Shown here in pieces: positions 1 to 64,000 of a stretch of 64,000 nucleotides of DNA; positions within the stretch are counted from its first letter, which is position 1, and each line of letters opens with the position of its first letter. The position numbers and the translations under genes are program-made. Origin of the DNA: a virus; IMG/VR virus record IMGVR_UViG_3300025576_000001, positions 1-64,000 of that record, one strand, 5' to 3'. Under the pieces are notes generated by a model. The model was not told where the DNA came from and did no database searches. It was given only the letters and a program-made list of their open reading frames with translations.

Positions 1-126
1 CCCACATGGTCGCCGACATACCCAACAACCCATGGGCTCCTCTCGTCGAGATCATGGCGCTTGGGTGTATCCCGATTGGCGTGGTCGGTGACGAGTTCGT
101 CGTGTGGTCGCCGGAGACAAAGGCGC

Positions 127-277
127 TGTGAAAAAGAAACAGGGTAAAGTCCGTCTCGCGTTCTGGTTGCCTGCCGACGCGGGCGAGTGGGTGCAAGGCG
201 AACGGAAGAAGGCGGGCCAGTTATTGTCCGAATGGATGCGGCGCCTCGTCGAAGCCGCCAGAAAGGCAAAGCCATGA
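127..277 (+). CDS. small ribbon-helix-helix-like DNA-binding protein
   Basis: Read manually: MKKKQGKVRLAFWLPADAGEWVQGERKKAGQLLSEWMRRLVEAARK; strand-helix-helix pattern; GTGA/ATGA overlaps with neighbours. Confidence 0.45.
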
Positions 278-486
278 GCGCGCCCATCAAGCCGCCGCCT
301 TCGTTCGAGGTCTTCTCGGTCGGGCGGTATGCAGACAAGCAGACCGTCTGGGCGAGCCGTGCGCTTGCCGAAAAACACTGCGCGGACTTGAACGGCCGAT
401 TGTCTCCTGCGGAAATGGACGAGTGGACGGTGGTGCCAGTGACCGTCTGGCGCGACGCCGATGCATTTGAGAAAGGCGAGACATGA
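274..486 (+). CDS. hypothetical phage protein
   Basis: ORF from MSAPIKPPP, ATGA-coupled on both sides. Confidence 0.55.
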   Translation: MSAPIKPPPSFEVFSVGRYADKQTVWASRALAEKHCADLNGRLSPAEMDEWTVVPVTVWRDADAFEKGET

Positions 487-798
487 GCAAGACCACCGAC
501 GAAGCGAAACTGCGCGAGAAGATCAAGCGGCTGTCCGCCGAGCGGGACTACTGGCGCAGCGAAGCGCAGAAACGACTCGTTTTACGATCCGCCCGAGTAC
601 AAGTACCCATCATGGCGGGCGCTTCGATTCGTCCTGGAGACCAGCCTTTCGACGCCGCCCAAGGCGGATTGGGAAATCAAAATCTCCGACATCGTAGAGG
701 GGAGAGTCGCGGTCCACGAAGATCCGCCGTACCCGAATGGTCCGATGAGCGACGAGGCGGCAAGGGCCGTGATGCAAGCCAAAGGAAGAAAGCCATGA
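483..798 (+). CDS. hypothetical protein with apparent 1-nt frameshift near 570
   Basis: Removing one A from cagaaacgac gives ...EAQNDSFYDPPEYKYPSW...GRKP*, ending in an ATGA overlap at 795. Confidence 0.4.
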
Positions 799-1706
799 CC
801 GACCATTCGCGAAACTGTCTCGACCCGCTTTGCCTTGGACGAATAGTTGAGCGACGAGGGTACGTCAATGCCGATGATGTCCCAGTCGATGAGCGCATCA
901 ACCGGGTCATATTCGATTCTGGCCACGACACCTGCGCGAACGCGCCCGCGCAACAGGCGGCACCTAGGCAGCCCAAGGTCGGCGATAGGGTGAAGCTGTG
1001 GCCAAGCGAGAAGCGGAAACGGATACCGGAATTACTCGTTGGAGAAAGCACGGTGGATCGTCTGGAGGATGACGGATTCTGGCCGCAATTCGGCTGGGGA
1101 AGGCGCTACTTCGCCGACCGTGGCATGACTTGGGACTTCGCCGAGCCGGCCAGCGAGCCTCACCGCGCGGCGGGCAACGATGGGCACGGCCACCGCTGGA
1201 AACACCCAATGGAGACGGCCGTCGAGCCCGCGAAGGAGCCCAGTTATGGCCATCACTGCGAAGCGTGCCCGATGGAGTTGTCCCGCACTTCCAATGCCGA
1301 GTGGAAATGCACCGTCTGCGGGAAGAGCTGGAAAGGTGGCGTTCGGTCGGACGGCATGACGGAGCAGGCCAGCGAGCCCGCGAAGCCCGAGCCAGCCGCC
1401 GACGGCTTGACGGAGAGGGAGCGCGAGGCGTGGCAGTTGTACCTAGCCGATTCTAGCCTTTCGCCGTGGCAGAAGAAAGACAAGTGGTCAGAATTGCAGG
1501 CAACGACACAGGGCGCATATCTGGATGTCCGCGACCGCGCCGAGGACATCTTCAAGGAGCGGGCCGAGAAGCAAGCCGACGAGCGGTGTCTGAGAGCGGA
1601 ACGGATATGCAAGGAGGCAACGAAGGCGCGGGAAACTCAGGCAGAGGATCGGGTCAAGCGCGCAGAGGGATCCGGAGCGCAGGCGCGTGATGGCCGGATC
1701 GCATAG
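795..1706 (+). CDS. hypothetical phage protein with Zn-ribbon motif
   Basis: Start MTDHSRNC after a purine-rich tract; CEAC...CTVC motif. Confidence 0.5.
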   Translation: MTDHSRNCLDPLCLGRIVERRGYVNADDVPVDERINRVIFDSGHDTCANAPAQQAAPRQPKVGDRVKLWPSEKRKRIPELLVGESTVDRLEDDGFWPQFGWGRRYFADRGMTWDFAEPASEPHRAAGNDGHGHRWKHPMETAVEPAKEPSYGHHCEACPMELSRTSNAEWKCTVCGKSWKGGVRSDGMTEQASEPAKPEPAADGLTEREREAWQLYLADSSLSPWQKKDKWSELQATTQGAYLDVRDRAEDIFKERAEKQADERCLRAERICKEATKARETQAEDRVKRAEGSGAQARDGRIA

Positions 1707-1850
1707 TTTTTCAGTGCTGTCAATACGCTGCGCGAACGTCGTGAGATGACGGCGGAAACGTCGCGCGGCAAGACTCCAATACGTGAGCGCGTGCAACTTC
1801 GGCGCTCTTGACAGTTGTGACGGGTTGTGTAGTTAATAAACGGAGCCACC

Positions 1851-2008
1851 TTGAAATGCTTTCGACTGCTGCGACTCATTCTCGGCATCAGCCAGGAGAC
1901 GGCCGCCAAGGAGCTTGGCATCACGACCGGCTGATCGACCTTCGCGTGATGGCGGCCGTCGAGGAGCTGCGCAAAGAAGAGAGCCGACGACAGGACTCTG
2001 CGCAATGA
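1851..2008 (+). pseudogene. broken XRE-type HTH gene
   Basis: MKCFRLLRLILGISQETAAKELGITTG* stops mid-HTH; a plausible C-terminus (LIDLRVMAAVEELRKEE) continues in another frame. Confidence 0.4.
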
Positions 2009-2667
2009 AATCAAAACGACGTGAGAGCGGCGCGACAAAACCAGTTGCTACTTCTGACGCGACTGAGATTCGCGTACCGTTAACCGCGCTGGCGCCGGAC
2101 CCCGACAACCCGCGCGAGATGAGCGAAGAGGCGCGGACCGGTCTGGGCGTGTCGATGGAGACGTTCGGCGAGCTGGGCATGGTCTTTAACGACCGAACCG
2201 GGCAGTGGGTGAGCGGCCATCAGCGGCTTGAGCGCCTACGCGCGGCCGGCGCGGTCGAGTGTGTTCGCAACGGGGCCGACGGCTACATCGAGCACCCCAA
2301 AACAGGGGAGCGGTTCCGCGTGCGGTTCGTGGATTGGGACGAGACGAAGCAGCGCATGGCCAACCTGACGGCCAACAACCCGCGTATCTCTGGGAGCTAC
2401 ACCGACGCCGCGCTGGCGCAGCTCAAGGAGTTGGAGGGCGAGGACGGGTTTGGGGACATGGGGCTGGAGACGCTGGAGAAGGACCTCGCAGAGGCGGAGA
2501 CGGCGGAGCATGGCCCGCCATCCTTGGAAGATTTCGACGTCACTCCACTGAGCGCCAGGACCTGGATTCTGATCGCGACAACGGCCGACCGCGCGCCCGA
2601 GATTGAGAACGCACTGGCGCAGTTCGCGGACGACGAAACCCGTATTGAGGTCAGCGGTGTCCGGTAG
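2005..2667 (+). CDS. ParB/Srx N-terminal domain protein
   Basis: LAPDPDNPR and VSGHQRL motifs typical of phage ParB-like proteins. Confidence 0.75.
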   Translation: MKSKRRESGATKPVATSDATEIRVPLTALAPDPDNPREMSEEARTGLGVSMETFGELGMVFNDRTGQWVSGHQRLERLRAAGAVECVRNGADGYIEHPKTGERFRVRFVDWDETKQRMANLTANNPRISGSYTDAALAQLKELEGEDGFGDMGLETLEKDLAEAETAEHGPPSLEDFDVTPLSARTWILIATTADRAPEIENALAQFADDETRIEVSGVR

Positions 2668-3280
2668 CCAGACCGACAACGGAGACCCCGAGGCGAAGAT
2701 TGCTCTGCGGCTCCATGCTTTCACGTGGGCGCCAGAACGTCCCGCTGTGCTGGACCTGTTCGCCGGCGAAGGGCACATGTACCGCGAAGCCTGGAAGCCA
2801 GCGTGCGGGCGGTATCTCGGGATCGAGAAGCGGTTTCGACGTCCAGCCGGAGACCCGGCGGGTGAGTGCTGGCGCGGAGACAATGCGCAGCTCCTGAAGC
2901 GCGCAATGGCCGCCGGGCCATGGGACGTCATCGACTTGGACGCCTACGCGAACCCGTGGATCTTGTTGCGCCAAGTGTTGCGCCTGCAGCCGGCGCGTGA
3001 CTTGGTCGTGACGGCGACAGAAGGCTTAGCCAGATCGCTACACGTCAACAACAGCGATTTCGCCTTCGCCATCGCCGGCGTCGGAAAGCTTGCCACGTCG
3101 ATGTTTCAAACAGGCGCCCCGTTCTTCCGCTGGCATGATGACATCGTCCGGTGGGCGCTGGCATGGAGCGAGACAGGGGCGCGGGTGAAGGCCGTGGAAT
3201 GCAAGAGAAGTCATCCACGGCGAGATATCGTCGGTCCCGGTGACCACGCCACGTATTACGCAATCCGTTACCGCGCCTAG
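2657..3280 (+). CDS. SAM-dependent methyltransferase-like protein
   Basis: VLDLFAGEG motif I and DVIDLDAYANPW motif IV-like. Confidence 0.65.
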   Translation: MSGSQTDNGDPEAKIALRLHAFTWAPERPAVLDLFAGEGHMYREAWKPACGRYLGIEKRFRRPAGDPAGECWRGDNAQLLKRAMAAGPWDVIDLDAYANPWILLRQVLRLQPARDLVVTATEGLARSLHVNNSDFAFAIAGVGKLATSMFQTGAPFFRWHDDIVRWALAWSETGARVKAVECKRSHPRRDIVGPGDHATYYAIRYRA

Positions 3281-3323
3281 TTGACGCACTAAACGGACAG
3301 CGACACGGGAGGTTGTTCTCCCC

Positions 3324-3352
3324 TTGCGCGGGTCCTACGCTCGTCCTACACT
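3324..3352 (+). promoter_or_regulatory. sigma70-like promoter
   Basis: TTGCGC-17 nt-TACACT; same hexamers and spacing recur at 4033-4061. Confidence 0.5.
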
Positions 3353-3402
3353 AAAGACAGATAGAGAGAGCGACGGCGGACCCCACCACAAGGAGAAATC
3401 AG

Positions 3403-3482
3403 ATGGCACACGAAGTCGAATCAACGCGGGCGCGACTGGCCGCGCACTACCGGCCGCCGTCGACCAGTTCCTCTCTAACTAG
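3403..3482 (+). pseudogene. probable deletion remnant of a DUF932-like gene
   Basis: Strong AGGAGA RBS, then MAHEVE (recalled N-terminus of DUF932 proteins) joined out of frame to INAGATGRALPAAVDQFLSN*. Confidence 0.3.
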
Positions 3483-3536
3483 CCCCTCTCGTGGCGCCCA
3501 GGATGCCACCTGGGAGGAATGAGGAGGACCAGACGG

Positions 3537-4028
3537 ATGCTGAACTACACCAAGAAGATCAAGGCTGAGCCAAAGACCTGGGATCTGGAGAATGTGCGCT
3601 GTGTCCGGTGCTTCACCGAGCACGGCGAGTTCACCATCATGCGAACCGCCAATTTTCGCCCTGCCTGCCGGGTCGTGCGGGCCTGGGCGTCTCCGCTGTT
3701 CCGTCGTGCTGGTGCGACCTTCGAGATCGAAGGGACCAACGGCGGCAAACGCGGTGCCTATATTCAAGAAGTCGCGAAGCTGTTCGAGGTCGAGCTGAAG
3801 GCGTCTCAGTGCAAGGTCCAGCCTGTCACCCAAGCCGCCCAGATTGCGCCCCTTGCGACGATTCCCCCGCCAGCCCCTGCCGCTATCGCCGTCCCATGCC
3901 TGCCTGTCACCAGCGAACCCACTGCGCCCCGCAGTGACGGGCGCGTGGCCATCCGCAAGACCATCCTGCACCGAGGCCGAAGCTTCGCCGTCACCTACTG
4001 GGTCAAGCAAGCCAGCATCGCCGCCTAG
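3537..4028 (+). CDS. hypothetical protein
   Basis: GAGGAGG RBS, ORF from MLNYTKK. Confidence 0.6.
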   Translation: MLNYTKKIKAEPKTWDLENVRCVRCFTEHGEFTIMRTANFRPACRVVRAWASPLFRRAGATFEIEGTNGGKRGAYIQEVAKLFEVELKASQCKVQPVTQAAQIAPLATIPPPAPAAIAVPCLPVTSEPTAPRSDGRVAIRKTILHRGRSFAVTYWVKQASIAA

Positions 4029-4032
4029 CCCC

Positions 4033-4061
4033 TTGCGCGCGTAGGTCACGCGTGGTACACT
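4033..4061 (+). promoter_or_regulatory. sigma70-like promoter
   Basis: TTGCGC-17 nt-TACACT, 6 nt upstream of ATG 4068 (possibly leaderless). Confidence 0.5.
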
Positions 4062-4067
4062 TTGCCA

Positions 4068-4235
4068 ATGCCAAACCAACACACCAAGCAACCCCGACGA
4101 ACCCGAGTCATCCGTGTGCGCCTGACCGACGGCGAGTACGCCGGACTGGTCAGCGAGGCGGAGCGACGCGGACTCACCGTATCCGATGAGATTCGGACGC
4201 GGCTGAAGTTTCCGAAAGAAAGCGAGACACCATGA
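4068..4235 (+). CDS. ribbon-helix-helix protein
   Basis: RTRVIRVRLTDGEYAGLVSEAERRGLTVSDEIR; ATGA overlap with the next gene. Confidence 0.6.
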   Translation: MPNQHTKQPRRTRVIRVRLTDGEYAGLVSEAERRGLTVSDEIRTRLKFPKESETP

Positions 4236-5083
4236 ACGACACACCTATCAGATGGACGAGTAACAGCTGGAACCCTTGCTCGGGCTGTGTGCCGGCGAGT
4301 GAGGGGTGCCATTTTTGCTATGCCCGCCAGCTCGCGGAGAACAAGCGCGGAACGCCAGCATTTCCAAACGGCTTCGACTTGACCCTGCGCCCGCACAAGC
4401 TCGACGAACCCCGCCGGCTCAAGACGCCGTCGCTGATTTTCGTCAACTCGATGTCTGACCTGTTCTGGGACCGCATCCCCGACAGCTACCGCGACCGCGT
4501 ACTTGACGTCATCGACTCGACACCACAGCACCAATACCAGGTGCTGACCAAGCGGCACGAGAACCTGTTGCGCTACTCGCGCCGGCGGAAGCTGCCCGCG
4601 AACTTCTGGGCGGGTGTGACGGTCGAGGACCAGAAGCGAGCCGACGAGCGAATCCCTGCGCTTGTCCAGGTCGACGTGCCAGTGCGGTTCATCTCGGTCG
4701 AGCCGGCGCTGTCGCTCGTGGACATCAGCCCCTGGACACGGGGCAAGAACAACGCCTTCGGCGGCGACGGCATCCAATGGGCCATCTGGGGCGGCGAGTC
4801 TGGCTGCCACCTCATGGACGCGAAGATTCGCGATGTCCGCGGGATGGCGACACGCGACGAGCGTGGCAAGTGGGTGCCACGCATGGACCGCGCAGACTGG
4901 CCGCGAGCCCTGCGAGATACCTGCATCCGCGACGGTGTGGCGTTCTTTTTCAAGCAGTGGGGTGGAGTGAGGCCGACCAGCGCCGGGCACGATCTGGATG
5001 GAAGACGCTGGGAGCAGTTCCCAGACGTGCGCGCGCAGGCCGTGACCGGCCACCGCTTGCAGCAGACCAGCCTGGCGGTGTAG
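4232..5083 (+). CDS. DUF5131 (phage Gp37/Gp68) radical-SAM-like protein
   Basis: WNPCSGCVPASEGCHFCYA, IFVNSMSDLF, LTKR, GGESG, FFFKQWGG signature motifs. Confidence 0.9.
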   Translation: MNDTPIRWTSNSWNPCSGCVPASEGCHFCYARQLAENKRGTPAFPNGFDLTLRPHKLDEPRRLKTPSLIFVNSMSDLFWDRIPDSYRDRVLDVIDSTPQHQYQVLTKRHENLLRYSRRRKLPANFWAGVTVEDQKRADERIPALVQVDVPVRFISVEPALSLVDISPWTRGKNNAFGGDGIQWAIWGGESGCHLMDAKIRDVRGMATRDERGKWVPRMDRADWPRALRDTCIRDGVAFFFKQWGGVRPTSAGHDLDGRRWEQFPDVRAQAVTGHRLQQTSLAV

Positions 5084-5093
5084 ACTACGGGGA

Positions 5094-5657
5094 GTGTCTG
5101 ACGACTCCCCTTTCCCCCCGAGCAAGCGCGGTAAGAACCCGCGCAGCCTGGGCAACCTGAGACCACGCCGCAAAGGAGATCCACCGCTCAACCCCACCGG
5201 CAGCAATGGACGCCAGCGCTCCGAGGTGATTGCCGCGTTTCTTGAAGAGAAGGACGACACGCCCATAGGCAAAGCGCTGATGGCGAAAGTCGGTTGTCCC
5301 GATGGGACGCGCATTCGCGGGCTGCTTTACCGAGAGTGGCTGGCAGGCATGGGCAAGAGCGACATGGCCCGCAAGACGCTGCTCGAACAGTACGGCGGGA
5401 AACCACGGGTGCAGATGGAGGTGTCCGGGCCGAACGGCGGTCCCATCAGCACCGATAACGTCTCAGCCATACTGTCACTCGAGGAGATGGCGGCGCGGTT
5501 TCTTCGGGCTACCCGCATCGCCCAGGAGGTGCTGGCGGCCGAGGCGGCTCCCCCGAAGGCCATCGACGCCATCGAGGTCGGGGCGCAGCCCGCAGCGCCG
5601 GCCGCTCCGCTGGCGCCCGGGCAGGTGCCGCTCGAGGCGATTCCGTGCCCCAGCTAG
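5094..5657 (+). CDS. putative terminase small subunit
   Basis: Directly upstream of TerL; SLGNLRP..KG..NPTG N-terminus and EVSGPNGGPI motif. Confidence 0.6.
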   Translation: MSDDSPFPPSKRGKNPRSLGNLRPRRKGDPPLNPTGSNGRQRSEVIAAFLEEKDDTPIGKALMAKVGCPDGTRIRGLLYREWLAGMGKSDMARKTLLEQYGGKPRVQMEVSGPNGGPISTDNVSAILSLEEMAARFLRATRIAQEVLAAEAAPPKAIDAIEVGAQPAAPAAPLAPGQVPLEAIPCPS

Positions 5658-7126
5658 CCTCCGCCGAACTCCGCGACCTCGAAACGGGCTACCGCAGTTC
5701 AGACGACACCCTGATGCGGCTGGCCCGGCGGTCCATGAAGGCGTTTTTCAGCTTCACGATGCGGGACGAGCAGACCGGCGCCCCCGTCGAGTTCGCGCCG
5801 ATCCATGAAACCTGGCACCGACTCGCCGACCAGTATGACCGTCTCATGCTGTGGGCCGCCATGGAAAGTGGCAAGACACAAAGCCTGAGCGTGGCTCGTA
5901 CGCTCTGGGAGCTGGGCCGCGACCCGACGTTGCGTTTCGCCATCATCAGCAACACGAGCGGCATGGCGGTCAAGATCGCGAACCAGATCGGGAAGTACAT
6001 CACGCAGTCGGAGGAACTGCACCGGGTGTTCCCGCACCTGGAGCCGGACCCCACGATGCCGTGGAACTCCGAGCAGCTCACGGTCAAGCGGCCCACGCTG
6101 TCGAAAGACCCCTCGGTCAACACGCTCGGCATCGGCAGCAACACGCAGGGCGCCCGCATCGACCGCGCCGTCCTGGACGACGTGCTGAATCGCGAGAACA
6201 CCCGGACCCAGTACATGCGGGACGAGTCGCAGGACTGGTATCTGAAGACCATCCCGGGCCGTATGACGGAGCGCGGGCGCATCCTCGGCGTCGGCAACGC
6301 CTGGAACCCGGACGACCTCTACCACCGGCTCGTCAAGAACCCGCGCTGGAAGGGCTACAAGTTCCCGATCTTGAAGGCCGACGGCACGAGCGCCTGGCCG
6401 ACTGTCTGGCCGCTCGACCGCATCGAACGCCGCCGGCAAGAACTCGGGCCGATGGAATCCATGAGCCAGTTGATGTGCCAGCCCATCGACGACGCCATGT
6501 CGCGGTTCAAGCGCGAGTGGATCGAGACGTGCTTGCGGCGCGGCGAAGGCAAGGACGTCGTCTACGCGCTTCGCGGAATCCCGTTCGGCTGCAAGCTCTA
6601 CTGCGGGGTCGACCTGGCGGTGGGCAGGAAAGAACACCACGACCGAACGGCGTTCTTCGTGCTGCTCATCCACCCCAACGGAGACCGGCAGGTGCTGTGG
6701 GTCGAGAGTGGCCGCATGCTCGCGACCGACATCATGGAGAAGGTCAAGGACCTGTCGCTGCGATTCGGCGGCATCTTCGTGATCGAGAACGTGGCGGCCC
6801 AGGACTACTTGGTGCAAATCCTCCAGGGCAGCACCGCGATCCCGATCGTCCCGTTCGCGACCGGCAAGAACAAGGCGGACCCCACGTTCGGTCTCGAAGC
6901 GATGGCGGCTGAGTTCGCGGCCGGCAAGTGGATAATCCCGAACCGCGGCGGCGTCTGCCACCCGGAAGTCCAGGAGTGGGTCAACGAAATGCTCGGTTAC
7001 AACCCAGCGGCGCACTCGGGCGATAGATTGATGGCTGCGTGGTTCGCCAAGGAAGGCGAGCGTCTCAGCGTCCCGGTTGCGAAGCCATACTGCGGAACCG
7101 TTCGCCTCAAACTCAACCCCTTGTGA
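5645..7126 (+). CDS. terL: terminase large subunit
   Basis: Walker A-like MESGKT, Walker B AVLDD, nuclease GVDLA and GDRLMA. Confidence 0.9.
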   Translation: MPQLASAELRDLETGYRSSDDTLMRLARRSMKAFFSFTMRDEQTGAPVEFAPIHETWHRLADQYDRLMLWAAMESGKTQSLSVARTLWELGRDPTLRFAIISNTSGMAVKIANQIGKYITQSEELHRVFPHLEPDPTMPWNSEQLTVKRPTLSKDPSVNTLGIGSNTQGARIDRAVLDDVLNRENTRTQYMRDESQDWYLKTIPGRMTERGRILGVGNAWNPDDLYHRLVKNPRWKGYKFPILKADGTSAWPTVWPLDRIERRRQELGPMESMSQLMCQPIDDAMSRFKREWIETCLRRGEGKDVVYALRGIPFGCKLYCGVDLAVGRKEHHDRTAFFVLLIHPNGDRQVLWVESGRMLATDIMEKVKDLSLRFGGIFVIENVAAQDYLVQILQGSTAIPIVPFATGKNKADPTFGLEAMAAEFAAGKWIIPNRGGVCHPEVQEWVNEMLGYNPAAHSGDRLMAAWFAKEGERLSVPVAKPYCGTVRLKLNPL

Positions 7127-7138
7127 TAGGATGCGCCC

Positions 7139-8827
7139 ATGGCGTCAGGCATAACTCGCGATATTGGAGCCGCCGGGCAAGTCGCCGGCGCGGTAGCGGA
7201 CCAGCAACTCGTCAACGAACGCATGAAGCGGTTGGGCTTGTCGCCGACGCAGGTGGAGTTGAACCGCCTCTACGCCTACTACCGAACCGCCCAGCACGAC
7301 GCCTGCGCGGTCGGCTGGGACGGCGATCCCCACGTGGACGCGGTCTCACGCGAGGGCATCTGCAGTTCGCCACTTCTGCCGGCCGGCTACGAGGACGTAG
7401 GCAAGAATCTCAGCAATCTGCCGCTGAAGTACCGCCGACCCGCGGTGCCATGCCACCTGTGCCACGTAATCGTGAGCCGCTTCACCGAGTTGCTGTTCAC
7501 GGAGTCGCAGTCGCCGGCGTGGAAGATGGCGGGCGATCCCGACAGCGAGTCGTGGGTCCAGGCCGTCACAAAGGACGGCGCCCTGTGGTCGACCATGACC
7601 CAGACGCGCGATCTGGGTGGCGCCATGGGGACCGGCATCCCGGGCTTCAAGATCATCGACAGCGTCGTGATGTTCGAGACCTTCGATCGGCGCTGGTGCT
7701 TCCCGACCTTCGATCCCGCGAAGCCTGGCCAGCTCTCGAAGCTGGAGATCCGCTACATGTACCCCAAGGAGAAGCGGAACCCCGAGACGGGCCAGTGGGA
7801 GGAGAAGAAATATTGGTATCGGCGGACCATCGACACCGAGGCGGATGTCCTGTGGAAACCGCAGGACGTGGGCGACGGTTCGACGGAGCCCAAGTGGGAC
7901 GACCCCACGACGGTCCAGCAGATGGTGAAGCACGGCTATGGCTTCGTGCCCATCGAGTGGATCCCGAATCTGCCGGTCAGCGACGACATCGACGGCGATC
8001 CGGACTGCCTGGGCTGCTACGACTACTTCGACCGTATCGGCGAACTGGACTCACAGTGCTACACGGGTGCGGCCCGCAACGCCGACCCGACACCCGTGCT
8101 GAGCAGTGACGGCATGTTCGAGCAGGTGAAGCTCGGCAGCGCCACGGCGGTCAAGACCGAGAAGGGCGGCAGCCTCGGGTACGCCGAGAGCACTGGCAGC
8201 AGCATCACGATCGCCTCCACGGAATCCGATCGTTTCCAGAAGAAGGCGCTGCAACTCGCCCGCTGCGTCCTGCCCGACGAAGAGGGCGCGGAGGTCCGAG
8301 GCGCCGTGACGGCCACAGAGATCAACAAGCGCACCGCCAGCATGCACGCCAAGGCGTCGCTGCTGCGCCAGCAGTACGGCCGCGGTGCCACGCTGCTGAT
8401 GCAGAAGTTGCTGGAGGTGGCGCGCAAGATGGGCAAAGGTCAGCAGGCCGCCGAGCCCATCAAGACCACGACCGGCCAGGAGATTCCGGCCGGCACGCTG
8501 GTGCGCTCCGAGATCAAGCTGCCGCCAAAGGTCGACAAGGAAGGCCATGCGCAACCCGAGCGGTTGGGCGACGTCCAGGGCGTGACGCTCGAACTGGTGT
8601 GGCCGCCATTCTCGCAGCCGACCGCCAGCGACACCCTCACGAAGACGCAGGCGACCGTCCAGGCCCGCGTCGGGCGGCTCATCTCGATCGACACGGCCGT
8701 GCGGCACCTGGCGCCTGACTTCAATATCGACGACACCAGCGCCGAGGTCGAAGCGCTCAAGAAGGAGCCGGCGCCCGGGGGAGACTTGGCGGCGCAATCG
8801 CTGAAGGAATTGCAAGAGGGTCGGTGA
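7139..8827 (+). CDS. portal protein
   Basis: 562 aa after TerL; HGYGFVPIEWIPN motif typical of SPP1-like portals. Confidence 0.8.
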   Translation: MASGITRDIGAAGQVAGAVADQQLVNERMKRLGLSPTQVELNRLYAYYRTAQHDACAVGWDGDPHVDAVSREGICSSPLLPAGYEDVGKNLSNLPLKYRRPAVPCHLCHVIVSRFTELLFTESQSPAWKMAGDPDSESWVQAVTKDGALWSTMTQTRDLGGAMGTGIPGFKIIDSVVMFETFDRRWCFPTFDPAKPGQLSKLEIRYMYPKEKRNPETGQWEEKKYWYRRTIDTEADVLWKPQDVGDGSTEPKWDDPTTVQQMVKHGYGFVPIEWIPNLPVSDDIDGDPDCLGCYDYFDRIGELDSQCYTGAARNADPTPVLSSDGMFEQVKLGSATAVKTEKGGSLGYAESTGSSITIASTESDRFQKKALQLARCVLPDEEGAEVRGAVTATEINKRTASMHAKASLLRQQYGRGATLLMQKLLEVARKMGKGQQAAEPIKTTTGQEIPAGTLVRSEIKLPPKVDKEGHAQPERLGDVQGVTLELVWPPFSQPTASDTLTKTQATVQARVGRLISIDTAVRHLAPDFNIDDTSAEVEALKKEPAPGGDLAAQSLKELQEGR

Positions 8828-8828
8828 G

Positions 8829-9971
8829 GTGAAAATCGCCGTAGACTTTGACGGCACGGTCGTCAAGCAGGACCGGCCCTACGCCGACGTCGTGACCCCG
8901 CTGGAGTTCGTCGACGGCGCCAAGGATGGCCTCCTGGCGCTCAAACGCGCGAACCATCTTCTTCTGCTCTGGAGTGGCCGCGCTTCCCGGGCGCTGCTCC
9001 TGGACCCCCTACTAGACCCCTTCGTCCGTGCCGGCGTCGTGGACTGCGACCGTCGTCACTGGCTCGAATCCAGGGCCATCCACCGGGCGCGCTACGACCA
9101 GATGATCGAGTTCGTCGAGAGAGAACTCCCTGGGGTCTTCGACGCGATCGACGACGGGCTTGCGGGAAAGTTCAGCTTCGATCTAGTCATCGACGATAAG
9201 GCCATGGCGATGCGAGGTCCCGCCACCTGGGCGCGAATCGCCCGCGTGTACGGCGAAACCGAACCCCTGTATGACGCCGCGGTGGCGAGCGGCCTACTGG
9301 ACCGCCCGGTCGAAAGCCTCAATCTTGTGCCACGTGGAACACTCCGGGCCGTCCTGGACCAGATCCACGGCGAGATGGTGGCGGCCGGCGTCGCGCACTA
9401 CTGGCCGACCTTCGAGCTGGGGCAGGCGGGTTTCTGGGCGGCCGACCGCGCCACGACCATCAACGTCCCGTGGTTTCTCGCCAACGACGAACTGCGGGCA
9501 CTGGCGCAGGAGCGCTACCCGTGGACCTGGGAGAACGTCACCAAGAGCATCCGGCACGAGGTCGGGCACTCGGTCGGGTATGCGTTCGAATTGTGGAAGC
9601 GCCCGGACTGGACGGCGGTGTTCGGCGACTTCCTGGCGCCATACCCGAAGTCACAGCCGGCGCCAGTGGATCCCGCCAGCACCGAGTGGGTCGACTACGT
9701 GCCCGGGGTCGAGGTAGGTTACTCGGCGCGGCACCCCGACGAGGCGTGGGCCGAGGCTTTCGGCTGCTGGCTAGATCCGTCCACCGACTGGCGGGAACGC
9801 TACCAGGCGGGCACGGGCGCGCGCCAGAAGCTCGATTACGTGGACGGCATCGCCAAGGACGTGCTGCGGGGCCTGCCGAGCAACTGGGACACTGGCAGTC
9901 CACGAAAACCACGTGCTGCTTATTCTGGACAAACGGTTAGGCAAGCACTAGGATTACCGTCCAGTGCATGA
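8829..9971 (+). CDS. HAD-like phosphatase domain fused to zinc metallopeptidase (Peptidase_Mx-like)
   Basis: IAVDFDGT, WSGR, VIDDK HAD motifs; HEVGH zincin plus YSARHPDEAWAEAF. Confidence 0.7.
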   Translation: MKIAVDFDGTVVKQDRPYADVVTPLEFVDGAKDGLLALKRANHLLLLWSGRASRALLLDPLLDPFVRAGVVDCDRRHWLESRAIHRARYDQMIEFVERELPGVFDAIDDGLAGKFSFDLVIDDKAMAMRGPATWARIARVYGETEPLYDAAVASGLLDRPVESLNLVPRGTLRAVLDQIHGEMVAAGVAHYWPTFELGQAGFWAADRATTINVPWFLANDELRALAQERYPWTWENVTKSIRHEVGHSVGYAFELWKRPDWTAVFGDFLAPYPKSQPAPVDPASTEWVDYVPGVEVGYSARHPDEAWAEAFGCWLDPSTDWRERYQAGTGARQKLDYVDGIAKDVLRGLPSNWDTGSPRKPRAAYSGQTVRQALGLPSSA

Positions 9972-10720
9972 AAAACCAAGAGTCACTTAAGACGCGCTTC
10001 TGGTCGAAGGTTAACAAAGAAGGCCCAGTTCCTATTCACGTTCCTGAACTTGGTCCGTGCTGGCTCTGGACAGGACACGTTACCGAAGATGGATATGGGC
10101 AGTTGCAAGTTGGGAGCAGGACGGATGGATCCCGACGGAAAGAACTAGCCCATCGGGTAGCGTGGTATTTTGCGCACGGACGGTGGCCGACCCCGTGTGG
10201 ATTGCACAAGTGCGACACCCGGGCCTGTGTGCGGTTGGAGCATATTTTTGAGGGGACGAACGCTGACAATGTGCGCGACCGCAATATCAAGCAGAGACAA
10301 TCGCGGGGAGAGGGCCGCCCAACGGCTAAACTGACCGAAGACAAAGCTCGCGAAATCATGCGCAGAAAGGCAGAGGGATGTACGACACGTGATCTGGCAA
10401 AAGAGTTCGGAGTCAGCAAAACCGTAGCCGCAAACGTCGGCCGTACCAGTTGGCTTCACGCTGCGGATCCCCAACTACTGCAGGGGATGGATAGATATAA
10501 GCGCCGTCGTGGCGCAGATCATAGTAATGCCAAGATCACAGAAGCGCAGGCCATGGAAATCCTCAGACGCAAAAAAGAAGGAGAGCGGAAGGCCACGCTA
10601 GCGCGCGAATTTGGCATCAGCGCCACCACGGTTGATCGCATCGGCAGAACGCAGTGGATTCATCTCCTTTCGAGACGAGACCACGCCGTTCCAACCGAAA
10701 CAAACACCTTGACACCATGA
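9968..10720 (+). CDS. HNH homing endonuclease with two C-terminal HTH repeats
   Basis: CWLWTG..GYG..AHRVAW..HKCDTRACVRLEH..GTNADN; two AKLTE..LAKEFGVS repeats; lower GC. Confidence 0.85.
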   Translation: MKNQESLKTRFWSKVNKEGPVPIHVPELGPCWLWTGHVTEDGYGQLQVGSRTDGSRRKELAHRVAWYFAHGRWPTPCGLHKCDTRACVRLEHIFEGTNADNVRDRNIKQRQSRGEGRPTAKLTEDKAREIMRRKAEGCTTRDLAKEFGVSKTVAANVGRTSWLHAADPQLLQGMDRYKRRRGADHSNAKITEAQAMEILRRKKEGERKATLAREFGISATTVDRIGRTQWIHLLSRRDHAVPTETNTLTP

Positions 10721-10744
10721 CAACTATGGTCTACCCTGGATTGT

Positions 10745-10954
10745 ATGAGCAAACGAAAGGGCCAAGCCGTTCGGCTGACCGACGAAGCGTACCGGAGGCT
10801 CCGCGCATTGCATAAGGCGATAGTGGCTCGGGGTTGGCAGGTGGTCGGCGTGACGAGCGACGAGACCCCCACGATGGCCAGCGTGAACGCCATGGCGATC
10901 GCACAGGTGAGCGACCTGGTGCCCGAGCTGGCAGCGGCCAAGAGGGAGGGCTGA
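10745..10954 (+). CDS. small DNA-binding (RHH-like) protein
   Basis: QAVRLTDEAYRRL pattern; TTGACA upstream. Confidence 0.45.
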   Translation: MSKRKGQAVRLTDEAYRRLRALHKAIVARGWQVVGVTSDETPTMASVNAMAIAQVSDLVPELAAAKREG

Positions 10955-10956
10955 GC

Positions 10957-11448
10957 ATGGGAACGATCACCTACGAAACTTCGGGGCAGCCATGGGCTTG
11001 TCCATGCCGGTCGGTAACGCGGACCTTCTACCCCACGGAGTTCGCATTCTGTCCCAACTGCGGCAAGAAGCAGCCTGAGCGGTTGCCCGAGGCCGGCGAC
11101 TGGGTGTGGGTCAAGGCTCAGGTGAAGGAAGTCGACCAGGTATTATCCCACGCACCCGGAGCCAGGTGGATCTCTGACACGGGTTCTGCGCCGACCCTCG
11201 ATCGCGAGGAGTACGAACGGCGCATCGCCAATCAGGCCAAGTTGCTCACCGAGCGGACGAATGAGCGCGATGACCTGAGAAAGACGCATGCACGGGCCAT
11301 GGCCCGCAACGCCGAGATTGTGACCGACTACCACAAGTTCGACGCCTACCTGAGCCGCATCTCCGACATCATCGACGAACGCTGCGACCTTTCCGTCATG
11401 ATGATGGCGATTCGCGAAGTGCTGAAAGAGTGGAAGGAGGCCCCCTAA
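10957..11448 (+). CDS. hypothetical protein (Zn ribbon + coiled coil)
   Basis: GGAGG RBS; CPC...CPNC. Confidence 0.55.
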   Translation: MGTITYETSGQPWACPCRSVTRTFYPTEFAFCPNCGKKQPERLPEAGDWVWVKAQVKEVDQVLSHAPGARWISDTGSAPTLDREEYERRIANQAKLLTERTNERDDLRKTHARAMARNAEIVTDYHKFDAYLSRISDIIDERCDLSVMMMAIREVLKEWKEAP

Positions 11449-11882
11449 TGGGCCACGACGCCAAGATCAAGCGCGCCCGCAACGAAGCCGGCTTCCTCCG
11501 CAAGCTGTTCGGTGGCCGCACGGACGCGCAGTCGCTCTGGCGGCGCACGGTCCTGCACGGAGCCACCTGCAATCACTGCCAGACCGCAAAGGCCATCGGA
11601 ACCATCAACATGTTTTGGCCCGCGGCCGACTTCCAGAAGGACCAGCCGAAGCTCGCCATCAAGTACGCGACCGAGTGCGGGGGTAGCATCCCGATCGTGA
11701 AGTTCCGCGTCTGCGGCGAGGAGCGCGCGTTCGTCGCCATGCCGGTGCTGTACTTCTGTGGGGCGTGCCAGTCCGAGATGGAGAAGTTCGCCGCGCACGC
11801 GCCCAGCTACGTGGTCAGCGAGGTCCGCACCGGGCCGGCGCCCGACAAGGTAATCATGCAGGTGAAGGGAGGATCGTCGTGA
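11448..11882 (+). CDS. hypothetical Zn-binding protein
   Basis: CNHC...CGAC; TAATG coupling. Confidence 0.6.
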   Translation: MGHDAKIKRARNEAGFLRKLFGGRTDAQSLWRRTVLHGATCNHCQTAKAIGTINMFWPAADFQKDQPKLAIKYATECGGSIPIVKFRVCGEERAFVAMPVLYFCGACQSEMEKFAAHAPSYVVSEVRTGPAPDKVIMQVKGGSS

Positions 11883-12475
11883 AGAATCTACTCGTCCTTG
11901 GTTTCCTCTTGGCGTCCTGCGTGGGGGCCATCAACGACCCGCCGCTCTTGCCCGATGCCGGCGCGACGAAGGCACAGACCCCCGACGTTCAACCGACGGC
12001 GCCTCAATGCGTGCCTGGCACCAGCGCGGCCTGCTCGTGCTCGACCGGCAGGACCGGAGCCCAGGTCTGCGGCGCGGCTGGGACGTTCGGCGTCTGCGCA
12101 TGTGAGGTCTCGACGACGGCCGCGACCACCAGCGTGACGACCAGCACGGTCACGACGCCAGATGCAGGGGCGCGGCCAGACTTGCGACCAGCTTCACCCG
12201 ACTCGCTCGTTGATCCGCTCCCGATCTGCCAGGGCGGCGGAATGCGGATCACCTGTGAGGACCCGTCTCAGATGGGCGGCTGGAACGACGCCGGGATCAT
12301 GCTTCCGCCCACGGACGCGAGCCCATCGCCGATGATGCCAGCACTCTGGTATTGCCTGTACGGGTTGCGATGCCCGGCGTGTTGGAACGCAGGGACGGGG
12401 GCTTACTCCATCCCAGCGGCCATCATCTGCGACGCCTCGACGGGTGGCGTTCCGGCGTGCGCGCCGTGCGACTGA
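11879..12475 (+). CDS. Cys-rich lipoprotein (myxobacterial style)
   Basis: MKNLLVLGFLLASC lipobox; CVPGTSAACSC..GAQVC module; PDAG linkers. Confidence 0.65.
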   Translation: MKNLLVLGFLLASCVGAINDPPLLPDAGATKAQTPDVQPTAPQCVPGTSAACSCSTGRTGAQVCGAAGTFGVCACEVSTTAATTSVTTSTVTTPDAGARPDLRPASPDSLVDPLPICQGGGMRITCEDPSQMGGWNDAGIMLPPTDASPSPMMPALWYCLYGLRCPACWNAGTGAYSIPAAIICDASTGGVPACAPCD

Positions 12476-12676
12476 GGACGCCATGACGAAAGGTGCGAGC
12501 GGAATGCTTGGCGCGGAAGCCTGCCGGCGTCGAGCTTGTCGTGTTGTGGAAAGACGACGGCTTACGCGGTCGTGCCCTAGCCGCCCACCGCGCGCACGTG
12601 CATCCTGACGGGACGGTTGTTCTCCCTGACTGCGCCGTGATGACGAAGCTCTACTGATTGGTGTACACTAGCCGCC

Positions 12677-13144
12677 ATGGGAAACGCCTCCGTCCAGTTC
12701 GCCAAGAGCCAGCAGCAGAAGAAGCAAGACCAGCACGACGACAAGCCCCGCTGGAACGCGCAAGAGAAACTCGCGCTGAAGAAGATGCGCCGGGAAGCCA
12801 AGGCCGCAGGCGCGACGCTGGAGAACAACGGAGAGGGTGGATTGCGCCCCAGCCTCGTTCTTGGAGTGTTCAGGCGCGACAAGTGGAGCTGCCGAAACGA
12901 AGACTGTCCCGCGCCGAAGAAGAACATCACGATCGATCACATCAGTGGGCACCCAGATGAGATCGCCGCCAACCCGAAGGCGCGACGACGGAAGGACTTG
13001 AAGCGCGGGATCGCCTTGGGGCACGTGAACGAGATGGACGCGCTTCACACGCTATGCGCTCGATGCCACGACGCGGTCCATGGGCGGGAGCGAGAAATCG
13101 ACTCAGGCAAGAAGCCCGAACCGATGCCGGGCGAAAAGCGATGA
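12677..13144 (+). CDS. HNH endonuclease (CxxC-type)
   Basis: VFRRDKWSC..C..TIDHI...LHTLCARCH. Confidence 0.75.
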   Translation: MGNASVQFAKSQQQKKQDQHDDKPRWNAQEKLALKKMRREAKAAGATLENNGEGGLRPSLVLGVFRRDKWSCRNEDCPAPKKNITIDHISGHPDEIAANPKARRRKDLKRGIALGHVNEMDALHTLCARCHDAVHGREREIDSGKKPEPMPGEKR

Positions 13145-13284
13145 TCCGCGAGGTCAGCAAGGGCCGCTTCCAACTCTGGACCTCCGATGGCAAGCGTCCA
13201 CTCGGCAAGGTCGGAAGCAAGAAGAACGCCGAGGCCCAGGAGCGAGCCATCAAGGCGCGGCAGGCGGCCAGCAAGGGGCGGTAG
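13141..13284 (+). CDS. small basic protein
   Basis: MIREVSKGRFQLWTSDGKRPLG; overlaps the upstream stop. Confidence 0.45.
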   Translation: MIREVSKGRFQLWTSDGKRPLGKVGSKKNAEAQERAIKARQAASKGR

Positions 13285-13287
13285 CCC

Positions 13288-14226
13288 GTGGCCGAGTCGC
13301 TGTATCAGGAAGTAGTCAGCGCGCACCGCCGCACGCTCGACCGCCTCATCGACCGCGGCTCAGTCGAGCGCCTGCGAGCTGTCTACATGAAAGCCACCGC
13401 AGAAGTCCTGGCGAAGCTCGAACGATTGGGGAAAGGTTCAACCAGTTTTTCTCACCATCACCTTCAGATGGCGCTGGCCCAATTGAAAGCCGGGCAACTC
13501 TATGTGGACGACCAGATGATCGGCGAACTGAACTCAGCCACCCGCGAGGCCCAAGTTGAATCGCTCCATATGCTCGTCAGAGATTATAAACGCCTTGAAA
13601 AGCACTTCACGGGTCACGCGCCCGTCCTGCCAATTGAGGAGGCGGCGCGGTTCGCCGGCGTGATCGACAAGAGCCGCAGTTCGCTCCTGCGCCAGCACGC
13701 GACCAGTATCAAGCGGTACGGCGCGGCCGTCATTGACCAGACCCAGGAGGCGATGTCGGTGTCGCTGGCATCAGGCGAGACGCTGGACGGAACGATCGCC
13801 AGCGTACACAAGGTCATCGGCGGGAACTTCTGGCGAGCCGAGATGGTGGCGCGTACGGAGTGCGCGTTCGGAGCCAACGTGGCTCACAGTGACGGCATCA
13901 AAGAGATCGCACAAGAAGACCCCGCAATCCTCCAGCAGTGGGTGGAGTTCTGTGGGCCAGACGGAAAGCCCCTCGACGCTCGCGTGGCAGTGGACAGCAT
14001 CGCGATTCACGGCCAGGTGACGGACCCCGGCGGAGAGTTCACGATGCCGGAGACCGCTCCCTTTCCAGACGCCAAAGGACGAACGAAGGTTGACGACTCC
14101 TTGGTGGGCAAATCGTGGGCGGTGCCACCGTGCCGGCCCAATGGACGAGAGACCGTACTGCCATGGAAGAAGGAATGGAAGACGCCGGGCTGGCGCTACA
14201 AGAACGGCCGGCGTGTTCCCGCCTAG
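13288..14226 (+). CDS. MuF-like minor head morphogenesis protein
   Basis: RAEMVARTE motif, IHGQ, PPCRPNGR (variant of PPxHPNCR). Confidence 0.8.
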   Translation: MAESLYQEVVSAHRRTLDRLIDRGSVERLRAVYMKATAEVLAKLERLGKGSTSFSHHHLQMALAQLKAGQLYVDDQMIGELNSATREAQVESLHMLVRDYKRLEKHFTGHAPVLPIEEAARFAGVIDKSRSSLLRQHATSIKRYGAAVIDQTQEAMSVSLASGETLDGTIASVHKVIGGNFWRAEMVARTECAFGANVAHSDGIKEIAQEDPAILQQWVEFCGPDGKPLDARVAVDSIAIHGQVTDPGGEFTMPETAPFPDAKGRTKVDDSLVGKSWAVPPCRPNGRETVLPWKKEWKTPGWRYKNGRRVPA

Positions 14227-15494
14227 CCGCGCAAGTGGTGGTAGATCCCAGCCTCCGGGTTCTCCCCGGGCTTGATGTCCTGGCGAATCTCGACCGGCGG
14301 CTCGTGAGGTCCGTCGTAGAACATCGAGTAATCCCTGAACGCTCGCCCCAGCATCTTGCGTTCGGTGGCCGGGCCGGCGTCGAGCCAGTCGGCGCCCGCC
14401 TTGAGCTTACCGGCCCGCAGCCGCAGCAGTGACTCGAAGTACTCCTCGTAGGCGGCACCCACGCGCTCGAAGTTGTTGTTGCGCTCGACCCAGGCGCGGC
14501 ACGTGAACGGGTCGATTCTGTCGGCATTGCGGGCCGCCCACACGTACTCGTCGAAGGTGTTACAGCGCCAGCCGGTGTACCCGTGAACGACCGTCTCGGT
14601 GAAGCCGCCGAAGTCACTAGAGATCACGGGGCACCCAGACGCCATCGCTTCGAGCGCGACTGCGCCGAGCGGTTCCACGTAGCGAGTAGGCGACAGCAAC
14701 GCCTTCGCGGATCGCATGAGTTCGCGACGCACCTTCAGCGACGAGATGCCGGCGTACTTGGCGCCCTGGGGCCACTCGGCCACGAACGGGGAAGCATCGC
14801 CGCGGCCCGTGAGGATGATGGGCGTCTGGAGTTCCCGCGCGACCTGCACGGCGATGCGGACCCCCTTGGGCTCCAGCATGCGCGTCTGCACCAGGAAGAA
14901 GTCTTGCTTGTCCCTTGTCGGCACGACCGGGCCGAACAGGTCCAGGTTGAGCCCCAGCGGAATGACCTGCCTGTACCACTTGTCGCCGCCCCAGTTGCCC
15001 TCGAGGCCCTCGTGGAAGTGCCGCCAAGCGTTCGACAGATACACGCGGAACGGTGAGACGGCCTTCGGGTAGCCGATCCCGACCTCCACCACGATCTGCG
15101 GCAGGTCCTTGATGGCGGGCTCGTAGGGGCAGAGCGTCGCCACGATAGAGCTGTAGGGCTCGCCCCCGCGGGCCAGGACGATCTGGCGGACCTTCGCCGC
15201 GAAGTCGTTCCAGTGCTTCCCGTAGGCGTGGTCGATCGACAGGATGAACGGCTCCAGCGGCCCACGCGACCCGTACAGTACGCGCCAGACCTCCTCGCTG
15301 GCGCCGTCGACGTGCTCGACCCCGGCGGGCACCACGCTCCCAGGCATTCCGATGTGGATGACCTCGTGGCCGCGGTCCACCATCATCTTGGCGAAGTACC
15401 AGAGTTGCTCGGTGAACGGGCAGACGTTGACCAGGTCCTCGTCGCGAGGATCGATGGTCTGTGTATGGGCGAAACCTGTTACAAAAATTCGCAT
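14223..15494 (-). CDS. GT-B glycosyltransferase (family 4-like)
   Basis: RMLEPKG and EPLGAVALEAMASGCPVISSDFGGFTETV motifs. Confidence 0.9.
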   Translation of the reverse strand: MRIFVTGFAHTQTIDPRDEDLVNVCPFTEQLWYFAKMMVDRGHEVIHIGMPGSVVPAGVEHVDGASEEVWRVLYGSRGPLEPFILSIDHAYGKHWNDFAAKVRQIVLARGGEPYSSIVATLCPYEPAIKDLPQIVVEVGIGYPKAVSPFRVYLSNAWRHFHEGLEGNWGGDKWYRQVIPLGLNLDLFGPVVPTRDKQDFFLVQTRMLEPKGVRIAVQVARELQTPIILTGRGDASPFVAEWPQGAKYAGISSLKVRRELMRSAKALLSPTRYVEPLGAVALEAMASGCPVISSDFGGFTETVVHGYTGWRCNTFDEYVWAARNADRIDPFTCRAWVERNNNFERVGAAYEEYFESLLRLRAGKLKAGADWLDAGPATERKMLGRAFRDYSMFYDGPHEPPVEIRQDIKPGENPEAGIYHHLRG

Positions 15495-15497
15495 GAG

Positions 15498-15689
15498 TTA
15501 CCCCTTGAATCCCGGTGGCCTGCCCTGCCACGCCGGCTCGGGTGCCGGTGGCAGCGTGTCGCCGTCGTCCGGCATCGGGCAGGGCAAGACGATCATGCTG
15601 ACCTTCTTCGCCCGGGCGTCGGCCTTGTCCCGATCCGACCAGACCGAATCGACGGCGTTGCAGCAGTGGACGACATAGACGGTCTTCAA
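15498..15689 (-). CDS. hypothetical protein
   Basis: 63-aa ORF coupled between neighbours. Confidence 0.45.
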   Translation of the reverse strand: MKTVYVVHCCNAVDSVWSDRDKADARAKKVSMIVLPCPMPDDGDTLPPAPEPAWQGRPPGFKG

Positions 15690-16315
15690 TGCTCGGTGTC
15701 TTTCTTATAAGGATTTTCGCATCCGGCTTCCGACGCAAACGCGAAAAACTTCTTGCTGCGCGAGGGATGACGTAGCTTGCGCAGGGCCATCTCTTGGATC
15801 TGGCGAATCCTCTCCGGGCTCTTACCTAGTGATACGCCTATTTCGTCCAATGTTTTGTCTGCATCTCCGCCAAGCCCAAACCGTTCCGTAAGGACTTCGC
15901 TCTCAATCGGACTCAAGCTCATCAGAGCCTCGCCCATTAGACCCTCTAGCTGCTTGCGTTCCATTTCAAACTGCGGACCAAGTGCATCTCGCCTGAGCGA
16001 GTCTGGAATCAGCGCTCTTATTTCCTCAGCGTCGAATGAGCGCTCTGCCATTGGCTTGTCCACGGCCAGCACCACTTCTGGAAACAGATCCTCGGGCAGA
16101 ACTCGGTAGAACTTCGCCAGCAACTGCGCACTCGGGCACCATCCGCTTTTGTCTTTCTTACTGGTGGGGGTACACCTGAGATTCTCCAGACTGACGTATA
16201 CGCCATACGACATCCCAACTTTCTCGGACAGTTCGATCGTGCTGAGCCCGAGCGCTTCCCGCCTTGCCTTCAGCAAGTTGTTCTGAAGCTTCACGACCAT
16301 ACGAATCGCTTTCAT
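15686..16315 (-). CDS. XRE-HTH fused to sigma70 region 4
   Basis: LLKARREALGLSTIELSEKVGMS..SLEN; VLTERFGL..TLDEIG...ERIRQIQEMALRKLRHPSRS matches group-1 sigma region 4. Confidence 0.8.
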   Translation of the reverse strand: MKAIRMVVKLQNNLLKARREALGLSTIELSEKVGMSYGVYVSLENLRCTPTSKKDKSGWCPSAQLLAKFYRVLPEDLFPEVVLAVDKPMAERSFDAEEIRALIPDSLRRDALGPQFEMERKQLEGLMGEALMSLSPIESEVLTERFGLGGDADKTLDEIGVSLGKSPERIRQIQEMALRKLRHPSRSKKFFAFASEAGCENPYKKDTEH

Positions 16316-16364
16316 CGGGTTTTCGGGGCGGAAACCCCGTCCTTTAGGGCGGGGAGGAAGTCAA
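16316..16364 (+). mobile_element. 49-bp collapsed IS200/IS605-derived element
   Basis: TCAT|cgggttttcggggcggaaaccccgtcctttagggcggggaggaagTCAA; same hairpin and TCAA end as the TnpB element at 53002. Confidence 0.7.
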
Positions 16365-17065
16365 GGTAGGCACACGATGTCGTATTCCCGCTTGCCGTCG
16401 TAGGGGTTGAACGGAACCCCCGTGCGGATGTCATGGCAGCGCGGGTACTCCAGCCAGCACAGTTCCCGGTGTAGCCCCGCGATGGATGAGCCCGCGGCCT
16501 CCAGGGCGGCGCCGTTGACCTCGATGACCATGATGGGCCGGAACCGCAGGATCGTCATGCGGGCGCCCCGCAGTGCCCGAACCTCGTGCCCCTCGACGTC
16601 CCACTTGATGAGCGCGGGCGAAATCCCCAGGCGATCCAGCGGCAGCACCATGATCGGGACGTTGCCACCGGCCTTGATGCGGCTCGCTCCCACGTTGGGG
16701 TCTCGGGCGATTTCCGCAGTGCCTATGTGGTCGGAGAGTCCGGTCTGGTAGAGCTTCACGCTGGGCAGCTCCCCGCAATTGTGCTGGAGGCACGCGAACG
16801 ACTCGGGCTGCGGCTCGAACGCATGGACAACGCCGGCCTTGGTGGCGTAGGCGGCCGTGTGGTCGCCGAGACTCGCGCCCGCATCGACCACCACGCCGCC
16901 CTCGGGCATCAGGTCCATCACGAGCGGGATGAGACCGCACATGTCGGCGTCGAGTCGGTGTTCCTGCTCGATCCACCGGCTCAGGTGCGTGTCTTCCTTC
17001 AGGACGGCGATCTGTTGCTCGCCTTCGAGGCCGGGGATTGTGCCGGTGGTGTGGATGATGGTCAC
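16361..17065 (-). CDS. FkbM-family methyltransferase
   Basis: VVDAGASLG, HAFEPQP, IKWDVEGHE motifs. Confidence 0.9.
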   Translation of the reverse strand: MTIIHTTGTIPGLEGEQQIAVLKEDTHLSRWIEQEHRLDADMCGLIPLVMDLMPEGGVVVDAGASLGDHTAAYATKAGVVHAFEPQPESFACLQHNCGELPSVKLYQTGLSDHIGTAEIARDPNVGASRIKAGGNVPIMVLPLDRLGISPALIKWDVEGHEVRALRGARMTILRFRPIMVIEVNGAALEAAGSSIAGLHRELCWLEYPRCHDIRTGVPFNPYDGKREYDIVCLP

Positions 17066-17280
17066 GGAGACTTCCCCGCCGCGTCCCGCTCGGTCAGCAT
17101 CTTCTCCAGCAGCAGCGCGGTCCCCGCGTGAATCAGCGATCCCTGGGCGGCACGCTCTATCGAGTGCCGGCAGAGAGGCTTCAGGTGCCGGGCCGCTTGG
17201 CAGATGCCCTGATCGTCGATGATGGCCTTGAGCCTCGCCTGGTGCTCGGGCTTGAGCGCGACCGTGTTTTTCTGCTTCAT
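17062..17280 (-). CDS. small putative regulator
   Basis: MKQKNTVALKPEHQARLKAII; first gene of the inverted cassette. Confidence 0.45.
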   Translation of the reverse strand: MKQKNTVALKPEHQARLKAIIDDQGICQAARHLKPLCRHSIERAAQGSLIHAGTALLLEKMLTERDAAGKSP

Positions 17281-17321
17281 GCCCGCCACGGTATCACAAT
17301 CCGCAGCCAATAGACAACATG

Positions 17322-17342
17322 CAACAAACACCATGTTTGTTG
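17322..17342. promoter_or_regulatory. palindromic operator in divergent intergenic region
   Basis: CAACAAACA-cca-TGTTTGTTG perfect 9-bp inverted repeat. Confidence 0.5.
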
Positions 17343-17422
17343 GTGGCTGAAATCGTGAGGTAGCTTACTCGTGATACGCTGCCAGTCTGACCAAGTTGTG
17401 TTACCCGTAAAGGTACACGACC

Positions 17423-17971
17423 ATGGCCAGCCAAGTAGATCCGAAGAAACTCCAGGACCTATTGAAAAACTCCCAGACGTCGGTGCCCGAGCCCGACGAC
17501 GAGGAGGACGAGCCGGGAGGCACGACGGACGAAGCGGCTGGCGGCGACGAGGAAGAGACCGACGACGAGGAGCCCGAAAAGGAAGAGGCCACCGTCGAGT
17601 CGATCGCCGAGGACCTGAAGCCCGCCGTCGCGACCATCAACGAGATCATCGACGAGTTCCGCACCGGCACCGACGCGCAGCCCAAGGCGGGTGTCGAGCA
17701 GCTCGAAGAGGAACTGGACGCCGAGACGATTCACGACTTCTGCGCCTGGACCGACGAGGCCGGCAAGAAGGACTTCCGGGCGTTGGGCGAGCAGCTCGAC
17801 CTCGAAGACGTCGACGGTTTCGTGGGCTGGTGCCGCGCAGTTCGCAAGATGGAAGAGGAAGGCACCGGCGAAGGTGGAGGCGACGAGGAAGAGGTCGAGA
17901 CGGAGCCCGGGGGTGACGAAGGTGGTGGCGGAGACGAGAACGAAGCCGTCGAGACACCCGAGGACGAGTGA
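17423..17971 (+). CDS. highly acidic protein
   Basis: D/E-rich termini around a helical core. Confidence 0.7.
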   Translation: MASQVDPKKLQDLLKNSQTSVPEPDDEEDEPGGTTDEAAGGDEEETDDEEPEKEEATVESIAEDLKPAVATINEIIDEFRTGTDAQPKAGVEQLEEELDAETIHDFCAWTDEAGKKDFRALGEQLDLEDVDGFVGWCRAVRKMEEEGTGEGGGDEEEVETEPGGDEGGGGDENEAVETPEDE

Positions 17972-18222
17972 TGCCAGGCAACCTCAAGCGCCCCCAGGCC
18001 GAGCCCGCCATCGGGACCGTCAACACGGATTTGTCGCGGACCCAGGCGCCCGCCGATCCGCGATTCGTTCGCGACGACGAAGCGCTGCCGCCACCGGACG
18101 CCACGGGGCTCTCGGCCAGCGGTGGCAAGGTCGTGGCCAAGACGCCATCGCTCCCGAGCGACCTCGCGGGATACCCGAGAAACAAGCCGGCGTTCGTCGC
18201 GACGCCGAGAAAGCGCACCTGA
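17968..18222 (+). CDS. small Pro-rich protein
   Basis: ORF coupled to the upstream stop. Confidence 0.5.
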   Translation: MMPGNLKRPQAEPAIGTVNTDLSRTQAPADPRFVRDDEALPPPDATGLSASGGKVVAKTPSLPSDLAGYPRNKPAFVATPRKRT

Positions 18223-18223
18223 G

Positions 18224-18442
18224 ATGAGCACGCAAGCCATGTCCCCGGGCCGGCGCAAGGCGCTCGCGCTTTCGGGATCGAAGATTCGCCCGGACGTTCA
18301 GTACGCGGCACCCGACGGCCATCCGATGGGACCGGGCGTGCCGGTGCAACTGGCCACCAAAGTCGAAAAACCTTTGCTCGAAACCGGGAGCACCAAAGCC
18401 CCCGCGGCCGAGCGTCGTTTGCCGTTCGCGGCGCGAAAGTAA
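18224..18442 (+). CDS. small hypothetical protein
   Basis: MSTQAMSPG, 1 nt after the previous stop. Confidence 0.45.
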   Translation: MSTQAMSPGRRKALALSGSKIRPDVQYAAPDGHPMGPGVPVQLATKVEKPLLETGSTKAPAAERRLPFAARK

Positions 18443-18459
18443 CCACCGAGGAGAACCCC

Positions 18460-18612
18460 ATGTCCGAGATCAAAGACCCCGTGAAAGAGTACGACGCCCA
18501 GCACGGCACCCCCAAGGGCGAGACGCCGTTGGAGCCCGACACGGCTTCGACCGCGATGCCGACCAACGAAAAACCGTTCCCGTTCAAGTCCACGTCCGGC
18601 GGCGCTTCGTAG
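18460..18612 (+). CDS. small hypothetical protein
   Basis: GAGGAG RBS; MSEIKDPVKEYDAQHG...; below the ORF track cutoff. Confidence 0.55.
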   Translation: MSEIKDPVKEYDAQHGTPKGETPLEPDTASTAMPTNEKPFPFKSTSGGAS

Positions 18613-18652
18613 TCGCGGGCTGGAACCATCACACCCTTCAGGAGAAGAACCA

Positions 18653-19354
18653 ATGTCCAGCACCGTCACGAAAGTCAACACCGTCCGCGACAACCTGAAC
18701 AGCAATAAGCTCGGCGTCCAGGCCGATGGGATCGCCAAGGCCCCGCTGGGTGACATCCTGTCGATCCTGCTCAACACCCGCAACCCCAGCGTGACGGTGT
18801 CGGGCACGACCGTCGGCAGCGCCGTCGCGCCGTCGTCCGTCGCGGTCTCGGCCGCCACGGCAGTCTCGCCCGCGTCCGCCGCATATGCGTCGCCCGACCA
18901 GACGACCCTGGCGAACCTGGCGAACGCCCTGCGGACAGATCTGAACCTGGCCGTGACCGACATCGCCAATATCGGCACGCTGCTGAATCAGGCGCGAGCC
19001 GACATCCTGAATCTGCGGTCGGCCCTCGCGGCTGTCACGACCGGCGGGGTCATCGGCGGCGCGACCGAGACCGGCAAGTCCGTCACGTCCAGTACGGGCG
19101 TCTGCGCGGCACTCAGCCAGGCCCCGACGACCAACGGCCTCATCACCGTCAACGCCACCGCGGGCACCAGCACGGGCGTCAAGACGATCATGACCGACCC
19201 GACCCGTCTGCCGAACCCCGGCGAAGTCTACTGGGACGGCGGCGTGAACCTGACGTTCAACATCGCCGATGCCGTCACGTCCTGCGACGTGATCTACAGC
19301 AAGAGCGACCTGTCCCAGTCGGCCTCTTGCCTGATGCGCTCGATGCCCGAGTAG
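18653..19354 (+). CDS. putative head decoration/structural protein
   Basis: AGGAG RBS; T/S/A/V-rich with a coiled segment; head module. Confidence 0.5.
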   Translation: MSSTVTKVNTVRDNLNSNKLGVQADGIAKAPLGDILSILLNTRNPSVTVSGTTVGSAVAPSSVAVSAATAVSPASAAYASPDQTTLANLANALRTDLNLAVTDIANIGTLLNQARADILNLRSALAAVTTGGVIGGATETGKSVTSSTGVCAALSQAPTTNGLITVNATAGTSTGVKTIMTDPTRLPNPGEVYWDGGVNLTFNIADAVTSCDVIYSKSDLSQSASCLMRSMPE

Positions 19355-19552
19355 TCCCCGAACCACCTTCAACAATGAGTTTTCTTCGCGCGACATACGC
19401 CATCCCCGGATCCACCGGGGGCGTCTCTGCCGCGCACAACGTGACTCGATACCCCGCGAGCAGCCGCCCGTTGAAGTCGTCACTCGTGACGACGGCGACG
19501 ATACAGCCGGATGACCGCGACGTAGACGAGTAGCCCCGACGAGGAGCGAGTC

Positions 19553-20401
19553 ATGGCAACCGAACCAGTAGCAGCAAACCAACCAGCGAACCCACCCGAC
19601 CCAGCAGCAGCCCCGCCCGGGGCACCAGCGGCAGCGGCCCCAGCGCCCGCGCAGCCGGCCCAGCAAGGCAAGAACGTCATCCTCCCGAGCCGCGCCTTCA
19701 CCGAGCGATTGAAGAAGGCGGAGGAAAAGGGCAGGACGGCGTATCAGGCCGAGCTGGACAAGCAGGCGCAGGAGCGAGGCTTCGCCAACCATGCGGCCAT
19801 GCTCCAGCACCTGGACGCACAGCGAACGACCCGAACGGCACCACGTCCGGCGGCCCCGGCCGCACCGGCGGCAGGTGATCCACCGGCCCCGCCCAAGAAT
19901 CGCAATGACCGTCAGGCCATGGCGAAGTACGAGCAGGACAAGGCCAAGTGGAAGCGCGAGCAAGACCGGAAGGACGCCGAGATCCGCGAACAGAAGCGGC
20001 TGCGGCGCAAGGCAGAGAACCGGGCCAACGCCATTGAGGTGAAGGCCACCCTGGAACGCATCGCCCACGGCGTCGGGATCAAGGACACGGATTACGCCGT
20101 GACCTTGTTCACGCGCGCCCACGAAGGCAAGACCGAAGACGAACTGAAGGGGCTCGACGAAGAGGCATTCTTCAAGGGTCTGCGGACACAGCATCCGTAT
20201 CTGTTCGGCGAAGTCACTGTACCGGCCACCACGGGAACGACCGGACCCGTGCCAGGATCGCATGCGGCACCACGACCAGGCGCCACGGCGGCAGCGGCAG
20301 GAGCAGCGGGCAAAGTCGACGTCAGGGAGATGACGAAGCCGGAGTTCGAGGCGTACAAGCGCGCCAGGGGGATCCGAACCGCATCGACCGGGCTGGGGTA
20401 A
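19553..20401 (+). CDS. capsid scaffolding protein
   Basis: Pro/Ala-rich plus charged coiled coil, HPYLF motif, MTKPEFEAY C-terminal helix; directly before the capsid gene. Confidence 0.75.
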   Translation: MATEPVAANQPANPPDPAAAPPGAPAAAAPAPAQPAQQGKNVILPSRAFTERLKKAEEKGRTAYQAELDKQAQERGFANHAAMLQHLDAQRTTRTAPRPAAPAAPAAGDPPAPPKNRNDRQAMAKYEQDKAKWKREQDRKDAEIREQKRLRRKAENRANAIEVKATLERIAHGVGIKDTDYAVTLFTRAHEGKTEDELKGLDEEAFFKGLRTQHPYLFGEVTVPATTGTTGPVPGSHAAPRPGATAAAAGAAGKVDVREMTKPEFEAYKRARGIRTASTGLG

Positions 20402-20456
20402 CGAGGGGCACGGGGGCTGACAGGCATCACCACAACCGAGAGAGAAAGAGGAAACC

Positions 20457-21875
20457 ATGGACTTCTCAGTCATTCAGCTAGATCCGACGATCCGAGCCCT
20501 CGTGCAAGACAACGCGCTCATCCGCGAGTTCAAGGACGCGCTGTACCCGCGCAACCTGTTCCGCAGTGAGGCCGCCCCGGTGTTGCAGCCGGGACAAGCC
20601 GGTGATCAGTTCATCTTCACCGGGAACGGCCTGATGGCGCCCTCCACCAATCCGCTGCCTCCAGGGAAGGAGCCCGAGCCGGTTTCGTTCGACAAGGAAC
20701 AGTGGAACATGCAGCTCCACCAGTACGCGAACCGCTGCCCCGACACCAGCATGCCGACCAGCATCGTGGCGATCGCGAATCTGTTCACCAACAACGTCCA
20801 CCAGCTCGGCCTGAACGCCGCGCAGTCGCTCAACCGCGTCGTGCGCGATCGGCTCTACAACGCCGGCATGAGCGGATGGACGGTCGCGAACGGCGCCACC
20901 GCCTCCGGGACCAGCCTCCCGGTCATGCGGCTCAACGGCTTCACGACCGCGCGGCGCCCAGACCTGACGGCCGGAAGCCCCGTGCAGTATTCGGCGGTGT
21001 CGTCCTCGAATCCGCTGCCGATCAGCTACATCGGCACCGATGGGAACGTTCACACGGTCAACGTCGTCAACTTCACGTCGCCATTCTCGGGCGACGTGGT
21101 CGGCCCCGGCACCCTCACGACCGACGTGAGTTTGCCGGCCGCGATCTCGAACCGTGGCGTGATCTGGAGCAACGACGCCACCTACATGGTGCGGAGCGGT
21201 GGCGGCAACGGCATCGACTCTCTGACGAGCACGACCAGCAACGGGTTTACGTTCGACCTGTTCCGCGCGGCCATCGGTCGCCTGGAAGACAGCAACGTGC
21301 CGAAGATGCCGGACGGCTTCTACCACAGCCACTTCAACAGCTACTCGAAGAACCAGCTTTTCAGCAGTGACGAGAGCCAGAAGCTCCTGACCTCGCTGCC
21401 TGACTACTACTGGTTCAAGGAGTTCGCGCTGGGCGACATCCTCGGAACCCTCGTGTTCCAGGACACCGAGACCCCGCGGTCCAGCACCGTGGCGGGCGGC
21501 ATCCAGAACGTCTACAACGGCGACGCCCGCAAGGGCGAGCAGTTCGGCGGCGAGATGTGGAACGCCAGCAAGCTGGAAGTCCAGCGCCCGATCTTCATCG
21601 GCGCCGAGGCGGTGTACGAGTACTACGCCGACCTGCGCGGCCTCATCACCGAGGCCGGGCTCAACGGCGAGGTGGGCGACTTCAGCCAGCTCACCAACAA
21701 CGGCGTGGAAGTCAACGCCGACCGCGTGCAGGTCTACCTGCGCGCCCCCGTGAACGTGATGGGCGACCTCGTGACCGGCATCTGGAAGACCATCATGGAC
21801 TGGCCCTGCAGGACCGACGGTGCGACCGGGGATACCGCTCGCTACAAGAGGATCTGCGTCGTCGAGCACGTCTAG
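20457..21875 (+). CDS. major capsid protein
   Basis: 472 aa after scaffold; strong RBS and codon bias; AAQSLNRVVRD backbone helix, LEDSNVP..DGFY. Confidence 0.8.
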   Translation: MDFSVIQLDPTIRALVQDNALIREFKDALYPRNLFRSEAAPVLQPGQAGDQFIFTGNGLMAPSTNPLPPGKEPEPVSFDKEQWNMQLHQYANRCPDTSMPTSIVAIANLFTNNVHQLGLNAAQSLNRVVRDRLYNAGMSGWTVANGATASGTSLPVMRLNGFTTARRPDLTAGSPVQYSAVSSSNPLPISYIGTDGNVHTVNVVNFTSPFSGDVVGPGTLTTDVSLPAAISNRGVIWSNDATYMVRSGGGNGIDSLTSTTSNGFTFDLFRAAIGRLEDSNVPKMPDGFYHSHFNSYSKNQLFSSDESQKLLTSLPDYYWFKEFALGDILGTLVFQDTETPRSSTVAGGIQNVYNGDARKGEQFGGEMWNASKLEVQRPIFIGAEAVYEYYADLRGLITEAGLNGEVGDFSQLTNNGVEVNADRVQVYLRAPVNVMGDLVTGIWKTIMDWPCRTDGATGDTARYKRICVVEHV

Positions 21876-21889
21876 TCACGTGCGCGACC

Positions 21890-22410
21890 TCGGGACCAAT
21901 CATGTTCGGACCAGGGACATGCTCGACACGAACGGCGACGGCGCCGTCGGGCATGTTCCTGTCGAGTTTGCCCTTCGGGGCAATTAAAGGGCCTGGGCTC
22001 TTTTTGAGCCGTAACCACTCGCGGTCGTGTCGCAGTGGTCTGGCCCGCCAGCGTGGTGGCGGCGCTTCGGCGCCTGCCCATACGAACGCGCTGGATAGCC
22101 GCACTTGTCGCCGGATGGTCGCGGATACGCGCTCGCTTGGTCTGGTCACTCAGCGAGAGCGCCCGCCTTTGATGGCGAACTCCAACGGGCCTCGTGCCTT
22201 GCTGGAGATGTTGTGCGGCGCTCGGGGAGCACGGAACCCTGCCTGTGGCATCGGAACCGCGATCCCCTCTGGCGGCCCCACTGCTAGTCGGTGGTCGGTG
22301 GCTTCGGCCATGACGTCGGACTCTCGCATGAGCAGAACCCATCGTCGTGGGACAAACGACGTATCTGCACGCGCCGGAGTTCAACGCCCCGCCTCTTTTC
22401 GACCAGCAGC
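21890..22410 (+). ncRNA. candidate large structured non-coding RNA
   Basis: ~545-nt gap with no credible ORF; many helices incl. 21912-21927/21946-21961 and three C(UUCG)G tetraloop hairpins. Confidence 0.6.
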
Positions 22411-22422
22411 AGGAGAGACCCC

Positions 22423-22806
22423 ATGAGCCTACTGAGCGACAAGGCAGCGCAGCGAGTCGCGGCGACCCGCAAGCCCGCCGAACCATCGAAGACGAGTGAG
22501 CCTGCGGCCCCAGCGGACCCGCTGGCCGACGTCGTGGTGTCGGCTGAGGAGTTCACGCGGTCCAAGACCGAGGGGCTGGACGTGGTCGTGGACCCGCCAC
22601 CCACGCCACCCCCTGCCGCCGAAGAACCGAAGGCCAAGGAGCAACCCAAGCCCACGCGCGTGCGGGTCCTGGAGCCCGGCAAGATCATGCTGGGCGGCTG
22701 CATGCAGCGATTCAAGCGCGGCGCCATTCTGGACCAGCGCCACTACGATCCCGAGCACTTCCGTCAGCTTCTGACGGTTCTCACGACGGAGCCGGTCACG
22801 GGGTAG
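22423..22806 (+). CDS. hypothetical virion-associated protein
   Basis: AGGAG RBS, MSLLSDK. Confidence 0.6.
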   Translation: MSLLSDKAAQRVAATRKPAEPSKTSEPAAPADPLADVVVSAEEFTRSKTEGLDVVVDPPPTPPPAAEEPKAKEQPKPTRVRVLEPGKIMLGGCMQRFKRGAILDQRHYDPEHFRQLLTVLTTEPVTG

Positions 22807-22807
22807 C

Positions 22808-23227
22808 ATGCTGAGCCCCGCCGAAAGAGTCCGGGTCAAGTACCACCTGGGGTATCCCTTGCTGTCTGCTGTCCCGGCGCTGAACGCCGGCATCCCGGTC
22901 TCGACCCCCATGTTGAGCATCGTGGATCTGGCGATGAACAGCCTTCTGCCCGACGGCGAGCCGATGGTGCGGGAGCAAATCGCCCGCTGCGACCAACTCG
23001 ACCAGGCCATCATCGACGCTCAGATCCGCATGCAGGTCAGCAAGGTCGACGGCGTGGAGATGCGGGAACACGAGACTGACCTCCTCGACGTGGAGTATGC
23101 GCGGCAAGCGGCGCGCCTATCGGACATCCTGCACGCCCCGTTCTATCCGTTCTCGACCCGCTACAGGTCGATGCAGCAGTTGGGGCTTGGTGGACGAGTT
23201 CAGACCGGCATGATCGGAGTCGCCTGA
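22808..23227 (+). CDS. putative head-tail adaptor
   Basis: Position; LSPAERVRVKYHLGY helical start. Confidence 0.55.
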   Translation: MLSPAERVRVKYHLGYPLLSAVPALNAGIPVSTPMLSIVDLAMNSLLPDGEPMVREQIARCDQLDQAIIDAQIRMQVSKVDGVEMREHETDLLDVEYARQAARLSDILHAPFYPFSTRYRSMQQLGLGGRVQTGMIGVA

Positions 23228-23622
23228 TGTCGATCCCATCGTTCGTCAAGCACTCGGGGGTCGCGGTCAGCCAGGACTGCTCGGGCGGCAACTTCGGCAT
23301 CGGCCCAATCGACACCAGCTTCGGCATCACGTGCGCGGCGCAAAAGAGCGGGCAGGACGACGTCGTGAACGCCACCAGCGGGTCGCCCCTGGTGCTCCCA
23401 CTGGAGAATGTCGCGAAGGTGCGGGTCCTCATCATCGCCGTCTCGGGCAACAGCGTGACGCTGCAACTGACGAGCGCCGCGGGCAACAACCAGGCGATCC
23501 CACTGAGCAGCGGCGGTATGCAGATTCACTTCGCGCCGACGGTGGGTGACGAGTTCACCGCCATTTCGATTGTCGGCAATGGCGCGACCGTCAATTACTT
23601 CATCGCGGGGGACCTGTCCTGA
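23227..23622 (+). CDS. putative virion structural protein
   Basis: Beta-rich, TGATG-coupled in neck region. Confidence 0.5.
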   Translation: MSIPSFVKHSGVAVSQDCSGGNFGIGPIDTSFGITCAAQKSGQDDVVNATSGSPLVLPLENVAKVRVLIIAVSGNSVTLQLTSAAGNNQAIPLSSGGMQIHFAPTVGDEFTAISIVGNGATVNYFIAGDLS

Positions 23623-24215
23623 TGCTGGCCGACCGCACGACCCCGAGCGACCCGCTGGCCGAAGCGCCGGCTCTGTCGGGGCAAGTGCATCCGGTGCCGG
23701 CCGGTCGGCGGACCCTCATGGAGTCGCTGGTGCCGGCAGTCGATCGCGCCCGTCAGACTCGCAACGACTTGGGGCTCGCGCCGTATCGCGTGTTCCTGGT
23801 TCACTGGCGCTGGCCCGGCAAGCGCGGCGTCGGACGGCCCGTCGAGACTTCGCGAGTCGAGATCCTGCCGACTCCCAGGGTCCAGGACATGCTCAGCACG
23901 TCCATGGGGCTGTCGGCATTCGGCATCACGGAAGCCGGCGGTCTGTTCGTCGATCGCATCAGCCCGCGATTCAGCGAAGCGGACCTGCGCGGCTTGACGC
24001 CAGACCTTCTGGACCCGGTGCGCCCGCAGACGATGAGCGGTCACGCCGAGTTCTTCTGGGAGGTGCGGGAGAGTCGCCGGACCAATCCGCCGACGAAGCC
24101 ACGGCGCTACACCGTGAGCGGCGTCCCGATGCTGGCCAAGGGCGGTCTTCAGTGGCGCGTGAATCTGGCGAAACAGGACACGTCGTTTGAAGTCGAGCCC
24201 GAGGTGGCGTCGTGA
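23622..24215 (+). CDS. putative head closure protein
   Basis: Position in neck module, beta-rich. Confidence 0.5.
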   Translation: MLADRTTPSDPLAEAPALSGQVHPVPAGRRTLMESLVPAVDRARQTRNDLGLAPYRVFLVHWRWPGKRGVGRPVETSRVEILPTPRVQDMLSTSMGLSAFGITEAGGLFVDRISPRFSEADLRGLTPDLLDPVRPQTMSGHAEFFWEVRESRRTNPPTKPRRYTVSGVPMLAKGGLQWRVNLAKQDTSFEVEPEVAS

Positions 24216-24826
24216 TTCGCACGGTCCACCTCCGGGATCTGGGCGGCTACGTGTCGCGCATCCCCAAGGAGCGCCACGCGGCGGCCGTGCGGGGAGTCCG
24301 CCGGTGTATGCGGCAGCGCGGGCGAGTCATCGTCAACGAGGAGATCAACGCCACGAAGCCCCGGCCGCCCGTCGACCGTCGCACCTACGCGAACTCCTGG
24401 GAGACGCTGGCGATCGAGAACGGTTGCCGCATCTACTCGACGGACCCCAAGGCGTCGATCGTGGACCGCGGCCGGCGCCCTGGCGCGGGCGTGAGCCGCG
24501 CCGGCATCGAGGCCCTGATGGGCTGGGTTCACCGGCATGGCATGGATACCGTGTCGGCTCCTGCCGCTCAGCGGGTCGCGCGCCAGCAGATGATGCAGCG
24601 GGCGCTGGGGATTCGCGCCATCACCAAGGCGGTCGCCAAACGTGAGCAAGTCGGCGCAGCGGCCCGTTCCATCGCCTACGCGATCGCGGGCGCCATCAAG
24701 AAGCGCGGTCTGTGGATGCCGAAGGGCCTACGGGTGTTCGAGCGCGCCAGCCGGAGGATCGTCGAAGAGTGCCGCGCGGCCGTCCACATGGCGATCGCGG
24801 GCGCCGAGTTCCAGGAGCGGCACTAA
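24212..24826 (+). CDS. neck protein (HK97 gp10-like)
   Basis: PVDRRTYANSW, GRRPG, AIAGAIKKRG motifs. Confidence 0.65.
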   Translation: MIRTVHLRDLGGYVSRIPKERHAAAVRGVRRCMRQRGRVIVNEEINATKPRPPVDRRTYANSWETLAIENGCRIYSTDPKASIVDRGRRPGAGVSRAGIEALMGWVHRHGMDTVSAPAAQRVARQQMMQRALGIRAITKAVAKREQVGAAARSIAYAIAGAIKKRGLWMPKGLRVFERASRRIVEECRAAVHMAIAGAEFQERH

Positions 24827-25527
24827 TGTACGCCTCCCAATACTCGACCTCGGCCACGATGGACGTGCGGGACGCCTGCGCGCTGGCGCTCTCTCGGGTC
24901 ATCGAGCGCATCGACACTATGATCGGCGGCCAGCGCATCAAGTTCAACCACGTGTTCGACGAGTGGCCGACCACACAGGATCAGTACGACCCACCGGCCG
25001 CGTGCATCGTGGCGCCTCCCGAGTGGGAATACTCCGACAGTGGCGAGCCGAAACTGCTGGAGGACACGGTTCAAAGCGTCGTGACCGCCACGACGGATCC
25101 ACCCTCCTATGGCCTCTACAAGACCGCCGAGATGCTCGACCAGTTCGGTCTGCAGATCCGGGCGGGCTCATCGGCCATGCGGTCCATGCTGAAGTTGGCC
25201 GTCGAGGATGCCTTCCAGCTTCGCGAAGCCGCCATGTACCCCGCGGGGCAGCGGTACGGCCTGCAGTTGCCGCTCCCCGAGTATTGGGGGATGACGGCTC
25301 GGGCCTCACTGCAGAAGGGCAGCAACACCGACTCGGAAGACGCGGCCATGCGAAACCAGCGTGAGGCCAGCTTCGTGATTTCCATGCAGGCCCCCAAGGT
25401 ACAGCTCATGGCCGTCTGGCCCATGAGCATCACTGTGACCGAAAAGACCCTCACCGGCGACGGGCGACTCATCAACAGCGCCAGCATCACGCCGACCTCC
25501 ACGCCTCCCACCATGACCAGGAGCTAG
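24826..25527 (+). CDS. putative tail terminator
   Basis: Immediately before sheath; EWP...PAACI pattern. Confidence 0.5.
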   Translation: MYASQYSTSATMDVRDACALALSRVIERIDTMIGGQRIKFNHVFDEWPTTQDQYDPPAACIVAPPEWEYSDSGEPKLLEDTVQSVVTATTDPPSYGLYKTAEMLDQFGLQIRAGSSAMRSMLKLAVEDAFQLREAAMYPAGQRYGLQLPLPEYWGMTARASLQKGSNTDSEDAAMRNQREASFVISMQAPKVQLMAVWPMSITVTEKTLTGDGRLINSASITPTSTPPTMTRS

Positions 25528-25531
25528 TCCC

Positions 25532-27382
25532 ATGTTCATTTACCGCACGACCACGATGCCGACCCTCGCGAAGCTCATGGAATTGGAGCGGATCGTCGCC
25601 ATCGACGGCGCGGGTCCCAACCAGCCCGTCAGTGGCGGAACCGTTCGGGCCGTCGTGGTGGGGGAGTGTCTTCAGGGTCCGTTCGTCCCCACGGTCGTGA
25701 ACGCCCCGAGCGACATCACCAACTACTTCGTCGGCAACCCCGACAACTTCGACATCATCAGCCAGAGCGGGTTCGACCCGACGACGGCCGTGCAGGACGG
25801 TTCCGGCGTGGCGTTCGACGGGAACCTCTGGGCAGAACTGAAGGGCAAGACGTTCAGTGGACTGGTGATCCAGCGCGTCGACTGCGACATGGTCCAGGGC
25901 GATTCGTCGACCACCAAGGCGTACATGGCGTTCACCGTCACGGTGGCATCTGCTGACCAGGTGGCGACGGGCGGGACATACGGTTCGACCAACAAGGAGA
26001 TCGTGATTCCGTCGGGCACGCGGTTCGGCAACGCCGCCCTCGGGAGCGCGGCCGAAATCGTCGCGCTGTCGCAACAGATCACGATTCCAGCCGGGACCCC
26101 CCTCACGGCCGCGAACGTCATCGCCTGCGCCATCAGTTTCACGCAAGACCCGGCGAGTGCCCAGCTCACCTACGTGACCAGCGGAGCCACGACGGGCGCC
26201 ACGGCGTTCTACGTGAAGGGCACGGCGGCGGCATCGGCCGTCATCACGACCGCCATCGACACCACGATCCCGGGTGTCCAGTCGACCATTTCGGCCAGTG
26301 GGGTCAGCACCATCGGACTCGCCGGAACCGGCGTTGCGGCCCACGCGCCCGCGGGCGGCGGCGCGGCCCCGAGTCCCGACACGCTCGCGAACCGCATCAC
26401 CCTCAACTACGCGGCGGCCATCACCAAGACGTTGCCGGGTGTTCTCGCGACCAACGACATCGTGGCGATCTGGTCGGCGCGCAACTACCAGACCAACGGC
26501 TTGACTCCCGACGGCGCCAAGACGATGCGGTTGAACCTCTGGAACAATGCGATTCAGTCCAGCACGGTCGGACGCGGGCGCGTCGCCTGCGTGACCTCGG
26601 CCCCGGCGACCAGCAGCACCAGCACCGAGCAGACGACCGTGAAGGGCGTCTACGAGGGCCTGGTGGCGAACGACGTCATCACGGGCGCCGACGCCGACCG
26701 CTACTGGCTCAGTGGTCCCTACGTCCAGGTCTTCAGCACCGAACTGAACGCCGACATCGTCATCAGTGTCTGCGGCAGCCGGGCCTGCATGAAGGTCAAT
26801 CTGGCGAACAACGGTCAGTCCGAATACCAGACCAGCGTGGGCAGCCCCGAGAACGCCAGCATCCAAGCCGTCGACGCTCAGGAGCCTTGCTTCGCCGCCA
26901 ACCCCATGCAGGACGCGGACTTCGTCGCCATGAAGGCGGCTGGGGTCGCGTGGTTCGGGCAGGATCGCGTTGCCGGCTGGTGGTTCTACAGCGGCGTCAC
27001 CGCGGCGAACCCGATCACCTACGAGAACCGCGTCTCCGACAACCGCCGCAGCTTCGCGGACGAGATCCAGGACATGATCTTCGGGCTGGGCACGCCCTAC
27101 TCGAAGAAGCCCGGTACTCCGCAGCGGGCCGACTCCTACATGCAGGACATCACGACCTACGTGGACAACCTCGTGAATCCACCGGTCGGCGACAGCCGCG
27201 CGATGGCGGCGCAGGTGCTCGACGGCGCAGCAGCGGGCAACAGCCAGGATCTCAACTCCCACGGCGTCTATCTGTTCGAGGCCGACGTGACGATGTACGG
27301 CGATATGAACGCCATCGTCATCAAGACCATGATCGGCCCGAACGTCATCATCAGCCAGGCCACCTCGACGGCCGGCACGTAA
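25532..27382 (+). CDS. contractile tail sheath protein
   Basis: 616 aa; VVGECLQGP..PTVV N-terminus; RRSFADEI C-terminal motif; followed by tube-sized gene. Confidence 0.8.
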   Translation: MFIYRTTTMPTLAKLMELERIVAIDGAGPNQPVSGGTVRAVVVGECLQGPFVPTVVNAPSDITNYFVGNPDNFDIISQSGFDPTTAVQDGSGVAFDGNLWAELKGKTFSGLVIQRVDCDMVQGDSSTTKAYMAFTVTVASADQVATGGTYGSTNKEIVIPSGTRFGNAALGSAAEIVALSQQITIPAGTPLTAANVIACAISFTQDPASAQLTYVTSGATTGATAFYVKGTAAASAVITTAIDTTIPGVQSTISASGVSTIGLAGTGVAAHAPAGGGAAPSPDTLANRITLNYAAAITKTLPGVLATNDIVAIWSARNYQTNGLTPDGAKTMRLNLWNNAIQSSTVGRGRVACVTSAPATSSTSTEQTTVKGVYEGLVANDVITGADADRYWLSGPYVQVFSTELNADIVISVCGSRACMKVNLANNGQSEYQTSVGSPENASIQAVDAQEPCFAANPMQDADFVAMKAAGVAWFGQDRVAGWWFYSGVTAANPITYENRVSDNRRSFADEIQDMIFGLGTPYSKKPGTPQRADSYMQDITTYVDNLVNPPVGDSRAMAAQVLDGAAAGNSQDLNSHGVYLFEADVTMYGDMNAIVIKTMIGPNVIISQATSTAGT

Positions 27383-27391
27383 GGAGCGACC

Positions 27392-27838
27392 ATGTCGTCT
27401 GACTACCGAGTTCTAGGCCGAGACACCAACATCCGGGTCACTCAGAGCGGGATCCTCCTGACTGAGATCACCGCCATCAAGAACCTGGACGTCGGCCCCG
27501 AGTTGACGTTGCTGTCCGAGGGCTTCCTGGGCGAGCAGGCCGAGCGCCACCGGGAAGTCTTCAAGGCGGTGGATGTCAGCTTCGTCGTCGAGCCCGAGGG
27601 TGAGTCTATCTTCCAGCTTCAAAACGCCATCTACCAGCGGGCGCGAAGCGGGCAGGCCAACGCCCTCCAGATCAACCTAGGGTACAGGATCCAGTTCCCA
27701 TCGGGCGTCATCTTCCGCATGACCCTGCCGGACCTGAAGTTCTCCGACCCCGGCAAGCTCGCGAACGCGGGCCGCGAGTCGTTCCTCGCCATGAGCTTCG
27801 CGGGCAAGACCGACCGCTACATCCCGAATTTTACGTAA
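27392..27838 (+). CDS. tail tube protein
   Basis: 148 aa beta-rich ORF after sheath. Confidence 0.7.
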   Translation: MSSDYRVLGRDTNIRVTQSGILLTEITAIKNLDVGPELTLLSEGFLGEQAERHREVFKAVDVSFVVEPEGESIFQLQNAIYQRARSGQANALQINLGYRIQFPSGVIFRMTLPDLKFSDPGKLANAGRESFLAMSFAGKTDRYIPNFT

Positions 27839-27865
27839 CCGACCCAACGACAGAGGAGGCCACCG

Positions 27866-28270
27866 ATGTCAGACAATCCGATGACCCTTGGGGCGCAGGC
27901 GGCTGCCGCCATCTCGTCCCTTCCCCGCAAGACCTGGACGATCCCGGAGTCGGCCCGCAATGGCACGACCGACCCCGGCACCATCACGCTTCGCCACTTG
28001 ACGTTTGCCGAAGAGAAGGCGGCGCTGGAAGCGCACGAGCACGGCGGTGGCAGCTATCTCCCCGAAGGAGCGATGCGCGCCCTCTGTGCCGCCGACGGCA
28101 AGCCCCTGACGTGGACCGACAATCAGATCGAGAGCTTCTTCAAATCTCTGTCACCCAAGACCCGCGACCTCGTCGAGCGTGCCTTCGGTAACTTCTGCAT
28201 CCCGAACAAGAAGGAACAGGACGATTTTTTAGCCAGCGGGACAACCGAACCGTCAGCGCAAAACTCCTAG
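27866..28270 (+). CDS. tail assembly chaperone (short form)
   Basis: Between tube and tape measure; GGAGG RBS. Confidence 0.75.
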   Translation: MSDNPMTLGAQAAAAISSLPRKTWTIPESARNGTTDPGTITLRHLTFAEEKAALEAHEHGGGSYLPEGAMRALCAADGKPLTWTDNQIESFFKSLSPKTRDLVERAFGNFCIPNKKEQDDFLASGTTEPSAQNS

Positions 28271-28419
28271 ACTCACTGTGGGACGACGTCGTCTACATAG
28301 CTCGATACGGACACCAACCCTTCAGCGAAATAGTCAGCCGACCGCGTTCTGAAATCACCAAGATCAAAGAAGCCCTCGGGCGGCTGGTGGACCAAGAGAA
28401 CAGCAAGCGAACCACCTAA
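28225..28419 (+). other. -1 programmed frameshift and extension of tail chaperone
   Basis: Slippery T TTT TTA at 28225-28231; -1 frame open (FSQRDNRTVSAKLLDSLWDDVVYIARYGHQ...) to TAA 28419. Confidence 0.75.
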
Positions 28420-28425
28420 GCCAGC

Positions 28426-30288
28426 ATGTCCGACAACACGACACACGTTGAGGGTCTGGACTTCACGGTCCAGGACCACGCGACGGCGCCCGCCGAGCAC
28501 ATGGCGAAGGCGTTCGAGCGCGTTCACCACGCGGCCGAGGCGACGACCCGCAAGCTCGGCGAGATGACCCATCACGCCGCCATGTCGGGGCTGGCGATGG
28601 TGGGACTCGGGTTCGGGTTCCGCGAAGTCGCGAAGTTCGCGGGCGACGCCAATCTCGAACTCGAACACGCGGCCAAGAAGATCGCGGGTGTCCAGTTCGC
28701 GTTCAGCAATTGGAAGGCGGGGACCACCGGACAGGAGAAGTGGAACGAGTCCATGGTGGACGCCTCCCGCATCCTGGCGAAGCTGGAGCCCGCCGAGTCC
28801 AGACTGAAGATGACCAGAGCCGATCTGGCCGAGATCTACAAGTCTCAGGCGATGATGTCGGAGCGGTATCGCCAGAGCGAGGCCCAGCAGCTCGACCTGA
28901 CGGAGAAGCTGGGCGCCACGCAGAAGGTGCTGGGCATCAACGCCGAGGCGGCCGGCGACATGATCGGCCGTGCGGCCATGACGGGCGCCATCCCACTGCG
29001 CAGTCAACTCGGTCGCTATCTGGCGGCCAGTGTCGGCGATCTCAAGAAGTTCAGGCACGAGTCGGAGGCGCTACGGTTCGAGAAGCTCAAGAAGGCGCTG
29101 GGCGACATGCTGCCGGCGGCGGCCGGGATGGGGAAGGGGATCGAGGGCAGCATGTTCGACGCCAAGAAGGCCCTGAACGACTTGACCCGCGACCTGACGG
29201 GGCCGGTATTCCAGCAGGTCACGAAGGACGTGGCCGAGTGGGCGCACAAACTGGCAGAGGTGCGGGAGAACGGCCAGAGCGCGGCGGCCGAATGGGGCGG
29301 GAAGCTCGTGACGGCGTTTGGCTACCTGAAGGACGCGACGGTGTTCATCGCCGACCACTGGAAGACCATCGCGGGCATCTGGGTCGCGACGAAGCTCACT
29401 GGGGGGCTACAGGGGCTCTCGACGAAATTCGGCGCGGCGGGAGCAGCGGCGGGCGGCGCAAGCGCGACCGGCACAATGAACGTCTCGGCCGGCGTCGTGA
29501 ACGTGTCGGGTGGCGCCGCCGCGGCCCTGGGCGGGACGACGGCCGCGGCCATCGGCGACAAGCTGAAGCCAGGACTCGCCAGCACGGTGGGGAAGCTGGC
29601 GGGCTTTGCCGCGAAGGCCGGCATGGTCACGGAAGCGCTTGGCGGGCTCTATCTGGGGCTCCAAGCCGCCGCCACCGAGCTGGACGAGTGGCACACCAAG
29701 AGCATCAACAGGGACGCGCAGTTCGGAGAGGGCAGCGCGATCCGAGGCGGACTAGGCGCCAACGCGGCCGAGGCCATCCAGGCGTTCCGCGAGGCCGCCG
29801 ACAAGGACCTGCAGGCGGGAAGCGAAAGCCTCGCGACCGCCAAGGCCGCCAAAGCCGCCTACACGAAACTACGCGGCGTCTACGGCGCCGGGGTCATCGG
29901 CGAGGGAGGGAAGGTCAACATCGAGGCCGCCAAGGACGCCTACGGCGCGATGGACCTGGAGACGCGAAAGAAGCAACTCTCTGGCCTCGGGCTTGACATC
30001 GATAAAGCCTGGTACAACACCGACCAAGTGCAGACGGCGTTCGCCGACCGACTCGCGCAGGTGTTGGCGACACTGCTGGGGGCTGGCGCAAACGCGCCCG
30101 GCGCGACCGCCGATAGCAAGAAGAAGCTCACGGCCGCGCCCGTCACTCAGATCAACGTCGCCCACATGGAGATCACGCAAGAGTTCAAGCAGTCCGATCC
30201 CGACCGCGTCTTCCACAATGTCCCGCGTGACATCGCCGACATGCTGCGGAACCCACGCGGTAGCAACATTCCGCCGGTGCCAGGATGA
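28426..30288 (+). CDS. tape measure protein
   Basis: Ala/Gly-rich helical 620 aa after chaperone; FTVQDHAT start. Confidence 0.8.
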   Translation: MSDNTTHVEGLDFTVQDHATAPAEHMAKAFERVHHAAEATTRKLGEMTHHAAMSGLAMVGLGFGFREVAKFAGDANLELEHAAKKIAGVQFAFSNWKAGTTGQEKWNESMVDASRILAKLEPAESRLKMTRADLAEIYKSQAMMSERYRQSEAQQLDLTEKLGATQKVLGINAEAAGDMIGRAAMTGAIPLRSQLGRYLAASVGDLKKFRHESEALRFEKLKKALGDMLPAAAGMGKGIEGSMFDAKKALNDLTRDLTGPVFQQVTKDVAEWAHKLAEVRENGQSAAAEWGGKLVTAFGYLKDATVFIADHWKTIAGIWVATKLTGGLQGLSTKFGAAGAAAGGASATGTMNVSAGVVNVSGGAAAALGGTTAAAIGDKLKPGLASTVGKLAGFAAKAGMVTEALGGLYLGLQAAATELDEWHTKSINRDAQFGEGSAIRGGLGANAAEAIQAFREAADKDLQAGSESLATAKAAKAAYTKLRGVYGAGVIGEGGKVNIEAAKDAYGAMDLETRKKQLSGLGLDIDKAWYNTDQVQTAFADRLAQVLATLLGAGANAPGATADSKKKLTAAPVTQINVAHMEITQEFKQSDPDRVFHNVPRDIADMLRNPRGSNIPPVPG

Positions 30289-31610
30289 CGACCTTCGCCG
30301 AACAAAACGCGCAGGGCAACGCCTCCGACCAGGACTCGACCTCGCAGGGCCACGTCCAGATCATCCCGCTCGAAGGCACGCTGCCCACCATCGACCTGTG
30401 GGCCAGCGCGTTGCCGCTCAAGGGGATGGAGTTCCCAGGCGAGCAACGAATCTCGACGGGATACTACGTCGGCAACCCGGTGGCGACGCAGCAGCTCGGC
30501 GGCCCCACGAAACCGCCCAGCACGTGGATGGGGCATTGGATGGACGTCGACCTGGGCGAAGGTGGCGCCCGCGCACTGGTGCTCCAGTTCGAGAACCTGC
30601 GGGATCTCGGGATCCCGGTCGAGGTCCGCTGGGGTGGGCGGAACCTCGCGGCCGGCGAAGACCCGGCGGTGGTTCGCCGCGGTCTCATCAAGAAGTTCAC
30701 GCCGAAGTACAATCGGCTCCAGGACGTCGAGTGGACGTGCGAGTGGGCGTGGCGAGGCGAGACCCAGCAGACGAAGCCGCCCACGTTCGCGTCCGATTCG
30801 TTCGCGACCAGCAACGACTTCTCGGCTCTCCAGGACCAACTGGTCACTACTCAGGCCGACACTGAATCGTGGATGGACGTCGCATGGGGCATCCTCGGGA
30901 CTGGTGCCAACGCGATGCTGACCGTCTCGGACGCGCTCGACGACGTGCAAAGTTCCATCGCGAGCGGCATCAACTTGATCGACGGTGCCAGCGACATGCT
31001 GTCACAGATGGCCAGCCTGCCGAGCAACATCGCCGATCGCGTGCGCGGCATCTGTGCCCGCATCATCATCGCGTGCGCGAACGGCCGCGCAGCCCTGGGG
31101 GAGTTCTGCGGGCTCTGGCCTGGCGTCGAGGGCATCGCGACTGGCCAGGACATCACGGCGACGGGTGCGTTCATCAACCAGCAGGCCGGGCAGGCGAAGC
31201 TGGCGATGTTTCCGCACGACGATCCGCTGGAGCACCTCGACGGGCAGACGGCACAGTACGACCTGATCCGGTCCTGGGATCTGCTGGCCCAGCAGGCTGC
31301 CACGGCCTCGGCGACCATCGCGAGCCAGCAGGTCCCGGACATTATCGCGATCGTGAGACCGGCGGCCGGGACGGACCTGCGGGATCTCGCCGTCACCTAC
31401 TACGGCAACGCGGACGACTGGATAGCGATCGCCGACTACAATGACCTCGACAGCTCGGAGGTGCCCGCGACCGCGTCCGGTCCTAGCGACGACGGAGCGC
31501 CGCCAATCTACATTCCTCGCCTGACGAGCGACGTGGCGCTGCTCAATGATCTGTGGGGCGACAGCGGCACCACGACTTCTACATCCGGCTCGGGGGTGCC
31601 GTCGTCGTGA
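30285..31610 (+). CDS. tail tube initiator/baseplate protein with C-terminal LysM-like domain
   Basis: DLRDLAVTYYGNADDWIAIADYNDL..IYIP. Confidence 0.7.
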   Translation: MTTFAEQNAQGNASDQDSTSQGHVQIIPLEGTLPTIDLWASALPLKGMEFPGEQRISTGYYVGNPVATQQLGGPTKPPSTWMGHWMDVDLGEGGARALVLQFENLRDLGIPVEVRWGGRNLAAGEDPAVVRRGLIKKFTPKYNRLQDVEWTCEWAWRGETQQTKPPTFASDSFATSNDFSALQDQLVTTQADTESWMDVAWGILGTGANAMLTVSDALDDVQSSIASGINLIDGASDMLSQMASLPSNIADRVRGICARIIIACANGRAALGEFCGLWPGVEGIATGQDITATGAFINQQAGQAKLAMFPHDDPLEHLDGQTAQYDLIRSWDLLAQQAATASATIASQQVPDIIAIVRPAAGTDLRDLAVTYYGNADDWIAIADYNDLDSSEVPATASGPSDDGAPPIYIPRLTSDVALLNDLWGDSGTTTSTSGSGVPSS

Positions 31611-33796
31611 GCGAGCCTCGCCTTTATCGCCCAGCGTGGTTTATGCGTCTCTACGTCCGTCTGGAGGACTTCGGACAGACCGACGACTCCAGCGCGCAGG
31701 ACGGATCGAAACCCTACGGCGACGCCTCGACGACGCAACTCACGCAGTCGGCCGCCACCGAAAGCCAGCTCGCACAGGAGTCGGCTGGCGGTGGGTACTG
31801 TACGGCGACCCGCGCGAGTCTGATGTCGCTGTCGAGCCAACTTCAGCGCAGCGTCGCCAAGGGCAGCACGAAGTCGTCGGCGGGCGACAACGGCAAGGCC
31901 GACGAGTTCTCGGTAAATTTCGTCACAGCCCCCATGGAGTTGTCGATCGAAGACAAGGGTTTCCGCGAGGCGGACGTCCTGGAGGCGTCGTTCCCGTTCG
32001 TCGACATGCCGCTGAATCCGTTGATCGTGCGCGAGATTCGCGTCGAGGGCTGGGTCGGGACCGTGAAGGCTGTCGACTTCGCGAGCCCGCAGAACTGGCA
32101 CCTCGAACCCCGCATGTCGAAGACCAGTGTGCTGCGGTTCAACGGCTACGTGGACCTGCCCGAGATGGAAGCCGACGAGAACGCCAACACGGTCCACGTC
32201 AAGGCGCGCAGCTATATCGCGGTTCTCATCGACGGCAAGATCAACCCGCACGCCAAGGCGTACCGAATCCAGGGCACTGAGGAGAAGCTGACCGCCTATA
32301 TCAACCGCATCCTGTCGCTGTACCCGCCGACCTCGGGCGACACCGGCGGCGACCCTTTCCGTGCCTACTGGTACGCGAGCCCGGCCGAGAAGGAGCCGAC
32401 GCTTGGCGCGAAGACGCTCTACCGCTCGCTCCAGACGGCCAAGAGCCGAAACCAGAACGCGGGCCAGCCGCAGACCCAGCAGGCCAACTCGCAAGCCGAT
32501 CCGGCCAATGAAGGGGCTGACCCCCAGGGCCAGGGCGGAACCGCCGGCACCGCCACGATGCCCCCCAAGGCGGTGAGCGACGACGGCATGAGCATCTGGG
32601 ATCTCATCACACAGGCGTGCGAGTTGTGCGGTGTCCTGCCGATGTACAAGCCCAGCCTGCCGCCGTTCCCGGACCCAACCGCTGGCCAGGTATTCGGCGC
32701 TCTAGCGGCCACGGGAGGACCCAGCCTGACCAGCGCGGTCCCGATGATCGACCCGGCGAATTGTCTGCTCATCACACCCCCCGAGGCGTTCGCCGACGAC
32801 GTGTCGAGCGCGACTCAGATCGCCGGAGGCGCACGGGATGGGTTTTCCCGCCAGTTCACGAAGGACGGCGGCGGCATCATCAAGTCAGACGTCCGCTTCA
32901 TGGTCTGGGGCCACAACTTGAGCAAGATGAAGCTGGCCCGCCAGATGGGGAAGTTGCGACCCGCTGGTGTCGAGGTACGCGGCTACAACATCGACGCCGA
33001 CACGCCCGCGTTGGTGGCACGATTCCCCAAGCACAACCCGAAGAAGCCCAAGGGCAAGGGACGCTCCGCCCACAAGATGACCGAGAAGGGGGGCGGCAAG
33101 ATCGACGTGATCCGCACATTCGTCATGAAGGGCGTGCGGAATCAGCAGATGCTCGACGATGCCGCCAAGTCGATCTACCAGCAGCTCTGCCGGCCCGAGC
33201 TGACGATGAGCCTGGAGACCGACGAACTGGCCAGCTACATCGACCCCGCGGCGTCCATGCAGGCCGGCAGCCTCGTCGAGAATCACAACGACAACCCCGA
33301 CATCTTGCGGCTCTGCGCCGGCACGCCCGTGCATGTCGTGGTGGCGAAGAAGTCGACGAATCCGAACGACCTCACGATCTGTAGCCTCTCGGAGTTCTAC
33401 GACCTTGGGGGCGATCAGATCACGGAACTGCTGACCAAGCAAAACGACCGCTGGGGCGCGTTTCGCGTCGACGGGACGATGGGCCAGCAGAGTATCGAGG
33501 CCACGGCGCGAAAGATTCAGGCGGCGTACCGGGCGGCACGGCTCCCGAGCGTCTACTACTGCAAGGCCATCCGGCTGCAATTCAAAGCCGAGGACGAGTT
33601 CTTCCACTGTTCGATGGAGCTGGCGAACTACATGCCGGTCAACGACCCGTCCAATATGGACGCCGACACGCAGGCCGCGAACGACGAGCGCAAGAAGAAG
33701 CCGACCTCACTGGCCGATAAGCAGGCGGCGGCACAGGCCCAGACGACGGCCGCCATCACCGACCGGGTCGGTCGCCAATCCACGGGGGGCATCTGA
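31607..33796 (+). CDS. baseplate hub protein
   Basis: Position; SIWDLITQACELCG motif. Confidence 0.65.
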   Translation: MSEPRLYRPAWFMRLYVRLEDFGQTDDSSAQDGSKPYGDASTTQLTQSAATESQLAQESAGGGYCTATRASLMSLSSQLQRSVAKGSTKSSAGDNGKADEFSVNFVTAPMELSIEDKGFREADVLEASFPFVDMPLNPLIVREIRVEGWVGTVKAVDFASPQNWHLEPRMSKTSVLRFNGYVDLPEMEADENANTVHVKARSYIAVLIDGKINPHAKAYRIQGTEEKLTAYINRILSLYPPTSGDTGGDPFRAYWYASPAEKEPTLGAKTLYRSLQTAKSRNQNAGQPQTQQANSQADPANEGADPQGQGGTAGTATMPPKAVSDDGMSIWDLITQACELCGVLPMYKPSLPPFPDPTAGQVFGALAATGGPSLTSAVPMIDPANCLLITPPEAFADDVSSATQIAGGARDGFSRQFTKDGGGIIKSDVRFMVWGHNLSKMKLARQMGKLRPAGVEVRGYNIDADTPALVARFPKHNPKKPKGKGRSAHKMTEKGGGKIDVIRTFVMKGVRNQQMLDDAAKSIYQQLCRPELTMSLETDELASYIDPAASMQAGSLVENHNDNPDILRLCAGTPVHVVVAKKSTNPNDLTICSLSEFYDLGGDQITELLTKQNDRWGAFRVDGTMGQQSIEATARKIQAAYRAARLPSVYYCKAIRLQFKAEDEFFHCSMELANYMPVNDPSNMDADTQAANDERKKKPTSLADKQAAAQAQTTAAITDRVGRQSTGGI

Positions 33797-34527
33797 TGCC
33801 GCACGCATTCGGCACCGCGATTCGGCGGAACATCGATCCCCACGCGCTCGGCAAGGCGATCGCGCAGCCGGGGCTTGACCAGCGCTACTGGTGCAGCCAG
33901 GCGATCGTCGCCACCGTCGACACCGAGACGGGCGAGATAGACCCGACGGACAACCACGCGATCTACTGTGACAGTGCGGGCGTCGACGTGGACGTGGAGT
34001 TGCAGCCGCTCGGCCAGCCCTGTACCTGCAAATACGCCGGCATTTCGGCGGGCGACGTGACGATCTACGCGCCGATCCGACCCGGCGATCTCGTGCTGGC
34101 GGAGTGCCCCGACGGCGACCTGACGACGCCCGTCATCACCCACATCTTTCACAGCCGCTCGCGCCGTCAGCCCGTCAGCGGCGGGAAGCCCATCTTCGAC
34201 AACAACCGCTTGCTCGTCTACGCCAAGAATGTCCCGATCGACATCCGCAACGCGGGCGGCGTCCAGGTGTTGATCGAGCAGGATGGAACCGTCACGACGA
34301 CCGCCAAGGCGATCAAGCAGGGCGACTCATCGGCGAGCCAGCACGTCATGCACGGGGAGGCGTTCACGAGCGACCTGAACCAAGCAGTGCAGGACATCCT
34401 TGCGGACCTCACGACGGCGTTTACGACGCTGGGGCTCGGCGCTCCGACGTCGACGGCATCCATCGGAACGCTGGTGGCCGGTATCGCGGCCGGCACGTAC
34501 CTCTCGACGAAAGTGACCGCCTCATGA
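33796..34527 (+). CDS. baseplate spike (gpV-like)
   Basis: APIRPGDLVLAECPDGD OB-fold motif; beta-strand repeats. Confidence 0.7.
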   Translation: MPHAFGTAIRRNIDPHALGKAIAQPGLDQRYWCSQAIVATVDTETGEIDPTDNHAIYCDSAGVDVDVELQPLGQPCTCKYAGISAGDVTIYAPIRPGDLVLAECPDGDLTTPVITHIFHSRSRRQPVSGGKPIFDNNRLLVYAKNVPIDIRNAGGVQVLIEQDGTVTTTAKAIKQGDSSASQHVMHGEAFTSDLNQAVQDILADLTTAFTTLGLGAPTSTASIGTLVAGIAAGTYLSTKVTAS

Positions 34528-35081
34528 GTGCCACCGGCGTCGCAATGGGGAACGCGATCCTGGCGTACAACCAGGCGGCGAGTGCTGCCTTTTTCGCTGC
34601 CCCCGGGAAGAAGAAACCGACCCCGGCGGACTACGCGCAGTTGAACGTCTTGCTGACGCAGGCGCAGGGCAATGCCATCGTCGACAATCTGCCGGCACCG
34701 GGAACGACTGGCGGCGTGTCGGCCGTGGCGGCGGTGAATCTTCTGCCGGGCCAGCCGGTCTATGTCAACGGCACCACGGGGCAACTCGGGCTCGCGAGTG
34801 CATCCGTCTACGTGACCAGCTTTGTCGCTGGCCTGGTAGTCGCCGCGACTGCCGCCGGTTTCATTGCGGATCTAGCGACCGACGTTCTCACGTTGCAGGA
34901 CTGGACGGCCATTACAGGCAGCGCGTCTCTGCAGCCTGGTCAGGACTATTTTCTAGGCACGACCCCCGGCACGCTCTCGCTTATCGCTCCGACCGTGCAA
35001 GGACAGACGGCCACGCCGGTCGGGAAATCCGTTTCGACGACTCAACTTCTCATTCAACCCGGTCAACCAATTTTGCTCTGA
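34524..35081 (+). CDS. virion structural protein
   Basis: LQPGQDYFL...PGTL...VGKSVS module shared with the next gene. Confidence 0.55.
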   Translation: MSATGVAMGNAILAYNQAASAAFFAAPGKKKPTPADYAQLNVLLTQAQGNAIVDNLPAPGTTGGVSAVAAVNLLPGQPVYVNGTTGQLGLASASVYVTSFVAGLVVAATAAGFIADLATDVLTLQDWTAITGSASLQPGQDYFLGTTPGTLSLIAPTVQGQTATPVGKSVSTTQLLIQPGQPILL

Positions 35082-35091
35082 AAGGATCATC

Positions 35092-35586
35092 ATGGCAACT
35101 CGCACTCCTCTCGTCATCGGGGCCAATGGGCTCATCCAGCAATTGCAGGCCGGCGATACGCTCGGCAGTATCGCAGCCGCCAAGTACAACAACGAGGTCT
35201 TTACGAACGGGGAAAGTTCGGCCGCCCTCGTGATCGGCGCGCCCGTCTACGATTCGGCCGCCGGTTCCGTGAAGCGCGCCGAGGCCAATGCTGCCGCCAC
35301 GGCGAGCGTAACGGGGCTGTGGGTCGATGCCAGCACGTCCGCCAGCACTTCCGGCAATTGTGCTGTCGGCGGCATCCTGACCGCAACCACGACCCAGTGG
35401 GACGCGGTGGTGACGGGCGAAAGCGGCGGCCTGACGTTCCAGTCGTATTATTTCCTTGACCCCGCAAACGTGGGGAAGTTGACGACGACGGTTCCCTCGA
35501 CCGTCGGGCAGCTCTTAGTTCTGGTCGGGCAGGCCATGAGCGCCACGGACATGCGGCTGATTCTCGCAGCGCCAATCCAACTCTAG
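35092..35586 (+). CDS. virion structural protein
   Basis: GAPVY..GLTFQSYYFL..GKLT..VGQAMS. Confidence 0.55.
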   Translation: MATRTPLVIGANGLIQQLQAGDTLGSIAAAKYNNEVFTNGESSAALVIGAPVYDSAAGSVKRAEANAAATASVTGLWVDASTSASTSGNCAVGGILTATTTQWDAVVTGESGGLTFQSYYFLDPANVGKLTTTVPSTVGQLLVLVGQAMSATDMRLILAAPIQL

Positions 35587-35589
35587 GCC

Positions 35590-36141
35590 ATGGCCAACCG
35601 AGCCCCACTCGTCATCGGAAGCAACGGACTGCCCCAGCAGGCGCAGTCAGGCGACGGCGTTGCATTTCCGGGCACCGTCGCGCCCTCGACCACCAAGGGC
35701 ATCGTCGGCACGACCGGGGCCGACAACGCCCAGGCCGGCAGCGTGGGGGAGGCCATCACGGCAACGGTCGCCACCGGGTCATCCATCTCGCTCACGTCGG
35801 TCACGAGCGCCAACGTGACCAACATCGCGTTGACGGCTGGCGATTGGGACGTGTGGGGATGCGTCTGCTTTACCTTGGCCAGCACGACCACCATGGGCTA
35901 CCTGAGCGGCGGCATCAACTCGACATCGGCCGCGCTGCCCGCCAACAATGCAGGCGTCGGGACGCTGGTCGGAGCGGGAACGAACGCCGTGGTGGATGTG
36001 ACCGTTGACCCGGTTGTGTCCATCGCGCCCATTCGGGTCAACATCTCGGCAAGCACAACCTACTACCTCGTCGCCCGGGCGAAATTTGGCACCTCGACCT
36101 GCAAGGCATACGGGACCATTTACGCGAGGCGCCGCCGATGA
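35590..36141 (+). CDS. virion structural protein
   Basis: NAQAGSVGE, LTAGDWDVWG, IYARRRR, as in fibre-associated domains. Confidence 0.55.
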   Translation: MANRAPLVIGSNGLPQQAQSGDGVAFPGTVAPSTTKGIVGTTGADNAQAGSVGEAITATVATGSSISLTSVTSANVTNIALTAGDWDVWGCVCFTLASTTTMGYLSGGINSTSAALPANNAGVGTLVGAGTNAVVDVTVDPVVSIAPIRVNISASTTYYLVARAKFGTSTCKAYGTIYARRRR

Positions 36142-36983
36142 TCTCCAACCCATTCGCTCGCGCGGGCTTCGAGCAAGGCGGCCAGCAGACCGGCAGCGGC
36201 GGGTCTTTCCACGTCGCCCGGGCCATCAGCGTGGGCGGCCAGATCATCCGCGTGGTATTCAGCAGCCCCCCAAAGGCCAAGAGTTCGGGCGCGCCAGACG
36301 ATGCCCTGAATGCCGCCAACTACCAAGTCTCGGTCACGACCGGAACCGGCGATACTCCGCAGTCCATCGCGACCTTCGCGACCGTGACGCTCTGGCCAGC
36401 CTTCGGGCTGCGTGCGGCTGGCGAGGCGTCAATTGACCTCCAGGTAGACCGTCCCCTCATCGTCGGCATGAGCTACACAGTGACGGCCTCGCACGCCTTG
36501 GTGGCGGCCGACGGGACGCCGATCGGCTCGCCCTACGGTTGGACGTTCAGCGGCTCCGCCAGGCCCATCCGCAAGCGGCAACAGCGCCGCGTGATCGGGC
36601 TGGTGGACTTCGCCAGCGACCCCTTCACGGGCGGGATTGCGGTCGACAAGTCGGGCGACTGGGCCAGCCAGGAGGGCGCGTCGGGAACCCGCAAGCGTAT
36701 CTGGCGGATCGCCCTCACGCCGTTCGGCGCGTTCTCGTTCCTGTCGAACTTCGGTCTCAAATACGACATCAAGAAGCCCGGAACCCTCAGCATCCTGGGC
36801 AGCCTGCGCACCGAGCTGAAACAGCAACTCCTGCAACAGCCCGACGTGAAGGACGCCAGTTCGTCAGTCACGATGGACCAGCGCGGGTTTCTTACCCTCA
36901 CGATCAATGCGCAGACCACGACGGGTCAGAAGCTCTCTGAGACCGTGCAGGCAACCCCCAGCGGAATGGTAACGACCCAATGA
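36138..36983 (+). CDS. Ig-like domain plus gp25/GpW-like baseplate wedge protein
   Basis: IRVVFS..ALNAANY Ig-like; SGDW...NFGL...QQPDV; precedes baseplate J. Confidence 0.6.
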   Translation: MISNPFARAGFEQGGQQTGSGGSFHVARAISVGGQIIRVVFSSPPKAKSSGAPDDALNAANYQVSVTTGTGDTPQSIATFATVTLWPAFGLRAAGEASIDLQVDRPLIVGMSYTVTASHALVAADGTPIGSPYGWTFSGSARPIRKRQQRRVIGLVDFASDPFTGGIAVDKSGDWASQEGASGTRKRIWRIALTPFGAFSFLSNFGLKYDIKKPGTLSILGSLRTELKQQLLQQPDVKDASSSVTMDQRGFLTLTINAQTTTGQKLSETVQATPSGMVTTQ

Positions 36984-38089
36984 GCGCCATGTTCGTTTCA
37001 CGCGCCGATTTGTTCTCCGTTGGTCGCGCCGCCATCGCGGGCACGCCTGGCATCCGCATCAACCCAGCCGTCATCGACATTCCTGGCAGCGATCTCAACC
37101 TCGCGGTCGGCGTCGATGCCGTCCTGGGCGAAGAGGTGTCGATGCGGTCCGCCTATGCGATGCGGGGCGCGTTCGCGGAGCTGGCGCGCGGCAATCAGCT
37201 CGACCGGGTCATCTACGACCGCTCGGGACTCCTGCGGTTCGGTGCCACACCGTCCAGCGTGGACCCGGTGTTGAGCCGACCGACCTCCACGAATGGCGCG
37301 GGAACCTACAAGGCCGGGTCGGTCGTCCAGACGGCAGATGGCACGCAGTTTGGCCTTGACAACGACGCCGTGTTCGGAGTTGCAGACCTGAGCGTGACGG
37401 TCTCGGCGACGGCCGTGACCTCGGGCGCCGATACCAATGTTGCGCCGGGCACCGTGACCGGCTTCTCGACTGCGCCCTTCGACTCGACCCTGACGGTCAC
37501 GAACCCAGCGAGCGCGGCCGGCGGGACCGACGCCGAGAGCGACATCGCGTTCCTGGGGCGATACCGCGGCTACTTCCCGACGTTGTCGAGAGGCACGATG
37601 GGTGCCATCGAGTACGCGGCCACGCAGGTGCCGGGCGTCGCGGTCGCGACCGCAACCGAGATCGTGAACCCCAACAGCGGCTACCCCGCATCCATCGTGC
37701 AGTTGGTGATCGGGGACGCAAGCGGCAACTCCACCAGCGACATGGTGACGGCCGTGGCCAACATGCTGCTCACCTACCGCGCGGGGGGAATTTTCGTTCA
37801 AGTTTTGACCGGCTCGGTATTCCAGCAGACCGTCACGTGGTCGCTGGCGTTCGAGACTGGAGTCAACGAAGCCCTCGCCCAGTCGCGCGTTCGAGCGGTG
37901 TCCGTGGCGGCCAGCCAGTTCCTCGCGCCGGGCGCCACGCTCTACAAGTCGACCCTCATCAGCGCGGCCAAGAAAGTGCCGGGCGTCATCATCAGCGACA
38001 GCTCGCTCGTCTATCCCTTGGGCGACGTCGAAACCACCAGCCCGGGCCAGATGATCCGAGTGGCATCAACGGCGGTGACTTTTCAATGA
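36980..38089 (+). CDS. baseplate J-like protein
   Basis: NPASAAGGTDAESD..R, RGT..AIEYAA..VPGV. Confidence 0.85.
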   Translation: MSAMFVSRADLFSVGRAAIAGTPGIRINPAVIDIPGSDLNLAVGVDAVLGEEVSMRSAYAMRGAFAELARGNQLDRVIYDRSGLLRFGATPSSVDPVLSRPTSTNGAGTYKAGSVVQTADGTQFGLDNDAVFGVADLSVTVSATAVTSGADTNVAPGTVTGFSTAPFDSTLTVTNPASAAGGTDAESDIAFLGRYRGYFPTLSRGTMGAIEYAATQVPGVAVATATEIVNPNSGYPASIVQLVIGDASGNSTSDMVTAVANMLLTYRAGGIFVQVLTGSVFQQTVTWSLAFETGVNEALAQSRVRAVSVAASQFLAPGATLYKSTLISAAKKVPGVIISDSSLVYPLGDVETTSPGQMIRVASTAVTFQ

Positions 38090-40512
38090 GCGATTCCGGG
38101 CCACTTACGCAGGCGCAAGCGTTGGATGTATTACGCCGCACCTGCGACCGTGCGTGGCTCGACGCCATGCTCGCCCAGCCCGACGGCGCCGCCATCATCG
38201 CCAGCAAGCTCGCGGCGTTCGAGGCCGCCAGTCTCGCGGTGACGGCGCAGGCAAACGCCACCATGATCTCGACGGCGCCGACTGGTCGTCCGGGCGTCTG
38301 CACTCTCGCGCTTCAGCGCTCGGACACCTCGGCGAGCGCCACGATCCCAAAGGGCTATACGTTCATCACCAACCTGGGCGTCGAGCTGACGGTCGCGTGC
38401 GATGTGCAGGTTGCAGTCGGGCAAGCGACGGTGGCGCTGCCACTGGTCACGACTCGCCAGATCGATCTGGTCAACACGGCCGCGAATGCGTTCGACGACA
38501 TCCTGGACCCCGGCAACTACCCGGACGCGGTGCTGGGAACGGCGAACCCTCCGGTGTTCGTCAGCCGCTCTCCCCGCGCCCTCGTCGCGAACCGCAGCAG
38601 CAACGACGTGAGCTGGCTCGACCTCACGAACCCACTGCTGCCCGTCGTGCTCGCGACCGTCACCGTGGGCGTAGGCCCACCCGGCGTCGCTTTCTCGCCG
38701 GACGGCACCCGCGCCCTCGTCGCGAATTTCGGCAGCAACGACGTTAGTTGGCTCGACCTCACGAACCCACTGCTGCCCGTCGTGCTCGCGACCGTCACCG
38801 TGGGCTCAGGCCCGATCGGCGTCGCTATCTCGCCGGACGGCACCCGCGCCCTCGTCGCGAACCGCAGCAGCAACGACGTGAGCTGGCTCGACCTCACGAA
38901 CCCACTGCTGCCCGTCGTGCTCGCGACCGTCACCGTGGGCGTAAACCCATTCGGCGTCGCTATCTCGCCGGACAGCACCCGCGCCCTCGTCGCGAATTAC
39001 GGCAGCAACGACGTGAGCTGGCTCGACCTCACGAACCCACTGCTGCCCGTCGTGCTCGCGACCGTCACCGTGGGCTCAGGCCCGGTCGGAGTCGCTATCT
39101 CGCCGGACGGCACCCGCGCCCTCGTCCCGAATTACGGCAGCGCCAACGTGAGCTGGCTCGACCTCACGAACCCACTGCTGCCCGTCGTGCTCGCGACCGT
39201 CACCGTGGGCGTAGGCCCATACGGCGTCGCTATCTCGCCGGACGGCACCCGCGCCCTCGTCCCGAATTACGGCAGCGCCAACGTGAGCTGGCTCGACCTC
39301 ACGAACCCACTGCTGCCCGTCGTGCTCGCGACCGTCACCGTGGGCGTAAACCCGATCGGCGTCGCTATCTCGCCGGACGGCGAGCGCGCCCTCGTCGCGA
39401 ATTACAGCAGCAACGACGTGAGCTGGCTCGACCTCACGAACCCACTGCTGCCCGTCGTGCTCGCGACCGTCACCGTGGGCACAGGCCCATACGGCGTCGC
39501 TATCTCGCCGACGGCGAGCGCGGATGTGTTCGGCGATTTCGTCCGTTGCCTCACCTACGTCTCCTCAACTCCCATCACAGGCGCGTCGAGCGACTGGCTG
39601 AGCGCCCTTGGCAATGAGCGCGGCTGCATTCGCCAGGACGGCGAAGACGGCGAAGCGTACCGAGCCCGTGTCCGCATGATACCCGACGCCGTGAGTCCGC
39701 TCGCCATCGCGCGGGCCGTGGACGCGACCGCAACGGCACTGCCTGAGCGCTGGCTGGCCGAGCCTTTCAACGACGGCGCGGATCCCAATGTGAAGCTCGC
39801 AGCGAATCTCGGGTTCTTCGACGGCTTCTTCTGCGATAGCGACTTCTGCGACGACCCACTCGGCGTGTCGCTGGCCGACAAGCAACCGGTGGCGAACCTC
39901 GAATGCTCGGGCATTCGCGAGAGTCGCGCCTACGTGCGGGTCGACCTCGTGGGGCAATTGCAAGAGCCCGACGGTCTTGTCCTGTACTGTGACGATGGTT
40001 TCTGCGACGACCCGCAGTGGGGCTACCCGGATGTCCACACCCACCCGGTCATCCAGGGAGCCGAGCAGGCGCTGCTGCAACAGATGCAACTCAAGGTGGC
40101 GGGCGGCGTGAACTTCGATGTCTACCTGGAGAACTCGGAGACGCTCGTACAGCAGGGCACCTTGAGCGGCACCACGAGCGCAGGGGGTACGCCGGTCATC
40201 ACGCTTACGCCAGTGGCCGGAACTGCCTGGTATTTGCGCGAGGGTCTGCTGACCGCCGACATGGGCAACCGCCACTGGGCAGTCACGGGACAGGGCATCG
40301 CGGTACGGCTCACGCTCGACGATGGGTCCACGCTGCAAACCCCCTGGGCGCAGGGCGTGGTGTCGCTGCGCTCCTATGAGCTGGAGGCGCTCGGCTACCG
40401 AGGCCAGCGCGTGACCAGCATCGAGTGCTTGGGGCTCACGCTCTACGACCTCGAACCGCCCTACAGCATGAATTTGATCGGTAGTTTCACCGTGAATACG
40501 GCTACACTCTAG
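38086..40512 (+). CDS. baseplate wedge protein with inserted YVTN-type beta-propeller
   Basis: TIPKG and LGNERG..RQDGEDGEAYRARV baseplate motifs flank seven 45-aa blades. Confidence 0.75.
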   Translation: MSDSGPLTQAQALDVLRRTCDRAWLDAMLAQPDGAAIIASKLAAFEAASLAVTAQANATMISTAPTGRPGVCTLALQRSDTSASATIPKGYTFITNLGVELTVACDVQVAVGQATVALPLVTTRQIDLVNTAANAFDDILDPGNYPDAVLGTANPPVFVSRSPRALVANRSSNDVSWLDLTNPLLPVVLATVTVGVGPPGVAFSPDGTRALVANFGSNDVSWLDLTNPLLPVVLATVTVGSGPIGVAISPDGTRALVANRSSNDVSWLDLTNPLLPVVLATVTVGVNPFGVAISPDSTRALVANYGSNDVSWLDLTNPLLPVVLATVTVGSGPVGVAISPDGTRALVPNYGSANVSWLDLTNPLLPVVLATVTVGVGPYGVAISPDGTRALVPNYGSANVSWLDLTNPLLPVVLATVTVGVNPIGVAISPDGERALVANYSSNDVSWLDLTNPLLPVVLATVTVGTGPYGVAISPTASADVFGDFVRCLTYVSSTPITGASSDWLSALGNERGCIRQDGEDGEAYRARVRMIPDAVSPLAIARAVDATATALPERWLAEPFNDGADPNVKLAANLGFFDGFFCDSDFCDDPLGVSLADKQPVANLECSGIRESRAYVRVDLVGQLQEPDGLVLYCDDGFCDDPQWGYPDVHTHPVIQGAEQALLQQMQLKVAGGVNFDVYLENSETLVQQGTLSGTTSAGGTPVITLTPVAGTAWYLREGLLTADMGNRHWAVTGQGIAVRLTLDDGSTLQTPWAQGVVSLRSYELEALGYRGQRVTSIECLGLTLYDLEPPYSMNLIGSFTVNTATL
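38575..39510 (+). repeat. 7 near-identical 135-bp coding tandem repeats
   Basis: RALVxNxxSxxVSWLDLTNPLLPVVLATVTVGxxPxGVAISPDGT x7. Confidence 0.95.
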
Positions 40513-40525
40513 CAAGGAAAACAAC

Positions 40526-42079
40526 ATGGCCGGCTCCAAGACCCACATGATTCAGAACCCCCGCGAGGAAGTGATCTCGCCGGACCTCACGCGCATCGGT
40601 CAGCTCGCAGCGCGTGAGCAGCAGAACGCCGACATGGCGAGAGCCGTGCGGGCGGACTTCTACCAGCCACACCTCACGGCGCCAGTAATCGACGACTTCG
40701 GGTCAAGCGACCGCAGCGCTGCGGCTGGCCCCATCGCTGCCGCGCTTTCGCCGCCTTCGCTCGATGCCATCGCGGGCAGCTTAAACATGCAGCTCGGGGC
40801 GGGAGAAGTCGAAGTGCTCGACCCGACGAACCCAGGCGGGACCGACGTGTCGCCCTGGAGCGTCGCTCGGTGGGTCGCTCAGACGATCACGTGGCCGCTG
40901 CTGGCGAACCCGGACGCGACCAACCCCAAGATCGCGACCATCATCGCGACGCCTGCAGACGTGCAGAACGATCAGCAGAGCCGCAACATCCTCCTGAATC
41001 CGGCGACGCGACAGATGCAGCCGCAGAACGTCTACAAGACCAGCGACCCAGCGGCCACCGTTTCGGTCATCGCCGGTTCCGCCACCAACCCAGTGTTCCC
41101 CGCTACACTACCGGCGGGTGCGGTCGCGCTGTTCGACCTCCTGATGCCTCCCGGCGCCACTCAGTCGTCGCAGTTTCTCATCACACGGCGCTGCTGGCGC
41201 AATATCGAGTTCCCCGGCACCTCCCAGCACGGCATCCTGAAGGGCTGTGTCCCGACGTGGGCCTATGCCAACGAATCGACCGGCGCAACGGCTTCCCTCA
41301 TAACGGGCGCAACGGTTCACCGGCCCATCATCGACGGTGAGTTGCTGACGTTCACGGCGTTCGGCTACCTCACCGCAGTCGCCGACACCGCCAACCCGCC
41401 GGGCACCGCGCCGGCCGGGAACGACCTGCCGACCTACCTGTACCTCTGCGGCGGGCGCAACTGGCCATGTTGCACGTTCGCATTCGGCGGCGCGGCTGCG
41501 TCGCCCGTACTGCTGATTGAGAGTACGACGCCGCCCGACTGCATGGGCTACCCGTCAGCACCGCTCGGTTACGGCGGCCAGACCATCGGCCAGAACGCAG
41601 CGCTGTTCATCGGCAACGGCTTCAGGATTGCGGGCACGACTCTCAGCAAGTCTTTGTTCTACGATGGCGACTTCGTTCGACCGCAGGCCAGCACGGTTAC
41701 GCTGTGCGGTTTCCACGTCGGCGCTGGCGATCACTTCACGACAGGCAGCACGACGCCGGTATCGTTGGCGATGGCCGGGATCCCCGCCAACACGACGGTG
41801 CTCGAACTGCAGGCCATGATCTCGGGGACCGCCACGACCTATCCGCAGATCCTGAGTGTGCTGAACGGCATCGGAGGCGGTCCGGCCATCTACGCGACCA
41901 TACCGGCCGCCAACGGAGCGGCCACCGTTGCGAGCGTGCAGAGCGCAGCGGCGCGGATCGCGCGCCCGGGGTCCGACACCATCCAGTACACGGCATACGA
42001 CAACACGGCGCCGTCGAGTGCGACCATCGACATCAGACCCGCGGCCTACAACATGAACATCCCCCGCATCGCGAGGTAA
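40526..42079 (+). CDS. tail/baseplate-associated protein
   Basis: AAGGA RBS; position; composition. Confidence 0.55.
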   Translation: MAGSKTHMIQNPREEVISPDLTRIGQLAAREQQNADMARAVRADFYQPHLTAPVIDDFGSSDRSAAAGPIAAALSPPSLDAIAGSLNMQLGAGEVEVLDPTNPGGTDVSPWSVARWVAQTITWPLLANPDATNPKIATIIATPADVQNDQQSRNILLNPATRQMQPQNVYKTSDPAATVSVIAGSATNPVFPATLPAGAVALFDLLMPPGATQSSQFLITRRCWRNIEFPGTSQHGILKGCVPTWAYANESTGATASLITGATVHRPIIDGELLTFTAFGYLTAVADTANPPGTAPAGNDLPTYLYLCGGRNWPCCTFAFGGAAASPVLLIESTTPPDCMGYPSAPLGYGGQTIGQNAALFIGNGFRIAGTTLSKSLFYDGDFVRPQASTVTLCGFHVGAGDHFTTGSTTPVSLAMAGIPANTTVLELQAMISGTATTYPQILSVLNGIGGGPAIYATIPAANGAATVASVQSAAARIARPGSDTIQYTAYDNTAPSSATIDIRPAAYNMNIPRIAR

Positions 42080-42081
42080 CG

Positions 42082-45045
42082 ATGTCCTTCGACTCGACGA
42101 CAATCGGACTCAGCATCAACGGCAACACGCCGCAGGCGACTTGGCGGCAGGACGCGGCGGCGGGTAACTCGATCGTCGCCAGTCTGTCGAGCGCCATCGG
42201 CGTCAACACCTATTCCTGGCAGCTCGTCGGACGCCCCGAGGGGTCGACGGCGGGCGGCACCGGCCCCGAACCGTGCTCACTCGGCACCGCTACGACGTGT
42301 TCATTCACGGTCGATATTCCCGGCACCTACATCGTTTCGTGTCTGCTGAACGGCGGCGCGACCGACGCCACCATCCTCACGGCCGGGATCGCGATCCTCG
42401 AAACCATCACGACCGCCGACGGGCGCAGCCTGCGGCTCATCGGACCCGGTGAGACCAACCAGGACATCCACGACCCACTGGTGGCGCAGGGCTGGATCAA
42501 GGAGTTGAACCGCTGGCTGCGCTACCTGAGTGCCGTCAGCGGTGGAGGCGGAGGCAGCGACCACTTGGTGCTGGTGAATACTGGCGGCATCTACGGCACG
42601 CTTTCGGCCGTCATCATGTCGGCAGACGGTTCGGTGGTGGCGGCCGTGGACCCATCGAGCGGAAAGCTCAATTTGAGCGCCGTCGGCTCTCTTAGCCCAG
42701 CGACTCTGTACTATCTTGCCGGGACGATGCACGCCTCACCAACGCAGTTGACTCGCGTGGCGACACTGAACGCCAACTACTACGCGGCTTCGCTGACTTC
42801 TTCCTACGCAGCCATCCTCGTGGCGTCCGCTCCCGCCAGCGATCCGGGCCTGATTGCCTTGCCGGCGGGCACCTACAAGCTCAAGCTATGGTGCTTTGCC
42901 GGTCAGGCCAGTACCGTGTACTTCACGGTTTCGATGGGCGGAGGCGTCGGTGTGGTGGCGACTAGCGCACCCGTGAATCTTGCCACGGGGAGCACACTGA
43001 CCGAAATCACACTGATCGCGACTAGCACCATCGATCAGCCAGTGCCCGACACGACTCAGCCGATCGTGCTGACCATCTGGGCGAAGCAGAATACTGGCAG
43101 CGGCGGGACCCTCACGGTGGGCGATGGCGTCTCGACGTTGACCAGCCTTACGGTGCCATTCGCGAGCAATCACGCTTATACACATCTGATAGCTGGTAAC
43201 GATGCTCTGCCGGCCGCAAGCACCAGCGTGGCGGGCCTCATCGCTCTTGACCGAGCGACGCTACCTCAACCAAACGGCATCGCCGCGCCGGGTAGTAGCA
43301 CCAAGACGCTGCCACAGGATCATGTCCACGCCGCCGACGACACGGTCAACGGCGACCTGTGGATCTATCAGGACGAAACGTCGGCTGCACTGTTTCGCTC
43401 GCCATCTCCCGACACGGGCGACAGTCTCAGTGTCGCGATCACCTCCTCAAGCCCAGGATACCTATTCCAGAATGCCATCACGCCACTCGGAGATCCGAAC
43501 CTTGTGACGTGGAAGGCCGGCGTCGCGCGATTCCGCCTGTCGGTAGGCGTGACTGCTATTTCGGGCACGCCGTCGGCTGAATTGCTCGCGACGCTTAGCC
43601 GCATCCCTGCGGGCGGTGGCGCCGGCACGGCGCTCATCTCGGGCGTGTCGCTCGGTACGATCACCAACACCAGCCTCGCGCTGCTATCCTGCGATCTCGC
43701 ACTTCCGGCCAGCACCGGAGCGAGCACTGATGTCATCGCGCTGACGATTCAGGCGACGACCACCAACCCAGCGTCCACGACGGTGACGATCGGTTGCTCG
43801 GCGCCGAACCCCAGCAGCATCAATCTGCCGATCGCGATCCCGGCAGGCGCCGGAACCTTCAGCGGGACCGCGACGGGGCTGCAGACCGCAACGACCGTCG
43901 TGGCGATCTCGGCCTCGGCGGCACCGACCAACGGCGATGTCTTGGTGGCGAGCGGTAGCAGCACAGCCGCCTGGGTGGCCATGCCGGATACTACGGCGAC
44001 GGGACTGCGGGCCGAAGATGGAAGCATCGTCCATACGGAACCGGCCTCTCCTCCGTCTGCTGGTCAAGTTTTGACCGCCGTGTCTCCCACAGCGGCGACC
44101 TGGCAGACGCCAACAGCCGCCGCGCTCGCAAGCGCCAGCACGACAGTGAACGTCAGTGCCGCCACTGCTCCCACCGAGGGTCAGGTCTTGACCGCCACGT
44201 CCGGGACGACGGCAGACTGGCAGACGCCCGACACGGGCGCCACGACCGCGCAGGCACTCGCGACCACAGGATCGCACGTCGTCGTCAACACCGCCGCGCC
44301 CCCCATCGCCGGGCAGGCCCTCATCGCGACCAGTCCCACCGCCGCCGCCTGGGCGATGCCATTCCCGCCGGATCTACAGTCCTACGCCATCAGCGAGGAC
44401 TTCATGGGCGGCGCCCTACTGCTCGCACAGACAGCCAATGGCGCGGCCGTCGGAGCGGCCACATGCGTCGATCTCTCGGGCACCTATAGCGCCACCAGTC
44501 GCATCGTCGACACGACCACCGGACGCGCCGGAGTGATCGAGGCCAACGCCAGTATCACCAACGGATATTGTTGGGTCAACACCACTGAGAACTTCTACAA
44601 ACTGCAAACGGGACAGTTCGTGTTCGAGACCTTCGTTCGGGTGCCTGCTCTCGGAGGATTGAGCGAGTTTCAGGTGTATGCCGGATGGAACGTCGCTAAC
44701 ATCGGAACCGGCAGTCCGCACTTCGCGCTGGTTTACAACGAGTTGGTGAGCACGCACTGGATATTCGAGTGTGACGTGTCGGGCGCAAAGTATTCATTCG
44801 ACACAAGCGTAACCGTCACCGCCGGACAGTGGTACAGACTCACCTTCGTGCTCGACGGATCCAACGTCAATGTTTTGATTGACGAGGTGGCGATCCGCAC
44901 AGAAGCGTGGTCACTGGCGAGCGGGACGGGTGGACAGTTCACGGCCGTTGGAGTGACGAACCTGAACGGTCATGCCGCTGCGGTGGCAGATTGCGACAAG
45001 TATAATCTCTGGAGCACGGCCCTGGGGCCGTCCAATACGCGATAG
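42082..45045 (+). CDS. tail fibre/receptor-binding protein
   Basis: PKD-like YSWQL..PGTY start, four GQVLTA...W repeats, ConA/LamG-like C-terminus. Confidence 0.7.
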   Translation: MSFDSTTIGLSINGNTPQATWRQDAAAGNSIVASLSSAIGVNTYSWQLVGRPEGSTAGGTGPEPCSLGTATTCSFTVDIPGTYIVSCLLNGGATDATILTAGIAILETITTADGRSLRLIGPGETNQDIHDPLVAQGWIKELNRWLRYLSAVSGGGGGSDHLVLVNTGGIYGTLSAVIMSADGSVVAAVDPSSGKLNLSAVGSLSPATLYYLAGTMHASPTQLTRVATLNANYYAASLTSSYAAILVASAPASDPGLIALPAGTYKLKLWCFAGQASTVYFTVSMGGGVGVVATSAPVNLATGSTLTEITLIATSTIDQPVPDTTQPIVLTIWAKQNTGSGGTLTVGDGVSTLTSLTVPFASNHAYTHLIAGNDALPAASTSVAGLIALDRATLPQPNGIAAPGSSTKTLPQDHVHAADDTVNGDLWIYQDETSAALFRSPSPDTGDSLSVAITSSSPGYLFQNAITPLGDPNLVTWKAGVARFRLSVGVTAISGTPSAELLATLSRIPAGGGAGTALISGVSLGTITNTSLALLSCDLALPASTGASTDVIALTIQATTTNPASTTVTIGCSAPNPSSINLPIAIPAGAGTFSGTATGLQTATTVVAISASAAPTNGDVLVASGSSTAAWVAMPDTTATGLRAEDGSIVHTEPASPPSAGQVLTAVSPTAATWQTPTAAALASASTTVNVSAATAPTEGQVLTATSGTTADWQTPDTGATTAQALATTGSHVVVNTAAPPIAGQALIATSPTAAAWAMPFPPDLQSYAISEDFMGGALLLAQTANGAAVGAATCVDLSGTYSATSRIVDTTTGRAGVIEANASITNGYCWVNTTENFYKLQTGQFVFETFVRVPALGGLSEFQVYAGWNVANIGTGSPHFALVYNELVSTHWIFECDVSGAKYSFDTSVTVTAGQWYRLTFVLDGSNVNVLIDEVAIRTEAWSLASGTGGQFTAVGVTNLNGHAAAVADCDKYNLWSTALGPSNTR

Positions 45046-45060
45046 AGAAAGAAGGGAACC

Positions 45061-45447
45061 ATGAACGTCTTCGATCCGAAACGCAATCCGAACATCAGCA
45101 TCCCGATCCCGGGCGATATGTCGACAAGCTGGCAGTCCGTTCCGATCTGGATTGCCAAGCTCCAGAAGCCGCTTTCGCTTGAGGTGTCGTGGCCCGCGAC
45201 CGGCAGTCCCGTCGGAGTGTTTTCGCTCGTGGCGATGAACAACCCGAACGATGCTAGCGGGGCGCCGCTCCCGGCGTTCGCGCTTTCGGGGTGGACCGCA
45301 GTGCAGCCAAACGGCAGCGCCGGGAACGCATTCGTCGACAACATCCCGACCGCCGCGAGCTACGTGGCGCTCGTCTACACCGCCGGTAGTGGCGGAGTCG
45401 GAGCGGTTCCGACGGCGACCCTCGGGCTGACGGCCATCGGCTTCTAG
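45061..45447 (+). CDS. hypothetical structural protein
   Basis: Beta-rich 128 aa with RBS. Confidence 0.5.
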   Translation: MNVFDPKRNPNISIPIPGDMSTSWQSVPIWIAKLQKPLSLEVSWPATGSPVGVFSLVAMNNPNDASGAPLPAFALSGWTAVQPNGSAGNAFVDNIPTAASYVALVYTAGSGGVGAVPTATLGLTAIGF

Positions 45448-45450
45448 GAG

Positions 45451-46086
45451 ATGACCATGAAACTCCATCTTCTCACACTCTGCGCGCTCCTGGCTCTCGG
45501 CTGCCACTCGGGGAGCCATCGTCTCGGGGCGATGCCATACATCAACGGCGGCGGCAGCACGACCGGCGGCAACGGCTGCACGGCTACGCCTTTCACGGTC
45601 AGTTACAGCGATTCGATGTTTCAGGTAGCGAGCGCGACGGCGACCAAGACGCTAGGCACGCTGACCTCGGTTCGGCAGTTGCTTTGCGACCCGACAACGA
45701 TGGACCCGCAGGTTGCGTTCACGGGCTCGACCATCACGACCGGCACTATGACCGCTACCACGACCACAACCGGGACAGCAACCGCCACCAGCACGGCGAC
45801 CGCCACCGGAACGTCCGCGTTTGGCGCGGGTTATCCGACGTGCTCGCTCGGCAGCGCCAACAATCCAACGCTCTATTTACCTGCTCTCTACGTCGGCCAG
45901 ACGGCGCAGGGGGTGCTGACAGGGGGGATCTTCAATTCGCATTACACGGCGAGCGATAGCAGCCTTGCGGTGGTCCTCTACTGCAATACGGGCGGGGGCA
46001 ATTGGGGCACCGGCGCGGCGACCAATTTGACCGCAGGCAAGCTCTGGATCACGGTCGGGACGATCACTCTCCCGGCGGGGTCGTGA
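45451..46086 (+). CDS. putative lipoprotein, Thr-rich
   Basis: KLHLLTLCALLALGC lipobox. Confidence 0.55.
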   Translation: MTMKLHLLTLCALLALGCHSGSHRLGAMPYINGGGSTTGGNGCTATPFTVSYSDSMFQVASATATKTLGTLTSVRQLLCDPTTMDPQVAFTGSTITTGTMTATTTTTGTATATSTATATGTSAFGAGYPTCSLGSANNPTLYLPALYVGQTAQGVLTGGIFNSHYTASDSSLAVVLYCNTGGGNWGTGAATNLTAGKLWITVGTITLPAGS

Positions 46087-46087
46087 C

Positions 46088-48451
46088 ATGCGGCGCGCCC
46101 TCCTGGTCCTGGTGCTGTTGGCCGGCCTCGTGGGGACGGCCCGCGCGGGCAATCTGTACGTCGCGACGACTGGCAGCGATTCGGCGGCCTGCTCGCTCGC
46201 AGCTCCCTGTCAGACAATCGCGCATGTGCAGACGGTCGCGCAGGGACTAATCGCCTCGGGCCTGACTCAGCCGCTGTACATCTGGGTCCACGCGGGCACG
46301 TACCAGCAGAGCACGGGCCTGACATTCGGCGCGGCCGACTCGGGCACTAGCAGCTTTCCAGTGTACTGGCTGGGATTCCCCGGTGAGCCTGCACCCGTCA
46401 TCTCGGGCGGCGCACCCGTGACCGGATGGACCCACGACACCGGCTCAATCTACAAGGCCAATGTCGGCACTTCATGGAATTTCCGACAACTCTACGTCAA
46501 CCCAGGCTTGCCACATGGGGTACATGCGCAGCGAGCACGGGGCACTTACCAGCCGGCCGGGTGGGTCCGCACGTCTACCGGGTACACGCCCCCGGACGAT
46601 TCCATGGAGGCATGGGGCAATCCCACGGACGTCGAGATCGTGAGCCTCGGACCGTGGTCCATGGATCGCCTCAAGGCAGCGTCTCTGTCTGGAGGTCTCA
46701 GCGTCACGATCAACATGTTATCAGGTCCCGTCACCACCTGGAATTATCAAGGACCTTATGCCTCCACGGAAGTGGGCATGCCATTTACCTCGGACGTGGC
46801 AGGTCAGGTGACCGGACTGCGTTTCTGGCGTTCACAGCTTAATGGAGCCGACACCGGGACGCATATCGGGCACCTGTGGGACGCCGTAGGGAACCTCCTC
46901 GCCACGGCCACTTTTGCGGCATCCAGCATAACTGGCTGGGATGATGTGCAGTTGATCCCACCCGTCAGCATCTTGGCATCCACGACCTATGTTGTCTCCT
47001 ACGAGACTGGCCCAATCATAACTGCCACTTATGGCATATGGCCGGTCGACAATGCCCCGTTGCACGCGACAGGAGGATCGCTCTCGACCACCCCTGGATT
47101 GTTCCCGAGTACCCCTACCGCTCACACCTATTGGGTAGATCTGGATTTTACTTACACTGGACCTCCGAGCAATGCCATCGTGATGGCAAATCCTGGCTGG
47201 ACGAACCAACAAGGCATCCTGGCATCGTATGATGTAAATCCCACGCCAACGTGGGTGGAAAATGCCTATGAACTGATGTCCTCGGGATACTGGTATCTCG
47301 ACAGGACGTCAGGGTACCTGTACTATTGGCCTCCCTCGGGCTCGATGGCCGGCACCACCGTCGTGGCTCCCGTGGTGGATCCCTTGTTGACCGTCTCGGG
47401 GGGAAGCTATATCCAGTTCGGCTCGCCCACCAATCCCCTCGTCTTCGCGTACTCGAACTGGGTCGGGCCGGACTCCACGACAGGGTATGTAGGAGAGCAG
47501 AATGGCTATACATGGGTGACGGTCTCCACAGCCATACAGACCCTCGATGCAGCCCTGGTGATTAATGGCAGCACGAATATCTCTTTCAATGGGGATCAGC
47601 TCTCCCATCTCGGTTCGCGGGTATTCCTGATCGAGGACGGCAGCTCCAACGTCAGCATCATCAACAACAGGTTCGACGACAATGCGGCCGGGGCCGTCCA
47701 GATTGGCACCATCGGAACCTGTCCCGCCGGCTGTCCTTCTTTCGTGCGAGAGAATGATGTCCTGTTCGCAAACAACATCATAGCGACCGGCAACGATTTT
47801 GATTATCTGGACACTGGCGCCATCTTCGCGCCTGCCATGTCCAATTCCACAATCGCCAATAATGAGATTGACAGCATACCGTGGGGACCCGTCACGCTTG
47901 GCTGGGGATGGGGAGCGACACCCTATTGCTCGAACAACACTGTCAACAACAACAGCATAAACAATCCCTGCATCGGGCCTCCACGGCTTGGCTGGGATTG
48001 TGGAAGCATATATTCAGTGGGAGCCCAGTCCTCAGCGAGTACCTATGCGACAGGCTTGTTCGTCACGGGAAATTATTCACAGGGATCCGTGGGCGCTCTG
48101 CCAGTTTCCGGGGGTTTGTATCTCGACACGGGTACTGCCTGGAGCACCTGGGAAAACAACAACATGCTTGGCTCTTACAATTACTGGGCCGAGATCGGTT
48201 CGCAGGCCAACAACGACAAATTGCTCAACAACTACACGGACAATAATGTCCTCATCAACAATGGGGTGAACATCACCATCGTCGGTCCCATCGTCATCCC
48301 GGGCAGTGCCCAGGCATTCGGCACGGGAGCGCGATCCATAGTCTGCGGTGCCGGCGTGCCTGGCTCGACGGCCTGCACGACGCCAACGCTCTGGCCGACC
48401 TGGCAGAGCGGCGTGGGCGCGACGTGGAGTCACCCGCAGATTGGACCATGA
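46088..48451 (+). CDS. right-handed beta-helix polysaccharide-active enzyme with DUF4082-like insert and signal peptide
   Basis: LYVATTGSD..PCQTI, HAGTY, PVISGG, ENAYEL...GYWYLD, Asn ladders; EVGMPFTSDVAGQVTGLRFW...YWVD insert. Confidence 0.75.
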   Translation: MRRALLVLVLLAGLVGTARAGNLYVATTGSDSAACSLAAPCQTIAHVQTVAQGLIASGLTQPLYIWVHAGTYQQSTGLTFGAADSGTSSFPVYWLGFPGEPAPVISGGAPVTGWTHDTGSIYKANVGTSWNFRQLYVNPGLPHGVHAQRARGTYQPAGWVRTSTGYTPPDDSMEAWGNPTDVEIVSLGPWSMDRLKAASLSGGLSVTINMLSGPVTTWNYQGPYASTEVGMPFTSDVAGQVTGLRFWRSQLNGADTGTHIGHLWDAVGNLLATATFAASSITGWDDVQLIPPVSILASTTYVVSYETGPIITATYGIWPVDNAPLHATGGSLSTTPGLFPSTPTAHTYWVDLDFTYTGPPSNAIVMANPGWTNQQGILASYDVNPTPTWVENAYELMSSGYWYLDRTSGYLYYWPPSGSMAGTTVVAPVVDPLLTVSGGSYIQFGSPTNPLVFAYSNWVGPDSTTGYVGEQNGYTWVTVSTAIQTLDAALVINGSTNISFNGDQLSHLGSRVFLIEDGSSNVSIINNRFDDNAAGAVQIGTIGTCPAGCPSFVRENDVLFANNIIATGNDFDYLDTGAIFAPAMSNSTIANNEIDSIPWGPVTLGWGWGATPYCSNNTVNNNSINNPCIGPPRLGWDCGSIYSVGAQSSASTYATGLFVTGNYSQGSVGALPVSGGLYLDTGTAWSTWENNNMLGSYNYWAEIGSQANNDKLLNNYTDNNVLINNGVNITIVGPIVIPGSAQAFGTGARSIVCGAGVPGSTACTTPTLWPTWQSGVGATWSHPQIGP

Positions 48452-48468
48452 CCGAGGAGTAGCACCCC

Positions 48469-48996
48469 ATGACCCCGCCCCTCGTACAACTCGCATCCTA
48501 CGGCCCCGGTTGGGCTATGCTGGCAGTGTTTGCGGGCGTGTTGCTGGCGCTTGGCCTGGGCATCTGTGGCTTGCTCAAGTGGATCCTTGAGAAGCAGTAC
48601 GCGACGTTTCGCGAAGACCATCGGGACACGCGCACGTTCACCGCAACGGCCATCGAAGCATTACGGGACATTCGCAATGCCTGCGACCACTGTCACGCCG
48701 ATGTGGTGGCGACGGTCAAACAGGAGTTGGGGCAGGCGGCGGACAAAATCATTGACTCCGTGTGGGCATCGAACGAGCGCATGGTGGCGCTGTCCAGAGA
48801 GAGCAGCAAGGACATCGTCTCGGCAATTGGGCGCGAAGAAGACAGGACCATCGAGACGATACGGAACGGGCTAGCGGCCATCCAGCGCGACAACGACCTG
48901 AGCCAACGAATTCAGACCCCGCCGCCCGTGCTCGGCGTGGGCAGCCAGGTCAGAGACAGCGCGGCCCCGTCGCCATCTCGGAGGTCTGCGCGGTGA
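48469..48996 (+). CDS. membrane-anchored coiled-coil protein (holin/spanin candidate)
   Basis: One N-terminal TM segment, then helical domain. Confidence 0.45.
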   Translation: MTPPLVQLASYGPGWAMLAVFAGVLLALGLGICGLLKWILEKQYATFREDHRDTRTFTATAIEALRDIRNACDHCHADVVATVKQELGQAADKIIDSVWASNERMVALSRESSKDIVSAIGREEDRTIETIRNGLAAIQRDNDLSQRIQTPPPVLGVGSQVRDSAAPSPSRRSAR

Positions 48997-49322
48997 TCCA
49001 CCCATGGTTCTGGCTCGACATGGGCGTGCTGATGGTGGGCTCGTTCGTGCTCGGCTGGAATGCACACCTGTGGCTCTGCATGCGCCGCAAGGGCTGTCCT
49101 GTGTGGTTAGAGGAAGACGCGCGGGTCTGGAATCCCAAGGCTGAATTGAACGGCTGGCACCGACGGAGGAAGCGGCCTGCGCTGGTGCCAGACGAAGCGT
49201 GGCAGGGCTGGCGGCCAGCACCGCCAGTTGACAGCGAGAACGAAACGGGCATACCATCCCAACGCAGAGACACGCCCACGGCAGAAACGGACGTGGCGAA
49301 CAAAGATAGGAGAACTCCATGA
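48993..49322 (+). CDS. small membrane protein
   Basis: GTGA overlap; hydrophobic N-terminus. Confidence 0.4.
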   Translation: MIHPWFWLDMGVLMVGSFVLGWNAHLWLCMRRKGCPVWLEEDARVWNPKAELNGWHRRRKRPALVPDEAWQGWRPAPPVDSENETGIPSQRRDTPTAETDVANKDRRTP

Positions 49323-50245
49323 CGAAAGCGATTTCCCTCATCCTCTCGATTTTCGGCGTCCTGGTGACGGCCGGGCTGGCATTCGCCGGGACGGTGCCCC
49401 CGAAGTGGGGCCTGGTCATCGGCGCGGCTGTCACCGTCGCGTATGGCGTCGAGCGCACCTTGCAGAAGATTCTGGCGGGCGCCACCCTCAAGAGTCTGCT
49501 GTCCACCACGGAAGCATGGGGCGCGGCGCTCACCATTTTAGCCGCTCTCGCGACCGCAATCACTGGCGTTGTGCCTGTCCACTACGCGACCGCCATCGCG
49601 GCCATCGCTGTGATCATGCTGCGATTCGGGCGAGCCCTCCAGGGAGGAGCGGCCGTCGTGGCGCCACCCACTGCTGGGCAGCTATCCGACAAGCCCGGCC
49701 CGCGTCTTTCCAGCGCTGGCCCGATGGGTCGCTCTGGTAGCGGCTACGACAAGGGCAGCAGCCTCGTCAGCGTCATGATCGTGCTGGTCGGCGCGGCCCT
49801 GGCAATTCTGGCGACCACGCGCATCTGCAAGGCGCAGACCCCGAGCCCGCAGGCCATCGGCTGCTTTGACTTGGCGAACAAGTGGTGTGTGGTCCCCGCA
49901 GGCGCGGCTGGGTGGCAGGTCAATCTGAAGACCGGCTCCGTTGCGAACGGCGTCGCTCTCGCTGGTCTCGTCCTGCAACACGAACTCGGCTCCATCCCCG
50001 TGGGCGTGGGGCTCTATGGCGGTCTCGGCGCCAGTACCAACAACCAGAGCAGCTATCAGGGCTGTGCGGGAATCTCCGTGACGAACTTCGGCCTGCTGTG
50101 CATCGGTGCCCAGCACGCGACGTTCAGCGACGGTTCGACCGCGTGGCAGGGCATGCTGACGTTCGCGGGGCAGTTGACCTTCGGCGGCACGCCCGCGTAC
50201 ATGCGCGAGGCGGCGGCCAAGGCGGAACGGGGAGCGTCCAAGTGA
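49319..50245 (+). CDS. multi-pass membrane protein (holin-like N-terminus)
   Basis: Four TM segments in a duplicated pair, a fifth TM, then a beta-strand domain. Confidence 0.55.
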   Translation: MTKAISLILSIFGVLVTAGLAFAGTVPPKWGLVIGAAVTVAYGVERTLQKILAGATLKSLLSTTEAWGAALTILAALATAITGVVPVHYATAIAAIAVIMLRFGRALQGGAAVVAPPTAGQLSDKPGPRLSSAGPMGRSGSGYDKGSSLVSVMIVLVGAALAILATTRICKAQTPSPQAIGCFDLANKWCVVPAGAAGWQVNLKTGSVANGVALAGLVLQHELGSIPVGVGLYGGLGASTNNQSSYQGCAGISVTNFGLLCIGAQHATFSDGSTAWQGMLTFAGQLTFGGTPAYMREAAAKAERGASK

Positions 50246-50696
50246 CCCGCCTTCGTGACTTCTTCGGCTGCCTGGTCTGCATCGCGCTCGTGACGGCGGC
50301 GTTCTTCGCGACCGACGGGAGGACAGCATGATCCTGTTTCTCGTAGGCTTCCTGTTCGGCGCAGTGGTGATGTACGGTGGTCTTGCGTTGTCGGATTTAC
50401 CGTTTTTGCAGGAGTGCAGCCGCCTTATCGCAGACGCAAGGAAGTTGAACGACGATACCGCTTCCTACTTCAAGGGGAGGTCAGCGTGACCACCGGCAAG
50501 GCGGCAGTTTTTGCGGCTGAGTTCAACCGCAAGCGCATGGACTTCGGCGGTGTCGCGAATTGCCAGCCATCGCCCGTCGAGTGTGTGCGTGCGGGCTGCG
50601 AGGCCATGCGCTACCTGATGCTGTCCGAGGAGGACGAATCGCAGCTTTCCGTGGCTGACCAGGACATCTACACCAACATCGTGGGAGAGCACTAAC

Positions 50697-50891
50697 ATGA
50701 CCCAATCCCTCGAATTTCGTCGGGCCATCTTCGCCGCTGCCTTCATTGCCGAGGGCAACAAGTTTCAGGGCCGCACGAAGGAAGACTGCATCCGTGAGGG
50801 GCTGCACCAGGTGCGCAGTCTCCAGTCCGTTGACCTGACCAAACTCACCCTCGACGAGCAAGGCGAACTTGCGGAATTGGTGACACCATGA
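50697..50891 (+). CDS. hypothetical protein
   Basis: 64-aa ORF coupled to the peptidase gene. Confidence 0.45.
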   Translation: MTQSLEFRRAIFAAAFIAEGNKFQGRTKEDCIREGLHQVRSLQSVDLTKLTLDEQGELAELVTP

Positions 50892-51748
50892 TCCACTACC
50901 AACGTCTCAACTGTGCCCCCAAGCAGGACTACCGCCCGCCGCGTCCCGGTCGTCTCAAGCTGTCGTGGAACCTGCACCCGAAGGCGGCGCAGTCGTCGGT
51001 GCTCCAAGCCAGCGACCTGACGCCGTGGATGCCGCCTGTGGGCAACCAGGACCAGATCGGCGCTTGCAACTCCTACGGCACCAAGGACGGCGCCTCCACG
51101 TCGCTCGTGAAGGCTGGTCATCCTGTGCCGGGCTACTTCGCGGCACTGCCTCTCTACCGCGCAACCCGCTGTATGGAGCGCGCGGCGGCCGGGCTTGACC
51201 CGGCGACGAATCCACTCACCGATTCGGGCGCGAATCCTGACGACGTACTGGCCGTCATCCACAACTGGGGGATGCAGACCAGCGCGGCCGAGTGCGGCGA
51301 GATCGGCCCGAGTGCGGCGCTTTCGGCCTACGAGGACCAGCACTGCAACGATGAGCCAACGGCGCGCGAGTTCGAGCAAGACAGCTCGTTCAAGGTCGTG
51401 GGCGGTTTCGACATCACCAGCACGGGCGACCAGCGTTTGCTCGACGTGAGCAACGCGCTTGCGGCCGGATATGCCGTGGGCATCTCGGTCTATGCGGCTG
51501 ATGCGCGATTCCAGGGCTACTCGAGCGGCGTACTGCCAGACCCGCCGGCTGGCGCGGGCTGCGACCACTGGAATTACCTCGTCGGGCTTGACCTGACGAC
51601 GGGACCGCTATTCGTCGGCGTGAACTCGTGGACAGCCACCAACTGGGGCCGCGCATGGGGCTCGGCCCCTGGCGGTCTCTGGCTCGGCGGCCCCGGCATC
51701 ATTCAGGCGGCCGACGCACTCATCGTTTACGCAGTCTCGGAGGTGTGA
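50888..51748 (+). CDS. papain-like (C1) cysteine peptidase
   Basis: NQDQIGAC (Q, C), DHWNYLVG (H), VNSW...WG (N). Confidence 0.85.
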   Translation: MIHYQRLNCAPKQDYRPPRPGRLKLSWNLHPKAAQSSVLQASDLTPWMPPVGNQDQIGACNSYGTKDGASTSLVKAGHPVPGYFAALPLYRATRCMERAAAGLDPATNPLTDSGANPDDVLAVIHNWGMQTSAAECGEIGPSAALSAYEDQHCNDEPTAREFEQDSSFKVVGGFDITSTGDQRLLDVSNALAAGYAVGISVYAADARFQGYSSGVLPDPPAGAGCDHWNYLVGLDLTTGPLFVGVNSWTATNWGRAWGSAPGGLWLGGPGIIQAADALIVYAVSEV

Positions 51749-51750
51749 CC

Positions 51751-52071
51751 ATGGATACCAAAGACAAGAACCGCTTGAAGCGAGTGACGGCATTTGTGCT
51801 CTGGGCGTGGCTGCTTCCCATCTACACCACCGCCTCGAACTGTGCCGGAACGCAGCCCATCCCGACGCCGACCGTGGACGCGGGCTCGCCCTACGCGGCA
51901 GCGTGCGCGAATCTCGCCTCTCTAGGGTGCGCCGACGGGACCGCGCCGAACTGTGCCGCCATCCTCGGCCAGATGGTTTCGGGCCGAATGACGACGGTCA
52001 ACCTGCCCTACCTCACCGCCGCGAAAGACATCCCATCGGCCGTCGCGTGCGGCGCCGTGCTGTGCAAATGA
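51751..52071 (+). CDS. Cys-rich exported protein/lipoprotein
   Basis: Hydrophobic signal, TVDAG linker, ACANLASLGC. Confidence 0.55.
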   Translation: MDTKDKNRLKRVTAFVLWAWLLPIYTTASNCAGTQPIPTPTVDAGSPYAAACANLASLGCADGTAPNCAAILGQMVSGRMTTVNLPYLTAAKDIPSAVACGAVLCK

Positions 52072-52337
52072 CCATGACCTACCGATACGGCGGCATCTTT
52101 CCTCCAGGCAAGAAACCAACGCAGGATACAACTGCGCCAGTCCTGAACGCCCATGAAGCCGGTCTGCGCGAAGGCCGACAGCAGGCCCTCAAGTGGGTCG
52201 CCGATGGCTTGGAAAAACTCGGGCCGATCTTCGTTAAGGGCGGCTGGCCGGCGAAGACCTTGCTCGAAGGCTTCGCGGCGCAGGTGCAGAAGTATCTGCG
52301 CACGGGCGACCTGCCGGGAACGGGAGACGACGAGTGA
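52068..52337 (+). CDS. hypothetical protein
   Basis: Coupled ORF MTMTYRYGG. Confidence 0.45.
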   Translation: MTMTYRYGGIFPPGKKPTQDTTAPVLNAHEAGLREGRQQALKWVADGLEKLGPIFVKGGWPAKTLLEGFAAQVQKYLRTGDLPGTGDDE

Positions 52338-52534
52338 CCGAAAAAGAAATCCGCAAGCGCCTCGCAACCGCGAAGCCGGCGGAAGTGCCCATCGTGTGCC
52401 TGTATCTCGTCGCTGCGGTGTTCGAGGGACCACCGCTGGAACTTCCCGACCCCGCCGAATGCCGCCGTGCCGAACGCGCAGCCTACTGGCGACGAGTCCA
52501 CAAGCGAGTCCGCGAGATGGAGCAACGCCAGTGA
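52334..52534 (+). CDS. hypothetical protein
   Basis: Coupled ORF. Confidence 0.45.
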   Translation: MTEKEIRKRLATAKPAEVPIVCLYLVAAVFEGPPLELPDPAECRRAERAAYWRRVHKRVREMEQRQ

Positions 52535-52998
52535 GCCGCGCCTCTCACCGTGACGCCATCCACGCGCTTCTGGACGCGGGGCTTGATCTCAAGTCCATTT
52601 CAGAGCGCTTGGGGCTGAAAGAATCAACGGTCTTTGTCCATCGCACTTATTGGCGCAAGGTGCGCAAGTTAGGACCACTCAGGTACGGGCCGCGGAAACG
52701 CAAGCTCGTGGTCGAGCTGGACAAACAGGGACTCTCAATCCCGGAGATAGCGGCTCGCATGGGAATCAGCCGGGAAGCGGTAGCGTCGCACAGAAGGCTG
52801 GCTGGCTTACCCCGAAAGGAAGTCAAATCGCCGGGTGCGACCGGCAAGACGTGGAAGAAGGAAGCCGTCCAGGTGCCGGACCTCGGGCGGTGCCGATGGT
52901 GCGGGCTCAGTAATCCCTGCACATGCACGGGTCCGCGCCACGCGACTGACCATATGGGCCGGCGCGAGGAACCGAACTTTGCGCTGGGGAACGGCTGA
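52531..52998 (+). CDS. double-HTH DNA-binding protein
   Basis: GLDLKSISERLGLKESTV and GLSIPEIAARMGISREAV; C-terminal Cys cluster. Confidence 0.65.
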   Translation: MSRASHRDAIHALLDAGLDLKSISERLGLKESTVFVHRTYWRKVRKLGPLRYGPRKRKLVVELDKQGLSIPEIAARMGISREAVASHRRLAGLPRKEVKSPGATGKTWKKEAVQVPDLGRCRWCGLSNPCTCTGPRHATDHMGRREEPNFALGNG

Positions 52999-53001
52999 AC
53001 C

Positions 53002-54334
53002 TTGACATCCTCCGCCCCCTAAAGGAGGCGGATTCCCGGCTTCACAACCGAGCTTTTCTGCTTCAACTCTGACTGCACCGCATCCCGAAGAACACGATGG
53101 CTAACACCAGATCCGCAGACTTCACCCTTTCGGGCTACGTCGAGTCCCGACGCAAGGATATTCTTTGCTGCATTCTCGTCTCGGTCGTGCTGTACCTGGC
53201 AGCTTGGGCAAGTCCAGTTGCGCACGTCGAGAGGCAGGAGCTCGACGACGTGGCCACAAGCAGAGCATGTCTTGCTGCTGGGATAGAAGCGGTCGACCTT
53301 GATCAACTCCCGGCCGTACCAGGCGCACTTGTACGCGAGGACGGTCAGGAGCATGCGCCAAGCAGCGTCCGAGATTACTCGGGCGAGGCAGTGGTTGCGG
53401 ACCATTCCAGCGACGTTCAAATCCTCGACTACGATCACTTGGTTCTCGCGAACGATTCTTGTCGAGAGCTTTTGCATTTGGTCGCGGCGACGGTCTGCCA
53501 CCTTGGCATGGAGACGAGCGAGCTTGATTCGAGCTTTGTACCTGTTGCGGCTTCCTTTCTGTTTGCGGGCGAGCGCACGGGAGAGGCGCCGCTTGCGCTT
53601 CAACTCTCGGGCGTCGTGCTTGAGGTTGGGAATCTTCTCCCCCGTGGAGAGCGTGGCCAGGGCGTTGATGCCCAGGTCGATGCCAACGGCGGTCTTGAGC
53701 TTGGGCAGGTGCTTGACGGCCTTGTCCTCGCAGAGCAGGGACACGTGCCAGCGCTGGGCGGCGTCCAGCGATACCGAAGCACTGGACGGCTCCGCCCCCT
53801 CTGGCAACGGGCGGCTCCAGCGGATGTCGAGGGGCGCCTCCATCTTGGCCAAGGTGAGCTTGCCAGCGGCGAAGCGGAACCCGCTGCGGGTGAACTCGGC
53901 CGAGCCGCCCGCGCGCTTCTTCTTGAAGCTGGGGTACTTCGCACGCTTGGCGAAGAAATTGGAGTAGGCGGTTTGCAGATGCCGCAAGGTCTGCTGGACG
54001 GGGACGCTCGACACTTCGTTCAGGAAGGCAAGCTCGGGCTCCTTCTTCCAGCCCGTGAGCGCGGTGCTCTGGGCCGCGTACCCGATGGACTTTTTGCCCG
54101 AGGTCCACGCTTCACTGCGCTCGTGCAGGGCGCGGTTGTAGACGAGACGGCAACACCCGATGGTCCGACGAAGCAAGACCTCTTGCTCGGCGGTCGGGTA
54201 GAACCGGTACTTGAATCCTCTCAACGGCACACTTGCAGAATACGCTGTGCGCGTGTAAAGTCAACCATCGTAGCAACCGGACGGCGTTTCCTCTGCCAGC
54301 TAAAGCAGGCAGTATCCACGCCGGGGAGTATTTG
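53002..54334 (-). mobile_element. IS200/IS605-family (IS1341-type, tnpB only) element
   Basis: Subterminal hairpins with CTTTAG loops at both ends, TCAA right end, TCAT 5' of left end, no tnpA. Confidence 0.85.
53019..54230 (-). CDS. tnpB: RNA-guided endonuclease TnpB
   Basis: FKYRFYPT HTH, GIDLG / VEDL / DRDENAA RuvC triad intact, CSAC..CPSC zinc finger. Confidence 0.95.
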   Translation of the reverse strand: MPLRGFKYRFYPTAEQEVLLRRTIGCCRLVYNRALHERSEAWTSGKKSIGYAAQSTALTGWKKEPELAFLNEVSSVPVQQTLRHLQTAYSNFFAKRAKYPSFKKKRAGGSAEFTRSGFRFAAGKLTLAKMEAPLDIRWSRPLPEGAEPSSASVSLDAAQRWHVSLLCEDKAVKHLPKLKTAVGIDLGINALATLSTGEKIPNLKHDARELKRKRRLSRALARKQKGSRNRYKARIKLARLHAKVADRRRDQMQKLSTRIVRENQVIVVEDLNVAGMVRNHCLARVISDAAWRMLLTVLAYKCAWYGRELIKVDRFYPSSKTCSACGHVVELLPLDVRNWTCPSCQVQHDRDENAAKNILASGLDVARKGEVCGSGVSHRVLRDAVQSELKQKSSVVKPGIRLL

Positions 54335-54919
54335 ATGACCCTCAACATCTCCGACTACTTTGCCGACCTGCAAGCCCACGAGTACGCGACCACGTGGCTC
54401 TACTGCGACCGGCTCGGGTACGTCACCATTGGGATCGGCTGTCGCGTCTTCAACGCCGATGCAGCGGCGGCGCTGCCCTGGGCGACTGGCAAGGATGACC
54501 CACGCGCAGCCTGGTTGCGCGTTCACAATGCGTTTGGGCCCGCGAAGCCATCGGCGCTGTACTACCAGAGCTTCAGCGACTTGCGGCTGACCATGGACGC
54601 CGTGACCGCCATGGTGGCGCAACGGCTCGAGACTGAGTTCATGCCGTGCCTGTATCGGCTGTGTCCCGGCTTCGATGACTTCCCGTTGCCCGCGCGCCGG
54701 GCACTCGTCGATATGGCGTGGCAGTACGGCGACGAAAGCAGCACCAGGGGCCTCGCGGGATTCCCGTCGATGCTCGCGGCGTGCAACTCTGACCCGCCCG
54801 ATTGGGCGACGGCTGCGATCGAGAGTCACGGGGAGTGCAGCGCCGAGAGGAATGCTTGGCGGGCGCAGATGTTTGAGGAGGCTGCCAGCGCGCCAGCCGG
54901 GCCGGTGCCGATGAGTTGA
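54335..54919 (+). CDS. GH24-type lysozyme (endolysin)
   Basis: E-x8-D-x5-T triad in HEYATTWLYCDRLGYVTIGIG; ALVDMAWQYG. Confidence 0.8.
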   Translation: MTLNISDYFADLQAHEYATTWLYCDRLGYVTIGIGCRVFNADAAAALPWATGKDDPRAAWLRVHNAFGPAKPSALYYQSFSDLRLTMDAVTAMVAQRLETEFMPCLYRLCPGFDDFPLPARRALVDMAWQYGDESSTRGLAGFPSMLAACNSDPPDWATAAIESHGECSAERNAWRAQMFEEAASAPAGPVPMS

Positions 54920-54952
54920 CCGCGCGCCGCAGTCGGTGGTAAAGCGCAAGCC

Positions 54953-55192
54953 ATGCCATCATCCGTTCAAGCCGTCGAAGCAATCCAATATCCCGCGCGT
55001 CTCCGAGGCGTCCACCTGGAGCAACTGCACTCAGCCGAGGCCACGGCCCTGAGCGGGCGCAACTATTACCGTCGGGCCATCGCGCGCCTGGAGGCTGAGC
55101 TTGCGGAAAAGCGCGAACTGCTGACCGCGGCTGAGGCGCGCTACGAGGAAATCCGCCGACGGGTCGAGCAGCAGGAAGAACCGGCCCTGTGA
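54953..55192 (+). CDS. coiled-coil hypothetical protein
   Basis: ORF track; heptad pattern. Confidence 0.45.
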   Translation: MPSSVQAVEAIQYPARLRGVHLEQLHSAEATALSGRNYYRRAIARLEAELAEKRELLTAAEARYEEIRRRVEQQEEPAL

Positions 55193-55593
55193 AGCTGGCC
55201 ATCGTGCTGTCCGCGTTCTGCCTGCACTGGCCATCGGCACTGCCAGGACAACTCACGCATGCAGCACGGGCAGCCCACGTCCCGGTGGCGCTGTTCGCGG
55301 CCAACATCGGAGCGGAGAGCACTTGCGACAACCGGCGCGTCTCGCGGCTTGGGGCCATCGGCTACGGGCAGATTCTTCCCGGTGGCAGCGCAGCCCAAGG
55401 TCACACCAGGCGGCAACTGCGCCGATCGCGCCTCAACCTGCGACTGGCAGCCGAGCATCTTCATCGCGGCTTGCGGCTCTGTCACGGGAATGCACGCGAA
55501 GCCGTCGCGTTTTACTCGGGCGTCTGGCCCTGCCAAGAGACGGCGTGGTCACGTCGAGTGGTCGCTGCGGTCGAACGAGCACGGCGTTCTTGA
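55189..55593 (+). CDS. lytic transglycosylase (SLT domain)
   Basis: AES..SRLGAIGYGQILP, NLRLAAEHL, AVAFY; signal-like N-terminus. Confidence 0.75.
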   Translation: MKLAIVLSAFCLHWPSALPGQLTHAARAAHVPVALFAANIGAESTCDNRRVSRLGAIGYGQILPGGSAAQGHTRRQLRRSRLNLRLAAEHLHRGLRLCHGNAREAVAFYSGVWPCQETAWSRRVVAAVERARRS

Positions 55594-56035
55594 CAGGGCA
55601 AACGTCCCGGGCGACAATGCCGGCACGTCCCAGAGTTGGGCTCTGGCACGGGCCACCGGTCTACGTGTGGCGCACGCCAGAGGACGCGCGGGAGACGCTG
55701 GCCGGGCTGGGACTGCGGGTCTGACCACCGGGCCGCTCCTCGACGAGTAGCTCGTAGTCCGCATCGTCGGCGCACGCCGGGAATCGCACGCGGAGTGCGC
55801 GCGTAGGCGGCTGAGACGGATTAGCGTTGACGGCGAGCATAGTATATTGATACACGATGCCGAGAGCGGAGTCAAGCAGGGCGTGGCCCGGGTACTGTCC
55901 TAACTAGGACACTCCAACGCGCCGTGATGCTCAAACTGGGACACTCGCGCACGCCGCGCAATACAGGCTGACATCATGGATGCATGATGTAGGCATCACG
56001 GGTGTTTTGCGCGTCATGCAATTCGTCACGGATGT

Positions 56036-56065
56036 ACCCTAACGGACCTTGACAGACCCTAACGG
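56036..56065 (+). promoter_or_regulatory. promoter with direct-repeat operator
   Basis: ACCCTAACGG twice, flanking TTGACA (56049-56054). Confidence 0.5.
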
Positions 56066-56090
56066 GTATCGTAGGAACAGCATCAACGCC

Positions 56091-56555
56091 ATGAGTACGC
56101 AAACCGCCGGAACCGATCACGTCATCGACGAAACCATTCGGGAAGCGCTTGCCCGTTTGGAAGCCGAACGAAAGCGCGTGACGTCTCGTCTTGATGCCAG
56201 AATTTCTCAGCTTCGCTCCATGCTGGACTCCGACGGAACGTTAGACATGTTCCCCGAGCCCATTGCGAAGCCGGAAACCGTTCCGACATCGGAAACCACT
56301 TCTACCAGGGATGGGGAGCCTGACGTTGCCCCGAGCGGGCAGTCACAAAAGAAGGTCTTTCTGTATTTGCAAAAGCATCCCCATGCCGGATATCAGGAAC
56401 TGGCTGATGGCATTTTTGGAGCGCGCGATCAACTGACGTTCAACAAGCTCCGCAGCACCATCTGGGCATTGAAGAAGGGAAAGTGGATCACGGGGGGTGA
56501 CGCCGGTGCATGGAAGATCGGAAGCGGGAAGGGAGGACATCCCGCCGGTAATTGA
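56091..56555 (+). CDS. coiled-coil plus winged-helix regulator
   Basis: KKVFLYLQKHPHAGYQELA...LRSTIWALKKGKWI. Confidence 0.55.
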   Translation: MSTQTAGTDHVIDETIREALARLEAERKRVTSRLDARISQLRSMLDSDGTLDMFPEPIAKPETVPTSETTSTRDGEPDVAPSGQSQKKVFLYLQKHPHAGYQELADGIFGARDQLTFNKLRSTIWALKKGKWITGGDAGAWKIGSGKGGHPAGN

Positions 56556-56639
56556 CCTACATACTCGAAGCGCCCACCGGGTGCTGAAGACATCCGATGA
56601 GCGCTGGCCGGGACAACCCGGCTTGTCGATCTCCCGGTC

Positions 56640-56684
56640 CTAGAAGGTATCCGTCGAAACCAACACCGACAGGATACCTTCTAG
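56640..56684. terminator. strong hairpin between convergent genes
   Basis: CTAGAAGGTATCC...GGATACCTTCTAG 13-bp stem. Confidence 0.5.
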
Positions 56685-56838
56685 CGAACAAGATCGCAAG
56701 CCCCTTATGACGGCAAGTAGGGCCGCTGAGAGGGAGTTGTGCGTGCGAATGCGTGCGAAAAAAGTTGAAGGCATCCCTGGTCCGGCGTCTCAGCGTCGGA
56801 CCGGGGCTCTGCCCCGTCCGTCCCGTGCCACAGCGTCG

Positions 56839-57108
56839 TTAGCGCTTGGGGCTGGCAGCCATTGCCATCGGCGCTCTCGGAGCGGGCGAACACCCATCAG
56901 ATCCAAGAGCATGAACTTCCGGCGGGGCGAGCAGCGTCGTGGCGATCGTGTTCACTTTTGTAGAGATGGCGTTGGCGGTGGCATCAAGATTACTGAGACG
57001 AGCTTCTATATTGGTCAGTCGCCCCTCGATACCGGCCAGCCTTGCTGAAAGCCTATCCTCGCAAGCCTGAAGTGAAGCCACCAGATGTTCTTTTTCCGTC
57101 TGCGGCAT
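56839..57108 (-). CDS. coiled-coil protein
   Basis: RLAGIEGRLTNIEARLSNLD heptads. Confidence 0.5.
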   Translation of the reverse strand: MPQTEKEHLVASLQACEDRLSARLAGIEGRLTNIEARLSNLDATANAISTKVNTIATTLLAPPEVHALGSDGCSPAPRAPMAMAASPKR

Positions 57109-57244
57109 TAGGACATTTTGAAGACGCGCTGCGCGGGTGTCAAGAAAGAACTTCTGATTCCTAAGTTCTGTCCCTATTCGGCCCATCCCTTGCAATGGCG
57201 ATTATGCACTTGACAACACCAGTTGCGAGGCGTAGTCTTGAGGC

Positions 57245-58222
57245 ATGACGACGAAGAACACAGACGGCAGCGACCTGACGCTGATGTCGGTGATGACGCG
57301 CTTTTCTACGGAAGAGGCAGCGCGTGACTACTTCGAGAGCATCCGCTGGCCCGAAGGCCCGACCTGCCCGCACTGTGGAAACGCTGACCAGGCACGCATC
57401 TACGCCCTCACTCCCGACGCTGGCTCCAAGGTCCGGCCGGGCCTCCGTAAGTGTGGCGACTGCCGCGACACCTTCACCGTGACCGTCGGAACCGTGATGG
57501 AGGATTCACACATCCCGTTGAACAAGTGGCTGATCGCCTTCTACATGATGTGTGCCAGCAAGACCCAAGTCTCGGCGTTGCAGCTCATGCGCCAGCTTGA
57601 GATCGGCTCCTACCACACCGCGCTTTTCCTCTGCCACCGCATCCGGTTCGCTCTCGCCGAGTTCTTCCCGACGCAGAAACTTGCTGGCACGGTTGAGGCT
57701 GATGAAACTTACCTGGGTGGTAAGATGCGCGGACGTGGACGAGGCTACGTGAAGAACAAGACCGCAGTCGTCTCGCTCGTCGAGCGTGATGGGAACGTGC
57801 GCTCGCGCGTGATCGGCTCCGACACCGTGACGGGCAAGGCGATCACGACCCTCCTGAAAGAGCACGTTGCCGAGACGGCCCATCTGAACACGGACGAGTC
57901 ACCCCTTTACACCCAGGTCGGAACTCACTTCGCATCCCACGACACCGTGAACCACAGCAAAGAAGAGTACGCCCGCAAGGACAAGGACACCGACCGCCTG
58001 GCGACCACCAACACGGTCGAGGGCTTCTTCGGAAACGCCAAGCGCAGCATCGATGGCACCCACCACAACATCAGCCGTCGGCGCACGGGCCTCTACATGG
58101 CCGAGATCGATCACAAGTACAACACGCGCAAGATGACCGATGGTGAGCGCACCGTGGTCGGCATCCGGCGCATGGAAGGGAAGCGGCTCTTTGCTCGCTC
58201 CCCGAAGCGGAAGGTCGGATAG
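57245..58222 (+). CDS. IS1595-family DDE transposase
   Basis: RWPEGPTCPHC zinc ribbon, VEADETY, TDE, TNTVEGFF. Confidence 0.95.
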   Translation: MTTKNTDGSDLTLMSVMTRFSTEEAARDYFESIRWPEGPTCPHCGNADQARIYALTPDAGSKVRPGLRKCGDCRDTFTVTVGTVMEDSHIPLNKWLIAFYMMCASKTQVSALQLMRQLEIGSYHTALFLCHRIRFALAEFFPTQKLAGTVEADETYLGGKMRGRGRGYVKNKTAVVSLVERDGNVRSRVIGSDTVTGKAITTLLKEHVAETAHLNTDESPLYTQVGTHFASHDTVNHSKEEYARKDKDTDRLATTNTVEGFFGNAKRSIDGTHHNISRRRTGLYMAEIDHKYNTRKMTDGERTVVGIRRMEGKRLFARSPKRKVG

Positions 58223-60634
58223 ATGGCAAAGCCAGCGCGCATAGCAGAGGTGCGAGCCGAGCACCTATTGACTGAGTTGCTCACGTCTCAGGGCTGGAAT
58301 GTAGAACATCCCCCGAAGGGTGAACTACTGCGCCAGGGGGAATACAGGGACCACCCTCACCTACTGGACATCTTCAAAGGCAAGAGCAAGTCGTCCGGCG
58401 GTGGCGACGGAATGCCCGAGGCTTTGCTTGTTGACGAGAATCTGCAACCACTGGCCGTGGTGGAGGCCAAGGGTTCCGCCAAGGATCTTCCCAAAGCCAT
58501 CGACGAGGTAACAAACAAGTACGGTACGTGGTGCGTGGAGGCCGGATACACTCCCATCGCAATCGCGCTTGCCGGAACCACCGAGACGTCATTTGTGTTG
58601 CAGGTGTTCAAGTGGTCCAAAAACAAATGGATCACCGTCACCTATGACGGCAACCCTATCAGTTGGATTCCCAACCGCACCGACCTGGAACACTTGCGGG
58701 CACCCAACACACTAGCCGAATTGCGCCCGTCCGTTCCTCCGGCAGCGGTACTCGCCACCCGTGCCGACGAGATCAACCGCCTGCTACGTGAGGCCAATAT
58801 CACCGATGCCCAGCGCCCGGCGATCGTTGGATCAATTATGCTGGCACTGTGGAAATCAAAAGGCCAAATTCGGCGCGATCCGGAGTACATCCTTGGGGAC
58901 ATCAACGAAGCGTCTTCCAGGGCATTTTGGACAGCCGAGAAAGCCAGCATCGCGGACAGCCTACGGGTGCCCATCGCGAACAAGGATCTGGCCAAGAGGG
59001 CGGTGCGCATCGTTTCCATCTTGGAGCGACTTGGCGTAACTGTCCTGAGCGCAGAAACGGACTACCTGGGCCAACTGTACGAGACTTTCTTCACTTACGT
59101 CGGAGGTAACACAATAGGACAGATTTTCACTCCAAGGCACATGACCGCTTTCATGGCGGAAATCGCGGACGTGCAGCGCGATGACGATGTGCTTGACCCG
59201 GCGTGTGGGACAGGGGGCTTTCTGATCGCTGCCATGAACCGCGTGCAGCGACGTGGCAAGTTGTCACGGGTGCAGATGATCGAAATTGTGAAGAAGCACT
59301 TGGTAGGCTTTGAAGTTGAGCCCACCACGGCGGCTCTCTGCATTGCCAATATGGTACTGCGTGGGGACGGCTCCACGCGGGTACATCCGGTTAGTTGTTT
59401 CACGTCGAAGAAGTTCGAGGTTGGTCAAGCCAATATCGTCTTGATGAACCCTCCATTTCCTCACGAGTCGACCGACAGACCTCCGGAGGAGTTCATTGCA
59501 AGGGCACTGGAAGGACTGCGAACCCGTGGCCTATTCGTGGCAATCGTTCCGCAGTCCCTCTTGGTCAAGCGTGAGAAGCAGCAGTGGCGCGACGAGATCC
59601 TGCAAAAGCATACACTTAGCGGAGTGATCACCTTGCCGGATGAACTCTTTCAACCGTTTGCGGCTGCCACCACGGCCATCCTAATCTTGGAAAAGGGCAT
59701 ACCGCACCCCAATGATCGACGTGTCTTTTTTGCCAGGGTGGAGAACGACGGATTCAAATTGAAGAAGGGTGTGCGCATTCCACGTGAGGGAGACGAATTG
59801 CCAACTATACTTGATGCCTATCGTAACAAAAAGACAATCCCTGGCATTAGCGGACTTTCAGTGCTTGATCGAGATCGGAGTTTCGCGCCGGGCGCCTATA
59901 TCCCTGCGCGGCCTTTGAGTGAAGCGGAAGTGACTGCGGGAGTTCTCGCACTCATCCGCAACCGCACCGCGTTCACGACCTTACACGCTGCCGAGATCGT
60001 TAATCTCAGACGTGAGGCCAGTTCGTACCGTGCGATGAAGAAGTCGCCCATCCCTAGCGCGCCCACTAGCAAAACGATCGGCGGCTACTTCGATATTTTC
60101 TACGGGCAGAAAAGCCTTCACAACAAGGAGAAGTTGCTATTGGGCACATCCCTCGTGATCTCGTCAAGCGGCGTGGACAATGGTTGCTACGGTTTCTTTG
60201 ATCTCGAAACCTTGATTGAGCCTCCGTTTGTCACCGTTCCTAGCACCGGAAGCATTGCGGTGGCTCATGTTCAAGAATTGCCGTGTGGGGTTACGGATGA
60301 CTGTTTGATCATGCTACCCAAAAAGGACGTGCCGCACGAGCTTCTCTATGTTGCAGCCGCAGTCATTCGGTCAGAGGCATGGAGGTTTAGCTACGGCAGG
60401 AAGGCGACTCCGGATCGCATATCTGGCTTCCCGTTACCTGTCGGCAAGGAGTTGATTGAGTGTGTGCGCGTTTACATGGAACGAGCGGCACAGGTGGAAC
60501 ACCTTGCACTAGAACATGCAGAGGATGCAATTGACGAACAGATAGCACGCAAACGACGGTTACAGGAGAAGGAGAATCCCGGAAGGCTCATTGGTGGAGA
60601 TATGTTAGAGAAAAGGCTGGCGGAGCTGGAATAG
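58223..60634 (+). CDS. fused restriction-modification enzyme (REase + N6-MTase + TRD) with antitoxin-like C-terminal tail
   Basis: PE...VVEAK nuclease, GQIFTP, DPACGTGGFL, NPPF, TRD ending RFSYGRK, tail EDAIDEQIARKR...LEKRLAELE. Confidence 0.85.
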   Translation: MAKPARIAEVRAEHLLTELLTSQGWNVEHPPKGELLRQGEYRDHPHLLDIFKGKSKSSGGGDGMPEALLVDENLQPLAVVEAKGSAKDLPKAIDEVTNKYGTWCVEAGYTPIAIALAGTTETSFVLQVFKWSKNKWITVTYDGNPISWIPNRTDLEHLRAPNTLAELRPSVPPAAVLATRADEINRLLREANITDAQRPAIVGSIMLALWKSKGQIRRDPEYILGDINEASSRAFWTAEKASIADSLRVPIANKDLAKRAVRIVSILERLGVTVLSAETDYLGQLYETFFTYVGGNTIGQIFTPRHMTAFMAEIADVQRDDDVLDPACGTGGFLIAAMNRVQRRGKLSRVQMIEIVKKHLVGFEVEPTTAALCIANMVLRGDGSTRVHPVSCFTSKKFEVGQANIVLMNPPFPHESTDRPPEEFIARALEGLRTRGLFVAIVPQSLLVKREKQQWRDEILQKHTLSGVITLPDELFQPFAAATTAILILEKGIPHPNDRRVFFARVENDGFKLKKGVRIPREGDELPTILDAYRNKKTIPGISGLSVLDRDRSFAPGAYIPARPLSEAEVTAGVLALIRNRTAFTTLHAAEIVNLRREASSYRAMKKSPIPSAPTSKTIGGYFDIFYGQKSLHNKEKLLLGTSLVISSSGVDNGCYGFFDLETLIEPPFVTVPSTGSIAVAHVQELPCGVTDDCLIMLPKKDVPHELLYVAAAVIRSEAWRFSYGRKATPDRISGFPLPVGKELIECVRVYMERAAQVEHLALEHAEDAIDEQIARKRRLQEKENPGRLIGGDMLEKRLAELE

Positions 60635-60643
60635 GCTACGACG

Positions 60644-60922
60644 ATGCCTTTAGTCGGTTTTTTGTGGGATCCGGAAGCCCTGGAACGATTAGCCGAGATT
60701 CCCGGCAAACAGAGAGCGCAGATCATAAAGAAAGCGCGGGCCTTAATAATAGATTCTCATCCTCCTGGGACAAAGAAATTGTCTGGCATGGAAGGAGAAG
60801 ACGGAGTACCGCTTTACCGCCAGCGTTCAGGTGATTATCGCATTCTCTACGAAGTCAGAACAAAACCACATACGATCATTGTCATTCGAGACGTTGACGA
60901 CCGAAAGGATGTGTACAGGTGA
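60644..60922 (+). CDS. RelE/ParE-family toxin
   Basis: HPPGTKKLSG..LYRQRSGDYRILYEV...DDRKDVYR. Confidence 0.9.
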   Translation: MPLVGFLWDPEALERLAEIPGKQRAQIIKKARALIIDSHPPGTKKLSGMEGEDGVPLYRQRSGDYRILYEVRTKPHTIIVIRDVDDRKDVYR

Positions 60923-61086
60923 AGCCAGGGAAGTCCAAGGGCAAGAAGGAACAGGACCAGGAGATGCGGATGCCGGCCAAGGAGTTTGACCGCATCATGG
61001 GGCGAGTCATGGGAGCACCGGAAACGCCGCGCAAACCGGAGGCCCTGGAGGACAAGCCGAAGGACCAGGAGGGTCAGAAGAAGTAA
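60919..61086 (+). CDS. small transposon-terminal protein
   Basis: MKPGKSK...MPAKEFDRIMGRVMGAP; GTGA overlap with the toxin. Confidence 0.5.
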   Translation: MKPGKSKGKKEQDQEMRMPAKEFDRIMGRVMGAPETPRKPEALEDKPKDQEGQKK

Positions 61087-61149
61087 CGCTGACCGTCAGC
61101 TAGGTATGAGGGCTGATTTTCCCCCAGTGTTGTGAAGTGCATACTCGCC

Positions 61150-61365
61150 GAACGCTCCGACGTGCTCGCCGTAGAGCTGCGCAAGCGTGAACGCGAGGTG
61201 ATAGCCGAATACCTTGGAAAACACCGTGGCCACGTCGGTGAGACGGCTACGGCGCTTGGCCTGACCAGGCGTGCCCTGGAATACAAGATGGAAGCCCACG
61301 GCCTGCGGGAAGAAGCCGCCAAGGCCCGCGAGCAAGCCGGCATCGGCGGTCCCCGGACGGCATAA
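61150..61365 (+). pseudogene. Fis-type HTH gene separated from its start by the transposon
   Basis: EREVIAEYL...GHVGETATALGLTRRALEYKM. Confidence 0.6.
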
Positions 61366-61549
61366 CTGCGCAATTATCTTCGCATGATAGGGAAATGAGT
61401 TACGCACCTATATTCGCAATGAAGTTGCGCTTCTGCCATTCGGTCCAGTCGGTCATCGGCTACCTCCAAAGGCATCGTGCGCGTGCGAGATGAAAGAGTC
61501 AAGTTGTTTTTTAGTTGCCTTTCGACTTTCGCTATGCTACCGATAGAAC

Positions 61550-61741
61550 ATGAGCAAGAAAACCGTTCCCACAAAAGAAGAGGGTTTCACGCGACTATGG
61601 GGCGTCCGTTTCCGACCGGAGGAAGCCACTCTCATCGAAGACGAAGCCCGCGCCAAGAACGTGAAGCCCGGTACGTATATCCGCATGGCGGCCATGGAAT
61701 CTGCACGAATCCATCAACGCACGAGAGGAGAAGCCAGGTGA
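61550..61741 (+). CDS. ribbon-helix-helix protein
   Basis: GVRFRPEEATLIEDEARAKNVKPGTYIR. Confidence 0.55.
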   Translation: MSKKTVPTKEEGFTRLWGVRFRPEEATLIEDEARAKNVKPGTYIRMAAMESARIHQRTRGEAR

Positions 61742-62181
61742 AGGGCCGCTTTGTTTCCCAGAAAGAATTGGCACCATCCACGGCCGTCGCCAAAAATTGG
61801 GGGCCTCCGCGTGACGGTTGGCTGGTCATTGTGCATGCATTCCTAGCACACGTGCGCGTCGCCATCCTGCCTCATCCGTGTCTAGGAACTTCCTGTTGGT
61901 TGTGGCAAGGAGCGAGGGACGATGACTATGGGCTATTCCAGCTCGCTGGGACAAAGGCCTCGACGGCGTGCAGGGCGTCCTGGCTGATCCATCGCGGTCC
62001 TATCCCGCATCGACGATGGGTCTTGCACAAATGCGACGTCAAGCAGTGTGTCAACCCCGATCATCTATTTCTGGGAAACAACCGCGCGAATAGACAGGAT
62101 TTCGGGCAGAAGCATCGGAGCGGCCACCTTGTCCTAGCGGCCGAATACGCCGCCAGTGAGCAATCCAACGGGATAGGATAG
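61738..62181 (+). CDS. HNH endonuclease
   Basis: CWLWQG..YG..VLHKCDVKQCVNPDHLFLG. Confidence 0.8.
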   Translation: MKGRFVSQKELAPSTAVAKNWGPPRDGWLVIVHAFLAHVRVAILPHPCLGTSCWLWQGARDDDYGLFQLAGTKASTACRASWLIHRGPIPHRRWVLHKCDVKQCVNPDHLFLGNNRANRQDFGQKHRSGHLVLAAEYAASEQSNGIG

Positions 62182-62353
62182 CCACTATTTGTCACCATTC
62201 GCAACTTTCTAGCGTCCTAATTTGTCATCACACAACGCGCAACGCCGCTATCTATTCAAAACTATTAGTGCCTTTGACGCGACAGTGCTTGGACGCGATT
62301 TTGCAATACCCTAGGTCAAGATGGCAACGACAAACGCAACGCAGGAGGCCCAG

Positions 62354-62605
62354 ATGACCATGACGCAGACCCGCACACTGACCCGAAGCGAACTCAGCAC
62401 TATCGCATATGACTACGCGCGTGCTGGCGGACGAGACACCTCGATCGAGACTGCGCTCGACCTGCTAGACGGAGCGCGTAGCAGCATGATCGGCCGCGAG
62501 GATGTCGCAGAAATCGAGATCGAGGATGGTGACGCGGAGATCGTGCAGACCGCTCTGACACAAGCAGTCGCGCAGATGATCGAGGATGAGGCAGCTACCG
62601 CGTAG
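62354..62605 (+). CDS. hypothetical protein
   Basis: AGGAGG RBS before MTMTQT. Confidence 0.6.
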   Translation: MTMTQTRTLTRSELSTIAYDYARAGGRDTSIETALDLLDGARSSMIGREDVAEIEIEDGDAEIVQTALTQAVAQMIEDEAATA

Positions 62606-62658
62606 TCCCTCTCGCGGAGCCGGTCGACCGTGGCCGGCTGAGTGAGGAGGATCACACC

Positions 62659-63198
62659 ATGGATCACACCTGGATAGCCGACCGAATCCGCGCCACCGAA
62701 CGCGCCCCCCAGCCCGGCGATGCACTCGAGGCCTGCGTGGCAGACGCGCTCCAGGTCGGCTCGCGCGTCGTCCCGCAGCCGACCGGACTGTCCCGCGCTT
62801 TCGTCGAGGCGATGTGGCGCGCGAGAGGAGCAGAGTCGTCAACGACCCCTCCGGCCGTACAAGCAATGAGTTGGGAGAAACTGCCACCCGTCAATGCGGG
62901 CGCCGTCGCCTGCCGCAACTGTGGTTGTGGCGCGCATAGTGACCTGGAGATGGACCGCGTGATAGCCGTCGGCTTTGGCAGCGCTGGATACAGTCGCGAC
63001 GGTGAGACGCTGTGGTCGGAAGATCACGCGATGGACGAGAGCGAATACCCGACGGTCGCGCACGTCGAGGAGTTGGCCAAGGCTGACCCGGATCATGACT
63101 GGCGCATCTTCTTCTATGCGCCGCTGTACGAAGCCGAGTATCAGCGCCAGTGGGACAAGGTGTGGGTGCTCGTTCGCAAGGGAGAGGGCTTCGCGTAA
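62659..63198 (+). CDS. hypothetical phage protein
   Basis: GAGGAGG RBS; CRNC; PDHDWRI..APLY..YQRQ. Confidence 0.6.
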   Translation: MDHTWIADRIRATERAPQPGDALEACVADALQVGSRVVPQPTGLSRAFVEAMWRARGAESSTTPPAVQAMSWEKLPPVNAGAVACRNCGCGAHSDLEMDRVIAVGFGSAGYSRDGETLWSEDHAMDESEYPTVAHVEELAKADPDHDWRIFFYAPLYEAEYQRQWDKVWVLVRKGEGFA

Positions 63199-63425
63199 TG
63201 CCTGCCAGGAGCGCCCCCTGTCGTGGCTGTTGTGGTAACTGCGGGAAGCACATCCCCATCCCGACATTCGAGGAAGCTATCAACGCCTTGAAGGGCAGCG
63301 AGGATCCGGTCTGGCACATGGGACACCTCATGCGGTGGTACAGCGGAACACCAGACGAGGGCGACGGCATCGAGGCAATCAAGGTTCGCTGCAAGGACTG
63401 CGGCGGGGAAGGCTTCGCGCCATGA
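63198..63425 (+). CDS. small Zn-finger protein
   Basis: CGNC..CKDC; TAATG coupling. Confidence 0.5.
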   Translation: MPARSAPCRGCCGNCGKHIPIPTFEEAINALKGSEDPVWHMGHLMRWYSGTPDEGDGIEAIKVRCKDCGGEGFAP

Positions 63426-63619
63426 GCTTCGACATCCACGTCACCCTGAAGGCCAAGAGCGCGAAGGCGATTCTCGTCGAGGACGAAGACGGCGAGGAAG
63501 TTTGGATCCCCAACAGTCAGATCGACGACGACTCCGAAATCTGGGAGGACAGCGAGAAGGGCGAAGAGGGCAAACTCGTCATTTCCGAATGGCTCGCAAC
63601 ACAGAAGGGATGGCTATGA
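63422..63619 (+). CDS. small acidic phage protein
   Basis: KAILV..EEVWIPNSQI...ISEWLATQKG. Confidence 0.6.
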   Translation: MSFDIHVTLKAKSAKAILVEDEDGEEVWIPNSQIDDDSEIWEDSEKGEEGKLVISEWLATQKGWL

Positions 63620-63822
63620 GCAAAGCATCGACCAAGGCCGCCCGCGAGGCCCGCGACAACTACGAGCGACGCGAGAGAATCGGCGCCGCCTGGTATTTGT
63701 TCGAGCTTGCGGTGCAGGGTATGGTGCCCAAGACGCCCTACTACTTGCTTTCCGAGGCAGAACGCGAAGACCTGCGAGCCCGCGGTGAGACCCTGGGCAA
63801 GACGCTGGTGAGGGCCACATGA
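63616..63822 (+). CDS. hypothetical protein
   Basis: ATGA-coupled ORF MSKASTK. Confidence 0.45.
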   Translation: MSKASTKAAREARDNYERRERIGAAWYLFELAVQGMVPKTPYYLLSEAEREDLRARGETLGKTLVRAT

Positions 63823-64000
63823 CCCGCCCCTGGGCCGACACTTTCCCGCGAACGCTTCTCGGCGCGCTGCTGCTCGCCGCGCTGCTGGCGGAAATGCTGG
63901 TGATGCTGTGACGTTCACCGACGAGGAACTTGCGGGAAGATTCGCGGCAGCATGGGCGAGTGGTGGCACGCGGGACAATCCGCATCCTGGAGAGGCTGAC

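Follow-up and report, generated by a model that had tools for sequence, protein, structure and literature searches.

The window analysed here, that is, the whole stretch of 64,000 nucleotides, is the first 64 kb of a 76-kb virus record from IMG/VR (completeness ca. 95%) and has a G+C content of ca. 65%. Its major capsid gene lies downstream of a scaffold-like gene. The product matches the major head protein family phrog_1357 weakly, and its residues 8-471 can be aligned with the protein annotated as major capsid protein in Streptomyces phage Kromp, at 29% identity and with 98% of the length covered. The G+C content by codon position is.58/.45/.91 in the capsid gene and.72/.49/.84 in the 127-aa gene that comes next. 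The features of this part of the operon are as follows:

20457-21875, + strand, major capsid gene, 472 aa (phrog_1357 major head protein, E 1.9e-5, a weak match)
21902-22426, + strand, open frame of 174 codons (ATG 21902, TGA 22424-22426)
ca. 21905-22400, + strand, RNA element
22413-22806, + strand, next gene, 127 aa (Shine-Dalgarno GGAGAG 22413-22418, ATG 22423)
22808-23227, gene of 139 aa, after the 127-aa gene

From the capsid stop to the start of the next gene there are 547 nt, a gap in which the A-T skew is reversed. Consensus scans found no promoter in the gap and called no terminator in or beside it. A preliminary description, made from the letters of the window alone, had proposed that the gap holds an uncharacterised, non-coding, multi-domain RNA that is co-expressed with the capsid protein.

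We can confirm that the gap encodes a large folded RNA, ca. 490-500 nt long and with ca. 20 helices. Capsid-based scans of viral and metagenome contigs provided ca. 160 loci. Among these, 13 lineages have a capsid identity of at least 60% and contigs reaching far enough, and every one of them carries the element, with 63-82% identity to the copy in the window. It always follows directly on the capsid gene. When all viral contigs were scanned for its motifs, 34 contigs with one copy each were recovered, nearly all of them already known via the capsid, and the window likewise contains a single copy. The gap sequence gave no blastn match in a phage database. The element was found only in this phage clade.

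The decisive evidence for the fold is comparative. In an alignment of 18 sequences from the 13 lineages (A3), RNAalifold returned 114 consensus pairs arranged in 21 helices, and 96.4% of the 2027 cells of these pairs are indeed paired, against 35-43% when the partners are slid by 1-3 columns. Double-sided changes were detected in 78 of the 114 pairs (14-23 in the slid controls), the covariation score was 0.445 (0.055-0.089 in the slid controls) and not one of 500 shuffles reached any of the observed measures. The covariation among homologues that had been suggested as a check is thus abundantly present. The copy in the window and that of a lineage 82% identical to it can be aligned over 508 nt without a single indel, with 19 compensated pairs and only one broken cell. 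The consensus pairs include 108 G-U or U-G cells and 10 A-C or C-A cells, an excess that identifies the RNA as the + strand; together with the conserved UUCG loops, this bears out the strand proposed in the preliminary description. For the + strand the minimum free energy has a z-score of -2.04, a stability that 5 of 100 shuffles equal, and the value of -4.34 on the - strand would be misleading as a guide to the strand. Folding energy by itself is weak, suggestive evidence here.

Strong selection on the fold is evident from these comparisons. Identities of 68-82% for the element compare with 69-77% for the capsid gene, and the next gene is mostly unalignable as DNA. In other words, the nucleotide conservation of the element equals or exceeds that of the capsid gene, which speaks for selection at the nucleotide level. 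Besides, single-stranded motifs in junctions and loops have stayed invariant while the helices around them turned over, which is the pattern expected of a tertiary fold. The parts of the RNA are, from 5' to 3':

21905-21966, + strand, P1, long hairpin with a 16-bp lower stem (21912-21927/21946-21961)
21969-21982, + strand, P2, C(UUCG)G hairpin (helix 3; 100% paired, double changes in 3 of 5 pairs)
21989-22046, + strand, three-way junction domain (helices 4-6; 96-100% paired, 9 double-change pairs)
22048-22094, + strand, helix CCAGCGUG/CGCGCUGG (helices 7-8; 99-100% paired, 10 double-change pairs)
22098-22219, + strand, central domain (helices 9-14; 82-97% paired, 24 double-change pairs)
22220-22270, + strand, variable region with a small hairpin at 22240-22250 (helix 15; 100% paired where present)
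22271-22393, + strand, 3' domain (helices 16-21; 83-100% paired, 23 double-change pairs)
22394-22400, + strand, U-tract UCUUUUC (13 of 13 lineages and several distant matches)

P1 carries a 5' internal loop with an invariant CACG and an apical 4-bp stem (21934-21945). It is misaligned in A3, but its fold is identical in each of the 13 lineages despite completely different stem sequences. P2 is followed by a conserved A-rich linker (21983-21988). The three-way junction domain consists of a closing helix GGGCC/GGCCC, the hairpin 21996-22010, a conserved CGUAA and the hairpin 22014-22039, whose loop region is invariant. Helix CCAGCGUG/CGCGCUGG encloses a UUCG hairpin (22058-22078) and a conserved 3' bulge, CAUACGAA (22079-22086). 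The central domain is closed by the long-range 7-bp pairing GCCGCAC/GUGCGGC (22098-22104/22213-22219), inside which we find the helix 22108-22112/22174-22178, the hairpin 22180-22207 and an irregular hairpin (22123-22164) with the invariant loop UGGUC (22143-22147). The variable region, largely deleted in lineages L041/L042 and L026, contains the conserved GGAACCGCG (22253-22261). Finally, the 3' domain, closed by GGCGG/CCGCC (22271-22275/22389-22393), is made up of the hairpin 22278-22294, a UUCG hairpin (22298-22311) and a long helix (22314-22386) that ends in the hairpin 22343-22361. The U-tract lies directly 3' of the helix closing this branched domain of 113 nt, and the consensus scan does not call it an intrinsic terminator because the preceding helix closes a branched domain.

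All the helices listed in the preliminary description exist where it placed them, and compensatory changes keep each of them: the long stem of P1, GGCTC/GAGCC (21996-22010), GCCGCAC/GTGCGGC, ACCACT/AGTGGT (22014-22039), CCAGCG/CGCTGG (22048-22094), CGTCGT/ACGACG (22343-22361) and the three C(UUCG)G hairpins (21969-21982, 22058-22078 and 22298-22311). Its multi-domain character is also borne out, as P1, the UUCG hairpin, the helix with the enclosed UUCG hairpin and the three helix-closed domains all covary. An H-type pseudoknot may form between CCC 22338-22340 and GGG 22349-22351, bases that are invariant and therefore show no covariation. Three long-range pseudoknots from a covariation scan (22045-22051/22269-22275, 22214-22218/22257-22261 and 22041-22045/22144-22148) were discarded, as they conflict with nested helices that have better support or show G-U changes only. 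Pairing of the invariant UGGUC loop with a GACCA in the 3' tail was also dropped, since GACCA or a near match occurs in only ca. 8 of the 13 lineages, and a hammerhead-like CUGAUGA core (22112-22118) was rejected because the motif is not conserved. The loop of hairpin 22278-22294 reads CUAG+N in nine lineages, AAUU+U in two, and UUAA+U and AUUUU in one lineage each. The resulting 4-nt palindrome in 12 of the 13 is the sole hint of self-assembly through loop contacts, and the number is not significant when the A/U-rich composition is allowed for.

The RNA does not belong to any family that we could search. With lax filters, the best Rfam 15 matches of a 546-nt stretch were chance-level miRNA and frameshift models (14-23 bits against gathering thresholds of 40-100), and a homologue (L033) gave only 9-12 bits; with these two homologues no family was matched at E up to 10. 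There was no covariance-model match to ROOL, GOLLD, OLE, HEARO, raiA, pRNA, RNase P, tmRNA, 6S, group I and II introns, riboswitches or small ribozymes, and ARAGORN found no tRNA or tmRNA gene in the whole window. The element is described in neither Rfam nor the literature that we searched, so that it was rightly called uncharacterised.

Beyond the 13 lineages the element fades. A model of its 5' half (R1) detected a shorter variant of 395 nt in L050, a locus with 52% capsid identity, in which the three-way junction domain is matched and P1 is absent. A covariance model of the 3' domain (R2) and a rebuild adding its first distant matches (R3) gave weaker matches in about a dozen loci of a sister clade with 45-52% capsid identity, all on the + strand, which makes the 3' domain the most widely conserved part of the element. 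Most of these matches end just 5' of the next gene, 270-540 nt past the capsid stop; in L073 and L129 (same contig) and in L163 they are located ca. 850-1150 nt downstream. The GGAACCGCG motif of the variable region recurs in L050 and L056, and the region of L056 folds with z = -6.7 and has the GGAACCGC motif and the terminal hairpin. Other members of the sister clade (L055, L080, L087, L090 and L092) have only ca. 400-470 nt between the capsid gene and the homologue of the 139-aa gene, which leaves room for one small gene, so that the RNA must be absent from them. It follows that the RNA is not essential to this type of virion. A capsid profile search of genome contigs gave one match, a contig of an Acidimicrobiaceae MAG (49% identity); model R2 had no match in the genome of this MAG, and model R1 had none among 151 genomes of its phylum, negatives that apply to the genomes searched. 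With a capsid relative on this sole genome contig, these phages are not seen as common prophages.

One property of the element was not foreseen when the gap was called non-coding. The absence of a coding signature stands, but an open frame spans the gap from 21902 to 22426 and is conserved as an open frame. It starts with an ATG 26 nt past the capsid stop, and its TGA overlaps the ATG of the next gene. Every one of the 13 lineages keeps the homologous frame open; counted from the start codon it has 159-174 codons in 11 lineages and 131 and 139 in the remaining two, the longest stop-free run being 164-178 codons in 11 lineages and 136 and 144 in two. Over the alignment we counted three distinct stop sites in this frame, confined to its last fifth, but 18 and 25 in the two alternative frames, which contain 2-6 stops per lineage. 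Three or fewer of the 46 stop sites would fall in one frame by equal chance with p ca. 2e-5 (a binomial estimate from the counts). The start codon is ATG or GTG in 12 of 13 lineages, 16-29 nt past the capsid stop and ca. 10 nt before P1, at a fixed distance to P1 within surroundings that are not conserved and that show no consistent Shine-Dalgarno motif across lineages. The stop is found 0-8 nt past the U-tract, or in the ATGA at the start of the following gene, in nine of the 13 lineages. Of 11 sister-clade loci, five have a similar frame running the length of the RNA, and in the others it is broken. The phase of the frame relative to the capsid gene differs among lineages.

None of the usual marks of a protein accompany this frame. 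Codon periodicity is absent from the gap on either strand (column entropies.755/.758/.719), substitutions are distributed over the codon positions as 33/28/30, dN/dS is 0.95, no lower than in other frames, and the G+C content by position is.60/.70/.64, compared with a GC3 of.84-.91 in the neighbouring genes. The translations are rich in Arg, Ser, Cys and Gly, with conserved patches that mirror the RNA motifs. Among 5.8 billion proteins the relatives amount to two near-identical clusters, Pfam has no family for the product, and AlphaFold returned no secondary structure and no fold (pLDDT 49, pTM 0.11). A conserved ORF had been named beforehand as something that would speak against an RNA; a conserved frame is what we found, and yet without a coding signature, without relatives beyond two near copies and without a fold, from which we conclude that the element is not an ordinary gene. 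We further conclude that selection acts against stop codons and not on residues, a pattern to be expected where translation matters for its own sake; ribosomes probably run through the frame and thereby keep the downstream genes expressed.

The stretch is present in 20 public runs, of which six are metatranscriptomes. Four RNA runs from peat or wetland (X15-X18), filed under four studies, were examined as assembled contigs. In X15 the contig with the scaffold-like gene, the capsid gene and P1 has a depth of 82, short contigs at 21979-22166 reach 4862-10583, and the depth is 1921 for a contig at 22198-23052 and 25 for those past 23120. The corresponding depths for capsid gene, element and region beyond are 31, 255 and 6 in X16, 24, 718 and 9-12 in X17, and 44-62, 1266 and 19 in X18. 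In all four runs, then, the element contigs have 8-100 times the depth of the capsid-gene contigs, an excess over the capsid message that excludes contaminating DNA and fits a stable RNA, and the libraries contain the element together with the capsid gene, as co-expression would have it. These depths are contig means, in which the element and the adjoining message of the 127-aa and 139-aa genes are not separable and from which ends and strand cannot be read. The high mean of the contigs from 22075 or 22110 to 23052 or 23126 may come from their first 200-330 nt only, as the short contigs of X15 suggest. Reads of related phages could also have been captured by conserved blocks of 60 nt, and a remnant that resists decay would give the same depth picture as a functional product. 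Parts of the element are uncovered in some runs (for example 21924-22107 in X18), and such holes prove nothing. No splice joints were seen in the contigs of the four runs, and RNA contigs extend across the U-tract into the genes that follow. X15 contigs show adapter letters at 21979 and 22111, which were considered as RNA ends and set aside, since similar adapter ends occur on low-depth contigs.

The best reading of these results is that the element represents a large structured RNA of phages that forms a class of its own, hitherto unrecognised, and remains in the cell as a stable product. We tentatively favour a combined picture in which the folded RNA is a stable functional product and the frame serves as a ribosome track within the operon. 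The RNA would arise from the + strand within the late transcript of the capsid operon, and the folded form would be the product, outlasting the messenger as a stable species. Its 5' side would be set by processing at or after P1, and its 3' side by the closing helix and the U-tract. As the phage encodes no RNase III, any processing at P1 would need a host enzyme. By analogy with ROOL, GOLLD and the phi29 packaging RNA, it might act by binding a protein, or itself, when virions are built. Ribosomes that finish the capsid gene would start again 16-29 nt further on and pass through the fold while translating. Such ongoing translation would block the terminal helix and U-tract and expose no untranslated stretch, so that the neck and tail genes are reached, and it would also prevent Rho from stopping transcription early; transcripts that are not translated would fold into the stable RNA. 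The presence of the RNA inside an operon would be the reason why the start codon and the stop-free frame are kept.

A bolder version, which we regard as rather unlikely, would make this a dual-use locus, an ornate, tertiary-folded RNA doubling as a ribosome track in which translation chooses the fate of each transcript. One fate would be to read on into the neck and tail genes, and the other to fold, end at the U-tract and release the stable RNA, which would then take part in packaging or in the assembly of heads, or would itself assemble into a particle. Terminating capsid ribosomes would reuse the start, and the amount of RNA would thus be tied to the translation of the capsid.

There are other ways to account for such a locus. 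One that we consider possible, if doubtful, is that the element acts purely in cis, separating capsid and neck genes as a barrier to nucleases and as a branched attenuator or terminator, and that the abundant RNA is just the stable 3' end left over, which would do nothing by itself. Ribosomes translating the frame would melt the terminal helix and let the polymerase read on, and untranslated transcripts would terminate at the U-tract; the rationale would be that the capsid protein is needed in hundreds of copies and the neck proteins in a dozen. The fixed place directly after the capsid gene in every lineage would fit this well, as would the closing helix and U-tract, conserved even in distant variants, the frame that remains open through to the U-tract and the relatives without the RNA that join the same genes directly. 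The depth beyond 23120, lower than that of the capsid gene in each run (25/82, 6/31, 9-12/24 and 19/44-62), points the same way. However, a single hairpin would suffice for such a task, and relatives manage with none. Twenty helices, invariant junction and loop nucleotides and a conservation at least equal to that of the capsid gene exceed the needs of an attenuator, the capsid message is not stabilised alongside (it is 20-100 times lower), the scan detected no canonical terminator and the RNA contigs cross the U-tract. That the frame is instead a real, fast-evolving and disordered protein of ca. 19 kDa, for example a nucleic-acid-binding head protein overlaid with a regulatory or stability structure in the RNA, appears improbable to us. 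Its translations are very basic in all 13 lineages (pI 10-12, 9-13% Arg), the frame is kept open by selection with a conserved start, and its place among head genes is typical of small virion proteins. But a GC-rich RNA yields basic strings of Arg, Ser, Cys and Gly in any frame, and the conserved "residues" coincide with conserved RNA motifs. The dN/dS of 0.95, the lack of a third-position excess, the GC3 of.64, the lack of a consistent ribosome-binding site and the pLDDT of 49 without secondary structure all weigh against a protein; gene callers almost never call the frame (two clusters compared with at least 617 capsid relatives), and several distant variants keep the RNA with the frame broken.

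Least probable, in our judgement, is a catalytic or mobile RNA missed by Rfam, be it a degenerate group I or II intron, a self-cleaving ribozyme or an RNase P-like or tmRNA-like RNA. The size is that of large ribozymes, introns and small ribozymes abound in phage genomes, and a gene for a homing HNH endonuclease adjoins the element in L036 (3908-4444). That gene, however, lies outside the fold and in one lineage only, and neither Rfam 15, even at E up to 10 with lax filters and two homologues, nor ARAGORN provided a match. The element is located between a conserved stop and a ribosome-binding site and not within a gene, the capsid protein is complete compared with that of Kromp, and the RNA contigs are unspliced. 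A group I or II intron in particular was rejected, as the capsid is full-length with a conserved stop, the next gene has its own Shine-Dalgarno and ATG, and there are no joints. A search for the reverse transcriptase domain PF00078 in the 76-kb record gave no match, which disposes of a retroelement template and counts against a mobile RNA as well. We also rejected the idea that the fold occludes the ribosome-binding site of the next gene, because this start region is not consistently sequestered: its Shine-Dalgarno and AUG have unpaired probabilities of 0.25-0.78, which in the majority of the 11 lineages is close to the sequence average or higher, and the AUG is nearly fully paired in two of the 11. 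This speaks against a simple translational riboregulator. An extension of the capsid protein by -1 frameshifting (the frame is open from 21557) is excluded by the phase, which differs among lineages, and by the conserved ATG of the frame itself. A minus-strand gene (ORF 21872-22486, 204 aa) has no periodicity and a much less conserved frame, and is contradicted by the balance of G-U and A-C cells. The idea that the ORF hides the RNA from intergenic screens was abandoned, as the frame is almost never called as a gene.

Among known RNAs, the element would be a new class within the kind already recognised as large and ornate RNAs of phages, from which it stands out by its maintained open frame. 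Like ROOL (RF03087) and GOLLD (RF01998), it is phage-encoded, several hundred nt long and built of many covarying helices with conserved junctions and loops, it encodes no protein, and it is noticeable in RNA data. It differs from them in that there is no match in sequence or structure and in that it is located in a structural operon and carries a maintained frame; ROOL and GOLLD are often found near tRNA genes. The prohead RNA of phi29 (RF00044) is another structured RNA encoded by a phage, one that works with head proteins in assembly and packaging and forms rings via 4-bp loop-loop contacts. It is ca. 120-174 nt long and comes from a separate gene in the early region, whereas the present RNA is ca. 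three times larger, is an insert in a late operon and has no Rfam match. Cryo-EM has depicted ROOL and GOLLD as large ornate RNAs of phages and prophages, and these two and OLE as RNA-only assemblies (PMC12286853).

A structured RNA directly after the capsid gene, with a helix and U-tract at its 3' end, is reminiscent of the intrinsic terminator (T-phi) and the RNase III sites (R sites) behind the major capsid gene in T7-like phages. P1 resembles an RNase III substrate, and in both cases the ratio of capsid to downstream expression would be the likely target. Those sites are single hairpins of 30-60 nt, however, and here the fold has 490 nt and ca. 20 helices, the U-tract comes after a branched domain, the terminator scan calls none and the capsid message is not co-abundant. 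With trp-type attenuators and Rho polarity the element would share the principle that translation matters and not its product, a ribosome covering helix and U-tract, and as in nonsense polarity a premature stop would be polar on the downstream genes. Such polarity would explain selection against stops without selection on residues. Leader peptides, in contrast, have 14-30 codons and lie upstream of their operon, whereas here ca. 170 codons run in the middle of one through a tertiary-type fold, in which no alternative-hairpin logic was identified. A structured non-coding RNA with one stop-free frame has also been reported for the DRT2 defence system (summarised in bioRxiv 10.64898/2026.09.22.753630), which depends on a reverse transcriptase that makes concatemeric cDNA. 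The present phage record lacks a reverse transcriptase, and its frame has ordinary start and stop codons.

Known RNA classes of bacteria or phages that exceed ca. 400 nt and have complex conserved folds number, as far as we are aware, only about a dozen, and such large classes have tended to reveal new biochemistry. A large screen for structured viral RNAs reported motifs of up to 151 nt (PMC10690425), which suggests that elements of this size may be missed systematically. A stop-free frame in a covarying fold without protein constraint bears on how phages can insert an RNA gene in a translated operon without polarity. The comparative support for this element is unusually clean, it is highly abundant in peat and wetland RNA, and the uncultured phages that carry it are widespread in soils and sediments, their relatives having been sampled from peat, wetland, soil and sediment metagenomes.

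In the window, the sequence ACGAAC occurs in two conserved unpaired segments of the large folded RNA after the major capsid gene, which are putative twin binding sites:

21925-21933, plus strand: internal loop of P1, the long hairpin at the 5' end of the RNA; contains ACGAAC, and across the lineages (13, with at least 60% capsid identity) only CACG is invariant in it
22079-22086, plus strand: bulge beside the second UUCG hairpin; contains ACGAAC, and across the lineages only ACGAA is invariant

The covarying hairpin at 22278-22294 has a loop of 5 nt, which reads CUAG followed by U or A in nine lineages, UUAA followed by U in one, AAUU followed by U in two and AUUUU in the remaining one. A 4-nt palindrome is thus found in this loop in 12 of the 13, and its sequence hints at a loop-loop self-contact; among these lineages, the palindrome is not significant after allowing for the A/U-rich composition. 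Further downstream, the invariant CCC (22338-22340) and GGG (22349-22351) lie on either side of a 6-bp hairpin stem, which gives the region 22338-22361 a possible H-type pseudoknot layout in which the third loop would be A-rich. The two triplets show no covariation in the alignment, because their bases never vary, and the pattern CCC...GGG(A/U)UAA is also present in distant matches from the sister clade (45-52% capsid identity).

This sister clade provided 85 distinct post-capsid sequences that were very diverse, most of them being singletons that could not be aligned by blastn. Several are strongly structured (z = -6.7 for L056:3204-3665, one of the loci found through the capsid gene), and the structured ones, L056 among them, have only the 3' domain in common with the RNA of the window. 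Their 5' portions have apparently either been swapped or become too divergent to be recognized.

The minus strand holds a 204-aa ORF across the whole gap (21872-22486), and folds with a z-score of -4.34, better than the true (plus) strand. This antisense ORF is less well conserved between lineages (its longest open runs span 72-178 codons) and resembles the shadow ORF that commonly lies opposite an open frame in G+C-rich DNA.

The RNA is followed by a series of genes:

22423-25364: genes of 127, 139, 131, 197, 204 and 240 aa

None of them belongs to a Pfam or PHROG family, with the sole exception of 24212-24826, which gave a faint tail-completion/Neck1 match (E 0.039). In this phage group, the module that joins head to tail has next to no annotation.

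At 22108-22114, RNA contigs were broken in three metatranscriptome runs (X15 and X17 among them), two running on into >255 nt of unrelated sequence; co-occurring variant phages or chimeric assembly may account for these breaks.

One lineage has an insertion placed precisely in the interval from the capsid stop to the RNA, a 178-aa gene (L036:3908-4444, on a contig shared with L105) resembling HNH homing endonucleases by the HNH-type Cys/His motif recognized by eye in its translation. Its stop codon stands in place of the otherwise conserved ATG, and downstream of it the RNA fold and the open frame are both intact.

Follow-up and report, generated by a model that had tools for sequence, protein, structure and literature searches.

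Restriction-linked toxins and related mobile systems

Several described systems resemble the locus reported here in part. In PrrC-EcoprrI and PARIS, a translation-targeting toxin is embedded in a restriction-modification (RM) unit and is presumably kept latent through an RM protein; to our knowledge, PrrC is the principal case in which a toxin kept latent by a restriction system has been worked out. The Type IIG/IIB enzymes BpuSI, DrdV, and BsaXI are single chains in which an N-terminal PD-ExK nuclease is joined to a gamma-class N6A methyltransferase and, at the C-terminus, a recognition module; we know of no characterised member that has a tail for binding a toxin or a RelE gene linked to it. 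IS1595 members that carry passenger genes, the 'transporter IS', are said to have been described by Siguier and colleagues in 2009. In Tn3-family transposons, a toxin-antitoxin (TA) module is integral to the transposable unit (PMC7157771). It has also been proposed that immunity systems silence linked toxins via their own components, because such systems encode no typical antitoxin (PMC3506569). The literature searched covers TA modules within RM loci, PrrC and PARIS as guardians, and TA pairs borne on Tn3 elements; no description of an RM enzyme with a fused antitoxin peptide was found in it.

We compared with these systems a transposon-borne locus in which a RelE-type toxin gene follows an RM enzyme ending in an acidic tail. 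The closest likeness is to type II RelBE-like modules (RelB/RelE, ParD/ParE, and RHH/'Unstab_antitox' with RelE/ParE), with which the locus has several features in common: the toxin has the RelE fold and conserves its catalytic-type residues, an acidic partner segment is encoded directly before it, the genes are tightly coupled, a helix and a strand are predicted to wrap over the toxin, and the toxin is the first part to decay. Unlike in those modules, the candidate antitoxin is a segment of about 40 residues at the C-terminus of an 803-aa RM enzyme, has no DNA-binding antitoxin domain, and is accompanied by a third small basic protein. The toxin has a RelE fold, whereas PrrC is an ABC-ATPase/HEPN anticodon nuclease, and the enzyme is one chain and not a Type Ic HsdRMS complex as in PrrC-EcoprrI. 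In contrast with both PrrC-EcoprrI and PARIS, binding would be via a recognisable antitoxin-like peptide. The single-chain architecture predicted for the enzyme is that of BpuSI, DrdV, and BsaXI, but sequence similarity to them is limited to the methyltransferase domain. The element shares with the 'transporter IS' a zinc-ribbon transposase, short terminal repeats, and, in its relatives, 8-bp target duplications. As in the Tn3-family TA transposons, a TA module would be integral to the transposable unit, but the element belongs to the IS1595 family and the antitoxin would be fused to a passenger RM enzyme. The arrangement of tail and RelE would fit the hypothesis that an immunity component acts as the antitoxin (PMC3506569).

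Architecture of the locus

The stretch of DNA analysed (the window) spans 64,000 nucleotides, positions 1 to 64,000 of the IMG/VR virus record IMGVR_UViG_3300025576_000001. It holds a 3.95-kb transposon (57197-61149) bounded by 23-nt inverted repeats and residing in a 76-kb phage. Contained between the repeats are an IS1595 transposase, the 803-aa enzyme, RelE, and a 55-aa open reading frame (ORF3). The anatomy of the locus, its conservation, the co-variation of tail and toxin, and a predicted interface between the two were established in silico. It was noted that the RM gene begins immediately after the transposase stop codon, and at most related loci a transposase homologue likewise directly adjoins the RM gene. 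The four genes are best explained as one tightly coupled operon that makes up the body of an IS1595-family transposon.

Table 1. Features of the transposon-borne locus, in coordinates of the window
Feature	Coordinates	Strand	Basis
Left terminal inverted repeat	57197..57219	+	Motif GGCGATTATGCACTTGACAACAC; IS1595-type transposon
IS1595-family transposase, 325 aa	57245..58222	+	PF12762 4.9e-31; PF12760 3.7e-13; NF033547 2.1e-51
N-terminal PD-(D/E)xK nuclease-like domain, residues 1 to ~165	58223..58717	+	D71, E81, K83 invariant
Gamma-class N6-adenine DNA methyltransferase domain, residues 278-543	59054..59851	+	PF02384 1.7e-34; DPACGTGG, NPPF
Presumed target-recognition domain and subsequent helix, residues ~595-762	60005..60508	+	AF2 model
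Acidic C-terminal tail, residues 763-803, proposed fused antitoxin peptide	60509..60631	+	Conserved motif, RelE co-variation
RelE-type toxin, 92 aa, pI 9.3	60644..60922	+	PF05016, phrog_1213, PDB matches
ORF3, 55 aa, basic, pI 9.6	60919..61086	+	Overlaps RelE stop; conserved in relatives
Right terminal inverted repeat	61127..61149	-	Partner of 57197-57219

The 803-aa protein is encoded as a single chain from an ATG at 58223 to a TAG at 60634 and is best explained as a predicted Type IIG-like RM enzyme. Its N-terminal alpha/beta domain contains a D71...E81-x-K83 motif that is invariant in a 29-sequence alignment, and in the AF2 model one strand ends at D71 and the next contains E81 and K83. No nuclease profile was matched beyond HSDR_N at an E of 0.04, and whole-chain Foldseek comparison matched BpuSI, DrdV, and BsaXI at E values of 1e-14 to 1e-19. 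The methyltransferase domain has invariant DPACGTGG and NPPF motifs (invariant columns G329-G332 and N409-P411) and matches HsdM structures at 1e-17. The PADLOC models matched were Type I MTase and, with coverage confined to the methyltransferase part, REase_MTase_IIG at 2.8e-44; beyond that domain no known defence-system model was matched, and no guardian model was found. The C-terminus is modelled by AF2 as a beta-rich domain followed by a long helix that starts at residue 742, and tail-less homologues terminate at about query residues 740-775. The preliminary description had read the protein as a fusion of restriction endonuclease, methyltransferase, and target-recognition domain (TRD) that continues past the latter into a tail of about 40 residues, and this observation was confirmed, with the nuclease being predicted, the recognition domain presumed, and the tail conserved in relatives.

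Sequence features of the tail and the RelE protein

The tail is predicted to consist of two helices, the first at 766-782 and the second at its end, with a strand-like segment (788-792) between them. Across 26 tails there is no variation at D768, D771, or L795 and almost none at R778 and G792. With a pI of 5.3 the tail is acidic, opposite in charge to the basic RelE. We found that PF09720 (Unstab_antitox), which Pfam describes as a 'putative addiction module component', was the only Pfam family recurring among the 26 tails. It was matched weakly in five of them, over profile positions 27-53 of 54, with a best E of 0.0021 and scores of 14-18.5 bits that all lie below the gathering cut-off of 23.3. 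Alignment by hhalign placed the tail colinear with the C-terminal segment of a canonical RHH antitoxin, the partner of the nearest stand-alone RelE, at a probability of 6% and an E of 0.0058. The window's own tail had no match in Pfam, and a tail profile compared with PDB sequences returned coiled-coil noise and no antitoxin. A word-based search for short stand-alone proteins bearing the tail recovered two fragments only. Of the earlier suggestion that the tail is RelB-like, the conserved segment and its weak likeness to PF09720 stand, but its homology to known antitoxins is not significant. No DNA-binding antitoxin domain of the RHH, Phd, HTH, or AbrB type was detected in the enzyme or in ORF3, and autoregulation of the operon, if any, is therefore unexplained.

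RelE is encoded from an ATG to a TGA after a 9-nt spacer, as had been reported, and no antitoxin-sized open reading frame lies between the transposase and RelE genes, in line with the earlier remark that a separate upstream antitoxin is absent. The 92-aa protein matches PF05016 above the cut-off (E 5.4e-6) and phrog_1213, 'RelE-like toxin' (3e-10). Searched against the PDB, the family profile retrieved RelE toxins only (Rv2866 at 1e-8, aRelE at 1.6e-7, and E. coli RelE at 7.5e-6) and no ParE. Residues R59, R61, R66, R87, and K88 are invariant in 26 sequences and Y91 is nearly so, and in alignment these positions coincide with motifs of Rv2866 and aRelE (R.R/YR and HR..Y). We take the conserved residues to correspond to K52, K54, R61, R81, and Y87 of E. 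coli RelE. With its catalytic-type residues invariant, the protein looks active as judged from sequence, and this invariance argues for selection on RNase activity. It was also noted that metatranscriptome contigs from three libraries span the junction between tail and RelE, and in two cases the contig is identical to the window; they give a hint of expression and cannot prove transcription or a single transcript. A DNA run showed no empty site, a result that carries no weight as evidence, and neither do those parts of the stretch that lack RNA-library cover.

Co-variation of tail and toxin across related loci

We scored 94 related loci, among more than 1000 enzyme homologues, for the tail and for RelE. 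A tail like that of the window was present in 40 enzymes, comprising 29 genome loci and 11 viral loci, and a RelE gene adjoins every one of them (35 intact, five visibly decayed). The intact genes start between 4 nt inside the end of the enzyme gene and 9 nt beyond its stop codon. Among the decayed copies, one is split by an insertion sequence (L014), three persist as remnants only (L020, L092, L097), and one is truncated (L096). None of 43 tail-less relatives has RelE beside it. The preliminary description had raised the question of whether the tail is kept only where relE is adjacent, and we found it kept only beside relE or a recognisable remnant. Decay was one-sided: the toxin decays with the tail retained and the reverse never occurs, as would be expected were RelE lethal in the absence of the tail. 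Four further loci (L035, L043, L046, L061) pair a different acidic tail, for which Pfam yielded nothing useful, with a different 87-aa RelE-family gene.

The enzyme tree was computed without the tail columns. Tail state changes eight times on it by parsimony, and seven of these changes are forced by well-supported branches. In seven independent contrasts, intact RelE varied in the same direction as the tail in five to six and in the opposite direction in none, with a median p of 0.031 in a sign test on the contrasts; since tail and relE are adjacent DNA and one insertion or deletion can add or remove both, this co-variation could be partly linkage. The second tail type requires two tree changes and may therefore have arisen twice.

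Predicted complex of enzyme and RelE

The model of the enzyme-RelE complex reached an ipSAE of 0.73 against 0.02 for the best control, a score that may partly reflect likeness to RelE-antitoxin complexes that have already been solved. Of 80 solved complexes, 58 attain this mark, as do two of 110 mismatched pairs. Contacts agreed between runs at 92% or more, and the partner pLDDT was at least 83. The interface on the enzyme side comprises tail residues 763-803, including the conserved D771, R778, G792, and L795, and on the RelE side a strand (5-11) together with residues 59, 66, 68, and 80-90. The modelled tail covers the conserved basic face of RelE. Binding of tail and toxin, for which multimer modelling had been suggested at the outset, is thus supported.

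Proposed mechanism and alternative interpretations

We consider it probable, at roughly 70%, that the last ~40 residues of the RM enzyme are a fused antitoxin peptide for the RelE encoded 9 nt downstream. The initial proposal that the RM enzyme is itself the antitoxin gains support from the co-variation of tail and RelE and from the complex model. We infer neutralisation, release of RelE, and the cellular outcome as follows. Each enzyme molecule would bind one RelE through its acidic tail, with the tail helix lying over the conserved Arg/Lys/Tyr face of the toxin and a short strand pairing with its N-terminal strand. Held in this way, the toxin would be kept silent for as long as the enzyme is produced and remains intact, and the cell would probably be healthy only over that time. 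Loss of the element, a stop in expression, or degradation or remodelling of the enzyme or its tail would free RelE to cleave ribosome-bound mRNA and arrest growth. A one-chain RM enzyme cannot outlive its own methylase and cannot kill by restriction outlasting methylation. The linked toxin would confer on such a one-polypeptide enzyme an addiction function serving the transposon or prophage; alternatively, it might be used as a suicide or dormancy back-up once restriction is disabled.

A possible, if doubtful, alternative, stressed in the preliminary description, shares the tail-as-antitoxin mechanism with this explanation and differs only in trigger and purpose. The enzyme would act as a guard that senses an anti-restriction protein (a DNA mimic such as Ocr/ArdA) or phage-induced proteolysis, and the freed RelE would stop translation before the invader matures in an abortive infection. 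PrrC-EcoprrI and PARIS demonstrate that inhibition of restriction can trigger a translation toxin (PMC12707154; PMC3506569). The module also travels with a defence enzyme, and conformational coupling is conceivable because the tail directly follows the helix behind the recognition domain. However, the trigger is not inferable from sequence, the transposon also exists without the module, and maintenance of the element fits equally well; the copy studied resides in a phage and not in a host defence island. We advance only tentatively the wider proposal that this is a widespread mobile module for defence whose RM enzyme is both antitoxin and sensor, with RelE freed once the enzyme is disabled or degraded, through anti-restriction proteins of a phage or loss of the transposon, and with ORF3 tuning the response.

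ORF3 itself could be the real antitoxin of a toxin-first, higBA-like pair, with the tail serving as a docking site or in another role, and we regard this as unlikely. The position directly downstream of RelE is that of the antitoxin in higBA-type loci. ORF3 is conserved, with an EMRM..EFD.IM..AL motif and a Lys/Arg-rich end, and its GTG start overlaps the RelE stop codon (GTGA), from which it is predicted to be translationally coupled to RelE. It belongs to a narrow family of its own (266 cluster representatives among 1.8 billion proteins), matched no Pfam, NCBIfam, PHROG, or PADLOC family, and retrieved only unnamed clusters from the Protein Atlas at scores below 0.9. Yet ORF3 is basic like RelE, and it has no counterpart in the four second-type elements, L018, or L047, all of which keep a tail and RelE. 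Homologues in related loci share an overlap with the RelE stop codon or form an in-frame fusion with RelE, the latter in 13 genome loci, and the AF2 model of a natural fusion depicts ORF3 as one helix with pLDDT below 60 that is not packed confidently on RelE. ORF3 is a conserved third component with a possible role as a modulator.

A permanent regulatory role for RelE, as a subunit that is never released and might control oligomerisation, cleavage, or expression, would suit the one-to-one coupled genes and the predicted tight interface, and nothing points to a labile enzyme or tail. We consider it very unlikely, given the invariant catalytic-type residues of RelE, the tail-less relatives that function without it, and the one-sided, toxin-first decay. 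It is barely credible that the tail merely extends the HsdS-type conserved helix, with relE associated accidentally through DNA adjacency: the tail does prolong a helix (742-784) in the monomer model and shows no significant antitoxin homology, but its association with RelE is complete over about eight tree changes, a second, unrelated acidic tail pairs with a second RelE type, the complex score far exceeds the controls, and several conserved tail residues lie in the predicted interface.

If the enzyme does act as antitoxin and sensor, the locus would be the first sequence-recognisable example of the proposed rule by which immunity proteins are the antitoxins of suicide or dormancy toxins linked to them. 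Under the favoured reading of the tail as a fused antitoxin, it would provide a second, simpler, and readily testable case beside PrrC, with the textbook toxin RelE and a separable 40-residue peptide, and it suggests a route by which a one-chain RM enzyme could acquire an addiction function. The tail-less and alternative-tail relatives form a natural control set.

Transposon and phage setting

The transposase combines a DDE_Tnp_IS1595 domain with an N-terminal zinc ribbon. The preliminary description had placed the unit on a transposon inside a phage, and both levels were confirmed. The terminal repeats are 91% complementary to each other, and a matching repeat sequence was encountered in about 20 related loci, where it brackets units of 3.9-4.0 kb. 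The record carries terminase, portal, and major head genes and has an IMG/VR completeness estimate of 95%. The window copy has no 8-bp target duplication (no shared word of at least 5 nt at its flanks); clear 8-bp duplications were found at the relatives L075, L035, and L059. A scan of the coding strand for promoters and terminators returned nothing exceeding chance. PLSDB plasmids and cultured-phage collections contained no full-length relative, only methyltransferase-level matches at identities of 34% or less.

The elements were found to be modular. Tail-less elements consist of transposase and enzyme only (3612 bp in L059), and tailed elements additionally hold RelE, with or without ORF3. 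Modules of this kind are moved by IS1595 transposons across six or more phyla, and into phages as well. It was further noted that the left terminal repeat of the window copy includes a TTGACA hexamer that faces inward.

Organization of the transposon and its phage setting

The preliminary description had placed a fused restriction-modification (RM) enzyme and a RelE-family gene on a transposon inside a phage. Open reading frame analysis recovered the same gene layout, and the inverted repeats, an IS1595-family transposase and the terminase, portal and major head genes of the window bore out the setting. The source record, of which the window is a part, is a 76,216-bp IMG/VR virus with an estimated completeness of 95%.

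Features of the transposon and neighboring genes in the window
Feature	Position	Strand	Size	Remarks
TnpB/IS605 OrfB-type gene	53019-54230	-		PF01385, PF07282, PF12323
Inverted repeats	57197-57219 and 61127-61149		23 nt	Bracket exactly four genes: transposase, enzyme, RelE, ORF3
IS1595-family transposase gene	57245-58222			Directly upstream of the enzyme gene; PF12762, PF12760, NF033547
Enzyme gene	58223-60634		803 aa	ORF reading
RelE gene	60644-60922		92 aa	9-nt spacer after the enzyme gene
ORF3	60919-61086		55 aa	GTG start overlapping the RelE stop
Fis-type HTH gene	61132-61365		77 aa	PF02954, 2.7e-9

The last base of the transposase gene immediately precedes the ATG of the enzyme gene. The Fis-type HTH gene has its GTG start inside the right inverted repeat, and the transposon insertion may have truncated this gene or may drive it. 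The TnpB-type gene, which adjoins the lysis region, gives this phage a second mobile element.

About 20 loci, spread over several phyla, share the terminal repeat (GGCGATTATGCACTTGAC.ACAC), which delimits units of 3.9-4.0 kb. Clear 8-bp target duplications were present at the related loci L075, L035 and L059, unlike the window copy, where none was found between the flanks (57189-57196 and 61150-61157). The units differed in what accompanied the acidic C-terminal tail of the enzyme (residues 763-803 in the window). Tail-less units carried only transposase and enzyme (L059, 3612 bp), units with a second type of tail added only their own RelE (L035), and units with the first type, that of the window, added RelE and usually ORF3.

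The enzyme and the RelE toxin

Residues 278-543 of the enzyme form an HsdM-like N6-adenine methyltransferase (PF02384, 1.7e-34), which also matched PDB HsdM chains and the PADLOC Type I and Type IIG models. D71, E81, K83 and the DPACGTGG and NPPF motifs were invariant across 29 aligned family members. The AlphaFold2 model (pLDDT 85.5) comprised four parts, namely an N-terminal alpha/beta domain whose consecutive strands bear D71 and E81-x-K83, the methyltransferase, a beta-rich C-terminal domain, and a long helix (742-784) with a last helix at 793-802. Foldseek revealed structural likeness to Type I methylases, BsaXI (Type IIB), and BpuSI and DrdV (Type IIG). From these matches, motifs and folds, the protein was read as a putative single-chain, Type IIG-like enzyme, and its motif and fold would be consistent with nuclease activity. 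Homologues of about 805-815 aa numbered more than 1000, and most of the 120 best showed the tail motif.

The 92-aa protein scored above the PF05016 cut-off and matched phrog_1213 ('RelE-like toxin'). A profile of 26 orthologues searched against solved structures matched RelE toxins only, namely M. tuberculosis Rv2866, archaeal aRelE and E. coli RelE with its ribosome-bound form, and matched no ParE. Residues R59, R61, R66, R87 and K88 were invariant and Y91 nearly so.

Co-occurrence of the tail with RelE

It had been proposed that the enzyme is itself the RelE antitoxin, with the suggested check of whether homologues keep the tail only where relE is adjacent; a tail without relE was to count against the idea. 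The survey covered 80 loci of species-representative genomes and 14 of viral contigs, the window's own copy not being counted. An HMM was used to score the tail, and iterative HMM searches to score RelE. Every one of the 40 loci with the tail had relE, intact in 35 and decayed in five, so the check did not refute the proposal; among 43 tail-less relatives, none had a RelE gene by these searches. The intact genes started between 4 nt inside the end of the enzyme gene and 9 nt past its stop. The decayed copies were split and set apart by an inserted transposase (L014), reduced to N-terminal remnants (L020, L092 and L097), or truncated ahead of the C-terminal catalytic residues (L096). Decay was thus one-sided, the toxin being lost while the tail was kept and never the reverse among the surveyed loci, which is the pattern predicted by a toxin-antitoxin pair.

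Four loci (L035, L043, L046 and L061) instead possessed a distinct acidic tail rich in ED..ED with a distinct 87-aa PF05016 gene. One example of this tail reads EDAEDLADALIAIDDP..SW.DVK. In elements of this kind the divergent toxin gene follows within 9 nt, and there is no ORF3. Two changes were needed on the enzyme tree, so this second type may have arisen twice.

When a maximum-likelihood tree was inferred for 87 enzymes from columns other than those of the tail, tail state required eight changes, seven of them forced by well-supported branches. In the seven independent contrasts, intact RelE followed in the same direction in 5-6 and in the opposite direction in none (median p 0.031); a smaller tree set was also analyzed. 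This co-variation shows the tail behaving as part of the RelE module rather than of the enzyme core, although the two are neighboring DNA that a single indel can move together, and by itself it is no proof of binding.

Within the tailed clade, one lineage (protein P0094, L010:6300-7090; P0090 is similar) had its tail swapped for an unrelated extension of ~115 aa. It is immediately followed by a 155-aa DUF7689 gene (PF24738, 4e-31), and the two may form another exchangeable tail-plus-partner module. A metagenomic family member (P0091, 910 aa) carries a C-terminal extension of ~100 aa that looked HicB-like by eye and had no Pfam match.

Predicted interface and resemblance to antitoxins

The suggested modeling of tail plus RelE gave a result in favor of pairing. 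With RelE (26-row alignment) and enzyme residues 740-803 (29-row alignment) as inputs, the complex reached an ipSAE of 0.73, compared to 0.02 for the best of three controls. Of the solved complexes, 58 of 80 attain this mark, as do 2 of 110 mismatched pairs. Runs agreed in at least 92% of contacts, with partner pLDDT of at least 83. The predicted interface on the enzyme side is the tail itself, with helix 766-782 lying on RelE residues 59, 66, 68 and 80-90 and residues 788-792 pairing with RelE strand 5-11. Conserved tail residues (D771, R778, G792 and L795) and invariant RelE residues (R59 and L68) fall inside it. Because structures of RelE-antitoxin complexes have been solved, part of the score may come from likeness to them; the model shows a pair that looks like RelE and its antitoxin, short of showing binding.

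The antitoxin-like character claimed for the tail sequence held only weakly. A tail profile found no antitoxins in the PDB, and the only recurrent Pfam family among 26 tails was PF09720 ('putative addiction module component'), matched by five at 14-18.5 bits, below the cut-off, and always at profile positions 27-53 of 54. In one element-carrying genome, the next-closest RelE is paired with a canonical 77-aa ribbon-helix-helix antitoxin, with whose C-terminal segment hhalign aligned the tail colinearly (E 0.0058, probability only 6%). These matches are consistent with homology, not decisive.

Possible mechanism and function

Anatomy, conservation and modular co-variation were observed in silico, alongside a confident interface model. 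In the mechanism that we infer, the acidic tail of the enzyme would sequester RelE one-to-one, and RelE would become free once the enzyme is degraded, remodelled or not made any more. Two compatible purposes are possible. The unit could addict the host to the transposon or prophage, an attractive option because an RM enzyme made of one chain is unable to kill by outliving its own methylase and because Tn3 transposons are known to include toxin-antitoxin pairs (PMC7157771). By analogy with PrrC and PARIS (PMC12707154), the enzyme-RelE unit could also be a back-up that works as a guard or by abortive infection. That components of immunity systems may double as antitoxins has been put forward as a general idea (PMC3506569), and toxin genes embedded in RM loci are on record (PMC9296519); literature searches on toxin-antitoxin systems, RM and guardians found no description of an RM enzyme with a fused antitoxin peptide.

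ORF3

ORF3 as the neutralizing partner in place of the tail is argued against by its basic pI (9.6), its natural in-frame fusion to RelE, its single low-confidence helix in the AlphaFold2 model of such a fusion, and its absence from second-type elements and from L018 and L047. The ORF itself is real. Its orthologues share bases with the RelE stop (ATGA or GTGA) or, at 13 of the genome loci, form an in-frame fusion with RelE, most of these loci being sphingomonad-like. Its profile recovered 266 cluster representatives from 1.8 billion proteins, mostly of 45-60 aa, with some at the C-terminus of RelE-sized proteins. The window and its equivalents in L001-L076 share the motif EMRM..EFD.IM..AL followed by a Lys/Arg-rich end, and no family match was found in Pfam, NCBIfam, PHROG or PADLOC; together these small basic proteins form a conserved family that previously had no name. 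In one 221-aa protein (P0297), the motif stands behind an unrelated N-terminal domain.

Another viral contig (L090:4974-7861) carries an enzyme 95% and a RelE about 98% identical to those of the window, with the same 9-nt spacer and no IS1595 transposase in the 5 kb upstream. Its ORF3 is only 37% identical. These features suggest recombination with a breakpoint where RelE meets ORF3.

Occurrence and expression

Copies almost letter for letter identical to 57197-61149 were found in metagenomes of peat and wetland, in at least 20 runs from about 18 studies (2017 to 2025); several of these runs may be the source sample of the window. Contigs from three metatranscriptome libraries of three studies bridged the tail-RelE junction, two of them identical to the window (60353-60865 and 60564-60714) and one with six differences (60596-60779). 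An RNA-library contig is no proof of transcription, nor of a single transcript, so these contigs are only a weak hint of expression. In the richest run, most of the cover fell on RelE, ORF3 and the 3' half of the enzyme gene.
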